From positions 186,001-250,000 of the forward strand of contig CP089280.1 in NCBI GenBank assembly GCA_023920165.1: DNA of 64,000 bases, read 5' to 3'. This document shows, in pieces, positions 1 to 64,000 of this stretch. The position numbers and the translations under genes are program-made. The first letter of the stretch is position 1. Each line of letters opens with the position of its first letter. A model generated the notes under the pieces. The model was not told the DNA's origin, did not search any database, and saw nothing but the letters and a program-made list of their open reading frames with translations. Source of the stretch: Curvularia clavata (Eukaryota).

Positions 1-23
1 TAATTTAGAGCTTGTTATATTAT

Positions 24-58
24 CTATGCGGCTGTGTGGCCGTGCGGCGCTTTTGCCG
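24..58 (+). repeat. Left 35-bp inverted repeat
   Basis: 34/35 reverse-complement match to 5957-5991. Confidence 0.9.
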
Positions 59-297
59 AGCAACTCAGGACACTCGAAAACCAGCTTAGGAGGCAAATTT
101 CGTCTCGCTCGGTCCCGCTACTGCATGCTGTCACTCTATCGTGCGCTCAAAGAACGAACGACACCTGTCGCACCGCAAGATGATTGAATAATTAGCCCGA
201 AAACCGTGCAACCCTATTTGCCTATAAAATGCTACCAAAGCTGTGCTTAAAGACTGCTATTATAATCACATGGCCTTGTAATTACTCTACCTAGTAT

Positions 298-3200
298 CTA
301 GTACTGGCTCATCTCTAGCTTGTCAAGTTCGCTTAATATATCGTCGTCTTCGCAGTCACCGTCGTCAGGCGAAGCGCAGCAAATCCCGCAAAAAGCTCTA
401 CTTCCACCCCATTTCTCACCTGCCCTTGCGCCGAGGATAGATCCGATCAGCGACGCCGCTGTCGGCCGCAGCTTTGATTGTGGATTGACCATGTCTCGCA
501 CCCACTCAAGCGCTGCGTTGTCTGTACTATTGCTAGTTGTCTCAAGCTCTGCAATGAGAGCATCAACACCAGCAAGATTCGTGCGCACATAAGACTGCAT
601 TGACCCGTGCTCCTGGAGAAAGCTGTACATGTCGCGCACCTTTCTGCCTTTCAGCACCACCGTCATCTCAAGAAACACGACTCCCAGGCTCCAGATGTCG
701 GACGACGTGTTTCGAGGCTCTTGGTCGGCGACCTCAGGTGCGCAATATCTTGGAGTCATTCCGTTCACCATGCTGACCGTGGTGCTCCCGTCCCTGTCTG
801 TGAAGTCAAACGCTAGCCCAAAGTCGGTGTACAGCACGTTTCCGCGATGCACTAAGATGTTGCTTGGCTTAATGTCTTTGTGTCTGATGTGCTGCTCGTG
901 CAGGAACTCTAGCGCTCTTGCCAGACAGCCGAAGAAGGTGCGCAGCTCTTGGTGCGTGGCGCTGTCGGCACGATCAAGGTAGGCCGAGAGATCCATGTCA
1001 GCGACAGGAGACATCAGCAGACCCATGTGCTTGGTGTCAGTGTAGCTGCCGACGAACTCTACCACGTGGCGGTGCCTTACGCGCTTCAGGATCTTCATCT
1101 CAGCAGCGAACTGTCGAATGCATTCTGCTTTCCGTCGGTTGTTGTGTGCTCCGCTAAACACAGCGCTCCGCAACACGCGCTTGAGTGCATACTCTCGGTA
1201 ACTGATAGTGCTGAGCACCCAATCGACCTGCCCAAAGCCTCCTGAGCCAAGACGGCCTTTTATCTCTAGCGGAAGAGGCTCGTTTGTCCGGAAGAAGCAA
1301 TGCTGACCTTTTTCGCCTTTCTCAAGATCCACAGACTTGGTCATGACCAGGTTCTGCGCGCCCACGAAACGTGAGCGCTTGCTGGGCAGGACACAAGGCG
1401 GAAGAGTTTGCTCAGTGAAGGGGAACCAGACATCGGAGACACCTAGATCAATAAAGGCGTCGAGAAGCTCTAAACAGCCGATGACCCGTAGAACTACGTA
1501 TGTTCTTGGAACTTTGCTCCATTTCAGATTGATCTGGCCTAAGAGACGAGATACATGCTGAATGTCGGAGTCGGTGTACGCTATCTGTCGTTGGGAGCCC
1601 TCGGCGAAGAAGTCGCCTAGTTGAGACGCGGCTCCTGCGAGGGTCTGGGTTGGGGCAGGCGGCATCTTGGCAGCAACCACCTTCTGCAGAAGCTGTTTGC
1701 TCTCCAGCGTGCGTTTGTGGTCCGCGCCATGCACCTTCTCCCGCTGCTCAGCTACTTGTCGCACCAGCAGCTCGGCCTCTGCGTGCTTGTTCTGGAGGTA
1801 AAGCGTAAGTGCCAGGTAGTGTCTGTTCTCGAGCGTGTCTTCGTGGTCAGCGCCTAGCGACTTCTCTTGCTGCTGGTCTACGTGTCGCAAGAGCTGCTCT
1901 GCCTCTGCATACTTCTGCTGGTCGCAAAGCGTGACTCCCAGGCTGCTCTTGCTCTCCAGCGTGGTTGAGTGCTCAGCGCCTAGTGCGCGCTCCGCCTGCT
2001 CGACCACCTGTCGCAGCAGCAGCTCGGCTTCGTCGTATTTTTGCAGACTACGGAGCGCCCATCCAAAGCTGTGTTTGGTCATCAGTGTTGTGGCACTCTC
2101 AGTGCCTAGCACTTTCTCAGACTGCTCAGCCAAAGGTCGCAGCATCTGCTCCGCCTCTGCGTGCTTCTCTTGTACAAGGAGCAAGCCCGCCAACAAAAGC
2201 TTGCTCTCAAGTATGCCTGCGTGCTCAGCGCCCAACACCCTCTCCCGCTGCTCAACCACTTGTCGCAGCATCTGCTCCACCTCTGCGTGCTTCTCTTGTT
2301 CAAAAAGCGAGCCTGCCAAAAAAAATTTGCTCTCAAGTGTGTCTTCGTGCTCAGCGCCTAGCACCCTCTCCCGCTGCTGCGCTAACTCTCGCAGTATCTG
2401 CTCTGCCTCCGCGTGCCTCTGCTGCTCGCAAAGCGTGACTCCTAGCATGTGCTTACTGTGGAGCGTGTCGACGTGTTCAGCGCCTAGTACTCTCTCCCGC
2501 TGCTGCGCTAACTCTCGCAGCACTTGCTCTGCCTCCACGTACTTCTGCTGCTCGTAAAGCGTGAGTCCTAGCCAGTATTTGCTGTAAAGCGTGTCGACGT
2601 GGTCCGCGCCAGATACCTTCTCCCGCTTTTGTACTAACTTTTGCAGCACCTGCTCTGCCTCTGCGTACTTCTGCTGCTCGTAAAGCGTGAGTCCTAGCCA
2701 GTATTTGCTGTAAAGCGTGTCGACGTGGTCCGCGCTAGATATCTGCTCCCGCTTTTGTACTGACTCTTGCAGCACCTGCTCTGCCTCTGCGTACTTCTGC
2801 TGCTCGTAAAGTGTGAGTCCTAGCCAGTATTTGCTGTAAAGCGTATTGTCATGGTCCGCGCCGAGCACTTTCTCCCGCTGCTGCGCCGACTCTCGCAGCA
2901 TCTGCTCTGCCTCTGCGTACTTCTGCTGCTTGTAAAGCGTGAATCCTAGCCGATATTTGCTCTCAAGCGTGTCGACGTGGTCCGCGCCAGATACCTTCTC
3001 CCGCTCCTGTACTAACTCTTGCAGTACCTGCTCTGCCTCTGCGTATCTCTGCTGCTCGTAAAGCGTGACTCCTAACATGTATTTGCTGTTAAATATGTTG
3101 ATATAGTCTGCGCCGAGCACGTTCTCCCGCTGCTGCACTACTAATAGTTGCAGCACCTGCTCTGCCTCCGCGTACTTCTGCTGCTTGTAAAGCGTGACTC

Positions 3201-3375
3201 CTAGCCAGTATTTGCTGTAAAGCGTATTGTCATGGTCCGCGCCGAGCACTTTCTCCCGCTGCTGCGCCGACTCTCGCAGCACCTGCTCTGCCTCCGCGTA
3301 CCTCTGCTCGTTGTAGAGTCTAACTCCAAGCCAGTACTCTTCTTCCCCGACGCGGTTCTTCTCAAACAACGACAT
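298..3375 (-). CDS. N-terminal TPR-repeat (13 x 42 aa) + C-terminal Ser/Thr protein kinase, 1025 aa, single ORF
   Basis: 42-aa repeats 'LGxTLYxQQKYAEAEQVLxxxxQQRExVLGADHxxTLxSK' (TPR_10/TPR_12 type). Kinase motifs intact: GSGGFG, ALK, HKDIKPSN, DFG, YCAPE, SDIWSLG. Confidence 0.92.
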   Translation of the reverse strand: MSLFEKNRVGEEEYWLGVRLYNEQRYAEAEQVLRESAQQREKVLGADHDNTLYSKYWLGVTLYKQQKYAEAEQVLQLLVVQQRENVLGADYINIFNSKYMLGVTLYEQQRYAEAEQVLQELVQEREKVSGADHVDTLESKYRLGFTLYKQQKYAEAEQMLRESAQQREKVLGADHDNTLYSKYWLGLTLYEQQKYAEAEQVLQESVQKREQISSADHVDTLYSKYWLGLTLYEQQKYAEAEQVLQKLVQKREKVSGADHVDTLYSKYWLGLTLYEQQKYVEAEQVLRELAQQRERVLGAEHVDTLHSKHMLGVTLCEQQRHAEAEQILRELAQQRERVLGAEHEDTLESKFFLAGSLFEQEKHAEVEQMLRQVVEQRERVLGAEHAGILESKLLLAGLLLVQEKHAEAEQMLRPLAEQSEKVLGTESATTLMTKHSFGWALRSLQKYDEAELLLRQVVEQAERALGAEHSTTLESKSSLGVTLCDQQKYAEAEQLLRHVDQQQEKSLGADHEDTLENRHYLALTLYLQNKHAEAELLVRQVAEQREKVHGADHKRTLESKQLLQKVVAAKMPPAPTQTLAGAASQLGDFFAEGSQRQIAYTDSDIQHVSRLLGQINLKWSKVPRTYVVLRVIGCLELLDAFIDLGVSDVWFPFTEQTLPPCVLPSKRSRFVGAQNLVMTKSVDLEKGEKGQHCFFRTNEPLPLEIKGRLGSGGFGQVDWVLSTISYREYALKRVLRSAVFSGAHNNRRKAECIRQFAAEMKILKRVRHRHVVEFVGSYTDTKHMGLLMSPVADMDLSAYLDRADSATHQELRTFFGCLARALEFLHEQHIRHKDIKPSNILVHRGNVLYTDFGLAFDFTDRDGSTTVSMVNGMTPRYCAPEVADQEPRNTSSDIWSLGVVFLEMTVVLKGRKVRDMYSFLQEHGSMQSYVRTNLAGVDALIAELETTSNSTDNAALEWVRDMVNPQSKLRPTAASLIGSILGARAGEKWGGSRAFCGICCASPDDGDCEDDDILSELDKLEMSQY
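1680..3336 (-). repeat. Intragenic tandem array of 126-bp TPR units
   Basis: A ~70-nt identical stretch occurs at 2539 and 2665 (offset 126). A ~80-nt identical stretch occurs at 2820 and 3201 (offset 381 = 3x126+3). Confidence 0.9.
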
Positions 3376-3790
3376 GACTCATTCCAATCGTAAGAAGGGA
3401 GGGACGCTTGGCGACGGATTCGGTCAACTAGGTTCAACACGGTTTGCGCAGAACGTCTTTGAACAAGCATTCTTGTCAGAACGGAGACATAAAGGCAACT
3501 CGTCGTTTCGCACGTGGCTCCGCTAGTTGTGGTGCTGCTCATAGTGGCGTGTGGCTTGTGGCGTGTGTTATGGTGGTCGGGCATGGCGTTGTGCGTGCAG
3601 AAGTGCATGGTCTCGACCTTCAGCTCGCGGGGTCGGGCTGCCGCCACAACAGGAGCAACGCGCAACAAGATCATGTGGTGGACAGGAGTCTCGCCGTCGG
3701 ACTAGGCGAACTCTCATTAGGCCGAAATTCGCAAAGGAAAGATTTGAACGCCTCAGAGATATCCTTTAACAGCCGGAGCAGTTCTTTGTG

Positions 3791-5734
3791 ATGGGGGACC
3801 CGCTCTCGGTTCTTGGCGCTGCCGTTGGCGTGACGTCTCTAATTATCCAGCTCACAGATGAATGCATCAAAGGTCTTGGAACACTGGATGTACGGGATCA
3901 GTGCTAACACTTCACAGGCTTCAGACTCTACAAGAACGCTGTCAATCTGCCGCACACGCACCGCTACCTTCTTGTCCGTCTCCATATTGAACAACAGCGT
4001 TTCCTCCACTTCGCACTGCAAGCTGGCGTCCTGAGCACGGACGGAGCCCTCTGCAGTACGCTTCAGGTCAACCGGTCCCTCTTAGTAGGCGTTCTTGCTG
4101 AGATCAAGACACTGTTCGAGACATACGCAGCGGCCAACGGCAGATATGAAACAATTGGGGCAAAGATGCAGATTGACTGGGACGACCATTTGGAACCGGA
4201 CAATGATCTGATCAGTCTTCTTTGTGTCCCGTCGATTGAAGATGGGCAGACAAAGAAGGATACAAATATAAGCAGGAGAGCAGAGGCCGCCGCGAGAATC
4301 CATCGAATTGGCAGAAACATCTCTCAGGCGGCGAGGAATTTGCGAACGATCATAGTGGAACCGAAACGTCTTTTCTGGGCGGCTGTGGATCACGATTCCT
4401 TCGTGGACCTGATCTCACAGATTGGGAAGCTGATCTCGTTCCTCATCGCACTGCTAGATAGCTCGCAGATTCGGGAACTGCAAAGCTCGGTCGCTACTGC
4501 CTACCTAGAGATCCTGCAGCTTCGCAACGACGTGGGCAGTCTTACGGCCCTTGTCAAAGCGCTATCTCCGGATGTCGGAAGTCAAGAAACTCCCATGAAT
4601 GACGCATTGTCTCAAGCAGTTGCGAGGGAGCAGACGACTCAAGACAAGGGAAAGAGCTATCTTAGGCGCTTGACTCAACTTAAGATACGGCTTACCGCAA
4701 CGAATGAGCTGACTTCCACCGGAATGGCGCCCGACTCTGACGACTTCCTGGATGCACAACTTGCAGTCGCCGATTTCTGTTTCGACGAGGATGTGCCTGC
4801 CAGATGTTCGGTCACGCGCATACACGCCACCTATCGTGGCAAACGCGTCTGGATAGAGTGGAAAAACGCATGGCCCGGCAGTGTCGTATGTCCCAACGAG
4901 GGACAGATCCAGCGGCGGATAAGCCTGCTGACTGATCTTCTGCGCTACAACAAACCGGATGGCTTCAGGGCTGCACCATGTCTTGGGTATATCAAGACTG
5001 TAGACACGGGGGAGGCGACACGCTTTGGCGTCGTTTTCGAGGGACCGTCGGCTCAACGATTTGAGGTCACCACTCTTCGAGACTTGCTTGGTCGGGCCCC
5101 GAAACCTTCCCTCAATGTTCGTATGGCACTTTGTGCAGCCCTAGCGCGTTGTGTACACAGCCTTCATGCGGTGAGCTGGCTGCACAAGGCCTTGCGACCT
5201 GATAACATCGTCTTCTTTACTTCTCAAACATCGAACAACCTGGACAAGCCATTTGTTTCTGGTTTTGAGCTCTCTCGTCCTAGCGACATAGATCAATGGA
5301 GTGAGAAGCCTGAGTTTGACCCTGCCGCAGACATCTACCGTCACCCAAATGCTCAATCTAGTCAAACAGATGGCAATTATCGCAAGTCGTACGACGTATA
5401 CAGCCTGGGTGTGGTGATGACAGAAATTGCACTCTGGAGGCGACTCGAAGACATCTTAGGACTGGAGAATCTCCCGAAAACCAAGCCCTCCCAGCTCCGG
5501 GCAATACAGTCTCAACTCTTAAGAACTGAGGCTGCGTGGCACGCTGGTGTCACTGAGCCTTGTCTTTCCCAAATTGCTTCAGCATGCGGAGATTTCTTAC
5601 GCGATACTGTCGAGCTCTTCCTCGGTAAAGATGCTCATGGCAAACCAGAACTTTCAGGTGTGAGCGTGGAGTCACCGTCTGCGATAGGATTGGATACGGT
5701 AGAGAGGCTGGAACAGATCGCCGCAGCAGTGTGA
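3791..5734 (+). CDS. HeLo (prion-inhibition and propagation) domain + C-terminal kinase-like (pseudokinase) domain; exons 3791-3872 and 3918-5734
   Basis: ATG 3791 gives MGDPLSVLGAAVGVTSLIIQLTDECIKG. A 45-nt intron (3873-3917: GT..GCTAAC..CAG, containing an in-frame TAA) joins to FRLYKNAVNLPHTHRYLLVRLHIEQQRF, in frame with ORF 4166-5734; this is a typical HeLo N-terminus. Kinase-fold motifs: HKALRPDN, SGFELSR, YRHP, YDVYSLG. Confidence 0.85.
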
Positions 5735-5956
5735 CTTGAGTAACTCTTTATAGCTCTGGCACTGTGCTCAGCGAACGCTTTTGCGATCTAATGCGCATTG
5801 ACAATAACTAGCGTATACGCTGTACTTGACATTGCTGAGATGCTAATGCTCACAGCTCGATTTGCCGCATTTCCATACGTATTGCGCAATCACTTGCTGA
5901 TCAAATTCATTATGTCGTTAGAAATCGCAGTCCGTAGATGCAAGAGTTTTTCTGAC

Positions 5957-5991
5957 CGGCAAAAGCGCCGTACGGCCACACAGCCGCATAG
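5957..5991 (-). repeat. Right 35-bp inverted repeat
   Basis: Reverse complement of 24-58 with one mismatch. Confidence 0.9.
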
Positions 5992-6166
5992 CCACAGATC
6001 TAGCGTTAGCATCAATAGATTACAGCTAAGCTGCTTTTAGCTAGATATAATACGGGTTCTCTTTATCTAGCACTTCTAGCAGACGGACTTAGAGCTAGCA
6101 TCGAAGCGCAGTAATCTCTCAAGCTTAGGCGTAGTACTTAGAGTAGGATATTAATATAATAAGCTA

Positions 6167-8021
6167 ACGTAGTTTATAAGCGAGTCGGTCATACAAGCGA
6201 GTCGGTCACCCCTCTAGCTTTGATCACCCACCTTAACTTTACGCGCAATGTCTCTACACCACGCTTCTAAATTAACTTCTCACGAAGGGGATGTTCAGCT
6301 TGTCCTTTCTTCTCTAGATAGTAATCAAATCTAGAGTACCCGACGCGCTACTATAGCCTTCAATGTTCCGAAATCAACACTAATCGACCGACGCGCTGGG
6401 AGGCACGCGCGGCGCGATTGCCAGCCTAATTTAAAGAAGCTATCGCAGCTAGAAGAGCAAGTGATTGCTAGCCATATAATCGATCTCGATCTACGTGGAT
6501 TTGCGTCTACCTATGCTGCTGTGCGAGATATGGCTGATAAGCTGCTGGCTGCGCGCGACGCTGGCCAGGTTGGCGTTTACTGGCCGCGCAACTTTGTCAA
6601 GCGTACAGACAGTCTTACGACGCGTTTCAATCGAGCGTATAATAGGTAGAGAGCCCTATATGAAGATCCGGTCTTAATCAAGAGCTGGTTTGAGCTTGTA
6701 GAGCAGACGAAGGCTAAGTACGGCATCTGCGACGAGGACGTCTACAACTTTGACGAAGCTGGCTTTTTAATGGGCAAGATTACTACTCAGCTTGTCGTTA
6801 CAGCGTCAGAGAGAAGAGGCCATCCAAAGGCTATCCAGCCAGGTGGTCGCGAGTGGGTGACGTTTATCGCTACGATTAACGCAGCTGGCTGGTCTATCCT
6901 ACCATTTCTGATCTTTACTGGCAAGTATCACCTGTCTGCCTGGTACGAGGAGGCAGAAATCCCACGCGACTGGGCGATCGCAGTGAGCAAAAACGGCTGG
7001 ACGACTAATAAGCTTGGAGTTAAGTGGCTAAAGCACTTTATTAAGCATACAGATGGCAAGGTTGTTGGAGCACGCCGGCTACTTATCCTTGATGGCTATA
7101 AGAGCCACCAGTCACTTGAGTTCCAAGAGCTCTGCAAGGAGAACAATATCTACACGCTCTGTATGCCGCCTCACTCGTCTCACCTACTCCAGCCTCTTGA
7201 CGTTGGCTGCTTCTCCCCATTAAAGCGCGCGTATAGCCGTGAGGTAGAGAGTCTAATACGTAACCATATCAACCATATCACCAAGCTCGAGTTTCTACCA
7301 GCGTTTAAGGCAGCGTTCGATCGATCCTTCACGCCAGCCAATATCTGCTCAGCTTTCCGAGGCGTAGGTCTTATTTCTCTCCAGCCAGATACTGTTCTAT
7401 CAAAGCTTGACGTACAGCTACGTACGTCTACTCCTCCAGCTGCTCTCGCGGAAGCTCTCTAGCAGCCCTATACGCCGAGCAACATACGCGAGCTTGAAGC
7501 TCAATCAACGCTAATAAGTAATCGCGTTCGACAGCATAAGAGCTCTTCGCCAGCTTCAATTATCGCAGCAATTGATCAGCTTAAGAAAGGCGCGCAAGTA
7601 ATAATACTATCGGCTGAGCTAATGCGCGATCAGATCACTAGTCTTTAGAAGGCTAATGAGCTAGCATCAAAGCGTAGACAGCGTAAAAGAAAGCGAATAT
7701 AGAAGCAAGGAGTACTCACAAAGGGAGCTGGCGAGGATATTATCGCTCAACGCGATGCTGATAAGCAGATTGCTCATGAAGAGCGTCAGGGAGGAGAGCG
7801 ATTAGGTGTCAGCGGCCGGGCTCTTGCGCGCTATAGTAGATGCAAAAAGACTGGCCATAACTCGCGTACATATAAGAAAGATACTCTAGATAGCAATTAA
7901 TCTACTATCTTAATATCTGTCAAAACTATCTATATGTGGTGGAGCTACACGCTTGTAAAGGTGCGCAAAGTTAGTAGGGTGACCGACTCGCTTGTATGAC
8001 CGACTCGCTTATAAACTACGT
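6167..8021 (+). mobile_element. pogo/Fot1-type Tc1-mariner DNA transposon, 1855 bp, inactivated
   Basis: Perfect 45-bp TIRs ACGTAGTTTATAAGCGAGTCGGTCATACAAGCGAGTCGGTCACCC (6167-6211 / 7977-8021) with internal direct repeat AAGCGAGTCGGTCA. TA target duplication at 6165-6166 and 8022-8023. Confidence 0.97.
6248..7900 (+). pseudogene. Fot1/pogo DDE transposase pseudogene
   Basis: One reading frame from ATG 6248 to TAA 7900 with HTH/CENP-B, NFDEAG, LILDGYKSH and PPHSSHLLQPLDVGCF motifs. In-frame TAG stops at 6332, 6647, 7460 and others. C-terminal zinc-knuckle Cys changed to Tyr. Consistent with RIP-type transitions. Confidence 0.93.
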
Positions 8022-8132
8022 TACTAGCTAAAGTAAAATAGTTGTATAACGCTTAACTATACTAAATGTTGATATTACACGGTAAGCAGAAACTATTTCT
8101 AAAAGCTGTTAAGAGAGAATATATCTTATAAC

Positions 8133-8247
8133 TGTCAGAAGCTCAGCCCTGTGCCACTGGGCCACTGCAACCAAAAAGGTACGAGTAATCAGCGTTCTGC
8201 TGATGCTCTGCACAGGATAGTATATATAGTCAGCGCAGCGCCTGACA
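8133..8247. mobile_element. Probable short solo LTR (115 bp)
   Basis: Begins TGTCAG and ends CTGACA; flanked by 5-bp near-TSD ATAAC/ATAGC; internal TATATATA. Confidence 0.5.
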
Positions 8248-8688
8248 ATAGCTTAAGGCTCCTATTCTGAGAATATCTATTCTTCTAACTGGTTGTTGAG
8301 TTTGTTATATTGGGCAGTGTCTGTGGCGTCCCGCCACGCAGGGTGTCCCGTTACCTGGGGATGGACGTTATTTAGTTTCTTAATCCCTATGGTTAGCAGT
8401 TCTAATGTCGGTTGGTTTTTTTGTACCCACACCAGCGCCCCGGCTAGGAGCCCGCCCAACCGCAGAGAAGAGAGAACTGATTGATGGAAGGAAGGGGAAT
8501 ATTGCACAATATATAACTATACGTAGTATGAAATCGTTTGCTACGCGGACTGTTATGTGAGGGCTTTTGACGCGAGGGCGTTTGCTATGGGGGCTACCGC
8601 TCTTTCGACGACACTGTTCGTAGGCAGCCACACATGGCATTATTCATTCCTCTAAAACTATGCTTTCCATTTTAACACCCACAGCCCA

Positions 8689-9669
8689 TCAGACCTTGGG
8701 CTGAGCCTCCGCCAGCTTGATCTTTCCCTGCTCATCATATACAATCTCCCGGATCTTGACACACCGCAGATGGTTCACGCCCTTGCTCAGACTCGAGTCG
8801 TGGTAGAACAGATACCACTTTCCTTTGAACTCTGCAATGCTGTGATGCGTCGTCCAGCCAATGACAGGCTCTAGGATCCTTCCACCGTATGTAAACGGGC
8901 CCATCGGGGAATCGCCAACCGCATAGCATAGGAAATGCGTGTCGCCCGTCGAATAGGAGAAGTAGTACTTTCCGTTATACTTGTGCATCCAGGCTGCCTC
9001 GAAAAACCGCCTCTCGTGGTCTTCAGCGCGGATCTGTTCGCCTGCTTCGTCCAAAATCACGACGTCGGTAACGTCTGATGAGAAAGACTTCATGTCGTCG
9101 GTCAATCGCGCCACTTTTGCGCATAGAGCGGGACCAGACTGCGCTTCCATGGTCTCGTAGGCAGACCGCTCAAACGACCCCGTCTGCCAGCACTGCAGCT
9201 GTCCACCCCAGATACCGCCAAAGTACAAGTAGGCCTGGCCATCGTCGTCGACAAACGCCGCAGGATCAATGCTGAAGCTTCCCTTGATGGGTTCTGGTTC
9301 TGGCGCAAAGGGTCCTTCAGGTGTATCTGCGGTTGCAACACCCACGCGGAAAATGCCCTCCTTGTCGCGCGCGGGGAAGAAGAGATAGTATTTTCCGTTC
9401 TTAGTAGCAGCGTCTGGAGCCCAAAGTTGCTTGCTGACCCAGGGGATATCTTCTTGCTTGAGGGCTACGCCGTGGTCAGTTACAGGACCGCCGACGGAAT
9501 CCATGCTGAAGACATGGTAGTCGTTCATGTCGTATTGGTCGCCATTGTCGTTATCAGCAATGTCGGTCTCGCGGTCGTGCGAGGGGTAGATGTAGAGTTT
9601 GCCGTTGAAGACGTGGGCAGAGGGGTCTGCGGTATAGACGTGGGTGACGATTGGCTCTTTGTCTGCCAT
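8689..9669 (-). CDS. Glycoside hydrolase family 43 beta-xylosidase/arabinofuranosidase, intracellular
   Basis: YTADPSAHVF, LWAPDAA, SIDP, FFEA and WTTHHS motifs; no signal peptide. Confidence 0.92.
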   Translation of the reverse strand: MADKEPIVTHVYTADPSAHVFNGKLYIYPSHDRETDIADNDNGDQYDMNDYHVFSMDSVGGPVTDHGVALKQEDIPWVSKQLWAPDAATKNGKYYLFFPARDKEGIFRVGVATADTPEGPFAPEPEPIKGSFSIDPAAFVDDDGQAYLYFGGIWGGQLQCWQTGSFERSAYETMEAQSGPALCAKVARLTDDMKSFSSDVTDVVILDEAGEQIRAEDHERRFFEAAWMHKYNGKYYFSYSTGDTHFLCYAVGDSPMGPFTYGGRILEPVIGWTTHHSIAEFKGKWYLFYHDSSLSKGVNHLRCVKIREIVYDEQGKIKLAEAQPKV

Positions 9670-10027
9670 GGTTGTTTACTGAAAATACAATGTAAGGTTC
9701 TTTGAAGCTGAGTTTATTCCAAGGGGTATCAATTTAAATGTTTCGAAAGGAGAAAGATTTGGATTCGAAGGTATGAACCAGTCGTCTACTCCTACGTCTC
9801 CCCTCCTCTTATGAATGGAGGGGTACTCTCTGCCCCACGATCCCTCTCCCCTCTCCCACCGGACAAGCTCCCTCTATTTACCCGCCGGCACGGCTATCCT
9901 ACCAGGCCAAGAGCTCTCCAGTGCGTGATCCAAGACGGGAACATAATAATACCCACCTGGGACTGCCTTTATGGCGGGTACAAATGGTGTTTCCCGTGTG
10001 TAAAGAGTTGCAACGACGTTGGTGTGT

Positions 10028-10325
10028 TTAGCCGTGCATTCTTCCGCCCCAACGCAAGCGCCCTTTTTGGAGGATGACAGGTTCGGTGATCTACAGCACG
10101 TACAGATTTGCCTCGGGTCGCCGGACCTCATGCGCTTTACCCGCGCTGCGACGTGTTTTCGCGTAGGGCTGGATTCGGTAGGGCTGGCAATATGATGGCG
10201 CCCGGACGAAATACCCGCGAATCAGTATACGCCAGCCTCACTTAAATCAACAACTTTCCTACCGAAAGATTTTTGGTCGACTGTTTAACTTATTCAGTAC
10301 TAGCCTTCGTGTAAATTACCTAGCC
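10028..10325 (-). promoter_or_regulatory. Candidate XlnR sites (GGCTAR) upstream of GH43
   Basis: GGCTAA at 10028-10033 and GGCTAG at 10300-10305 and 10320-10325 on the minus strand. Short motifs, could be chance. Confidence 0.3.
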
Positions 10326-10447
10326 AAGAAGACGATGGGTTACCATCTAAGTTGTATAATAGTTTTCTTTAGCGACAGCATTTTGGCTTTTACTCGAATT
10401 AACTCCCCGACCACCACGCAAGTAGTATACACAACCCACAGTCTAGT

Positions 10448-11564
10448 CTAGAAGCCCGCTATGTATCGGTGCTTATCAGTCACCTCCGTCACCTCGAACT
10501 TCATGCCGACCCTTACTTCCCCCACCGTCCTTGGCACAGCCAACATGCCATAACACGGCTTGTACGTGATGCCCTCATCAATTCGCCTATACTTCATCAG
10601 CACATCCCATGGCTGCGTCTTGTGCTTCTCAGCTGTATCAGGATCTACGTTGGGCACCTGGCAACGTGCGCAGCGTTGTGTAATGTCCAAGACAATGGGC
10701 TCCTTGCCAGAAGCTGGTGTGATCTTGAGTGTTTTCCAGCGGTCTTCGTCCCAGGGCGCATTAGCGTCGCCCTTGACGACAATGTTGGGTCGGAAGCGGC
10801 GGACGTCGATGGTGACGCCTTCGGCTGCCTTGAGGCGCGTGTTGAGCTCGTCAATACTGCTCTTGTTGCCGACTAGGATGGGCATCAGATCGGGGAAACA
10901 GGTGGATGCGGCTCTTCCTAGTACAGCTGGCGCGCCGTTGGAGACAAGTGGTCGAGGATCATTAGAGACGGGCGGCTTATACACCAGTCGTACTTCCTTG
11001 CCGAAAAAGGCGTTGAAAGGGGCTGTCAATTCAGTGGAGTAGACGCGAGTTCCAGTAGTGGTACTCCAGATCTTTGCTGAATGATCTTCGGTGTTCTTCT
11101 CAAGCCACTCCTTTGACGGATGAGCCGGAATGGAAAACTCGAGTTTCTCATCAATGGAGTTGGGAGCTGGTGCGGTGACCGTAAGGGTATCAGTTGCCTC
11201 ATCGTAAGTAGGTCGGATCAGAGTCATTTTGGAGTTTTGGCGGATGGTGAGGAACTCATATTCTGGGTAACTCACCCACATCCATTGGCGATCTGGCGTT
11301 ATCAGAATCTGCCAAGTCAGGGTATTACCGGGCCAGATGCTTACCTAGGTCGAGGCCAGTAGGCAGTAGTTTTGCCGACTTGACAGATATGCCATGACAT
11401 GACTTGATTGGGTGTAAGAAGAGCGCAGTGATCTCTGTTGGTGGTGGCAAAGGTCCGGCCGTGCTCTTTGGTTTTTGCGTTTTCGTAAAATAGAGATAAG
11501 TAAGGATTGGTAGGATAAAGATGGACAGCAGGACTGCCGCTTGGGTAGCAGGTGGAGGCCCCAT
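10448..11564 (-). CDS. MOSC-domain (mARC-like) molybdenum cofactor protein with N-terminal TM; one intron ~11292-11345
   Basis: LFLHPIKSCHG...GLDLD|RQWMWV (MOSC_N); FPD, RRFRPNIVV, CARCQVPNVDP (MOSC). Confidence 0.88.
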
Positions 11565-12067
11565 CCTAGTGGTATCGTCGTTGCGACTCGACGACTGCAA
11601 TTGCGAATATTATTATGAAGTAGGAAAGATTGTTGCTGATCTTCGATAGATGATAGTCTATGGGGTCAGCAATCTTTATGTTCGAGTCAATTGGCAAGGA
11701 CAATCCGAATGGAGCTGTAGGGCGCACGTTCGACAAGTGTTCTATTTTACAAAAGACGGTGTCCAAAGATCAGTAGCTAACCCTTTCTATCCACAGCATT
11801 TATAACCACAAATGGCGAGACCTGATGATGACGCAAAGGGCGGGGAGAGCTGTAATGCTGTAAATGGCTTAGCGCTGCGGAAATTGATCAGCGCAAACTC
11901 CGCGGCATCTGAACTACACTACATTTTGTATGCCTGGTATCCTTCAATGTCAATCTGAACTGGATGACCTAAGCCTCTGCATATATATCCTTCCACTCAT
12001 TTCTCATCAGGATCCAACTCGGCCCATCTCTGCCAACTTGTCAACCTTCAATTTGCTGCAGTATGCT

Positions 12068-12823
12068 TCAAACTCGTCCGTGAACAACCCTCTTCTCCAA
12101 CTCCCTTACCCGCATTGTGAGCCTGATGTTACTCTGCTTGCGAATCCGACATTCTCTCTCCGCTGCCTCTGCACGTTGTGTCTGCCTCTCAAGCTCGAAC
12201 TCGACTTGACTTGTCATACTCCTGCTGTATCTTCCGATCCTCTCGAACTCTCTGACGTGCTGCTGCGAGCTAAACAGCCGGCTTTCCCTATCAAATAGCT
12301 CGCCTCGCAGTCTGGCTGCTTCGCGTCTAGCCTCAAGGCAATTCTTGTTTGCGCACCGCCTGGCACCTTGGCACTTGTTTTGCTTGGTATCGCATTCCCT
12401 CTTCCGTTGAGGACGACGCAGTTTAGAGGTAGGTGTACCTTCCAGGGTGGCTTTTGCAGCAGTCGTCATGTAGTTTTGATATTCCGTGTCAGACATGCCG
12501 ACCTGGCTTTTGGGCTTGTCGCACTGGTCGTAGTTGCAAGGGTATCTCTTGTGAAACGAGCCGTTGACGGAGGCGATGTGCTTGCGGTCTGCGGCCGAGT
12601 ACATGGATTCGTATCGCTTCATGACTGATCGCTCATAGGCAATACCCGCCGGAAGGTCTGGGTAGCCCCAGTATTGACCATACTGTTCGACAGCTGCCAT
12701 AGTCACGTAGGGCCATGTCTTTGAATCGTGCTCGTCGTAATCGGGCAGGATGGCCTTGACGTCGCTGTGTAATTCGCTTGTCACGAAGCTGAACGGGCCT
12801 TCATATGGTTGCATTTGGAGCAT
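12068..12823 (-). CDS. Hypothetical protein with Cys-rich patch and C-terminal coiled coil
   Basis: 251-aa ORF; possible upstream intron (GTAAGT ~12887 to AACAG ~12831); no recognised family. Confidence 0.5.
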   Translation of the reverse strand: MLQMQPYEGPFSFVTSELHSDVKAILPDYDEHDSKTWPYVTMAAVEQYGQYWGYPDLPAGIAYERSVMKRYESMYSAADRKHIASVNGSFHKRYPCNYDQCDKPKSQVGMSDTEYQNYMTTAAKATLEGTPTSKLRRPQRKRECDTKQNKCQGARRCANKNCLEARREAARLRGELFDRESRLFSSQQHVREFERIGRYSRSMTSQVEFELERQTQRAEAAERECRIRKQSNIRLTMRVRELEKRVVHGRV

Positions 12824-13417
12824 ACTGGATCTGTTAAGAGTTAATAACTCGCGTGATGTTGTTTAAAAACTGACGTGAAATACTTACAGCGCGTCGCGTG
12901 AACTAAAGAACACGCTATTGCTGAAGCGACGTGTGGACAGGATCGAGGCAGTGTTGGCGCTGTGTGTAGAAAAAGATCAGAAGAAGAGACCAGCTTGCGT
13001 CACAATGCCAGTCTCATGGCGGAGCGGTGATGAGTATCGCGAAGTCGAAGTACATTGTGCTTTCACTTCACCGCAAGCAATCCTTGCCACAGTCCTCACT
13101 CGATCAGTCAAGCAGTCACGTAAGCGATCAAGGTATCAAGTCATCATGGGGGAAAACAGCGTATGATATCTACTGTGTTTCTAGTCCGCCACCAAGATGT
13201 CTAAATCCTCCTCAATATCATGGTTCACATCGATGAAAATGAAATCGGCTCATGCCTTGACTGTAAACGCCACTCGCCAACCCGTACCACCGCCCCAAAT
13301 ATATCTGTTCCATAACTCCAAAGCAAGCATGAGAAAAACCACAATCCTCACCCTGAGAAAGAAACCGTTGTAGGAACTATCATACATCGTGCGTCCATGT
13401 TGACAAGATAGCGTCAA

Positions 13418-14443
13418 CTAAGCTTTCTTACCAGTCTTCTTGACACCGCTTTTCTTCGAGATCCTTTTGGCTGTGATGGTGCGACCCTTTGCCGGTGCCT
13501 TCTTGGAGAGGGAGGTTTTGCCAGGGAGCTGTGGGAGGAACTCGATGGCTGGAACTTGTTCGCACTCTCTGGCCTCGAGCATCTGGAGGATTATATCGAC
13601 TATGTCCTTGACCTCATTGTAGGGCTTTTCTTTGCCAAGATACTGGTCCAGTTCGCGGAGGATATCAATGGGGGCTTCGAAGTGTTTACCCTTGGTCGGA
13701 GCAACACGATTTCGGGCATCAGCGCTGGTCAGGCCAGAGGCAATGTGGCGCGAGTACTGGTTTAGGCGGTTCTCCTCGGACTTCTTAAGGGCAACGTCGT
13801 AGGTGGCACCGGGGAACTGGTTTTCGATGACATCGAACTGCCTCAGGATGAGGCGGACTTTGCGGATTTGCCAGGTCTCCTTGTTGTAAGTTGCGCGCTG
13901 GTAATGCTTACGGCAAAAAAGCGGCCACTCGGTGATGTCGCGGGTGCAGGCCTTGTTACGGCCAAAGTGGTCGGAAATGACCTTGCGGGAAAGGTCCTTG
14001 GTGTACTGCCCGGTGCGGCAGCGGGTATGCTCGTCATTGAGACAGATGAATTCCCGCTGGTCATCGGGAACATCGTCATCCTCGGTTTCCTCAGGGGAGG
14101 CATTACGCTGTTCCTGCTGGAGCAAAGCCGGTTCAGTACCCATCTCAAACAGGCCTCAGAGCGTGTGCAGTGGTGGTGCAGAAGAAGGTTGTATGCAGGC
14201 GTTCAGGGATTTAATACTTACGGTCTCGGTGATGGCTGTGTCCGGCGTGGTAGCATGATAAGAGCTGCCGTCGTTGCCAGGACTAGACGGAGTGGATGGA
14301 GCATCGACCGCAGTCTTCTCATTGCCGTCAAAAGCATTGGCCTTCTCGACGAGAACGTGAGCAATGCTCATAACCTCGTGGATCTTGGCGGCTTGGGTGA
14401 CCACAGCTGGCTCGGGGGTGATTGGCTGAGAGTACGCTGGCAT
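13418..14443 (-). CDS. ORP1-like conserved fungal protein; intron ~14117-14221
   Basis: RKVISDHFGRNKACTR...FCRKHYQR motif. A GTAAGT donor at 14221 and CTCCAG acceptor join the 95-aa and 241-aa ORFs in phase 0. Confidence 0.7.
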
Positions 14444-15991
14444 GTTGACTGCCGGAAAGAAGTTTGAAAGGGAAGTAGTGTTTTATGGACAAGTTGGAGT
14501 GAGTACTCGAGTCTAACAAGCAGGCGTTGAGTGCAGTTGAGTTGCAGACAAAGTCTCAAAGGACGTGGGCGTGTGAGCTTTTGAAATATTCGAGAGCAGG
14601 CGGCGGGCAGGCTGCCAAGAGGTGGTGAATGTGAGTCGTGAGCGCGGCCGTTTGATCTAGGGCTTGACGAGGTCATGCTCACTGAAGAGGAGAAGTGAAT
14701 CGACCAGCGCTGACCACTCACAGGCACCGAGTACAATACGACGCATGTTCAAACGATCGTCTATTGGGTGGTCGGAGCCGGTGATTGCAAGCTCTCGAGG
14801 CACGAAGGCCTTCCAGATGACCGCCAAAGGGGAGCGTTTGTAGTTGCATGAGCCCATGATCCCTTCAACAATAGACTCACGCCTAGGCCACCGCTCCCAT
14901 GTTAGAACAAACAAACAGAACTACCCGAAGCCAGTACAGGTATTGCACACAATAAAATATGGGGCACAGCTCAATAGAGACAAAAGGGTGTTTCTCAAAC
15001 AAAAACAATGGAATGTCTAAGCCGTATCCGCCGTGACTAGGTACGAGAGATTTTATTCCAGGACTGGCCAAAGATGAGCGCAGAAAAGGGCAGAATTGTG
15101 AATAGAACTAGGAAGTTGGGCGTATAGCGTTGAGGAATGCCTGACTAGATAGAAATGACTGATTCGAAAACCATCGCACATGTGTCGACAAACCAACTAA
15201 ATCAGTTGCCATGTTGCCATCACAGTGACGCATTGAATTACCCAAGCCTAGGCTAGAAAGCTGCTCATGCGGTCTTTGTGAATACGCGTTTGTTTCGAAG
15301 AGCACATGTGAATGCCCGCGGCTCGCGCTGCTTGACCATTCGAGGTCAGCATGCTTGGAAGCACCCAGAGACCGATACGGCCGTTGCCACAAAAGCCATG
15401 CGAGGCCTGATGTGTGTGTTCAGTATTACGGTTGCTCTTCAATCCCATGAACCGATATTCAGCAGAGCAGATGATCTTGAGTGACGTCGGACTGTGGTCT
15501 TCCAAGAGGAGTTCTTTAGGTAGAAGAACATAAGCCTAAGGCACGTATGCCAAATTTCACGAGAATTGACTGAACAGAATTGAAATCCTACAGAGGAAAG
15601 TTGAAATAAACAATTTCTACCACAGATCATACACGCATAAGATGACAACGGGGAAATGTAACGAATTCGAAGTCAGGTCGGCTTAGTCAGCTATCGGAGG
15701 CGCTAATGCCGATAACGGAACACGTGCGCGAGGAGGCTCAATTCCGTCAACAGCCTTGGCGTCTTTTCGCGCTTGTCGACGGGTAGTGAGGAGCTCCTGG
15801 GCAACCCGACTCTCTCTGCTGCGACAACAAGTAAATTGCTGGATACGCCAGCTGCCTCTTCCGCACGGCTTGAGATGCGCTCATACGTCATTTCTATCAT
15901 TCCAACACATCCATCCCATCCTGTTCTCGACTGAGCGCGTTCGCGGCCTCTTTGCACGCCATCCACCCGATCAAGCGATCCTACAGCCACA

Positions 15992-18125
15992 ATGCCCCCC
16001 ACGACAGGCACACGAACGTCTACGAGACAGGGACGGGCTACCGTTCGGCCTACAAACTACTATGCGCGCACTTTTGCCGGACGACTTGCTGCGAGCGGAA
16101 TGGAGCAGACACCCGAAGCCTCCAGCAGCGCGCCCGGCTTCCTGCCAGCGCTCACGCATTTCACAGGCGCCGTCGATGCGTTCCCCAAGGAGATTATCAA
16201 ACACTTCTCCATGTTCAAGGAAGTCGAGGCTAAGCTACACGACCCGGAACACTTGCTCAAGGAGTTGCTGGATGAGATCGCCCGACAGCCTGTCACCACA
16301 AAGGCTCAAGCGGCAGCTGCAGAGCATTATGCGGTTGGAGTAGAGAACAGTGCTAATGTAAGTCCCGGTGTCGCATGGAGCCATGGCAGAAACTCACTAC
16401 TTGTAGCTGCTTCAAAATCCCGAGAATCTCTCCCCAGAAGAGCAGGCGGCAATACGGAAACGTCAGCTCTTCTTTCGCCTGCGCATGCTGATCGCAAACA
16501 TGCTTCCCACGCTCGACGAGAAGCTGGTAGTGCTCCAGGGCGCAAAGGCTACCAAAGACAAAGGCCTTACGCGGATGCACCACTCATATTCGCAGCTTGA
16601 TGGCGAAATCAGCGACGAAGCGCGATACGGTAGCCTTTCACACTGGGCGTACGCGGATAAGGAGGAAAAGAAGAAGGGAGGCCAGTCTCATGAGCGCCAG
16701 CGCCGTGAGGTGGCAGCGGCAAACAATCTCGCGGCGGCCGCTCAACACGTACACGACGTCGACTCCATCGCTGCAAAGAGCGAGGCTAGGCGTGAGGCGA
16801 TGCATGCGAACAAACGCAATCGGCACCAGCAGATTGATTCTGACTTCGACGATCGGCCGGCAAAGAAGCCTCAGAAGAGGAAACCTATACCTGCAGAGAC
16901 GACGGCGGCAGCGCCTGACAATAGGGGCATTGGCCTGGGCATATCGAGCAACGGTGCAGGACCTAATGGGAAACGAAAGAAGACCGAAAAGGCCCTCGCC
17001 GCAGCGGCACCGGTTGCCCCTCCAATGGAGCGATCAAGCAGCGCCCTGAAAGTTGCCAGCAACGGAGCAAGGGGTGGTTCAAGCCCGCGAGGCACACCCG
17101 TTCCAGAAAGTAGTGCAGCGAAACGCAAGCCACGAGCAGCCCCCGCGCCCACGCAACGCAAGAACCTGGTACCACCATACTCGCCCCCAATGGCTGCGTC
17201 ACCCCTGGCTGCCAACTTTGCCATCAACAAAGCCACTGCCGGCACAGCTGATCGTCCCTTGTCAGCACGAGCACGGAAGAACTCAACGGCGACGTCTGTT
17301 GCATCAGCCAAGGACCAGGATACCCCGGTCGGACGGCGACCATCCTCCTCGCACTCTGTTCAGCAAGCTACAGGTAGCAATGTGGTTGCCGAAAGCGAAC
17401 AGGCTAGCGGTGTTACGCGGGACAATGCATCAGCAAAGGGAGCATCAACTCCTAAGGAGCCAGTGGACGCACAGCCATCGTTTGAAACATCGAACATGAA
17501 GGTGGAAGACGTGGGACAGCCGGAGCCAGAGAGCATGGAGATTGACGCTCCAGCGCCAGCGCCAGCCTCTGGCCGACCTGGTCGGACGTCAAAGACTTCG
17601 ACGCCTGTCGTTGGAGCATTCCCTGAGATAGCAATGTCTCGAAGCCGCAGCAGCCGCAACGTGAACGCTGCCAATTCCAATACGTCATCGGAGAACAACA
17701 GTACAACAACAGGCACTGTGTCGAAACGCGGGCAGAAGAAAAATACACAACAAAGCGCCAACACTGGAAATGCGTCTCCAGCGATGAAACCCACATCCCA
17801 GGCGAAGTCGAATTCTACATCATCGGCAGCAAGCTCTGTTGCCCAAGAACAAGACTACCAAGAAGCCGAGCCTGAAATTGAAGCCGAAGTGGAGTCGGAG
17901 GAAGACGGCGACGAACCTAGGTACTGCTACTGCAACGAAGTCTCGTATGGTAACATGATTGCCTGTGACAACGACGACTGCCCCCGCGAGTGGTTCCATC
18001 TTGCGTGTGTGCACCTTGAGAAGCCACCGACGGGTCGGGCCAAATGGTTCTGCAGTGACGAGTGCAAAGAAGCACACGCCAAAGCCAAAGCCAAGGGAGG
18101 TCGGCCGGGCAGTAGCAGGCAATAG
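15992..18125 (+). CDS. ING-family PHD-finger chromatin protein (Pho23-like); intron ~16358-16406
   Basis: N-terminal ING helix ([30 protein letters not shown]); C-terminal [37 protein letters not shown]. Confidence 0.9.
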
Positions 18126-18783
18126 GAATTAGGAAGGAGTTCAAGGCGTTCTGGGACGGGTCCGGCGACAGCTGGGTCTAGGCAAGGCCCGAAGGGAAAG
18201 GGCAAGGCTAGGTTAAATCTCTGGGATGGCTGGAATGCTCTCTGAGGGCTTCCGGTTGGGTCTGATTTTCTTTTGATTCTTTGTGTGGGTTCTGGCGGCG
18301 TTTTCTGTACAAAGGCTGGTGCCACGGTGCCTGGACATGCGATATCCAGGCGTTTTGCATCGTTGGATTCGGCGTCGAAAGGCGGGCTTCTCTCGCTCGT
18401 CATGACTTCGATTGCATGTGGCGCATATTTATAATGGCCTTGTACGGCATACCTGGTAGCGAATAATCATACATAAGCCAGCTGAGGAGCATTGTGTTGA
18501 GATGTCGTGTGCTACAGCTCCAAGCTGGAGGTGGTCTGACGCGTACTAGACCCCAGCACCGCCCCTGGAGATCCACTGCTGACGAGAAATCGCTCAGCCT
18601 TTATTGGCTGCCATCAAGTCTGCCATGCATTACAGCTCAATCCAAGCTGGACCCTGAGGCGCTAACCCGCAGCAACGATGCAATACATCTTCACCGCTCG
18701 ACGGGACGGTCCTAACCGTCTCAATTCCAAAAACTGCTGGCTTTTCTTTCTGTTGCTCTCCAAACTGTATTCTAGACTTCACA

Positions 18784-20897
18784 ATGGCACCATCAGAAAC
18801 CCCTTCGGCCGAGGAGCAGCTCATCTGCGAGCCTCAAGGTGGGGCCCCAAATGCCCCTCCAGACCTTCGCTTCCTCCACTACAATGATGTCTATCATGTT
18901 GAGGCTGGCTCAAGAGAGCCAGTGGGAGGCTATGCAAGGTTTCAGACCTTGGTCAATTACTACAGGAGCGATGAGAGATTCAAAGGCCAGCCAGAGCTGT
19001 TGACATTCTTCTCGGGAGATGCTTTCAACCCAAGTATCGAAAGCAGCATCACCAAAGGTCAGTAGCTGAGAAACTGGGATTTGTTGCAAGAATACAGCTA
19101 ACCCGCAAGATTAGGAAGTCATATGGTTCCTGTTCTCAACACAATCGGCACAGACGTATCTTGCGTTGGTGTATGTGATCTTTCTCCTTTCAGTAAGCCA
19201 AGTCTGACACCACCAGAACCACGACCTCGACTTTGGCGTCAAGCAGTACCGCTACCTCACATCCAAATGCAAGTTCCCATGGCTTCTGGCAAACGTGCAC
19301 GACCCAGCTCTCGGTGACGGTGTACCGCTCGGAAATGCGCAGAAGACAGTCATGCTCACAGCGTCCAATGGCATCAAGGTGGGTGTCATTGGACTCGCCG
19401 AACGAGAATGGCTCGATACGATCAATGCCCTGCCACCAGATATCATCTACAAGAGCGCTTCAGAGACTGCAAAGGAGCTTATCCCGGGGCTGAGAGAGCA
19501 GGGCGCCGAGATTATCGTCTGCGTATCCCACCAGCGAGAGCCAAACGACAACAAACTAGCAAAGCAGTGCGGCGGAGATCTGATTGACATTATTCTTGGT
19601 GGTCATGATCACTACTACTCGTACAGCTTCATCAACGGAACACAGGTGTTGAGGTCCGGCACAGACTTTAAACAGTTGTCGCATGTTGAAGCATGGCGAA
19701 AACCAGAGGGCAAGGGTTGGGACTTCAAGATTGTGCGACGTGATGTCGTTGTTAGCATCCCTCAAGACCCGCAGGCCATGGCGCTGGTTGAAGAGCAGAC
19801 ACGGGAGATTAGAAAGCGATTGGACAAACCAATTGGATACACTGCAGCACCGCTTGATGCCAGATTTACCACTGTCCGAACAAAGGAGTCCAACCTGGGT
19901 AACTTTGTCTGCGATCTTATGCGATACTACTACTCAGCCGAATGCTGTATCATGGCTGCTGGAACCATTCGTGGCGATCAGATCTACCCGCCTGGCGTAC
20001 TGAAACTGCGAGACCTGGTCAACTGCTTTCCGTTCGAGGATCCGGTCGTAGTGCTCAAGGTTACGGGCAAGGCGATACGAGAAGCCTTGGAGAATGGTGT
20101 CAGCAACTACCCGGCGCTGGAAGGACGGTTTCCCCAGGTCTCAAACATTGTTTTCGAAGCAGATTATTCACAGCCTCCTCACTCACGGGTCAAAAGCGTG
20201 ATGATTGGGGGCGAGCCAGTGGACGAAGCTAGGGAGTACGTGTTGGCCACAAGAGGATACATGGGTCGTGGAAAGGGTATGTTCTCGAAAAAGGCTACCA
20301 ACAAGCGTTTTTACTAATCTTTAACCAGACGGCTACACATCACTCCTCATCGAAGAAGAAGGCGGCGTCGCCAAAGAACTTGTATCTGAAGAAAACGGCG
20401 TTCTTATCTCAACTATCCTCCGCCAATACTTCATGTCGCTCAAAGTCGTCGGCAAATGGAAGCGCTGGGGCAAATCCATGCACTCAAAATTCCACTCCAT
20501 CCAAACCAACCTGCAGCAAAACCACGGCCACGCCTTCCACGACCCCTCTCCCGTCTCTCCAACCGCACCCAAACACCCCAGCATCTCCAGAGTCGTAGAC
20601 CAATCCGCCACACCAGACACTGCTTCCGATACCTCGGACCCAGATGCTGACGAGGATGAAGACGATGGACCCCTGTACAACGACACCACCAAGCCCATCC
20701 GATTTTCAGACCACGAGGTTGACATAATTCGTCGCGTGATGCATAAATGGTGGCGTTTGGCTGGCCTCAAAGGTAACCCAAAGCTGTGCGATGAATTGGA
20801 CGGCGGCGAGTTCCAGGTCAATTGGACAAAGGCAATTGCGCCGCGGTTGGAGGGTAGGATAAAGGATGTGGGGCCTGGAGTGGAGATTGAGAAGTGA
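18784..20897 (+). CDS. 5'-nucleotidase-like calcineurin-type metallophosphoesterase, multi-exon
   Basis: HYNDVYH, FSGDAF, GNHDLD (across an intron), GGHDH, ESNLGNFVCD, GTIRGD, FPQVS. Confidence 0.9.
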
Positions 20898-21477
20898 GGG
20901 TTTTGAGCTTGGTGAATGAGAAGATTGTAGATGCTGTCATCCTATTTGGATGTTATACATCTATATGTTTCACCACACTTCGAAAGAAGAAAAATAAAAG
21001 TCGGTTGCATATCAATTCTATGCTCCCCTCTCCCATTGCAACACGTCTACATCCTACTACATGCTTTTGAGTAGTTAGAGGAAGAAGAGAAGAGAATAAA
21101 TATAAACCGCACCCACGCCCCTACCTTTCCCTCAATTCCAAGGAGAAAAACAGAGCGGCCGAGTGAGAAAAAAAGCTGGGTATATATTTGCGCCAGTTTA
21201 AAAAATCAGAAAAGTAAAAAAAGACATTACAAAGAACCCCTCCAAAAGAAGGGATTCTCTCTGTAAGTATATAAAGATATATATTTTTTTCTGCTCATGA
21301 TCCCCTGAGGATAGCAAAAAAAAAGCAGAGCATAAGTGGAAGAAAAAAGAAGACAAAGCCCTTTCCCAAACGGGGTCGAAAGGGCTGGGGAGATCACGTC
21401 TATCGTTTCAAAAAAAGTAATTTCTTAAATTACACGAGAGCGAAGGGGAAAAATAAAGGGGGATATATGCAGAGGCA

Positions 21478-24400
21478 TTAATGCGGCGTCGTCATAGTTC
21501 TCGCGAGATTCGACGAACGTTGAGGCAGCGCCTCTTTGCGTAATTGACGCACAACGGCTTCGAGTTTGCGGCGTTCTTCTTGTTCAGCCTGTTTCACATG
21601 TGTCAGTTTTACTGCGTCGTTACGGGGGAGGGGCGGTAAATAACAAGTAAAAAATAAAAAAACGTACCCTCAAAGCCTTTAATCCCTCGGCCGTCCGATC
21701 CCTCATCATCTTCCTGAAATCTTCACGCAGCATGCGGATACTGGTCGCGCCCATGTCGAGCTGCATGGAGCCGCCAGCACCCACAGCAGCGGGCGTACCC
21801 GGACTACGGACGCCGAGCCATTTGACTTTCTCGTCGCTGAGTTCGCGCTCGAGAGCCTCCTTTTCGTCACGCAGCTTGTCGATTTGGGACTCGAGGGCAT
21901 CGCGGTCCTTTTCGTTTTGGATGGCGTCGCGTGTGAGAGCTTCGTACTCGGCGGCCATGCCTGATAGCTCGGCTTTGAGATTGCGTTCGGATTGACGGGC
22001 TTCGGCTTCTGATTGCGAGGCGACGTCTTGTACTTTGCGGAGGGCTTCGAGTTCGCCTCGTAGAGCTTGGTTCTGTTCGGCAAGGTCGTCGAGCTCCTTC
22101 TTGATGGCTGGGTTGGCGGCCGAGTCGGCGGCGCGTTGGGCACGTGTGCCATAGGCGCCGTCGAGCTCTGCTTTGGCAAACGTCAGTTCCGTGGTGAGAC
22201 GCACAATCTCGCCTTCGAGCTGGCGGAACTCTTCCTCCTTTGCATTGAGGTTGTTGGTTGCATCCAAAGAGCGTGCCTCGGCTGCCTCCTTTTCGGCAGT
22301 TATTGCCTGTAAAGCTGCTGTAGTTTGCTCGATCTTCTTGGCCGACTCTGCGAGTTCTGCTTTGATGGTCTCTGCTTCAGCCTGAGCCTGGCTCTGGGCT
22401 TCCCTCAGCTTGCCCTCGAGCATAAGAGCCCGCTCTTGGGCATCCCGGACCTGAGCCTCGTAGCCAGCAGTGCGTTCTTCGGCTTCTCGTGATGAGACAT
22501 TGTATGCACTGTTGCGCTCTTGGTGGTCTTTGAGCTCTTCTTCGTACGAAGCAGCGCGCTTCTCGGCGTCTTGCAGCTTGCTGTGGTAGCTCACGGCCTG
22601 CTCCTGGACGTCCTTGAGCTGATTCTCGTAGGCGGTGATGCGCTGTCTGGCTTCCTTGAGTTCTGTCTCAAACTTGATGACTCGCTCTTGTACGTTGATG
22701 AGCTGAGCCTCCAATCCGGCGTTGCGTTCCTGGGTCTCGCGCATAGCCTCTGTATCGACACCAATCTTCTGCTGGTCAAATTGCTGCAGTTGGCTCATGG
22801 CCCGCTCGAGCTCCTCTTCCATAGAATGCTTCTCAGATCTAGCACTCAGGATCTGGGTGTTGAGGCGCTCAAACTCTGCCTCCTTCTGGGCGTCAGACTT
22901 GCTGTTCAACTCACGCTGCTGCTTGATTTGGCGTAAGAGAACCGACTGCTTCTCCTTGAGACTGGTAGCGCGCTTGAAAAGAAACTGGATCTTGGATGAG
23001 AAGGCGAGAAGCGAGTACGATTCATTGGCGTTGAAGTCTTCGTCGGGTGAGAGCTGTTCTTCGGCGTCTGGGTCTTCGGCGAGTAGTCGGCGTCGCTCAC
23101 GTTTTCGCTCAAGGGCTTCTTCCTCGCCCTTTCGGATCATATCCCACAGACCCTTGATTGTGGTCTCGTACTTTTCGGCCTTGTCAGGGTCTTCACCCAT
23201 CGAAGGAGCAGACTGCAACTCCTTAATTCGCTCGCTCATTGCAAATTGAATCTGCTCAAGGTTGTAGAACGTGTCTTCCATGTAGTTGAGCTGCTCGGTG
23301 GAGCCGCTGCCAGTAATTGCTGGTGGCGGGGGAATCTTGTCAGCCTGCTCATTTTCGGAACGGGAGAGCACAGCATAGAGCTGGTTGTTGATACCCTCTA
23401 GACGGCCCTCGACTTCGCTTAGCGTGTGTCGAGCATTCGTGCGGATGTTGGCCTGTTCTACGCTGATGCTGCGGATACCCTGATCAAGAAAGTCAAGCTG
23501 GCGGTCAATAGTCGTAGCGTCCAGTGTCCCTTCAAGGGCTAGTGGTGGAAGAGAGTAGTCTTCGTCTCGGTCGGGATTGGCTTCAATAATGAGATTGCGT
23601 AACCGTTCATTCATTTCTTGGAGGCGTGTGGCCAATGTGCCAAAAGCTTGGTTGGATCGCTCGGACTGGTGATGAGTTCCGTTCTGCAGCACAGCCATGA
23701 GGTTGTCTAGGTTCTCTGGTGTCCTGTAGAGACTTCGGTCGTCAAAGACGCTCGCGCTTATGCCATTCAGCCGGGCATCTTCGTACGTGTCCAGGCTGGC
23801 GGGGCTGTCTGGTCTCCGGAAGCGATCTTCTGAGGTCTGGCCGTTTTCGTCACGCTGTTTGGGTCCTTTGTGTGTGAGCTGAAGCACCGCAGCAGTATGC
23901 ATTAACAGCTGCATGTCAATCATGCGCATACGGGACTCGATTTCCAGACACTCGCGGATAAACTCCTCTACTTTTCGATTGCTCGATTCGAGCCCCTCTT
24001 GGTCCTGGTCGTCGTAATCATGAACTGCGTTGCTGCCCTTGCTGGCCACGCCTCTTCGGTGGCCATTTCCCTTGTTGCCAGCCAGGCGGCCGAGCGAGCG
24101 GGTGGCATCGCGAATCTTGGTCTCGGACTCGAGTTTCCGCCGAACGGTGTTCAGCCGCGTGTCCAGCGTCCTCTGCTCCTGCTTGAGCGCATCCACCTCC
24201 TCAACGGTCAGGATATCAAAGTGCTGGCTGTCTCCAATGGCCGTCTCGACCAGCAGGTGCATGGCTACGGGGTCGGTGCTGAGGGCATCCAGGCCTCGCT
24301 TTCCGGAATTTCGGGGCGTGTAGACGCCATTTTCGCGCACTGTTTCCCTGCGGCCGTCGACAAAGACATCTGGAGGGGGAATGAAGGCGCTGGCACCGAA

Positions 24401-24559
24401 TCGCGGAGAGATCTGGTAGGCCATGGGGTAGAAGCCGGGCGAGGGTGCTTCGACACCAGACGGGTAGTTGGAAGTGGGTGAGGGGAAGCCATACTGAGGC
24501 CGGGGGCTCAGGGTGTCGCCCACATAGGGGAACTGGGTTCGAAGGCCATTGTTGCTCAT
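21478..24559 (-). CDS. Uds1 (up-regulated during septation) domain coiled-coil protein; intron near the 3' end
   Basis: DPVAMHLLVETAIGDSQHFDILTVEEVDALK..KIRDA..LLMHTAAVL; long heptad region; last exon AEQEERRKLE..PH*. Confidence 0.82.
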
Positions 24560-25049
24560 GGTGATTCTCAGCAGCGGGCGGCGCGTGGAGAGAGCAGGCG
24601 AGTCAAGGCGGTGGGGAGCGGTGATGGGTCGGAGGGAGAGTGCAACGGGGGCACAGAGGAAGACGGCTCGCGCAGCCAGCGAGAGAGATGGGGAGAGCCT
24701 CACGGGGCGCGAGGCATAGCGATTGTGAACTGCAAAATGTCAACTCAGGAGAGAGCGGCAGTGTAGCGTAGCGCTGGCGTGTTGGGATGGGCAGCCGGCG
24801 CTACTAAAGCAGCAGTCGAGGTTGACCGGGATGGGGGCACAGGGCGAGCGGTCAAGGGGCGGGAGATTCGCTCTTCATGCGCTCGGCAGACACCCGGCCC
24901 TGCCATTGCCCTCCCCCACCCTCTCCAGGCACGCCCCTGTGCTGAGCGCGCATTCGCTGAAGCCGTTCCTTTTTGACAGAGTGCAGTATAGCCACTGTGC
25001 AAGCGTTGCGGCACTGGCCCTGCGACGCGTCAACCAACCGCCCATCATC

Positions 25050-25973
25050 ATGAGCACACTAGCCGCTTACTCGCCAGCCCAGATAGCCCGCTACTTTGAT
25101 CGGCTGGGACTACCGCAGGAACAGCGGATACAGCACGTTGCCAGCCTCGACGCCACCGACGCCCTGGGCTATCTTGCGCGACTTCAGACGCTGCATCTGG
25201 CGGAGATTCCCTTTGAGAACATTTCCCTGCACTATTCGACCCACCACTCCGTGTCTGTGCACCCCCATCAGCTCTTCAAAAAGATCATAGCCGATAACAA
25301 TGGCCGGGGTGGCTACTGTATGGAGAATAATGCTCTCTTCGGTACGCTGCTGAGGTCGCTCGGCTTTACCGTCTACCCGGGAGGCGGTCGAGTCTTTACA
25401 GGCACTGCTTGGACAGGCTGGTCGCACATGATCAACATTGTTACTATCGGTGACACAAAGTACCATGTCGACGTTGGATTTGGCGGCGATGCGCCCACTG
25501 CGCCCATGGCTTTGGACCGCACAGGCACGGTGCACAAGAGCATCCAGCCTGCGTCGGCACGCCTCCAATGGCGCAACATCCCCGGCAATACAGATCCCAG
25601 CCAACGTCTTTGGGTCTACGAGTACCGGAGGAGCGACGACTGCGATTGGGAGATGAAATACTCATTTACCGAGCTCGAGTTCCTGCCAGAGGATTTTGCC
25701 CTCATAAATTACTTCACAAGCACGAGCCGGCACACCTGGTTCACGAGGATGATTGTTGCGGACAAGAAGATCGTGGGCCCAGACGGCGAGTTGATAGGCA
25801 AGATGACCCTGGCAGCTACCACGCTCAAGTGGAACATACGTGGCGAGAAGACCAAGGAGATCGAGTTCAAGAGTGAAGCGGATAGAATAGAGGCGTTGGA
25901 AAAGTACTTTGGCATCAAGCTCGACCAAGCAGAGCGCGACAGCATCGCTGGTCTGGCATCCGAGATCAAGTAG
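25050..25973 (+). CDS. Arylamine N-acetyltransferase
   Basis: IPFENISLH, RGGYCMENN (Cys), WSHM (His), VDVGFG (Asp) catalytic triad; no introns. Confidence 0.92.
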   Translation: MSTLAAYSPAQIARYFDRLGLPQEQRIQHVASLDATDALGYLARLQTLHLAEIPFENISLHYSTHHSVSVHPHQLFKKIIADNNGRGGYCMENNALFGTLLRSLGFTVYPGGGRVFTGTAWTGWSHMINIVTIGDTKYHVDVGFGGDAPTAPMALDRTGTVHKSIQPASARLQWRNIPGNTDPSQRLWVYEYRRSDDCDWEMKYSFTELEFLPEDFALINYFTSTSRHTWFTRMIVADKKIVGPDGELIGKMTLAATTLKWNIRGEKTKEIEFKSEADRIEALEKYFGIKLDQAERDSIAGLASEIK

Positions 25974-26080
25974 TAAAAGAATTGATTGCTTGACATCTAC
26001 CGCTGCGCAGGCTCTTTGCGCGAATGATCCAAGGCAGCCCGTCATGCCTGGTTGCAATTGTGCTATAGACTCAGATATAC

Positions 26081-26556
26081 CTAGAAGAATCGTTGCTCGC
26101 ACTGGCCGTGGTTAGCATGCGTCTGCCATGATCCGGCCTGGGTCCATACGTACCCTCCACGGGTTGTTGAGCTCGAAGCCCGGAGGAGCGGCGGGTTGGT
26201 CCGTCTGTCCACGCATGAAGCCTGTCAGGCGGCGGTCGCGCTCCATCACTGCTCTCTTGTAAGTACTGGGTATGGATGAGGTCATGGTGAAATGGTCGTA
26301 CTTTGCTGTCCGCATGTTAGCAGCCATTCTATGCATCCTCAGCACACAACTCACCCTGTCCCATGCATCGATACCCCGTCGCGTTCGCTTGCCGCCGTTC
26401 TGAATCTCCTTGAGCTTTCCAACAGACACGGCGCTGAAGGCGAAGAACTGCAGGCCCGGTTAGCGCTCTCGGATCCTCCCCCGCGTCGGTCGGGCGCCAT
26501 TGACTCACGCCGGTCATGATGGCATAGGGCAACAGAGCCTCGAATGGGACACCCAT
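26081..26556 (-). CDS. NDUFA1: NADH:ubiquinone oxidoreductase MWFE subunit, 4 exons
   Basis: MGVPFEALLPYAIM..QNGGKRTRRGIDAWD..MERDRRLTG..APPGFELNNPW. Confidence 0.88.
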
Positions 26557-27178
26557 GGTTGCGGTCGAGTGTGTGCAGTCGTTGTGGTGTGGTGAGGGGG
26601 ATTGGAAGCCGTCGTCGTCGTCGTCGTCGACGTCGAAGCTAGACCAGCGGTGCCGTCGGCGTCGAGTGAGGGAGCGGCCGTGCGTGTGTCTTGGCTTCCC
26701 CGACCTACGCAAAGAGAGGCACTTCAGACGACAAGAACACGTCGCCCACGCCGATTAGAGGCGAGCAACAATTATTCTCAGTGTCGCCCCGACTCACACT
26801 TTCATACGAACCGCGAATTCCGACCCCTTGACCTCGCCCCTCCGCGGAACAATTGCGCCCGCTGTCGTTGCGCTCCTCCGCCTTCCCCACAACACCCAAC
26901 AAACGCGACTACGAGCCCGCCACATCTCGCTGCAATCACCTGTGGCCAGCTGAGTCTTGATCAAGTCGAGTCCCTCTCTCACACACGCGGCGGGGTGTCT
27001 TCCCAAGCCCAACAACGCGCTGCAGTACGGACACGACGCGTTCACGAATCACTGCACACCAGCCGCCCCCGGGGCCGACCACCACCAGCTTCAATCCATG
27101 TGTTAAAGCTCATACAACCCTCGGACTGCGACGCTGGCTTATTTTGCCTCAAAAGTGGCCTCTGCCGTCAACTTGGCC

Positions 27179-30100
27179 ATGGCGGAGCTTCTAGGCCAGA
27201 CGTCGAACAATGCCGACTTGGACGACATAGATGCCGATGGCGAATATGAAATGGACGATGTCGAGTACGCGCACCCACCCGCAGCCCAACCTGCTCCCGA
27301 CGTCCACGGCCATAGCACCGATGCTGAGGGTTCGGATGTGGATGCCGAGGGTGAGGAGGTCGACGACGATGAAGACGATGCTGAGCCAGTGGGCGATGTT
27401 AAGATAGCGCGTCGGGCGTCTATGTCCGATGAGGAAGATGACTACGACGCTGAAGAGGCTGTCAAGGAATCCTCAGACGCCAAGTCCAGCGACAGTGAAG
27501 ACTCCACCAACGCAGACTCGGAGGAAGAAAACCAGTGGCAGGCCAGTGAAGACGGCGAGGAAGACGAACTCGTCAAGTCGTCTAACCCCAATGTGTGCAT
27601 GTCAGTATTGCTTCCAACACCACCATTGCAAAGTCCCATTGCGTGCACTGACACGCATCCAGATACTGCAAGCAGGACGAGGAACATGACCCCAGTCCAG
27701 AGTTCGAAGAGTACCTCTCCTGCGCTGTGTGTGGAGACAATGGTGAGTATTCCACAAAGAGGGCTGCAGCATGGTTTTGGTAGCTGACATATTGTCCCTG
27801 CAGCACATCGGCAATGCGCCCGTGGCGCTAACACGCTTAGTCCCGACGATGGTATGCTCTCGTGCCATTCCAAAATCCGGCTCCACTAACATTCACCAGA
27901 TGCAAAGCGTTGGCGGTGCGATGATTGCCTGGACAATTTTCCAACTGAAGAGGAGGAGGAGGCACAACCTCCACGGCCTTCTGCCCGCCGTAGACATTCT
28001 TCAAACAAGCTAACCAAGGAACTGCTCCCTTCACTTCGTGGTGTTGATCCAGCAGGCCATTCTATCTTTAAGGACTTGATTCTTCCTGATGAGCAATCGG
28101 ACGGTCTCCGTTCGCTGCGCAAACGCAAAACTTCACATGGCGACGAAGCATCTGCTCCGGTACCGTCCAGGCAAACGCGCAAAAAGCGGAGACCATCCGA
28201 AGCCACCCACTCAGATGCGGCACCATCCATGCCTGCAACCTCACCCCGACCACCATCCAGGAGCGTGCGAAGTGCTCGTAGCGCCATAGGTGACGGTCAT
28301 GAGAGTGGGGTCGAAGCAGAGCATACTGGATCTGACCGAGAAACCACGCGTTTGCGACCGGCGCGAGCGCGACGTGGGCAGCCAAAGAGAACCGACAAAC
28401 GACCACTCGCGTGGATCGAAGAAGCGCAGGGTCTCAGCCTGATTATGGCTTTTCACCTTAACAACGAAAAGGTTCAGAAGATTGTCACATCCAAACCCAA
28501 GAAGAAGGCACTGCCTACTATTGAGCAGGAACGTCAGGAGAGGCGGCGTGAAAGAGACCGAGAGCGTCGTGAGAGGAACCGCCGTGCTGCACAGGCGGCC
28601 CGGGAATCTCCAGACGTTCCACACTACCCAGCTATACACCTTCAGTACCCCACACCCTTTGCTGGCTTCATGGATAAAGAGACAGACGAATCCAAGAGCA
28701 AGCCCTATGGCGGCGTGCTTTCTGAGGCTGACGCGGATACTTCCAAGACGTATCCAACGCAAGCCGACCGCAAGCGATTCGACGACGCCCGGATCAAGGC
28801 TGAGGAAGAATGGAAGGCCAAACAGGCTGCCCTCTATCCGCCTGAGCCAGTACGTTCACACAAGCAAGCAGCCACTGCGAGCAAGATCAAGTGTATCAAT
28901 TTTGGCGGATGGGAGATTGATACATGGCACGCCGCTCCCTATCCCGAAGAGTACAGCAAGAACAGGGTGCTTTATATTTGCGAGTTCTGTCTTAAGTACA
29001 TGAACTCGGACTATGTCGCATGGCGGCACAAGGTACGTGGTTCCATTGGTGGTATCTATCACTTCATGACTAACCAAGGCAGCTTAAATGCCCTGCGAAG
29101 CACCCTCCTGGCGACGAGATTTACCGTGACGGCAAGTACTCCTTCTTTGAGGTCGATGGTAGAAAGAACCCCGTGTACTGCCAGAATCTCTGCTTGCTGG
29201 CCAAACTCTTCCTTGGCTCAAAAACACTATACTACGATGTTGAGCCATTCCTGTTCTATGTCATGACGGAGAACGACCAGTTTGGCTGCCATTTTGTCGG
29301 CTACTTCTCCAAGGAAAAACGACCAAGCTCACTCAACAACGTCTCTTGTATCCTTGTGCTGCCCATACATATGCGCAAAGGTTACGGACAGTATCTGATG
29401 GAGTTCTCGTACCTGCTGACACGCGTCGAGCGCAAGACCGGCAGTCCTGAGAAACCACTGAGTGACATGGGTCTTGTAAGTTATCGGAAGTACTGGCGGC
29501 TCGTGTTATGCGAGGAGCTGTTGAACCAGAAATCACCAATAAGCATATCAGCTATATCCGACCGCACGGGTATGACTGCAGACGATATCATATCTACGCT
29601 GGAAGGTTTACGCGCTCTCGTGCGCGATCCAGTTACCAAAAAGTATGCACTACGGCTCGACCTGGAATACTTCAAATCCTACATTGACAAGTGCAACGCT
29701 GCGGGTAACCCCAAGATCAAACCCGAATGTCTTGTCTGGACCCCATATGTTATGGGCCGACTTGGTCAGTACGAGGATGGTCCAGCTCTGCAGACAGTGC
29801 AGCAGCGTGACGAGGCTGATGAGAAGCCGGCCCCAGAGGAGGGTGTGCAAGTAGAGACCGCAAAAGCCAATGGCAAGAGTGAAGAGTCTGAGCCATTTCC
29901 ACCTGCCCCCGCCCACGCACTTGCTACCGAGGACTCCATCAACGGCGGCTCTCCCGCTCCAGGAACACCACTCGCCAACGGCTCTACCATCGCCCTCGCA
30001 GGCTCACACATGGAAGAACCCGCCATCCCACCCACGCGCTACGAAATCTTCCCCCCTATCCCCGGCCAACCGACACACAAACGTCGTCCAGGCCGCCCCT

Positions 30101-30633
30101 TTGGATCCCGTCGACGAACCAGCACCCCCAACCGCGTCCGCAACACCACCAACATGACCATCCACACTGCTCCCGTCTCGAAAATCCAACTTTCCCCCAG
30201 CCGCGGCGCAAAAGCCCAAATGTCACCTTCTGCAAACGGCAGCGGCGCCCTCACACCCGGCACCATTTCCCTCCGCCGGACGCGCAGCCGCCTCGGCGAA
30301 AGCGTCACCAACGGCGACGACGTCGAGCACGATTCTCCCGCCGCTGGCGGCGCCGTTCGCTCCCTTGTGACGAATGGAAGGAGGAGTACACGCAGCTCGG
30401 CGAGTTCGTCGCGCGCGAGTCTCGATCTCAAGGGCAAGGGAAGGGCGGTGCCGATTCATGAAGAGGAAGAAGAAGAGGAAGAAGAGGAGGAGGAGCACGA
30501 GCATGAGCACGAGCATGAGCAGGAAGAAGAGGAGGAGGAGGATGTGGACGGAGAGTATGATGAGGATGATGGGTTGATGGATGTGGATGCCGAGGGAGAG
30601 GATGACGATGATGTGATTATGGGGGGTGCGTGA
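27179..30633 (+). CDS. SAS3: MYST-family histone acetyltransferase (Sas3/Mst2-like) with N-terminal PHD-like region, multi-exon
   Basis: IDTWHAAPYPEEY, YICEFCLKYM, YCQNLCLLAKLFL, SKTLYYDVEPFLFY, NNVSCILVLP, GSPEKPLSDMG. Confidence 0.88.
30459..30540 (+). repeat. Compound GAR/GAGCAY coding microsatellite (poly-E and (EH)n)
   Basis: gaagaggaagaagaagaggaa...gagcacgagcatgagcacgagcat. Confidence 0.8.
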
Positions 30634-31836
30634 TCATTCTTTCGCAGTCTCTCTAGATTCGTCTGGGTACGTGGTTTGTGGGACTCATGGTGGCATTTCT
30701 ACATCCTTCTCCGACCATCTCTTTTTTTCTTTCTTCTCTTTACTTGTCATTCTGCTCTTCGGAGGAGATGGAGTGAAGTGAGGGATGTTTACACCATGCG
30801 GTCTCGGTCACTTTTCTTTCTCTCTTCTCACACGCTTTCAAAGACTCTTTTCCTGCCTTCGAGCATGGGTTTGATTCTGGATGGTGGTTTGTTCCCAGTC
30901 GAGCATTACCACCTTGTCTTCTTCTGGTGTTTTTTTTATCCTGGTGTTTTTTTTCCTCATCACAGGCATTCTGTGCGCTTGTTTCTGAATGATACCTTGT
31001 CTTATCTTTTTTTTAACACTTCACTTTTTTGTTTTCGGATTGCACATGGTATGCGTGGGGAAGCGGGATTCTAAAGTCATGGCAAACTGGAGTAGTTGAT
31101 GACTCTGATTGTTTGGATTGATTAGCATGGAAGAGGATGGATGCTGTGTGGCGAGTAAGGAGGGTGTCAGTAGTGTAGGGGTTGATAGTGTAATCACTTT
31201 TCGAAAAAGATCATCCAGGGATGTTGGTGTTTGTCGCGTGGTTATGTGAAGATTGTGTACAAGAGGAAGTTGTGCTTTCTGAGGAGAGCACATGCATGAG
31301 ATTGCAGATGTAAGACTATATGGTCTGGTCTTATGATTTATATTGTGATATGCTGTGTAGAATATTGATAGTTGCACAATCCGTGTGAGCTTCCCTAGTG
31401 AAGGCTCGAATTCAGATCATAATGACAAAGCAAGATCAAACCGAAAATGTGCAAGGTGTTGCAATCTCCATTAAGCAATGTATGCCAGAGATCAGGCAGC
31501 TAGGCTATGAAGTCACATGCGATGCTCGTTACTCTACATCCGACTCGACCCTTTTCGCACCCACATTTGCATCTCGGAAAAAAAACGTATTATGCAATGC
31601 ATCCCATCCCATCCCATCCCGAAAGAATCCCATGACGACCCAGGTATAGAAAATAATACATAAAAAAAGGCGAGAGAGCAAAAAGAGACACATACAGGCC
31701 CCGGGGACACACAAAGATGCAAGTGGGGTGTCTTTTTTCGGTTCACTGACACAGTGAACAATCATTCGTTTCCTTTCCCTTGCGCCTAGCCGTTATTCGT
31801 TCGTTGGTTCACTGTTTCCCCACATGTCCATCCAAA

Positions 31837-32754
31837 TCATCCCAAGAATGGGTCGTACCAACCGTAATTAGGTTCCTGGCGCGTTGGCGTCTGGAGCGCA
31901 GAGTTCTGCAGTACCTGTGTCTGTAGATACTGTGTCTGGGCGTAGGGTGAGATGCCGTAGTTGAAGTTAGGCATGAGGGGGTTTGCGCTCTCGACGCTGT
32001 CTTCTCTGCGCTTTTTGGCAATGGGTGGTTGGTCAGAGTCTCCGCCGAGGGAGCGCTTGTTGCTCATCATGCCGCGGGCTTCTTTGCGCAGGCGTAGGCG
32101 GACGCCTTGGTCGGAAAAGGCGCGCGAGAGGTAGGTTGATTCTTCGAGGCCTTTGAAGTCTTTGGGTAGTACCACTTGGAACTTGTCTGATGTGGCATGG
32201 CCGAGGTTATGGACGGAGCCAAGTATTCCTGATTCAGGGTCGATATCGTGGTATTGGGGCAGGTCGGATAATGTGATGAAGTTGGGTTGGATCTCATAGA
32301 GGGAGAAGCGCAGTCTGTACCAGCCCTGGACCTTGATAGAGATGTCTCCAAAGATGAAAAAGGCGCCGTCTTTGTTGTCTATGTCCTTGAGTCGATGCAG
32401 CGACGACACTAGGGTGCCTGCCAGTGTGTCGTTGGGTGGGCCCTCAATCGGCTCGTCCCTGTCATGCTTGTACAGCGATACACTGACAAAGAGGTATGGG
32501 TTTTGCAGGAATTGTTGGTTTGGGTCTGTATCGGAGCTGACACTGAGTTGAAGCATGGGCGGAGGGTCAAGTGGTTTCCTGAATTTCTCCTTGCCCTTGA
32601 CAGTGACGAGGGCCTCTTTGGGTTGTTGGCGGACGACGAGCCGGCAGGATGATGGCGTCAAGTTAACCGCTGTCGGAGCGGGAGTCGGTAGTGAATATGG
32701 TTGCTGATATGGGACGTAAGCCCGCTGGAGTGTGTAGTTGAACGGAAACGCCAT
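31837..32754 (-). CDS. Velvet-domain transcription factor, VosA-like, uninterrupted ORF
   Basis: [79 protein letters not shown]. Confidence 0.9.
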
Positions 32755-35045
32755 CGTATTCTGTCTCAGTGTTCTATGGTTGTGTGTTTTGGTTGTGGCG
32801 GTTGTGGTAGTTGCCCAAGTGTACTATGGTAGAGTGGCAGTCTTATATAGTGCCCCAGGATTGAATTTTGTGATGATTTCGAGTGCGGGAGCAATTTTGA
32901 GCAATCAAGCACCAGATAATTGATGGCTCATAGGACCCTCTGGCAGAAAACGATCCAATCAGCAAAGTAGTAAACGGAAATGGTTGCGCGGTAGTGGGGA
33001 GAACGGTTGAGTGGGACCCAACTAGAGGCCCGCTGGCGCCTGGGAGGAGTCACTCCACACACCCAACGGTAATATCCAAGTTGGATATGGCGGAGTTATG
33101 AGGGACAGAAGGAATGCGTTTTGCGCCTGTGATTATCGTCACCCGCACCTGCGCTACTTTCAAACACCGTGCTGGCAGTGTCGTTGTCCAGGATACATAG
33201 CACCTGCCTGAGGTACGAATCGAAGGTGGTCGTCGTGGTTGATGAAAAGTGAAGCCTTGTCCACTCGGCCTGGTACGGAACCGTGGTAGAAGGGGAGAAG
33301 GGTGTAATGTGTGGTGTACTGTGGATGTGGCCGTATCCAACGGCTTTTCAAGGGTGATAGGGCTACGCTGGTCGACCCAAGCCAGGAGCGGTGACGGAGC
33401 GGGAGAGAGAGAGAAGGTTTCGGGGCAGTCTAAATGAAATAGAGGGTGAGAGACAAAGCGTGAGAGTAAAAGAGGCCCGAGAACAATTGGGTTTGATAGC
33501 TCGAGAAGAAGCAACGTACAAAGGTAGTGCAGACAGTAGGTAGGCTGACAAGCGTACTTTGAAGCGTCCGTCACAATCGGGGCTCCTCTACAATCGTCGT
33601 ACGGGTCAGTGGCGGCTTTGGCAATGATTCGCTGCGTTGGCTCTAGGCTGAGGAGCAACTGGTGCCGAGCGCGGCCGATCAAGCTTGTAGGGTCCTTGAC
33701 TAACGTGCGTGCTAAGAGAATGAACGAAGGCGGCGTGGATCATGCGAACAAGCTCTAGTGTGGCCAATGATGCGGCTCTTTGGGCGTATTACTTCTTTTG
33801 TAGCCACGGTTACATCCAAGACTAGTATCTTTCGCTTGTTTGACCAAGTGTCGGTGGATCTCGTTTGCTTGCTGCGGCGTGAAAAGGCCCCTGAAAGTAG
33901 TTGATGATGATGATGTCTTGGATGGGTTGGTTGGTGGTTCGGGCCTTGGAAAACACCGGGGCGAGGGTAACAATGTGAAAACGAGTGTGCTCAGCAGGGC
34001 GGCCGGTTGAAAAGAAGAGGGGAGGCGATTCCAGCTGGTATGCACCTAGGACGGGCTGCAAGAAAGAGCGACAAGAGGAGTAGCCAGCCGCAACACAGCT
34101 GTCTAGGACAAGAGCAACAGCAATAGTAGCAGTAGTAGTAGCAGCGGCAGCGGCGCCGGACGTCCAGAAGCACTTTTGAATCAATTCAAAGCCTCAGCAG
34201 GTGTTGTTTTGCAGGCCGGTTGCAGCACCAACCCGTCTGTGCTATCAGTCCCGAGCGAGGGTATTCCATGCAGCCGAGCGATGAAGGCTAGCAAACTGCA
34301 CAGACGGCGCGGCGGCAGGACCTGAGGTAGCAAGGAAGTCCTGGCAGTGCTTGGATCCAACGGTCATCCCAGGTTTTGGGGGAAAGGCAGGGCACTGTCC
34401 ACGGCCATTGAACGAGGGCCCCGGTTGCGTGCGGCGGGAGTGCCCCACGCTCGTAAGCTTGTTAAATACGCAGACAAGGACACGGGATTTAGCCATCTAA
34501 ACCACTTTAATTGAGAGGCTACTTAGGAGAAACACGCATTCACGCCCGGCATTTGGCGAGCTTCGGACAGCCCACATGGGCGGTCGTTTGGCCTGCTGGC
34601 GTGGTGGGCTCGAGACAACACTGACGACTCGAGAGCAAATCGAGGCGCCAATCCAAGCACCGGTAGACGCGTCTCATGGTACCTACGAGGACACATCCAG
34701 GCACATGGCAGCTAGCAGGTCGTGTCCCCGACGGGGCCTGGTGGCGGCGCCGGGACGTGCCTTTGACCTCGAGGCTCAGAGGCGGAGACTAGAGCAGCGA
34801 GACACGGTGGTCGGTTTCACTGCACATGACGGCACGTCTGGAGGACTTGTCGTCAACGAAGGAACCGGGAACACACAGAGAGCTGTGCAGGAGCAGAGCC
34901 TATTGGGCAGCTGAGATGCATGGACAGCCTGCAGGCCCCGGGCGAGTAACGCACGGCGGCTGCCGACGAAGACGATGAGATGATGGGCGCCAGGGCCGCA
35001 ATGGCCATGGATGGAGGAGGGGGCGGAGGAGTTTGTCGCCCATCA

Positions 35046-35080
35046 GCATAGCATAGCATGGCATGGCATGGCATGGCATG
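35046..35080 (+). repeat. (GCATR)7 pentanucleotide microsatellite
   Basis: gcatagcatagcatggcatggcatggcatggcatg. Confidence 0.85.
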
Positions 35081-37389
35081 TGGGGAGGGCTGATCGGCGT
35101 GTAGTGTTGCGGTGGCTGGGGTGGGTGTGGTGGAGTGCAGGGATGCGAAGCGAAGACTGCCAGTCGCGCCGTTCGACTTTGATGAAAGAAATTCTACGAC
35201 GTTGCACTGTGTGGTCCGTACCCCCGTTCGCCATCCCTTTAGCCACCACGACAGCCAGCGAGTGAGAGCCATGCGGGCCTGGGGGGCGAGACCGCTAGCC
35301 CGGCAGCCTTCCTCTCTGACAGCAGCGCTATAGTGTCGCCATGTCCTTAGGGGCCCTTTTGCCGGGACAGCATCATTAGGCGCCGCCGCCGCCCGTTGCC
35401 CACCACAGCCAGCACCACCAGCTGGAGAATCGACTTCATGGCCGCCATGCTCCTCCTCTTCCTCCAGCCTCTCTCATCCGCTGCCTCGACGCCGTCATTG
35501 CTGTCTGTGCTCACGTGGTCGACGCATTCACCCTGTGCGCTCCCAGGCCCCACGGCGCTATAGCCCCTCTCCATATGTTGCGAATATTATCCCAACATCG
35601 CCTGGTATGCAGTTAATTTACTTTCTTTTTCCACTGGCCATCTATCCACGCTCGGTATTGACAACACACGACTGCCGTCACGGACTGCCACGAGCTTCGT
35701 CGACGCTGCTCAGGCCGACAGTAGCTGGGCCAACGCTGCCAGAGACGGACTGTCCAATACATCAGCTCACGATGCAAGTGCAATGTCACGGTGGAGCCGC
35801 ACAGACTGGCAGTTGTCCCGCTTTAGCGTATCTCCATCTCGATCCGGCTACCACAATCTGCCATTTCCATAGCCAGAGCCGAAAACTTTACTTTACACCT
35901 GCTTCCAAATCAATCTGGACCGCCTTCCTCGGCTTCTTGCCACGGCTTTAATGGTACGAACCCGCTGGCCCCTTTCAGACACATGTGGACTCTGTCAGTC
36001 TCCTGGCACAGCGACAGACCTCTCTCGCGGCCTACTACCCTGCGTTGCGTCCACTCGTATTCTCAGAGGCTCCACGTACCACCTGCTGGTGCCCCCATCT
36101 TGAAACAGGCGCCGAATGCTCGACTAGAATCTCACACTAGCAATCGTGCCAGCAGCGCGTGACAGAGATGCTGCGCAGCGCTCAACTGCAACTACCTTTG
36201 TCGTGCGTCGGAGCTAACCTCCCAGTGACATCAGTCAGGCTCCACGACTTGGCTCCATCTGTACGAGTCCTGCACCAGATGTATGATTCAAAGTAGATCT
36301 GCCGGTCAACATGTACCCGATTCTGCTTTTTTCCGACTATCAAGAATGGTAGAGAGGTGTTTCAAAGTAGCAATTGCTGTAAGAACAACCGTCAGTGCTG
36401 CATAATCGGGACTTACTGTCTCTGATTTCCCCGGTACTAGCAAGTAGGGCATTTGGCGTCGAGGTACGTACTGCAGTGCACTCGTCAGCTCATCCGTGCG
36501 GACTCCAAACTGCGCCCAACACTTGACTCAGTGCAGGCTACAAGAGCCCAAGCCTAATCATGGGCAAACGCCGTCTCAGCTTACGTTCCCATGGCCACCG
36601 CCACACCGTTGGTGACGATCATGGTGTGACGAGGCTCTGGAACTACATCATCCCCATCAGTGCATGTCGTACTTTTCAGGCCCGCTCATGGGCCAATGGT
36701 GAAGCAGTGGGCTGGCTTGACTCAGCATGGCCAGGTGGGCCACAGGCCCAGCCAAGAGCTTCGTAACATGTACCCGCAGAGTATAACTGGTTACGCACAA
36801 AGACGTGATCCCGGGAACAAAGAGGAGTACGCAGAGCCGGCCTTAGGCCGGCCCAAAACACTACTGTTCGATTGGCTCACAGCATCTCCGGCAGAAGCCA
36901 TGGTCATTTCCTCGGAGCCGCTAGCCGAGCTAGCTGGACTACATGAGCTGAAGGGTTAAAAAACCGTCCTCAAAGTAGTCCAGGAGTACACTGAGGTAGA
37001 TTGAAGGGGGGGTGGCATCACGCGAACTGCACGAAACGGGAGCGAATGCGAAACAGAGAATAGTCTCGTTACAGCTGGCGTCAATGACTCTAGTCCCTAT
37101 CTCTCCTCGTCGTCATTTGCCCTGCCAGAGCGTCGTCATGTACGAGGGGCAACTGGCTAGTCCAGCCCCAGCGCTGATACGTCGTCTACCATGGATCGCG
37201 CATTCAACGGCGTGAACTGGGGCCCGCAGTCCAAACCCAGGCCCCGGCATCCGGCGATCCGCTTACTCTATCTGTTCGCAACTTGCCGGCTGATCGAATG
37301 CTTGGACGCACAGCGGGGCAGCCACTTCCTTCTCTGATCCATGATGGAGATCAGGGCCCCCAAATATGTCCATGTCTATGTCCGTGCCT

Positions 37390-39229
37390 CTACGTCAGCC
37401 TCTCGAGCCTTACCATCAGCTTGTCACTCTTGGGCGGCGCAGTGTACGAGTCTATCTGCTCAATCCCTGTATCATCCACAATCGTAGTCGTGTAATTCGA
37501 GTACAGTGTTGCCACAATGTACTTCATCTCTGCAGAAGAGTCAGTATGAGCATTGCGGGCTCAGATCCCAGCCCAATGCCTTCTTGGAGAGCATGTGGCA
37601 CGGGACGATCGGCACTTACGATATACCGCTAGGTGACTTCCAACGCACATACGGCCACCGCTGTGCATAGTGAGCAGCAGATTCATTACGTCAACCTTGT
37701 CTGCAACTTACCTTCCAAAAGCCCAAAACCATCGGCTCTCCATGTCTCTCCGTTTCTCTTCGTCCAATTTATCCAGGTCCAGCCAGCGGTCTGGCCTCCA
37801 TTCAGTGGCACGCTCGTACACCTGTTCGTTCAGGTGCAGCAGACCGGCGCTTGCACTCACCCTTACCCCTCCTGGAATATGGTACGGTGCCTCTTCAGGG
37901 CCGAGACGGCAGCCTTGCGGCGGTGTAAAGCGTGGTTGCGGGCCGGGAATGGCTGAGTGAAGACGCAGGGTTTCCCACACCACTGAATGCAACAAAGGAA
38001 GACTATCTACGGCCTTTGGGTCGGGCAGATGGGGTGCGGATGACTTTGTGATGCGTGGAGATAAGCCGAGCAGCTCCTGCTGGAGACGTGCCTGCATCTC
38101 TGGTCTCTTCGATAGTTCATGGACGAGATAGTCCAGTGTGATGCCCGAAGTATCGAACCCTGCCGCCAGATGATCCAGCACCTCACTGGCCATCTCTTGT
38201 GCCTGAGGCACAGGCCCCCCGTTCTTCTTCGCCTCTTTGACCATGCTGCTTTGAAGCTGCTGATACACTACAGGCCGATCCTCAACCGCTGCATCGCCTG
38301 CGTTCAACACACGGCTGGCCTCATCGCACATCCTGGTCGTCCATCGCTCGATCTCACTGTTTGCCTCGTCGACCCATTTTGGCACGAACCGATAGCCCAA
38401 CCACTTTTCCACGAAACTAGTGAATCTTGGAAACTCCTGCGGCCAGAAATTGAAGGATCGGCGCGAGTTGTACAAGTCCAGGAACCAGGCCAGCTGCTCG
38501 CGATTGTCGATTAGGTTCGACCCTGCCCGCAGACCGAAGATGTAGGACGTCACAATATCCATGGTTGTTGCACTCAGCAGTGCATAGATGTTCAGGACTC
38601 CCTTTTCCGACTCGGCAAACGTGGATTCAAGATAGGGCAGAAAGCGATTGTAGAGGATAGTAGATGTGGAGATGCGGAGTGCGTCACTGCCAAGCACATG
38701 CGACTTGCTGTAGATGTTGCTCAACATGCGTTTCCTCTGCGAATGCGGCCTATTGCTACCCGTCGAGAACATATTGCCCGTTCTGTTCGTTGCCCATCGG
38801 CGTCAATACTCGCACGTGCCATGTTCATCTCAAAAAGCAATACACAAACAGGGGGGGAGGGGGAGGGAGGGGGGCTCTTGCTCACCCGCTATAGTTTGAA
38901 AAGAAAGAATACCAGCTGTACCCGTTGATGGCATTGATTTTCTCAAATCCGCCGCCGTAGACATCTCGAATGCCACCCTTGACGCAGTTTACACTGAGCT
39001 CTTTGGGTCCCAGACAGACTATCGGGCCGAGGCGCTCATGAGCATCCTTCAGCGTGGCATTCTCTATGTGTCGCCAGCGGACCGAATCTATCCACAGCGA
39101 GGTAAAATGCGCCAGGGGATGGGCGGCGGGGACCTTGCGCAGTGGATTCCGAACATACTGAACCAGCAGGCGGGCGACGAGCAAGATGGGGATCAGGAGC
39201 ACCGCGGAAGCAAGTGTTGTACCGAACAT
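37390..39229 (-). CDS. Cytochrome P450, multi-exon
   Basis: N-terminal TM, AAGFDTS I-helix, ETLR, WRPDRW, FG|SGGRMCVG haem motif split by an intron. Confidence 0.92.
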
Positions 39230-42200
39230 TGTATCTTTGTCTGTGTGTTTTGCCCAACTCTAAACGTCCAAAAAGGTAAACAAGGCAAGAAAAGCAAAGA
39301 GGGGGGGAAAACAAGGCTGCGGATAAAGTTGAGCTAGTAATTGCTTTTCCGGTCGGCCAAGACAGAGAGAGAGAAAGCGAGGGGCAGTCCAGACGCAGGA
39401 ACAGACAAAGTACCTGTTAGAGTCAGAAAAGAGAAAACGAGAAAAAGCAGTTGGACGACCGGGCCTTTGCTCACGCACGCATAGCCTAGCCTAACCTCCC
39501 GGCTCCGATCGTGTGAAGTCTCTCACAACACCATTTGCCCTTGTTCCCGCACCCAATAACATCATCATGCTTCTTGTTTTCCCCATCCTGGCGTCTGCCC
39601 CTCACTCTTGTGCCCCGCCTGATAGAAAGCGATAGCGTCGCATCCGCTTATCTTATCGGCACTAGTGTGCCCCAAACCAGATAAAAACGTCGGGCGGCCG
39701 TGAATCAGGCCGCCAGAGCAAGACACCAAAGTAAGTTAGGCTGAATAGGGTTAAGCGGCGTTTTCCTCTCGTTCAGCCTCATTTTGCCCCGCTGGATATT
39801 TTGCGCCACGCTGTGTGTGGGCACGTGCGGCTTGGCGGGGGCGGGCGGACAGAGAGAGAGAGAGACCTCGTACTCAACGGATTCAACGGATATGAGTTCA
39901 TGTAGGCTGATGCTTCAAGTCTAGCATTCTTTTGTTGTAGTTCGGTCAGGCGGGTGTGGCGAATGTGACCCAATTCGGGATCGTATGATTATTGATCATC
40001 TGGTTTTTTTTTAGCTGCTAACGTGTATACCCACCATCTCCGTTTTCCTTCTTTCTCCTTTATTGCCTCTTGTTCCGGTGAGTTTCGTCGTTGCATCAAT
40101 ATCCTTGGCTTTTTTCTTGGTCCTCAGGCAAGTAGTTAGAGTTCGGGTACGTAGTAGTGCTTAGGCAGAGCACACGCCTGCCGTACCGTACCGTGGTTTT
40201 TTTGCTGGCCTATACCCACCAAAGACTTTGGATGTGGTTCGATGGGGCGGAAAGTCCCGTTTGGTCGGACGAGCCGGCACCCCACCTTGGTTTCTGAGGC
40301 TTTGAGAAAGTAGGGCGGTGGTGGGTTTTGGTGGATATGCGGGTTGACGTCTGGTTTGGGAGGTTATTTTTCTTTGTCTTTCAGGGTTAGAGGGGCTGAG
40401 TGAAGAGTTTCTTTGTATGCATGCATATGTGAGTGATAACTGATGGGCAGATAGGATTGGATTGGATGCTTCGTTTGGTACACGACGTATTGCTCGGTGT
40501 TGGTGTCGTGTGATGATTCTGGTATCACTGCATATTGTGCGAGAATCGGAAATGAGAAAGGTTGTCCCTAAGCATCGTCATGGCGGTGGAACTTGAGACT
40601 AGATATGGTGTTTCCGTTGGGGAAACAGACTTTGGACGTGTTTTGAATATTCATACTTACAAACTCTCCAAAGACTAAATATTTGATGAAGTATTGGTAG
40701 AAGCACGATATCTCGGGGCTGCTGGAAGAAATCTATAGAGCTCAATGATTCATTTTCTCCTCACTATCTAGTATCCATCGACTCAGGCGTCTTACGGACA
40801 TGATTATTGTACTTTTCTCTATGCCATACAAACTTAGACGCTTGTAAAATGTTCAAAGTCGCCTTCTTTTCTTCGCTGTAGCACCTCACACCTCCTGTAA
40901 AGTTTGTGATATATCGTGTGCATGGATTGTAGAGACTCCAATATAAACACCCAAGCTGAGCATATAACGTCCTTCGCTCATAAGTTCGAAAGCCAAACTT
41001 GAATGAGATAGTCAAGAAGTTTCATAGTACTAGCGAATTGATACGCCGTGTGTTGCAATGTTTACTTCAGTTTATAAAGAAATTGAGAGTATGGTGAGAT
41101 AAGGGAAGGTGTCCCTTCATACTCAATCTACGTCGATAGTCCTAATTTCCAAGTAAACAAGTGGAGGCTTCGATTGGGTTTGAGGGCCATATAACACTCT
41201 GGCTACTTTGCAGATGTGGATGTGATATTTAAATACTCTATTTGTGCATGGCTACATGTATTGAAATCTTTGACTAGGTCAACTTCAGAGTCTCAGAGCA
41301 CCATGTGTAAGTTTTTTCTTAATTTTATTTCAAAGCTATCGTGTTAACACCCTTACCTCCTGTAGGAACAATAGAAGCCTTTGTGCTCAACTTCGAGTCA
41401 GTGCAAATTTAATTTTGTGATTATTGGCGTATTTGGTACAACAGTGAGCAGGGGCTCCTCAAAATTGTAGCCCTCATCTCAATTCACCAGCTTCAGTTCA
41501 TGCACTTAAAGGATATGGGGCTTCGCTCAATAATTTCTACCTATACGAGTCTGTTCAGGGGTGTGTGTCACGCAATATGCTGGCGACCTTTGGTATTGGA
41601 CTTCATTTAATAAACGTTGTTCTCAAGGTCATTTGTTTTACCAGTTGTAATGGAAGTACATGATGTGGCCTAGCTATAAAGTACTATATATGCCTTTCCC
41701 AAGTAAACTTACATCACCATACTCTAACTAACTGCTGAGAAACTATCAACATCCAAGAAAGCTATGATTATTGTCGAAATATTGTTGCATACTAAGTCAC
41801 TCTTAGCTTTACGTGTTTCGGCTTTGTGGGATTAAATGTTTTTGTATCAACTAAGAGGTACCTGTAGCGTACATGTGATGTCAGTAGGCAAGCATATGTC
41901 TTGTTATGTCATTGAGGTCTCGATGCAGGCAAATTTCTTATTGAATGATTAATTAAATGTAAAAAAAGTCAGAAAAACCCCAAGCTTGAACATGCACTCC
42001 TTGGGCAACCTTGTCCAGATGTACTGGTTCCACTGATTGCATCCCGATTTCCCTACTTAGGTCTCTCTTAAAGTTCTTCAAACTTGCTGTCGTGGTCCCA
42101 AAGAACCAAATTCCCCTTGTCAGTCGTCTCATACAGCAGGAACGTGAAGTGTAGTCACGTCCCCAAGATCAGCCTTCTGATACAAGAACATAAAAAAACA

Positions 42201-42238
42201 CTTCCTCGCTGAAGCCGGCCACGTACGCACTGTGTCTC

Positions 42239-44280
42239 TCAATCGTAGCTGACAGTCACAGAGCCGAACTTCTTACCTTTGAAGGTGACGTAGAATTCCA
42301 AGGAGGACTGCAGAGATATGTTAACTTTGAGTCTGACAGAGTAGTACTGGCGACCGGATGGGCTGGTATTCTGTGTCATGTTGTCCTTAGATAGATCACT
42401 CAAATCAACAGTAAGCGTTGTGACACGGCAAACTGACTAGAATGACATTAGCCACGTTAGGTTCAATGGACAGTAGCCTCACCTTGTCCACAGAGCGCGA
42501 TGGAGCAATGTCTGCGTCGCACGAGAAAAGCTTCCAGTGAGCAATTGGCGCATCTCCAGCCCACCACTTAGTACTCATATCCGCAGTTGCATGATTTCCT
42601 TCCAAGGCAGGCAGGTCTTGCCCTTTATTGATCAGCCAGTGCATTTGATGTCTTGCCCTCTTCTTGCCGTGAAACTTGTCGGTGAACATGTCGTCTTTGA
42701 GGTGACGATACTTCTGAAAAGCTTGAGCACATGATGTACCATAATGCCGACGGCTCTTTCGATTCGATACTGTGCTGCTGTCTCGTTCAAGTCCTTTAGT
42801 TGCAGCACCTCGAGCTATCGCCGACCAACTACAGTACAAGTCAGTGTTATGTTTTTCAACAATTTGAGAATACTAACGAGTTGGGAGGCCGAATGACGTG
42901 AATATCCTGCTTTTCCAGATAGCCTCTGATCTTGGCAAACATGTATGGAGATTCTGAAAATCCACCAACCATGAATACATACTAGTAAAGTCAGTAAATA
43001 CAAGTCAAGACTAATCCTTCTCATGGCTGCTTGAGATACAAATTTCTGCGTCGCCACATGGAAGCCTTACCTTGATCTTCAAATCACATACACAAGCGCG
43101 CTGGATCTGCTCCTGGATCAATTCGTATGTTTGGCAAAGGCACGAATCAAACATGGCTCGCGTATCATCCCTAAATCTGTTAGGAATCCTTTGTCAGATC
43201 TGAGATATTGAACTTACGATGTGATCTTCAACTCTCCATCGCTGATCCCTCTCTTCTCGTCATCCTCAATAGCACTGAGTGGGTTGGGTAGTAACAGATA
43301 GTTCGTCTGGGTTCCAGAGAAGCCGCTTTTGACTTCCATGTTGAAGTCTTGAAGAAGCTTGGCTGCCTTCCTAGTGAGAGAAGTACGTGGAATCTCCTCA
43401 CATCGACATTCAGCAATCTTGATAAAGTCTGCGGTTCCCAAACGGCGCTCAAGCCAATGGAGAAATGCACGATCGACAAAACTGCCGCCGCACTGAGCAC
43501 CACTACCAACTGTAGCTTCTTCGATAATAGTTGGTTTGATGCTCGTAACTCGATATGAAATAAGGTCGACGGTTCCACCCCCCATGTCGCAGACAATGAA
43601 GCCGTCTCCGACTGCTAGATTCGCGTCTTGCGCTGTACCGCGGAGCGTCTTTATGGTATATAAAGCAGCAGCTTCCGGCTCTGTCGTGACAACAATGGGC
43701 CGTACCAGCTGTTGGAACTCGAGAGAATTGAAGCCAGCTTTTTCAATAGCCTGCATGGTCCGGTGCTTAGCGATGTCGGACCATACAGCGGGAAATGTCA
43801 CCACCAGGGTAATGGGAAGTGTTCGCCACAACTCTTTGCCGTATTTGTCATCCAGATTTTTGATCAGATGCGCTTTGATTTGAGCGAGAAAGTCGGCAAT
43901 GATCTCCACAGCTGGTCTGCGTGTCTGTGACTGACTCGACATTTCACCGATAATCTTAGCAGCCTCGCCAGTTCCACGGTTGTCCAATTCGAGTTTGGTC
44001 CACATATGCCGTTTCTCATGTGGCGGAATATCACAGCCCCATCGCAGGCCTTCATCTAGATAGGCTACTTCGCTTGGAACCTTTTCTCTCGTGCCGACCT
44101 TGCCGTGGCGTGAAGGCCAGTCGTGGATGACCTCGATATGCTGACGGTCCGTCGGAGGGTTGGAGACCTCGCAAAACGATACACCTAGAATTTTAAGCAG
44201 AGTATTTGGAACTCAAAGCATAACATACCTGTGTATGTAGTGCCATAATCGAGGCCAATCACCAGTCGACTGCTCCCCAT
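42239..44280 (-). CDS. Atypical Hsp70 (HSPA12-type actin-like ATPase), 6 exons
   Basis: MGSSRLVIGLDYGTTYT|G, EKVPSEVAY, VTFPAVWS, TEPEAAA, VCDMGGGTVDL, VGGFSESPY, WSAIARGA. Exons join in frame through to SVTVSYD*. Confidence 0.9.
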
Positions 44281-44604
44281 CTTGTCTTAGTTACGGCAGC
44301 TTTGGTTGTGATTCAGCGTTGGAAGTTCAGGAGCTGCGGCACAAAAACTGTGCTTGATGATACTAAGTGGAAGAGGGGAAGGCGCAGTGAAGGAGACATG
44401 GAGTAGTTAAATTCATAGTAGGAAAAGAGGTCGTCGGAGTGAAGGTGAGGCAAAGAGTGAGGTGATGATGAGGAGAGCAGTGAAGGTGAGAGTGAGAGCG
44501 AGCACGGCGCTATAACCTTTGCGTCTCACTTGCAAAGTTCGCTCAGCAATACCTCATCTTGTCAGAAAACCTTAACTACATGATTTCCTTCACAAGCTAC
44601 AAGC

Positions 44605-46212
44605 ATGAACCGCAACCAAAACTTAGGTTTCTTCAAGTCAACTGTAAGTGCCACTATCATTGCTCGCATTATAAGCTTATCATCAGGTTAGTCCCAAGCC
44701 GCTGTCATGAAAGAAGCAGAGTATCCAGTTACGCCGACCAAGCCTCGTGGAAACCAGACCAGGCAAAACTATGTGGGAGAATTTTCCAGTAACCCACAGA
44801 GTTGTGCCGGCTCTACACGATCTGCAAACCACAGCAGTAATGGCGTAGAAAAGCATCTACAATTCAATAGTGTCACATCAGCCATGCAAAACCGAGACGC
44901 AGGAGGGACTTTTTGGCACAACAACCTACGACGTCAAAACAGGAAGCTGTTCTTCAGTAACAAGAACCTGCATGAGATGAATAACCGCTTGAAAGCGCGT
45001 GTTGGGCGACTCACTGCAGAATGCGACGACATGAAAAGAGAGAAGACCCGCAGCGATAAAGAGTACAAAGCCAGCATACAAAAAATATCCTCCGAAGCAG
45101 AGGCATCCAAATATCTCCGAGGCCAACTAGAAAATTTCGGAGCACAAAAAGAGGCACTGAGAGAGGACCTCATGGCCTCTCGCTTGCAATGTCAGTCACT
45201 AGAGGAACAGCTATATCATCGAGAGGCCAAACTTCAGGATTCGCTCCAAACCCTGAAATTATGTCGAGATGAAGCCCGAGGCCTGAGGGATCAGGTACAA
45301 GCGCTACAGAAAGAAATGCTCGCGCAAGTACCCAACAACGAAGTCATTACTGACGAGGTATTTTCTCGCGACTTCCATGCCATAGTCTCCCTGGTAAAAT
45401 CACTCAGCCGATCGATTCAGCCTCCACAAAACGTCGATATTTTGGATGCTCTGGAGCCCGGCGTGCTACTGCGTGATGTGTCAAAGCATCATTGGGATAC
45501 ACGTGCGCGCAAAAAGGCCTATGTCGAGGCGTGGATATGGTCAGTCCTCATTGATAAAGTCTTTCGGTATGCCTTCGGACCCTGTAAAGACCTCGTAAAC
45601 CTCCATATATACTGGTGCTTTATATTCGGTGATAGTTGGATCAATCGCTGGCCAAAACCAAATCCAGAATCTGAGACTTGGCGCTTTACAACCGTGACCA
45701 AATTGGTTGGAGACACTGGACAGGAGACGCTCATTGCCGGGCAAGATCATGGAGATCGTCCAGGACTGAATGCATATGCTCACCAGCTGCAGCAGGAGAT
45801 GCTTGAGAGACGAGGATACGTTGCGAATATAATCAAATCGCACCTCACTGCGGTAGTGCCAACGTCTGATCTTTCTCATATCTCAGAGGTTGTCAACAAG
45901 GCATTCGCGTTGGCTCTGGATATGTCCATGCAACGCTTCCGCGTCCAAGTCACTTGGCCCGACATTGGCGAGGAATTTGAAGCAAGCAGTATGACTCCAG
46001 TCCCCGACCGTAACGGCGAAGAAATCCGCAGAGGTGTCGTCGCGTTTATCGTGAATCCTGGACTCTCCCGGTGGGGCAATGCCCGTGGGCAGGATTTCGG
46101 CGTTTGCCATGAGATTGTACCGTCTCTGGTACAGCTTGAGCCAGTGCAGACCAGGCGGGAAGCTTTGCATGTTCTTGTCCCCATTAAACAAGGACCAGAG
46201 GAGGTCCAGTAA
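44605..46212 (+). CDS. Coiled-coil protein with C-terminal GrpE-like beta region; exons 44605-44643 and 44692-46212
   Basis: MNRNQNLGFFKST|SQAAVMKEAE via a 48-nt GTAAGT..TAG intron; heptad region; C-terminal GEEFEASSM..GVVAFIVNPGLSRWG..IVPSLV. Confidence 0.75.
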
Positions 46213-46627
46213 TGTGTTTTGGATTGCAAGAGGTATGAGGGGATGATGTCGATATTGAAATCGATGTGCAAAGTGGAGAGATGGGGGAATAATATCAGAT
46301 TGATCATGACAGAGAAGAGATTGGTAGGAAAGGAACCGATGATGGCGACATGTTTTCCGTGTTCAAAACACACTGAACACCTTGGCTGAGCTCATCGATA
46401 GTATTGACAGTACTGGATTTCCACCTGTGCTATTTTAGGCAAGGCGTCTGAGTCAGTTATTCAGGAAAGGCAAGGGTATAGTGCGGTATGAGTCGATAGA
46501 AAAGTTCAAAAATCGATGACGAGATGTATGAAATCCGATGCATGTGTGAGGCGTTTTGTCGCATGTCATTGAGTTTTGGCGTGGATCGAAGTTAGAGAGG
46601 GACGTGTAAAGTGTGTTCACGTCACAG

Positions 46628-46826
46628 GCGCGTCGACGCGATGACATTTCCAGGACTAGCGCGCCGAACGCGTCGGGCCCATTCTCGATACTACCAACAC
46701 CGGCCCTGTATTCTAACCATACCCCGTATTGTTTACCCTTCCAATGCTGAGTATCGAGACTCAGTATACCTCATTCCATACCGCTAGTATTACCCAGAAC
46801 TCGCCAGACGCGTTTTTGTGCGCGTT
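46628..46826. promoter_or_regulatory. Cluster of MCB-type (ACGCGT) cell-cycle elements upstream of CDC45
   Basis: ACGCGT at 46668-46673 and 46808-46813, plus GCGCGT/ACGCGA variants; fits MBF control of replication genes. Confidence 0.6.
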
Positions 46827-46872
46827 TGCTCTACGCCTGCACGCAGGCTAGACGTACACACCCACGACCGCA

Positions 46873-49485
46873 ATGTACCTCCCACGGAATCTGATAGCAC
46901 ACCTCTATCAGAACCTCGTAAAACGAACACATGCCGCCGCACCGCCAGTCCTGCTTCTGGTTGCTCTCGAACCAGACGCGCTATGTGCCTGTCGAATTCT
47001 CACCGCGTTGCTAAAGCGCGACTACATACCCCACAAGATACAACCGATAGCCGGATATGGCGACCTTTCACGGGCGGCAGATGAATTGGTACGGCCAATG
47101 CGGACAACTGAGGGTGGGAGTGGGGGAGTCGTTGTATGTTTGGGTGTAGGGGGTATGGTAGACATGGAGGAGATGTTAGGCCTAGACGTGGACGAGAATG
47201 GAGAAGGCGGGACTGGTGATGTTGAAGTCTGGCTTCTGGATGCGAGACGACCATGGAATCTGACCAATGTTTTCGCTGCACCTATCAGTCAAGACCCTGC
47301 TACCGGAGAATTGGTACGAAGACAGGCTGGCGTAGACAAGGGCAAGATTCTACAGTCCTACCAGTCGTCAAGAGGTGGAATCATAGTCTTTGATGATGGC
47401 GATATCGAGGAAGAAATGCAAGCAGAGCGGGAAGCGTACGTTGGACTCGAGGAAATGCCAGAGGTGGGGGAGGAAGACGACCTAAGCGACTCAGATCCAG
47501 AAGAGGAAGAACCGCCATCAGGACAGGCACCGAAAAAGAGGAAGTCGTGGGGTGAAGGAGACGACTCCGAAGACGAAATGACGGATGATGAGCGGCCAGC
47601 GCGAAGACGGAGGAGCAATTCAGTATGTTTGGCATTCATACATAACTGAGCATGTACTAACGACTTCAAGGGCGGCTCAATACCATCCTCACCAGAACCG
47701 CGGCGGCGGGGTCTACTGGTAGCCAATCAACTAAGCGGATCCTCCGACTTCTCACGTTCAGATTCCCGCAGCCGCTCCGCATCCCCATCAGTAGCTGCTC
47801 CAAAGGAACAATCTGTCAAAAGCCTGCGAAGGCAGCTCATCAAGAAGCGGGACAAGTATGCACATATCCTCGACAAATACTACGAGCATGGCACGTCCTA
47901 CTCGGATCCTGTCTCCTCTTTAGTATACAACCTGGCCTCTGAACTCGGCCGGGAAGACAACGACCTCCTATGGAACGCCATCGTAGGTGTGAGTAGTCTG
48001 GAGCTGTACGGACGGACAGGAAGTGGTGTTGGTCTGAATCCACTTTCAGCTCAAGGCGGCTCAGCAGGCTGGAATGGCAACCGAGGAGAGAACATACGCT
48101 CAGTGCTGCGAGACGAAGTACGGCGGTTAAATCCCATTACAGACGCTGCAAGTGTCTCGCGGGATGCAACAATGGGTGAGGTCTGGGGTGTCATTCCAAC
48201 GAGTGCTCGCTCGGCGACAGACAAGGCCATTCGCCTGTCACCAGAACCTCGCTTCCTTCTGCTCCGGCATTGGTCTCTATATGAGAGTATGCTGCACTCC
48301 CCCTATCTCTCCGCAAAACTACACATCTGGAGCGATGCTGGGCAAAAGCGACTGGCTAAACTCCTAGCAAAAATGGGTGTCTCCCTCACCGAATGCAAAC
48401 AAAGATATACACACATGGACATGGAGCTGAAGCGCGGCTTGAGGGAACGGCTTCTCAAGTTCGCCCCGCAGTACGGTCTGGATGGCCTTGTTCCTCCAAA
48501 GTCAAGTACAGGCGATCCAAAAGACGGCTGGGGATTCGTCCGCTGCTGGGGCTGGAAAGCCTGTCTCTCAGCGATTGACGTGGGTGTCGTCTTAGGCGCC
48601 ATCCTCGAAGTTGGCGACGTAAAGAACCTCAACCAGTCCGCTCTGGACAGCTCAAACTTTGTAGGAACAAACGACCACACTGAAATGCAGACAGCAACCC
48701 AAGAACAGCAAGACCTTGCACAAGAACACATCACCAGTCGTTTCTGGACAGCATACGACGCCCTAGGCAACATTGACCTCCTTGTCGAGCACATCAACAC
48801 AGCACAACACCTCCATCGCGCCATTCTCCGCACCGGCACTGCACTGATTGAAAAACGCCAAATCCGCCATCTGCGTGCCTTCCGCATGGCCGTCGTAAAA
48901 GAAGGACCCGACGTCCAATTATTCACGCACCCCGGCGCCCTGACCAAACTCGCCCTCTGGATCGCCGAAGCCATTGTCGAACTCAACGGCACAAAAGGCA
49001 AATCCAAAGGCAGCGAACTCGTCATGGCCGGCCTCGACGACTCACGCGGTCTGTACGTTGTCGTCGGTCTAGGTGGCGGCGGCGGCGCAACCGAATCCGC
49101 AAAATCCCGCCTCCAAAAACGCGAAGCCCGCCTCGCTGCCAAACAAGCCAAACAAGCTGCCAAAGAAGAAGATCGAGCTCGCCGCCGCGAAGCCCGCCGC
49201 GCACGTAATCTCGCTGCTGGCCTCGAAGAAGACGAAGTCTCCGATGAGGACTCTGATGAGACTGAATCTGACGCTTCGGAATCTGAGGACTCGGAGTCTG
49301 ACGACGACGATGACGAGCGAAAGCGGTCCGGTAAGAATCGCTTCGGCAATGCGTTCCAGGAAGTCGTGCGCGAGACGGGTGCTAGAGTTCGTATGGATAG
49401 CTTCGAGGCGTGTGTGATTGAGATTAAGAAGGAGGATTTGAGCGGCTTTTTGGAGAAGCTGAGTCAGAAGGCTGTCGTCGGCTAA
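46873..49485 (+). CDS. CDC45: DNA replication initiation factor Cdc45; intron ~47624-47670
   Basis: LVALEPDALCACRIL, IQPIAGY, DARRPWNL, LLLRHWSLYESM, LLAKMG, NRFGNAF. Confidence 0.95.
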
Positions 49486-50144
49486 ATATCCCCCTTTTGC
49501 GTTCGTCGTCGTCGCCGTCGTCGAGGTGTGTTTGCGGGAGGAATATGGGTGGGTGAGTACGTCTTCTACTTCTACTTCTTTTATTTCTAGTACCCTTTTT
49601 TTGTTATCAAATGTGCAAACTTCCTTTGTTATCATTGGCGACTGTAGCTGTAGAAACTGAAGAAAACATGGACTTGGGGGCTTTTTTACGTTGCTGGGCA
49701 TAGCGTGCATTGGTTAATTGGCAATTGGGAATGCGGGTCGGTCGGTTGGTTGGTCGGTCGTCAGGGAGAGAGACGTCGTTGGATACCCCGTGGGTTTTCA
49801 TTCTCCCCCCTTTTCTCACTCACCCTTTTGTCTTCCTTGTCCTTTGGGATCTTTTATGGCATAGTTTATTATTTTTATTGGAATGCGAACAAGCGAATGA
49901 TGTAAAAGAAACTCTAAATTCTTGTTCTTGTTTTCAGTATGTGTGGAAAGCATAGCATAGCGTAGTATACTTAGAACGACCCCTTTTTTGAAAGAAAGCA
50001 CCAAACGAGTTCATGGCAATTCAAGTTTATTACTAACCGAGCAGGAGCAATAAGAAAAGTGGTATCTTCTGTATGAATGTGCAACAAACACCCCACCCAC
50101 CAATCCCCCAGATATTACAGTCACTAAAAATATCCTCTTGTACC

Positions 50145-52549
50145 TTACTTTGTAAACGATCGCCCCTTTTGTCCGATGGTTAATGGTTCCTCATCACTGT
50201 CATCGAAATTTCCCTCTCCACTGCTTCGTCTCTTCCTCGTCCTGACGCCATCTGTCAATCTTCTCTTGACTTCGTCAATGTTTCCATCAATAGTGCTAAA
50301 AGGCTTGAGCTGGAACCCGCTCAGGTTCAAGCTACTACTGTTCCTGCTGTGGCTCTTCTTGGGCGTCTGCGGCCTGCTAGAGAAGATGTCTTGGTTGGCT
50401 AGATCGTGGAAAGATTCGTTGCGCGGTATCTCGTTCAAGGAGCCTGGTGAAGCGGGGTAGTCGTATGTTTCGATATCCTGACCAGCTTCGATGCGAGCAT
50501 CCTTGTCGGACTTGATGGACGGGGTACGAGGACGTCCGTTCTTGTCTCCTCGGATGAATGGATCTTCTACGATGCGCTTTGAGTGGAAGTCCTCGTACAT
50601 CTCTGGGCCGAGTTCGTTGATGAGGTCATTGACGCGTTTGGCGAGGTTCCCACGGCGCTCCTGGAGTTTGACAAGTTCGTTGTTCGAGAAGGGATTCATC
50701 ATCTTCCAAAGAGGTCCAAGAGATTTGAGAATATCCATGGCGACTTCTCCGAAACGGAGGGCGCCGTAAGTGACCGTGATATAGACGATGAGTTGCGGAA
50801 GAATGAGCCAGCGTTTCTGAATGCCAGGGGGGAGGTAGCCGTTGCAGTTGTTGTACGAGTACCAGTAGAGGCCAAGACAGACATACCACGCGTAAGCTGC
50901 TGGTGCAGCAGCCATGGCGACCAGAAGCTTCCACGTAGCCATGACGTCTCTCGCCTGGACCTTGACATTCGAAGCGGCAAGCGCCTCTCTGGCTTTCTTC
51001 TTTGAGACAACCTTGGTGACGATGAAGACTAAACTGAAGAGGAGGGTTCCAGGAAGGACAAGCAGACTCAAGAAGATGAGCTTTGCAAGACGGTAGATGA
51101 AAAGACCCGCGGCACTGATAGGATGCATCTTTGCGTATTGCACCTGGTGATCCCGGATACCAAGCGCCTTGAGTTTGCTGTTGTAAGTAGTGACCTCCTT
51201 CTTGAGCTCCACGACTCGAGGATCGTCCTTGTAACGCTCGTACCCCTGAACAAGACGGCGGTTCAATTCGACAACCCTAGGCAATGGTAGCTTCGTGCCC
51301 TTGGAGTTATAAAGACGGCGCACGGCCTGAATGACCTACGAACGGGAGTTAGCAAAGAAAAGGGTTACGCCGCAATCAAGTCACATACCATGAGTGTATC
51401 GTAGTCAGGTGTCGTAACGGTAACACCGATAAGACCTTGTCGAATTGTCTCGAGCATCTCACCAATGGCATCTCGTCTTCCAGGTCCATCAAACTTCTTG
51501 GCAAGCTCCGGTGGCACGTGAATTGGTGTACCAAACTCGATGACAGCCCTGGATCGGAACTTGTGGGCATGGAAGTAATTCATGCCGACTGGAATGATGT
51601 TAAGATTGCAGTCAGGCTTTGTTGCAACGGTTCCGAGAGCCATAATAGCGACACCGGCTGCAAATTGTTAGTCAACTTCAAGCTCCTATGTAAGAAAGAG
51701 TCTCACCTTTCAGAGGCAGAAGGTCGGTACGGTCATGACTACCACCCTCAGGAAAGATACCAATGCTTCCACCATGATGCAGAACGGCATGCACAGCGTC
51801 GTAAACCTCGGTCTGGTCGAGCTTGGGCGCAACCTGAAACGATGTTCCTTCATAGCCATCGGCAATACCTTTCTTAGCATCCGCTCCGTTGATAAACGTG
51901 CCGTCTTTGGTCATGTCATTACGCCCAGTCAGCTGCTGCATTGCGACGCCTCCCTTGAAGGGTCGCTTGAGCCGGATTTCCTCGGGTCCCTTGATTTCGA
52001 GTATCTCTGCGGTCGCTGCCTTGTTGTCTACTTTTGGAAGCACAATGGAGCCACCGACCTGGAACAACTGGTCCTCGAAGTTTGTGTCTACACCTCGAAC
52101 GAGAGTGGGGTCGTTGATGGGGTCTGGGAGATAGATCTTGCCCTTGGCTGGCTTGGTCATGTCCATAGCTCTTCCAACAGGCACAACACCCGTCAAACCG
52201 GCCATGGCACCGATGAACTTGCGTTTCATGGACTTTTCGGCAATGAGGAATTGAATGCGACGGTCTGATTCCTTCTTCACGACTCGCATCAACATGAGGG
52301 GGTCGACGAACCGCTGGGTGTCAGTTTCCGCTACGCACGAAGAATATCAGTGTGACCTACTTGGTTGGCATGAGGGGCGCACACGAAGATGATGGGGCCC
52401 TCCTTTGGCACTTTCCAACTACTCCTGGGGTGGACTTCTCGGAAGAAGAGCTCTACCAGAATGGAAAAGGTCCACAGAAAAGCATCGTAGAGGTATATGT
52501 TCATGACGGCGAGCTTCTTGCCTCTCGCATCTCTCTTTTCGGTCGCCAT
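50145..52549 (-). CDS. Glycerol-3-phosphate/DHAP O-acyltransferase (Sct1/Gpt2 family), multi-exon
   Basis: APHANQ..FVDP, GIFPEGGSHDRT, PVGMNYFHAHKFRSRAVIEFG, RDVMATWK. Confidence 0.92.
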
Positions 52550-53412
52550 GACGGCTACCTAGACCACTATTGTGCAGCCGGTAAACAAGAGAGCGACAAT
52601 CTGCAGCGTTGCCAGGACGAGGTTGGTGTAGCCTCCTATGGCTGCTGGTGCGTGGTAATATGAGGACTCGAGGGTCAGGACGATAGCGATGGAGGGGGTA
52701 ACGGTAGCTCGCAGTTTGCCGTGCGCTTAGCGCAGCCTCGGAGTCGCTGACGCGGGGCAAGTTTGTTGGCAACTAGGAACTATGCATGAGTTAGCATGGG
52801 GCTGTGAATTCTGGCGTGGTGTTGAGCGCACTTTTACCTTCTAGCAGTTTCTCTGTCTAAGTTGTCGCGTGCGAGAGAACATCAGGCCACAGTTGAGTTT
52901 CGACTATCAGCGGATCCTGAGATAGCCGAGCGCCGAGCAACAAGAGGAGTGTATCCGTGGAGTGCGGAGCAGGCAGCGGAGAGGCGCTCAACAGTCGCCT
53001 ATCTGGGACACTATTGTCGTTGTTGAGCCCGGGTATGTGGAGGAAATGCAGATGTGCCGGGGTAGCGGGACAGCCTGTTATGTCATTGCAGCTTCGCCGT
53101 GGCGCCGGCGGTTCTTCGTGGTGGGGCAGGGGCTGCACGCCGGTAGCCAAAGGCACAGGCAGCGGGCATGGGTCTAGACTTGGGCAACGCCTGCAATATG
53201 TATCGAGCATGCACAGCGTGGTATCAGGAGGGGAAGACGACATGGTCTGAAGGCCAACGGGCCAACCAGCATTGGTATTCTAGGCTTCTAGGTTCTACAA
53301 GCAGACCAGAGCACATCATAGTCTGGGATTGAAAAAAGTATATTTACACAATATTGAAGACAATAAACAGAGAAGAAACAAACCCCCACAGCCAGTATAT
53401 GTGTGCGGGTGT

Positions 53413-55388
53413 TTACACCAGAGCGAACACAGCCGCAGCCACCAGCATAACCCAGACAGAGCTGCTAGCGGCTTGAGCCGAAGCAGCGCCAAGGAACTCG
53501 GGCAGCCCCGGGGTTGATGTATTGCTGTTCACAGGTGGCGACACGACGCTGGGTACTGTCGAGTTTAGAGGAACGGATGTCGCTGGGCCTGTCGGCTGGT
53601 ATGGGACCGTCCTCGTAATAGTGACGCTAGGAGTGCAGCTCGACGTGGACATGGTGGATGGAGCTACAACCGTGACGGTCTTGGTGACGTTGGGGACACA
53701 CGAAGAGCTTGCAGACGGCTTGGTCGCCTCAAACTGACCACCAGTGTTGTTAGAGGGAACGGGAGTCGAGCTGGACGCCGCAGGGCTCGTAGTGTTAGCC
53801 GCCTCAGGCACATCAAAGGCCGGGCCTGGGCCCGGGGCCGCCACACCTTCAGGCTTCCTAGATTCCACTGCTTCTGGTGCCTGTCCGGATGGTGCCTCGC
53901 TAGATGGAATCTTGCTTGGCGAGGGAGCCGGCGTTGGCTCCGGGCTAGGTGCAGGCGTCGAGGTGGGTTGCAGAGTTGGCTGCGGAGTAGGTGCCGGGCT
54001 AGACGCTGCAGCAGAGCTCGTCGAGGGCTTGGAAGGCTTGGATCCACTGTTCTTCACAGGAAGCATGTTCTTCTTGATCTGCAGAAGCGCCTGAGTGACC
54101 TCCAATGCAGACAGCTGCTGACCAACACCAGAAGTACCGTCCCAGCCTCCGGTGTACCACTTGCTGCCGCAAGTCTTTCCGTCGGTGCCACCAGAGCAAG
54201 ACTTTGCCACACCAACTGCAGAGGTCGTGAGATATTTCACAATCGTGTCCTTGGTGAAAGGAGCGAGCATCGCAGTCTTAGCCATGAAGCGGGCGAGATA
54301 CGCTTTAAAAGACTGCTGGTCAAGGTTGCAGTGCCTTCCAGATTCGCCCGTCTCACATGCCCATTCGTACATGATGTCAGTGGCATTTTCAAAAGGCCTG
54401 AAGAAGAGCGACCCAGCATGATTGAGGAAACCAGATACGCGATCCTTCCAAAGCTTGTCGCCCTTTGTGAAGTCATACATGTAGGCTGATCCATGGAGGA
54501 ACATGGCGTTGTTGTAGGTCCATTGGGTCTCGTCGGCCACTTTGGCGCAATTGGTCTTGTCGTCGGTCCCATCAAACACTTCGAATTTGTCGCTGATGAG
54601 CCCAACCTTCTTTGTCCAGTCGTAGAGCTTAACGGACCAGTCGGCATATTTTTGCTCGCCCGTGTAGCGAGCAAGGCGCGCACCAAGGCCAAAGGCGCAG
54701 CCGTTTGAGATAGAGTTTTTGTAGTTGTATCCGTATGAGTTCTCAGGATAGATCTGCCACTTTAGACCTCCATCACAGCTAGTTTCGTCCCAGCGCCCAA
54801 CAATGCTGTCGAACGAGCTAGTCGCAACTTCAAGGTAGTCTGCGGGCGCTTGCGCAGGGTCTGGGAACTGATACTCAAGTGCGCTCATGGCAGCAAGGGC
54901 CCAGAAACATTCATCATCGCTGCCCTGGAGTTCACAGTTAGTCCCTATCATTCATGTAGATCGAGAACCTTTTCGCACCGTCTGGCTCCTACGGTAGTCC
55001 AAGATGAAGTCATTGTTAGGTCCGTAGTTGGACGTCAGCGCCTGCTGGAGCGCCTTGACATGCGAATCGTCACCGCTAATCTGGCTGTATTCAATCATAC
55101 CACCCCACGCAGCGCCACCTTCCCACCAGTAGTGAGGTTGCGGCCAGATGCCGACATCTTCCTTGGCAAGACCTGTAGCATTGCCCTTGTAGAGCGACAT
55201 CAAGCTGTACGCATACTGTCGGGTGACGGCAAGGATGGACGCTGGTTTCGTTAGCCTACAAGTTGTGCGAACGGACCATATCAACTTAGTCTCTCACCTT
55301 CGTCGTTGGGGTCAAACTCAATGGCGTTCACGGTCCTTGCCGCAAAAGCAGTTAGGAGCACAGCTCCGGTGGTTGAGAAGTACTTCAT
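53413..55388 (-). CDS. GH76 alpha-1,6-mannanase/transglycosylase (Dfg5/Dcw1 family), secreted and probably GPI-anchored
   Basis: Signal peptide MKYFSTTGAVLL, YWWEGGAAWG, SDDECFW, YKNSISNG, WTYN, DQQSFKAYL, S/T/P-rich tail and hydrophobic C-terminus. Confidence 0.92.
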
Positions 55389-56124
55389 GCTTGCTCAAAA
55401 ACAAATGTAAGGAAGAAACGAAGGAAGAAAGGAAGAGAGCGAAAAGAAAGGAGCGACTGTATGCTGCGCAAGCAGAGTGTGTGAATGCAGAGAGAAAGTG
55501 AATGTGGTGAAGGGGCTCCATGTTATTTACGGAGCCAGATCATGCAATGTTGGGGTAGGGCCGCGCGGGTGGAGGCGGCGGGGCCCTGTTAGCGGGCGTT
55601 TCGAAACTCAGGGACAGAGTACATGGTAGCCAATCATTACCTTCTCAGCTTGTTTCATGCCCAGGTCCCGTTTGCTCTGGCGTCCACTTATCTTTGACAG
55701 CGCCTTGTCCTTCATTGTTTGACCCAGTCGATCGTACTCTACGCCCATGGCACTCATGGCGGCTGTTCTAGTCGCCGCATGGCTGCTAGCCTCGGATTCA
55801 GCGCTTGCCACAACATGAATAGGTATCCAAGAGCCGCAATAGTCTTCCTATTCCAGACGTGTGCATTAGTCAAACTTGTGGCGGAGCTGTCATGGCGCCG
55901 TGGCTTGTGGAGATCAATCGCAAGAAAATAAGCAACCCACGAGACTAAACCAAGAAACTGTTAAGATTGCCAGTCGGGAGATCCCTCATCAGCCAACACT
56001 TGAGCAATAGCCCCCTGATCTTGCCTCGGTCCCTCATCTTCTAAGAGGTCTGATTCCATGTCTACCCGGAACGCCTGTCACAATACAAAGTCCCTGCGCA
56101 AATACACAGCTGTCAACGCCTACT

Positions 56125-56834
56125 TCAGTTCACACCTGCCAGTCTCATTTCCTTCTTTTCCTTCTCCTTCTGTCGAATCGCAGCCATGTCTTCTTTTGTC
56201 GTGTTGTAAGCTGCGTGGGCCTGATTCATTGGGTTTTCATCAGCATCCTCCCACTCCTTTCTGATCTTCTGGATCTTCTGCTGCCGCCGTAGAGTGGTAT
56301 CGCTCTTCATCTCTTGAAGTCTTTCTTCCTCGTATTCGTAATATAGTTTTCTAGCTCGCCTCTCGGGATGTCTATCTAATTTTTCTTGCGAGTTGCTTGT
56401 TATGTCTAATGCATCGAGCGCATTATCGATACCGCTAGCGTTGAGGGCGGACGGCTTTCCGTCGAGAGAGCCGAGGGCTGCGTCGATGCCGCGAGGCTTC
56501 TTCTCTGCTTTCGGTGCTTTTCCCTTGGGCTTTGACGGTAGCGAGGCTTCTTCTTCGCGGAGCAGCGCCTCTTTCTCGGCCTTCTTACGTGCCGCCTCTG
56601 CGGCCTTCTCCGCTGCGGCGTCACTGCCACCTGTTAGTTCCATATCATCCCAAGATACAGCATTACCTACGCCTTCGCCGTAGATTTAGAACCCTTCTTC
56701 CATTGCTCAGCCTCTTCTCTCTCTGCCTGCTGGTTCTTTGCTGCTTGTTTTGAGGCTGCGGCCTCGGCCTTACGAGCCTGTCCTTGGGCCTTCTTCGAGT
56801 TATCGCCGGCGCCGGCGCCGCCCTTTTTCGCCAT
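56125..56834 (-). CDS. CCDC124/DUF1014-family coiled-coil protein; one intron
   Basis: MAKKG..NSKKAQGQARKAE, ASGIDNALDAL, DRHPERR, ENPMNQ. Confidence 0.85.
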
Positions 56835-57315
56835 CCCGATATATATACTACTGGTAATTATTTTCGGTAGGTATGAAATATGAAGTGGCAGCGTGGGTTG
56901 GGCTGGAAGGATTCGAGGTGCGGTGTAATTATGAATGAGTCAAGGTTTGGTAAGTAGCTGCCTGCAAGCAGCCCCGCAGGGCAGTGGCGTCTCACAATTA
57001 CTGATTTCGACGAAAGTATCGAATATTATGTGGCGGTGGCAAGTACAACTAAGCGTAGTATATAGAGCGGACGGCAGTGTTTTGATATTATGTACAAAAT
57101 AAAAATTCATGTCAGCTAAAAAAGCTCTTTGGCAGCTTCGATGGCACCTACGTAGTTGCCCCACATCACCGAAACCAGTATCTCCCTCAACTTCCACACA
57201 CGGGTATGACTAAGCCCACTGTCAAGTCCTACAACACATCCTTCCATCTCCGCATCCTAACCATTTCAAATCTCTCAACAAACGAAAGCCCCCTGTGCAA
57301 CTGGACTGAACTAGC

Positions 57316-58705
57316 TCATACAATCCCTTCGCTTTTCTCTCGTCTCAAATGGTCTTTTCTTGCACGCATTGCATTTCCTGGCGTAAGCAGTTTAAAGCCT
57401 AACCAGGGCGAATTGATAGGGCTAGTTCCCGTATAGATGAAGACGTCATACAAGAACCCGCCAAACGCACAGCCAAGGAAAGGCGCTACCATTGGGATCT
57501 GGTCCATCATTAGCGGATTTGCCGCATCATTCCTGCAGGAAAATAGTCTCACCCAGAAGTAGTATCCGCCGGCTGACCATACCTCGTGGCCATATCCAAC
57601 GGCATAGGACATCAGCCTCGGGCTAAAGTCGCGAGCAATGTTGATCGCATATCCAGTTTCCCAACCAAAGCAAGAGCCGAGGCCGAAGATGAGGAAAAAT
57701 AAACACAGTGGAAACCATTTGTCGCTCTACAAATCTTGTCAGCAGTTTCTATATTTGTGCATCCATCCATTGCACCTGCCTTAGGAACGCCATTGTTACT
57801 CGGATCCTTCAGTGCAAATATCACAAACATCAGCAACGTGCTGGCGATAAATTCGGAGAAGAACTGGCTGCTCTTGGTCAAGAATGGTTGTGGATACGTG
57901 CAAAAAATAGCTGCAGTGGCCTTTTCTGCAGGAGGCACCGTTCGCATTTTCCCGCCCTCGAACCAGTCGATAGCAGAGATATAGTTCGCGTACACGATAC
58001 CAGAGCCCACGAAGCCACCCAACATCTGCGCGGCAAAATATACCGGAAATCGCCGCCACGGTAGCTGGCGGAAGATGCAATTGCTCAAGGTAATTGCAGG
58101 GTTGAGATAAGCACCAGAGTCACCCGCCACATACAGTCCAAGCATTACACCTAAACCCCAGCTACTGCTTGTTAGAGACCTCCGCTATGATTCAGTAGGT
58201 TCGCTCAACTTACCCCCAATTGATTGACTGATATGCTCCGAAGCCATTGCCTCCTGGAGCAGTAGTCTGTCCTGCTGAGAGCAACACTTGGGCAACTGAG
58301 CCGTCACCGAACATCACCATTACAGCGGTGCCCCAGAACTCCGCAAAGGGCTCTCTCATTACAACCCTTATTCGCGACCATAGCAGGTCTGATTGCGGTG
58401 CTTCAACATGCTCTTCGTCAATGGGTGCTTCAGGATGTAAGCCAAGGACCGATCGCTTTCGCTGTGCGCTCGATGACGTTCGGCGAGGTGACAGTTCTGA
58501 ATCTACAGAACCCGTAGATTGTTGAGTACGGGCCTGAGTCAAGGGAGTGGTGCCTGATGAAAAGTTTGTGTTCATTCCATGCATCCCCTAATAGGCGCTA
58601 CTCACTGTTTCCGGAGGTGACGCTGTTCAGACGCTTGTCTGAATGGCCGTCTGCCCAGTCATGGGTAATTGAGGGCCCTGGAGCCATAGGTCCCTGAGAA
58701 GCCAT
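57316..58705 (-). CDS. Aquaglyceroporin (MIP family), multi-exon
   Basis: REPFAEFWGT, SGAYLNPAIT, IFCTYP, GYAINIARDFSPRL; first exon MASQGPMAPG from ATG 58705. Confidence 0.9.
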
Positions 58706-60305
58706 ATCCGGCAAGCGTGAAGAACAAGTGATGCGAAAACTGGATATGTCTGGATCCCACACCCTGCAATGGAACAGTCAAGATTGAGTAGGTAGGTGGC
58801 GCGTAAAGAAGAGATTGATTGTATTTGCAACCATCTCTGCTAATGCTTAGGTATTGCTAACTCTATGCCCTCGGCTCTTTGGCCTGAAGACGTCATAACA
58901 ATCCCTCAAACACGAAGCGATTGGACGAGTCGTCTTACTTTTGCTCATTGAACCAGTGAGATTTACTGAGGCGGAAGAGAACGCCGCACACGCCGTCAGC
59001 ATGGGCGCAACAGTTGTGGTTGTGTGCCAGGAATGACGTCTGTCAAGTCCATGGATAGGATCTTCCCCGCATCTGAGGCGGTACATTCCCGTTCGGCCTC
59101 GTAAAGCGAGCAATCTAGATCTGGTCCGAAATCGCACATATCATCGCGTAAATGATTTGGACAAGCAACTCTGTCTTTAGGACCTCGTTATTCCCGTCAT
59201 TGATATGTGTGGAGCGTTTTATGGGGAATCTGGGGTACGCCAGTAAGCGCGATCTCCTACGCCCAGCAAATAAACGGAGACAGTCACTAAGAATGGCCAA
59301 CCAAACTCATAGTAGTGGGGAAGATACAAGAGTTTATGCTTGCTACCATAACTTTTGCCTGGCACCATTAGCCACGGTTTTGGTCGTTTTGTATAGCATG
59401 TGCGATGACCCCTCTAGCACCAATCTCGCTACCATGGGCTGGACGTATGTAGCAGGGATGTGCTTGCGTTCACCTTAGACGCTAAACTAAGTAATCCTAC
59501 CTCCAGTCATGTAATTGAAGCTTCAACCGCCTACAACATTAAATACTCGCAACAACAGTATCGAAACCTCAAAGTAGCCGAAGCTTCTGGAGCATGGCCT
59601 TGTCGCAAATCGTCTCCCAATCCAATACACGGTCTACCACATGGTGCTGCGCAACATTTCTTTCTCTAACCTGGCATACCTAAAGATTGGTTTGTTTCGA
59701 ACAACACCTCAACAGTATGATCCCACTTGGAGACTAGCAGCTACCTATCTTCAGCTTGCTGCAGGACTGTAAAAGAGCCGGAAAGCTCTCAGTTTACCGA
59801 CAGAGATGTGTGAGTATGCTGGAAGAAACAGCCATGTGGCGTTCAAAAGGAAGCAATATGAGTCATCCGAACATGAAGCCTCACCATCAGGCATTATGCC
59901 AGTTGTCGTTTCCAATTACGAGAAACAAGGCCCAGAGCTGTGTTGCCCCGCCTCGCGTTCCGTCGCTTATTTGACAGCCCTGTCGATCCACAAATCTTTG
60001 TGTTGGTTGTGTAACATAGCACGTATTATGTCATACGATTGTGTGACTGCGGCACAGCCTATGCACATTCTAGCTGGAGTTGCACCTTAACTTGGCTCTT
60101 ATCATTTGTTTTGTTGCGAACTTCTTGCATCCTACGGGCCCACAAAAACTAGACGAAGAGCTTGAGCATATTGACAAGATCATAACTTTACCCTGTGGCA
60201 AACATCGTTGCTGCTCCTAATCAAACTAGCAACACTCGGATACCCTTCCAGCGTTCCATATCTACCCTGCGCCATACTGCAATCTGGCCTGGATATCATT
60301 GGAGA

Positions 60306-62444
60306 ATGGCCCAGTGCGAGTTTTGCAATGCAGTTGCAAATGAGATTGAAAGAGCCGTGGAAGATCAAGAGAAGTTTGGGTGGGAGTATGACGATCACGA
60401 GGAGTTCGTGTGGGAGTATGACAAAGTTAGACAGAACCGTGGGTGTGTTACGTGTCAGAAGGTTGTACGAGCTTTCCATATGGAATATCTGGGTGTTCCT
60501 TTGGGTGATAAGCTTGGCTATGTGTCCTACTTCATAGATCGTTGGATACTGAGCCTTCGAGATCGAATCGATGGTTTCGTCGGAAGAAAACCCTTTATTG
60601 GTATTAACTTCGCGGCCGATCATGGTACTCCAAACGAGCTCGGGTTTTCTATCTGGAGACGAAGGATTAATGTCGCGGGCATCAAGAGGTGGATTGACCA
60701 ATGTGATCAGAACCATGGTGGAAGATGCCACACTTTCACCGATCCCATCTTCAAAATACCAGAAGCCACTGGATTGATTTTCATCGACGTCGAAAAACTT
60801 TGTTTGGTGCGGCAATCGAAGGATGGGCAGAAGTATCGATATGCCGCCTTAAGTTATGTATGGGGCACAACTACCGATCCTTTCCAGACGACGATGTCGA
60901 ATTTTGATGAATTGAGCAAGCCAAATGCATTCAAGCTACCTGAAAACATTTGGCGACTTCCCAAAACGATCAAGGATAGCTTTCTTTTGACTCGCACTCT
61001 CGGCATACAATACTTGTGGGTCGATAGATTCTGCATCATACAGGATGATGAAGTTTCAAAACCCCATCAACTGGCCTCTATGACCTCCATATACACGAAT
61101 TCATACGTCACTATTGCAGCCACCGAAGGCGAAGATAGTAGCTACGGACTCTGTGGAATTGGAAAGAAACGTCCAAGGACACCGCCGTTTGACATCTTCA
61201 ATTTTACTCCTAGTTGTCGCATGATTTCATATTCACCAAGGAAATCAACTTCCCGCCAAGTCTATCATACTCGAGGTTGGACTTTTCAAGAATGGACTTT
61301 TCCGCGCCGCACGATAGTATTTCACGACCAGACCGTTACTTGGGCATGTCAAAAATGTCAGCAGCAAGAAAATGGGAAGGAATCGTGGCAAATCCCCCAA
61401 AAAACATACATTTCCATTTGGACAAGAAGGGTCGATCCTCAAGTCTACTGTACGAAGGTAGACGAGTATAGCAGGAGAAACCTATCTGATCCAAGTGATG
61501 TTCTAACTGCATTTGATGCGTTTATCACGGTGCAAAGCCGTGCCATGAAGAGCGCGGTATTGCATGGCCTGCCAGAACTTTTCTTTAACAGCATGCTATG
61601 CTGGCATCATGACTTAGACTTTCCCCAACGAAGACGAGTTGATTCTGAAGGCAAGGTACTCAAACAATTTCCCTCTTGGTCGTGGGCCGGCTGGGTGGGA
61701 CCAACTGATACACTTCTACCTTACGAGGCAAGTAGTATCCGGATGAAATTCGCGCCTGGTCGTCTTATATATCCTTGCATTATCGACATTTACAAGCTCC
61801 CCACCAACTCACCACCTGGAAGACGACAGTCGGTAAAGGATTTACACTACTATGAGAATCTTGGCGTGACAACGTTTGTTAAGGACGAAGATTCGGAGGA
61901 AGAGCGGTGGGTTGAATACAAACTTATTGTGCCCGACGATGACGACGCCTCCTCCCTTCTTTCGAGCACCAATCTACTGTATTCCACAGTTATCGAGTTC
62001 CGTACTCGCCGGCTGATCACGACCTTAGCAGAATATGACTTTAACGGTTCTCGAAAGGATCTGGTTTCTATACGAGGCTCGAAAGGGCAAATGATTGGTA
62101 CTCTAGACTTTCTCTTATCTCTCCATCCACTTGATCTGCCCAAGCACAATGTCGAGCTCATTTGCATCAGTGTCAGCGAGCCAGTGTGCACAAAGCATGC
62201 CCACACTCGAACACCTGGCTCCCAGTACCTCGTAGGCCAAAATTGTCTTGAAGAATGCTTCGAAAAGAGAGATCAACACTTAGAGTCGATATATGAACCA
62301 GCATCCAATTGGCAGTTCAGATGTTACGATGTACTCTGGATCGAGTGGGAAGGCGACATTGCGTATCGAAAAGCTATAGGACAAGTCTGGAAAGAGGAAT
62401 GGGACGCTGCGGACACAGAGGAGGTAGACATACGACTTGGATAG
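60306..62444 (+). CDS. HET (heterokaryon incompatibility) domain protein, single ORF
   Basis: YAALSYVWG, LPKTIKDS, YLWVDRFCIIQDD, MTSIYTNSYVTIAA, TRGWTFQE, FPSWSWAGW. Confidence 0.92.
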   Translation: MAQCEFCNAVANEIERAVEDQEKFGWEYDDHEEFVWEYDKVRQNRGCVTCQKVVRAFHMEYLGVPLGDKLGYVSYFIDRWILSLRDRIDGFVGRKPFIGINFAADHGTPNELGFSIWRRRINVAGIKRWIDQCDQNHGGRCHTFTDPIFKIPEATGLIFIDVEKLCLVRQSKDGQKYRYAALSYVWGTTTDPFQTTMSNFDELSKPNAFKLPENIWRLPKTIKDSFLLTRTLGIQYLWVDRFCIIQDDEVSKPHQLASMTSIYTNSYVTIAATEGEDSSYGLCGIGKKRPRTPPFDIFNFTPSCRMISYSPRKSTSRQVYHTRGWTFQEWTFPRRTIVFHDQTVTWACQKCQQQENGKESWQIPQKTYISIWTRRVDPQVYCTKVDEYSRRNLSDPSDVLTAFDAFITVQSRAMKSAVLHGLPELFFNSMLCWHHDLDFPQRRRVDSEGKVLKQFPSWSWAGWVGPTDTLLPYEASSIRMKFAPGRLIYPCIIDIYKLPTNSPPGRRQSVKDLHYYENLGVTTFVKDEDSEEERWVEYKLIVPDDDDASSLLSSTNLLYSTVIEFRTRRLITTLAEYDFNGSRKDLVSIRGSKGQMIGTLDFLLSLHPLDLPKHNVELICISVSEPVCTKHAHTRTPGSQYLVGQNCLEECFEKRDQHLESIYEPASNWQFRCYDVLWIEWEGDIAYRKAIGQVWKEEWDAADTEEVDIRLG

Positions 62445-62483
62445 GGCGATAAGTGCCCGACAAGTGCACATTGGATTGGTACC

Positions 62484-64000
62484 CTACAGATGCGGTACCT
62501 TCAAGCTGGCCAACAAGAGGTTCACGATACTGAACAACCCCTCTCCAAGAATTAACCCACTCGCAAGTACAACAATCGGGGTCTCGCTTCTGCCCTTCCA
62601 GCGCCGCCACCATAAACTAATCAGACCCCCGATCGTGCGTGCTAGAGTGAAAGAAGGCGTGTTGTACATTCCTGTACCAAGCGTTAGTAAACTGAATAGG
62701 CTGAGAGTAGAGCACAAAAACCTACCAACAGCAACAGCAATTCCACCTGGTACAAAGTCAACCCACCATCCGCTAAGGCCTCTCTGCTTCCGGTTGTTAC
62801 CCCAGACTCTGACTATCGTACTAGCGGCAAATATAACAGCCGCTCCGCTCGCCCATTCTTTCACCATGGGTGGCAGACCCTTGCCCGTCACCAGTCGCGC
62901 AGTAAAGACCCAAACATAGCCTGTTGGTACCTCGAATAGCCCACCTGGAATTGTGTACACATTCGTATACAATTTGTATACAACCGCCGACACCACTGCA
63001 CCAACTGCTGAGCCAATCATCTGACCCCAGAACTGAGCATTCGGTGCCGCACCCAGAATGTGCCCGCACTTGAGATCCTGCAGCAGATCCCCTGCTTGCA
63101 GCGCTGCGGACTCGGAGACTGCACCTGCGACGAGGTTGATAATGACTGCATTTTTGGCTCCTGGACCAGTCGTCGGCGTGACGAGGGCGAAGACGAGTTG
63201 GGTGAGCTTGGAAATTCCAGAGACTGGGTTCAGGTCGGTTTCACCGAGTGCGCGGACACCCATGATCGAAAGGAGGAGCGCGAGTACCAACGATAGCAGT
63301 GTCAGGCGGAAGGGGATGAGGCCGGGAAATGTTACATGAACGGCAACAACGCAAAGAACCAGGGATACGATCAGCCCGATGATGGTGGTACGGTTGGAAA
63401 CGAGGTGTTCAGGCGGCGCGTCTGGATCGGCATCTGAAGCGAGGTGCTTTTTGATAGATATCAATGGGGTCTCTGACGTCCCATCACCTAACTGCGTGTA
63501 TCTTTGCCTAGAAGTGATTTTGAGCGTGAAGATCTCCTTCCAGGTATGTGACTGAAAACTTTCTTTGGCTGTTGGGTAGTATGCTCTTGCAATAGCGATG
63601 AGTGGGCGCAAAACCAGCCACCCTAGACTGATAAGGGAGTCTGCCAGCATGATGGCAAGTGATATCCAGACGATCCATCCTTTCGAACCATCAGCCCAGT
63701 CAGAGACGGGCCCTGGTGCCCATCCCTTGTGCTTTGCAAGTGGCGAGAGGACACCCCAACCGATGATAGCGCCTATAAGCATATGGAGTGTTGTAGCCGG
63801 GCCCATGATAATGCCTTGGCCAACATATGCTGGCGAGGGATTCAAGGTCCAAAGCCATTTTTGCGCTAGTGTGAGACCAAAAACTGGAATGTCGTGTAAT
63901 TGCGGGATGAAATAGGACACAACAGTAAAGAGAGCGGATCCAGCAAAAGAGATTACCAGGAGCCTTATTTTAGACTTCCAATCTCCATCCTCTCCAGACT
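62484..64000 (-). CDS. OPT-superfamily oligopeptide transporter (YSL-like); 5' part outside the window
   Basis: PSPAYVGQGIIMG, RALGETDLNPVSGISK, AGDLLQDLK, ASGLILGEG. Confidence 0.9.
   Translation of the reverse strand, partial: SGEDGDWKSKIRLLVISFAGSALFTVVSYFIPQLHDIPVFGLTLAQKWLWTLNPSPAYVGQGIIMGPATTLHMLIGAIIGWGVLSPLAKHKGWAPGPVSDWADGSKGWIVWISLAIMLADSLISLGWLVLRPLIAIARAYYPTAKESFQSHTWKEIFTLKITSRQRYTQLGDGTSETPLISIKKHLASDADPDAPPEHLVSNRTTIIGLIVSLVLCVVAVHVTFPGLIPFRLTLLSLVLALLLSIMGVRALGETDLNPVSGISKLTQLVFALVTPTTGPGAKNAVIINLVAGAVSESAALQAGDLLQDLKCGHILGAAPNAQFWGQMIGSAVGAVVSAVVYKLYTNVYTIPGGLFEVPTGYVWVFTARLVTGKGLPPMVKEWASGAAVIFAASTIVRVWGNNRKQRGLSGWWVDFVPGGIAVAVGRFLCSTLSLFSLLTLGTGMYNTPSFTLARTIGGLISLWWRRWKGRSETPIVVLASGLILGEGLFSIVNLLLASLKVPHL

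Follow-up and report, generated by a model that had tools for sequence, protein, structure and literature searches.

A TPR-kinase/pseudokinase gene pair between 35-nt inverted repeats in Curvularia clavata: a candidate transposase-less cargo element

Two divergently transcribed genes of Curvularia clavata are enclosed by a pair of short inverted repeats, which raises the question of whether these repeats are the ends of a DNA transposon that carries both genes as its cargo. A preliminary description of the locus had proposed exactly this: a non-autonomous element moving a complete sensor/effector module, possibly as a horizontally transferred unit. Here, we weigh this reading against its alternatives within a window of 64 kb (positions 186,001 to 250,000 of contig CP089280.1), at the start of which the unit occupies positions 24-5991 (5,968 bp). 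The assignment to C. clavata agrees with a named protein of that species at 100% identity. All coordinates are those of the window, and the features discussed are the following.

24 to 58, plus strand: left arm of the 35-nt inverted repeat (repeat search and alignment)
59 to 297, minus strand: 3' flank of gene 1, from stop codon to left arm, 239 nt
298 to 3375, minus strand: gene 1, TPR-repeat kinase, uninterrupted ORF of 1025 aa (ORF, Pfam, motifs)
1697 to 3332, minus strand: tandem array of 126-nt (42-aa) repeats encoding the TPR units (repeat families D1 and D2)
3376 to 3790, no strand: 415 nt between the divergent start codons, presumed shared promoter
3791 to 5734, plus strand: gene 2, HeLo domain and pseudokinase, 632 aa as a gene model (ORF, Pfam, motifs)
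5735 to 5956, plus strand: 3' flank of gene 2, from stop codon to right arm, 222 nt
5957 to 5991, minus strand: right arm, reverse complement of the left arm at 34 of 35 positions (repeat search and alignment)
5992 to 6164, no strand: AT-rich, RIP-like DNA outside the unit (GC 0.40, TpA/ApT 1.73)
6165 to 8023, plus strand: pogo/Fot1-like element outside the unit (64-nt TIRs, TA included, and a 230-aa DDE_1 ORF remnant)

The arms are 97% complementary (34/35) across a spacer of 5898 nt, which confirms the preliminary description, and their sole mismatch, at position 44, pairs a G in the left arm with an A at the right counterpart, a TG>TA change. Allowing up to three mismatches, the 35-mer occurs at only two sites in the window, the two arms themselves, and not one of 100 dinucleotide-preserving shuffles of the window contained even two matches to it (mean 0.00). 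The window holds five inverted pairs of at least 25 nt, two of which are more than 90% complementary: the arms and the TIRs (64 nt) of the adjacent pogo element, a genuine TIR pair to which the arms show no similarity, again as first described. The arm ends are sharp. When 300 nt from each end were aligned, outward agreement was limited to 6 of 23 positions, and no recognisable similarity was found inward of the arms.

Between the arms, the two genes lie head-to-head and both are intact. The earlier statement that they are the only content of the unit agrees with the ORFs and with the Pfam search of the unit, which returned only TPR_10/Pkinase and HeLo/DUF7580/kinase-like domains and no transposase; there is also no room for one, because the three non-coding stretches measure only 239, 415, and 222 nt. 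The first and last of these, given before as about 240 and 220 bp, separate the stop codons from the arms (59-297 and 5735-5956), and alignment detected no mutual similarity between the two 3' flanks.

On this anatomy, we consider it plausible, with a probability of roughly 0.45, that 24-5991 is a single-copy, transposase-less class II (TIR) element with a two-gene cargo, or the immobilised relic of one. The 35-nt arms would then be terminal inverted repeats and candidate transposase binding sites, the unit would once have moved as a whole, and its only cargo would be a complete, intact cell-death module. With its ends read as flanked by a TA duplication (below), it would be a cut-and-paste element of the Tc1/mariner type that depends on a transposase supplied in trans from another locus, a mode of movement also suggested for ToxhAT/ToxTA in Bipolaris. 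The more far-reaching proposition that a small cut-and-paste transposon captured, and can move, a complete necroptosis-like two-gene system as one piece is rather doubtful.

TA can be read at both ends of the unit (C-TA-TGCGG ... CCGCA-TA-G, positions 25-26 and 5989-5990). With this TA taken as the target duplication, which is the most economical reading, the TIR proper would comprise 32 nt (27-58 and 5957-5988). In favour of this reading, the repeat search likewise absorbed the TA of the neighbouring pogo element into the pogo arms. The assignment is ambiguous, because TA is palindromic and may equally be the terminal bases of the repeat itself. One further complementary base pair, C24/G5991, lies outside the TA, and no target duplication of 3, 4, 8, or 9 bp fits at the arm ends.

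Composition and copy number change at the right edge of the unit. Inside, the GC content is 0.536 and TpA/ApT is 0.87, and the AT/TA-rich surroundings reported earlier are found on the right in 5992-6164 and, beyond pogo, in 8024-8218 (GC 0.39, TpA/ApT 1.57); on the left, the corresponding value is a GC content of 0.17 over the 23 nt that are all the window contains. The unit lies within a small cluster of repeated, RIP-like sequence, beside a pogo copy and at the margin of a core-gene block. Run X2 matches the window letter for letter; in it, pogo reaches a depth of up to ~9200 vs ~90 for single-copy sequence, and the assembly breaks off 28 nt inside the pogo TIR. Position 6012 is found in 1, 6, 6, and 3 extra contigs in runs X2 to X5, respectively, and its depth in X3 and X4 is 6-15 times the local value, whereas bin 5601-6000, which contains the right arm, has depths of 92.9, 2.86, 3.37, and 4.78 in the same runs, with no excess. 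Thus, the repeat family of the right flank ends within ~10-20 nt of the outer end of the arm and does not include it.

The genes may alternatively be a resident pair, with the arms representing a duplicated cis-acting element, either a shared 3'-UTR/terminator or a protein-binding or boundary site that co-regulates both. Given the divergent orientation of the genes, an identical 35-nt sequence would be present in both mRNAs, 222-239 nt downstream of the stop codon, and the symmetrical placement of the arms is in keeping with such an element, as is their single-copy state, which a local element predicts. Each arm contains two CGGC-N6-GCCG mini-palindromes, together four of the six in the window (1.15 expected by chance), and folding in mRNA sense yields the same two hairpins from both arms. 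However, the folding energies are unremarkable (z -1.9 and -1.65; 10 and 17 of 200 shuffles fold equally well), an Rfam search of 1-8700 with E up to 1 returned no match, and the palindrome motif is missing from the pair's own promoter region (3376-3790). Moreover, 34/35 identity extending over non-palindromic loops and tails needs a recent duplication, which a regulatory role leaves unexplained, as it does the onset of RIP-like repeats just outside the right arm. We therefore regard a cis-regulatory origin of the arms as improbable.

We give similarly little credence to the arms being the facing termini of two separate TE copies or remnants, one ending at 58 and the other beginning at 5957, with the genes trapped in between rather than carried. 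Repeated, RIP-like DNA does lie beyond the right arm, and on the left the X2 contig breaks off just 115 nt past the window start, which is how contigs behave at repeats; the geometry of TIRs also implies that two TE copies in the same orientation would give such an inverted pair with unrelated sequence beyond it. But the right-flank repeat family excludes the arm, with no excess depth of its bin in four of four runs, and no matching terminus is present in 5992-8700. Intact copies of two small elements, the case that the preliminary description had named as refuting its proposal, would contribute four arms, and only two were found within three mismatches. It is unlikely that separate truncations of two copies would both have spared precisely these 35 nt.

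Very improbable, finally, is a transposase-free rearrangement, be it a repair insertion or translocation with a short inverted duplication at its borders or the last conserved remnant of a kinase gene that was once duplicated in inverted orientation: both genes do end in an outward-pointing kinase-fold domain, making an ancient inverted duplication geometrically possible, and rearrangements occur in this family, since the relative gene orientation differs between loci (head-to-head here vs one strand in P0173 and P0207, where the pair takes fused or tandem forms), but the kinase domains of genes 1 and 2 share only 25% identity across 126 residues and the 3' flanks cannot be aligned, so a 97%-identical 35-mer is no passive relic of an old duplication, and the arms lie 5.9 kb apart, whereas known repair-generated inverted duplications adjoin each other.

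Returning to the cargo-element reading, we looked for traces of mobility. No arm copies beyond the two (at up to three mismatches) and no autonomous partner with the same TIRs were found within the 64-kb window, and the 24-mer core of the arm had no match in JGI metagenome contigs or in prokaryote genomes. In run X2, neither arm interrupts the contigs, and the depth there is that of single-copy sequence (85.5 and 92.7), which speaks against a recently amplified family, though only of identical copies, because with 31-letter words one central mismatch hides a copy. An empty-site joint (23 to 5992) was not present among the 15 joints listed out of 34, with a left flank of only 23 nt in the window. 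In X4, record 17 (2207 nt), from a ~92%-identical relative, matches 135-920 and then diverges before reaching the left arm, a weak hint because non-coding divergence would look alike. Of the original proposal of a non-autonomous DNA transposon, the anatomical part thus holds, comprising sharp TIR-like arms, the lack of a transposase, and the change in composition and repeats at the right edge, and ToxTA provides a precedent; an extra copy, an empty site, and a partner did not emerge from the searches, and the TA is ambiguous.

The cargo itself is better defined. Gene 1 combines an N-terminal TPR_10 array (11 Pfam stretches), whose repeat units reach mutual identities of up to 90%, with a C-terminal protein kinase. 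The latter retains the catalytic Lys, HKD, DFG, and APE, and these catalytic motifs are invariant; gene 1 is thus predicted to encode an active kinase. Its sequence marks it as a generic Ser/Thr kinase, with best matches to ULK3, BRSK2, and NEK, and its C-terminus carries a conserved FCGICC motif. Classification of gene 1 as a fungal NLR was rejected: Pfam detects neither NACHT nor NB-ARC in the 1025-aa ORF, and the domain order is TPR followed by kinase.

Gene 2 was modelled with two exons (3791-3872 and 3918-5734) separated by a 45-nt intron (3873-3917, GT..CTAAC..CAG). It has an MLKL-like architecture: a HeLo domain, whose N-terminal helix is nearly invariant, precedes a C-terminal pseudokinase without the catalytic Asp of HRD and without DFG. 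HKA replaces HRD and GFE, which is also the motif of MLKL, replaces DFG; HKG/HKA and GFE are conserved across 68 sequences of the gene 2 family. In a search of PDB sequences with the family profile, MLKL pseudokinase domains accounted for 11 of 14 matches. Foldseek with the predicted structure (pLDDT 73.7) placed full-length MLKL (4btf) at rank 6, with the longest alignment (467 aligned columns). Judged by domains, motifs, and conserved neighbourhood, the cargo may act in the manner of RIPK3 and MLKL: a cue would be detected by the gene 1 TPR array, the active kinase would phosphorylate the gene 2 pseudokinase, and phosphorylation would release the N-terminal HeLo helix for membrane attack.

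The association of the two genes does not depend on the repeats. Among 20 named gene-2 matches with sequential locus tags, the gene 1 and gene 2 relatives are one or two tags apart in six, and these adjacent pairs come from six species in two other fungal classes. Pseudokinase and TPR-kinase stay neighbours across Dothideomycetes, Leotiomycetes, and Lecanoromycetes. The gene pair is therefore older than any such element and was not brought together by the repeats. The sensor/effector module recognised in the preliminary description is thereby supported, and it is ancient; the suggested horizontal transfer is unsupported at the class and order level. In the gene-2 tree, which follows class and order taxonomy instead of showing the discordance suggested as a check, the copy falls within a fully supported Pleosporales clade, so there is no signal of cross-class transfer and nothing that marks a recent import. 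Our literature search found no description of an MLKL-like pseudokinase/TPR-kinase pairing in the papers it covered.

Among known elements that carry host genes, Pack-MULEs have long TIRs, 9-10-bp target duplications, gene fragments, and multiple copies. They resemble the unit in having TIRs around captured host sequence without a transposase, but the unit contains two whole, intact genes, has short arms, lacks a 9-bp duplication, and is single-copy. Starships, which are fungal mobile elements, share with the unit a cargo that includes NLR-like or cell-death genes. Unlike the unit, they are tens to hundreds of kb in size, carry a DUF3435 tyrosine-recombinase captain as their first gene, and have direct repeats or short TIRs. 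The unit itself was rejected as a Starship, with 5,968 bp and no DUF3435 captain inside (Pfam).

The closest parallel is ToxhAT/ToxTA of Bipolaris sorokiniana, Pyrenophora tritici-repentis, and Parastagonospora nodorum, which is described for B. sorokiniana as a non-autonomous 14-kb element with 74-bp TIRs, a TA duplication, and cargo genes (PMC12506042). It is like the unit, as interpreted above, in being a TIR-bounded, non-autonomous class II element with host-type genes, in occurring in Pleosporales (Bipolaris is the sister genus of Curvularia) with TA at its ends, and in having TE-rich surroundings with nested Tc1/pogo copies (PMC12506042). Empty sites and the TA duplication of ToxTA are proven, and it occupies several positions in the genome, whereas the unit is a 6-kb, single-copy sequence with 35-nt arms and an ambiguous TA. 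The likeness does not extend to the type of cargo, which in ToxTA is a secreted host-selective toxin and in the unit a kinase/pseudokinase pair for cell death. Should the arms function as transposon ends, the unit would be a second, much smaller Pleosporales TIR element with whole genes, after ToxTA, and the first with a cell-death module as cargo. The turnover of immune and cell-death genes in fungi is fast and its mechanism poorly understood, and the unit would tie transposons directly to this process. It would also be a mobile, self-contained eukaryotic cell-death/immune cassette, comparable to the mobile defence islands of bacteria, and offer a route for such modules to spread and turn over among Pleosporales.

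Mobile or not, the cargo is a testable candidate for kinase-driven, necroptosis-like death in fungi. Like animal and plant MLKL, gene 2 combines a membrane-attacking type of helical N-domain (HeLo is the 4HB homologue) with a pseudokinase that has GFE for DFG. A predicted active kinase, the putative counterpart of RIPK3, is encoded beside it; RIPK3 bears a RHIM, whereas gene 1 has TPR repeats on a generic Ser/Thr kinase. Two-gene cell-death clusters are described as common in fungi (PMC12881547). Among them, het-S/nwd2, HELLP/PNT1, and gasdermin/protease-TPR resemble the unit in that an executioner adjoins a repeat-bearing sensor whose repeats are highly similar (PMC12881547). In contrast to these clusters, the gene 1 sensor has neither a NOD domain nor an amyloid motif, and the activation proposed here would proceed by phosphorylation instead of amyloid templating or proteolysis.

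The two arms of the inverted repeat, each 35 nt long (24-58 and 5957-5991), are separated by 5898 nt. They are reverse-complementary at all but one of their positions (34/35), the sole mismatch being a TG/TA difference at position 44. They lie 239 nt beyond the stop codon of gene 1 and 222 nt beyond that of gene 2, in line with the coordinates, complementarity, and approximate distances (240 and 220 bp) of a preliminary description. That description was also correct in calling the unit transposase-less, since none of its three non-coding stretches, of 239, 415, and 222 nt, is long enough for a transposase. The features discussed here are as follows.

Features of the unit and its right flank
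24-58: left arm of the 35-nt inverted repeat
298-3375, minus strand: gene 1 (TPR-kinase), an uninterrupted ORF of 1025 aa
3791-5734, plus strand: gene 2 (HeLo-pseudokinase), 632-aa product, starting at 3791 and not at the ATG of the long ORF at 4166
5957-5991: right arm of the inverted repeat
6165-8023: pogo/Fot1-like element with 64-nt TIRs, TA at both ends, and a DDE_1 ORF of only 230 aa

A search with the 35-mer allowing up to three mismatches returns two sites in the 64-kb window, namely the arms, and none of 100 dinucleotide-preserving shuffles yielded two matches. Five inverted pairs of at least 25 nt occur in the whole window, and only the arms and the 64-nt pogo TIRs exceed 90% complementarity. 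The similarity between the arms stops abruptly: with 300 nt aligned per end, 6 of 23 positions agree outward and nothing recognisable follows inward. Other copies of the unit flanks were not found inside the window (best other match 34 nt, 79%, E 0.036), the 24-mer core of the arm has no match in JGI metagenome contigs or in prokaryote genomes, and pieces of the arm sequence do not occur in the searchable literature.

Exon 1 of gene 2 (3791-3872) encodes MGDPLSVLGAAVGVTSLIIQLTDECIK and is followed by a 45-nt intron with the signals GT, CTAAC, and CAG; the resulting N-terminus agrees with a near-invariant start in homologues of three classes. The protein combines a HeLo domain with a kinase-like domain (DUF7580/PK_Tyr_Ser-Thr), in which, across 68 relatives, the Asp of HRD is gone (HKG; HKA in the window copy) and GFE stands in place of DFG. 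Searched against PDB sequences, the family profile gives 14 matches (best E 1.4e-6), 11 of them to MLKL pseudokinase domains. Structural matches of the AlphaFold model (pLDDT 73.7, pTM 0.77) are TKL-type kinases, with full-length MLKL (4btf) at rank 6 and with the longest alignment (467 columns). Gene 2 thus resembles MLKL in its architecture as well as in the sequence of its pseudokinase. HeLo-like domains fused to kinase or pseudokinase domains are termed 'reminiscent' of MLKL in the accessible part of PMC12881547. The database homologue P0001, named Curvularia clavata (Pleosporaceae), is 100% identical to gene 2, but its model (window 3791-7462) has a different first exon and joins ~5700 to ~6460, skipping the right arm and ending up in the DDE_1 ORF of the pogo element. 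We regard this splice, which yields a 944-aa chimera, as an annotation artefact. In metagenome contigs, 62 pattern matches to gene 2 relatives were obtained, none of which was confirmed by tblastn.

In the product of gene 1, 11 TPR_10 stretches precede a protein kinase domain. The TPR units come from a 126-nt tandem array with up to 90% identity between units, and by sequence the kinase is a generic Ser/Thr kinase that retains the catalytic Lys, HKD, DFG, and APE, all (nearly) invariant in 66 aligned relatives. Its C-terminus (window 298-360), also kept in these 66 relatives, consists of a likewise (nearly) invariant cysteine motif, FCGICC, and an acidic tail; the motif may serve for lipidation or metal binding. 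Because it contains neither a NACHT nor an NB-ARC domain, gene 1 is not an NLR.

Judging from their domains, motifs, and conserved neighbourhood, the two proteins probably work in a manner resembling RIPK3 acting on MLKL: the variable TPR array of gene 1 would sense a cue, its active kinase would then phosphorylate the neighbouring pseudokinase, and phosphorylation would free the N-terminal HeLo helix of gene 2 for membrane attack. A structure prediction pairing the kinase domain of gene 1 with the pseudokinase domain of gene 2, run without controls or supplied alignments, scored 0.10 (mark 0.34), which counts neither for nor against this model. According to PMC12881547, the genes of death pathways in fungi often lie in clusters of two or three. 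A description of the TPR-kinase partner was not found in the searched literature, including the accessible parts of PMC10197012 and PMC12258605, with subscription journals and supplements lying outside the search.

The pairing of the two genes recurs elsewhere. For 6 of the 20 named and sequentially tagged gene-2 matches, a gene-1-like match sits on an equally long contig with a locus tag only one or two numbers apart. The 14 matches for which no neighbour was listed are no evidence of absence, since only the best 120 of 2237 gene-1 matches were considered.

Gene-2 matches with an adjacent gene-1-like match (locus tags)
Venustampulla: 07779/07780
Pseudogymnoascus australis: 005508/005509
Gyalolechia sp.: 003128/003129
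G. fulgens: 001338/001339
G. marmorata: 007180/007182
Protoblastenia: 003985/003986

These six pairs correspond to the homologues P0013/P0159, P0032/P0193, P0028/P0176, P0029/P0178, P0056/P0172, and P0053/P0199, and the species carrying them are Leotiomycetes and Lecanoromycetes (going by the classification of Venustampulla, Pseudogymnoascus, and one of the three Gyalolechia). Four further gene-1-like/gene-2-like pairs share contigs of equal size (46342, 26265, 8733, and 376301). Tandem or fused forms of the module also exist: a second copy in the same species (P0173, C. clavata yc1106_07026) and one in Elasticomyces, from another class (P0207), are each annotated as a single protein. Both run in the order HeLo, pseudokinase, TPR, kinase, whereas the window pair is arranged head-to-head; relative gene orientation therefore varies among loci. 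The MLKL-like HeLo-pseudokinase and the TPR-kinase thus form a conserved two-gene module, of which we found no description in the searched literature. The module is ancient, and the gene pair is older than the repeat that surrounds it.

The preliminary description had also raised horizontal transfer, for which a quick gene-2 tree offers no cross-class signal. This tree comprises 38 rows (the named matches and the 10 closest others, out of 120), with P0001 cut to its first 640 residues, which removed the mis-fused pogo part. The window copy falls within a Pleosporales clade that has full support and comprises 15 rows; it is nearest to a 73% relative and then to Corynespora. Most classes, though not all, cluster together.

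Base composition changes at the right edge of the unit. Inside, GC is 0.536 and TpA/ApT 0.87, and these indices of RIP shift at the right arm to 0.40 and 1.73 (5992-6164); the 23 nt of the window left of the left arm have a GC of 0.17. The right flank begins with 173 nt of AT-rich sequence, continues with the pogo copy and another 195 nt of AT-rich sequence (8024-8218; GC 0.39, TpA/ApT 1.57), and then reaches ordinary core genes (GH43 at 8689-9669, MOSC, 5'-nucleotidase, Uds1, N-acetyltransferase, MYST acetyltransferase, velvet, P450, CDC45, GH76, and a HET-domain gene). TpA/ApT is 0.71 in the remainder of the window. The stretch 8024-8218, especially ~8133-8204, is also repeated: bin 8001-8400 shows raised depth, and in the public sequencing run X4 loose ends fall at positions 8133 and 8204. 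The HET (heterokaryon incompatibility) domain gene, a 752-aa open frame at 60186-62444 and thus near the opposite end of the window, is another cell-death-type gene.

Ten further Curvularia genomes are announced in PMC13688269. Among 18 public sequencing runs listed, only X1 and X2, from one organism, contain at least half of the sampled words (0.91 and 0.88), and four runs (X2-X5) were compared with window positions 1-12000. X2 is letter-identical to the window and may be its source, with 0 differences over contigs 1-2567, 3252-6192, and 8219-12000, the first extending 115 nt left of the window start. Both arms fall inside unbroken X2 contigs, and the assembly is interrupted only 28 nt after the pogo TIR begins and again in the TPR array. 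If the contigs use 31-letter words, no other X2 locus therefore shares a 31-mer with the arms, an argument that covers identical copies only, as one central mismatch, such as that between the arms, would mask a copy. The pogo family is abundant, since its depth lies far above that of the unique flanks in all four runs, in X2 by up to ~100 times (up to 9200 vs 85.5-92.7 over the unit).

In X3 and X5, low-depth pieces ~99% identical to the window fall both within the unit and in its flank, indicating that a very close relative carries the genes too, wherever in its genome they lie. X4 contains ~92%-identical pieces of gene 1, and one of its contigs (2207 nt, ~92% identical) matches 135-920 and diverges short of the left arm, which hints weakly that the arm is not conserved. 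An empty-site joint of 23 to 5992 is not among the 15 joints considered; as another 19 joints, 863 loose ends, and 7241 pieces fall outside this set, its absence proves nothing. As a target duplication, TA alone fits the unit ends (C-TA-TGCGG ... CCGCA-TA-G) and, being palindromic, is indistinguishable from part of the repeat; no duplication of 3, 4, 8, or 9 bp fits.

The one common cause of a sharp-ended 34/35 inverted repeat such as this is transposon termini. Here, the arms enclose an entire gene unit, and the DNA turns repeated and RIP-like at the outer edge of the right arm. We put the probability that the unit is a transposon, active or relic, at roughly 45%, a tentative value held down because we found no sign of movement. 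The cargo element proposed in the preliminary description thus fits in its anatomy, but mobility and horizontal transfer find no support, and the module itself is ancient.

The arms may instead be a duplicated cis element common to both 3' flanks. Each consists of two CGGC-N6-GCCG mini-palindromes spaced 16 nt apart, and four of the six such motifs in the window sit in the arms; zinc-cluster regulators of fungi typically bind inverted CGG triplets. The motif is, however, absent from the presumed shared promoter of the two genes, which speaks against sites common to that promoter, and the arms have no Rfam match and a fold that does not stand out from shuffles at the customary threshold, which speaks against a known RNA, so that we consider a cis element unlikely. 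It is similarly doubtful that the arms are the facing ends of two TE copies lying outside the unit. Extra contigs cover position 6012 (1, 6, 6, and 3 in X2, X3, X4, and X5), and bin 5601-6000 has no excess depth; the repeat family therefore begins just outside the right arm and excludes the arm itself. This depth profile and the absence of further arms weaken an origin from two TE copies. A by-product of repair or rearrangement is improbable, and a relic of an inverted kinase-gene duplication is excluded by the low identity (25%) between the kinase domains of the two genes.

Bipolaris, the sister genus of Curvularia, offers a precedent in ToxhAT/ToxTA (PMC12506042), a TIR element that is non-autonomous yet mobile, is flanked by TA, and carries genes. 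If the unit is indeed a transposon, it would be a further ToxTA-like cargo element.
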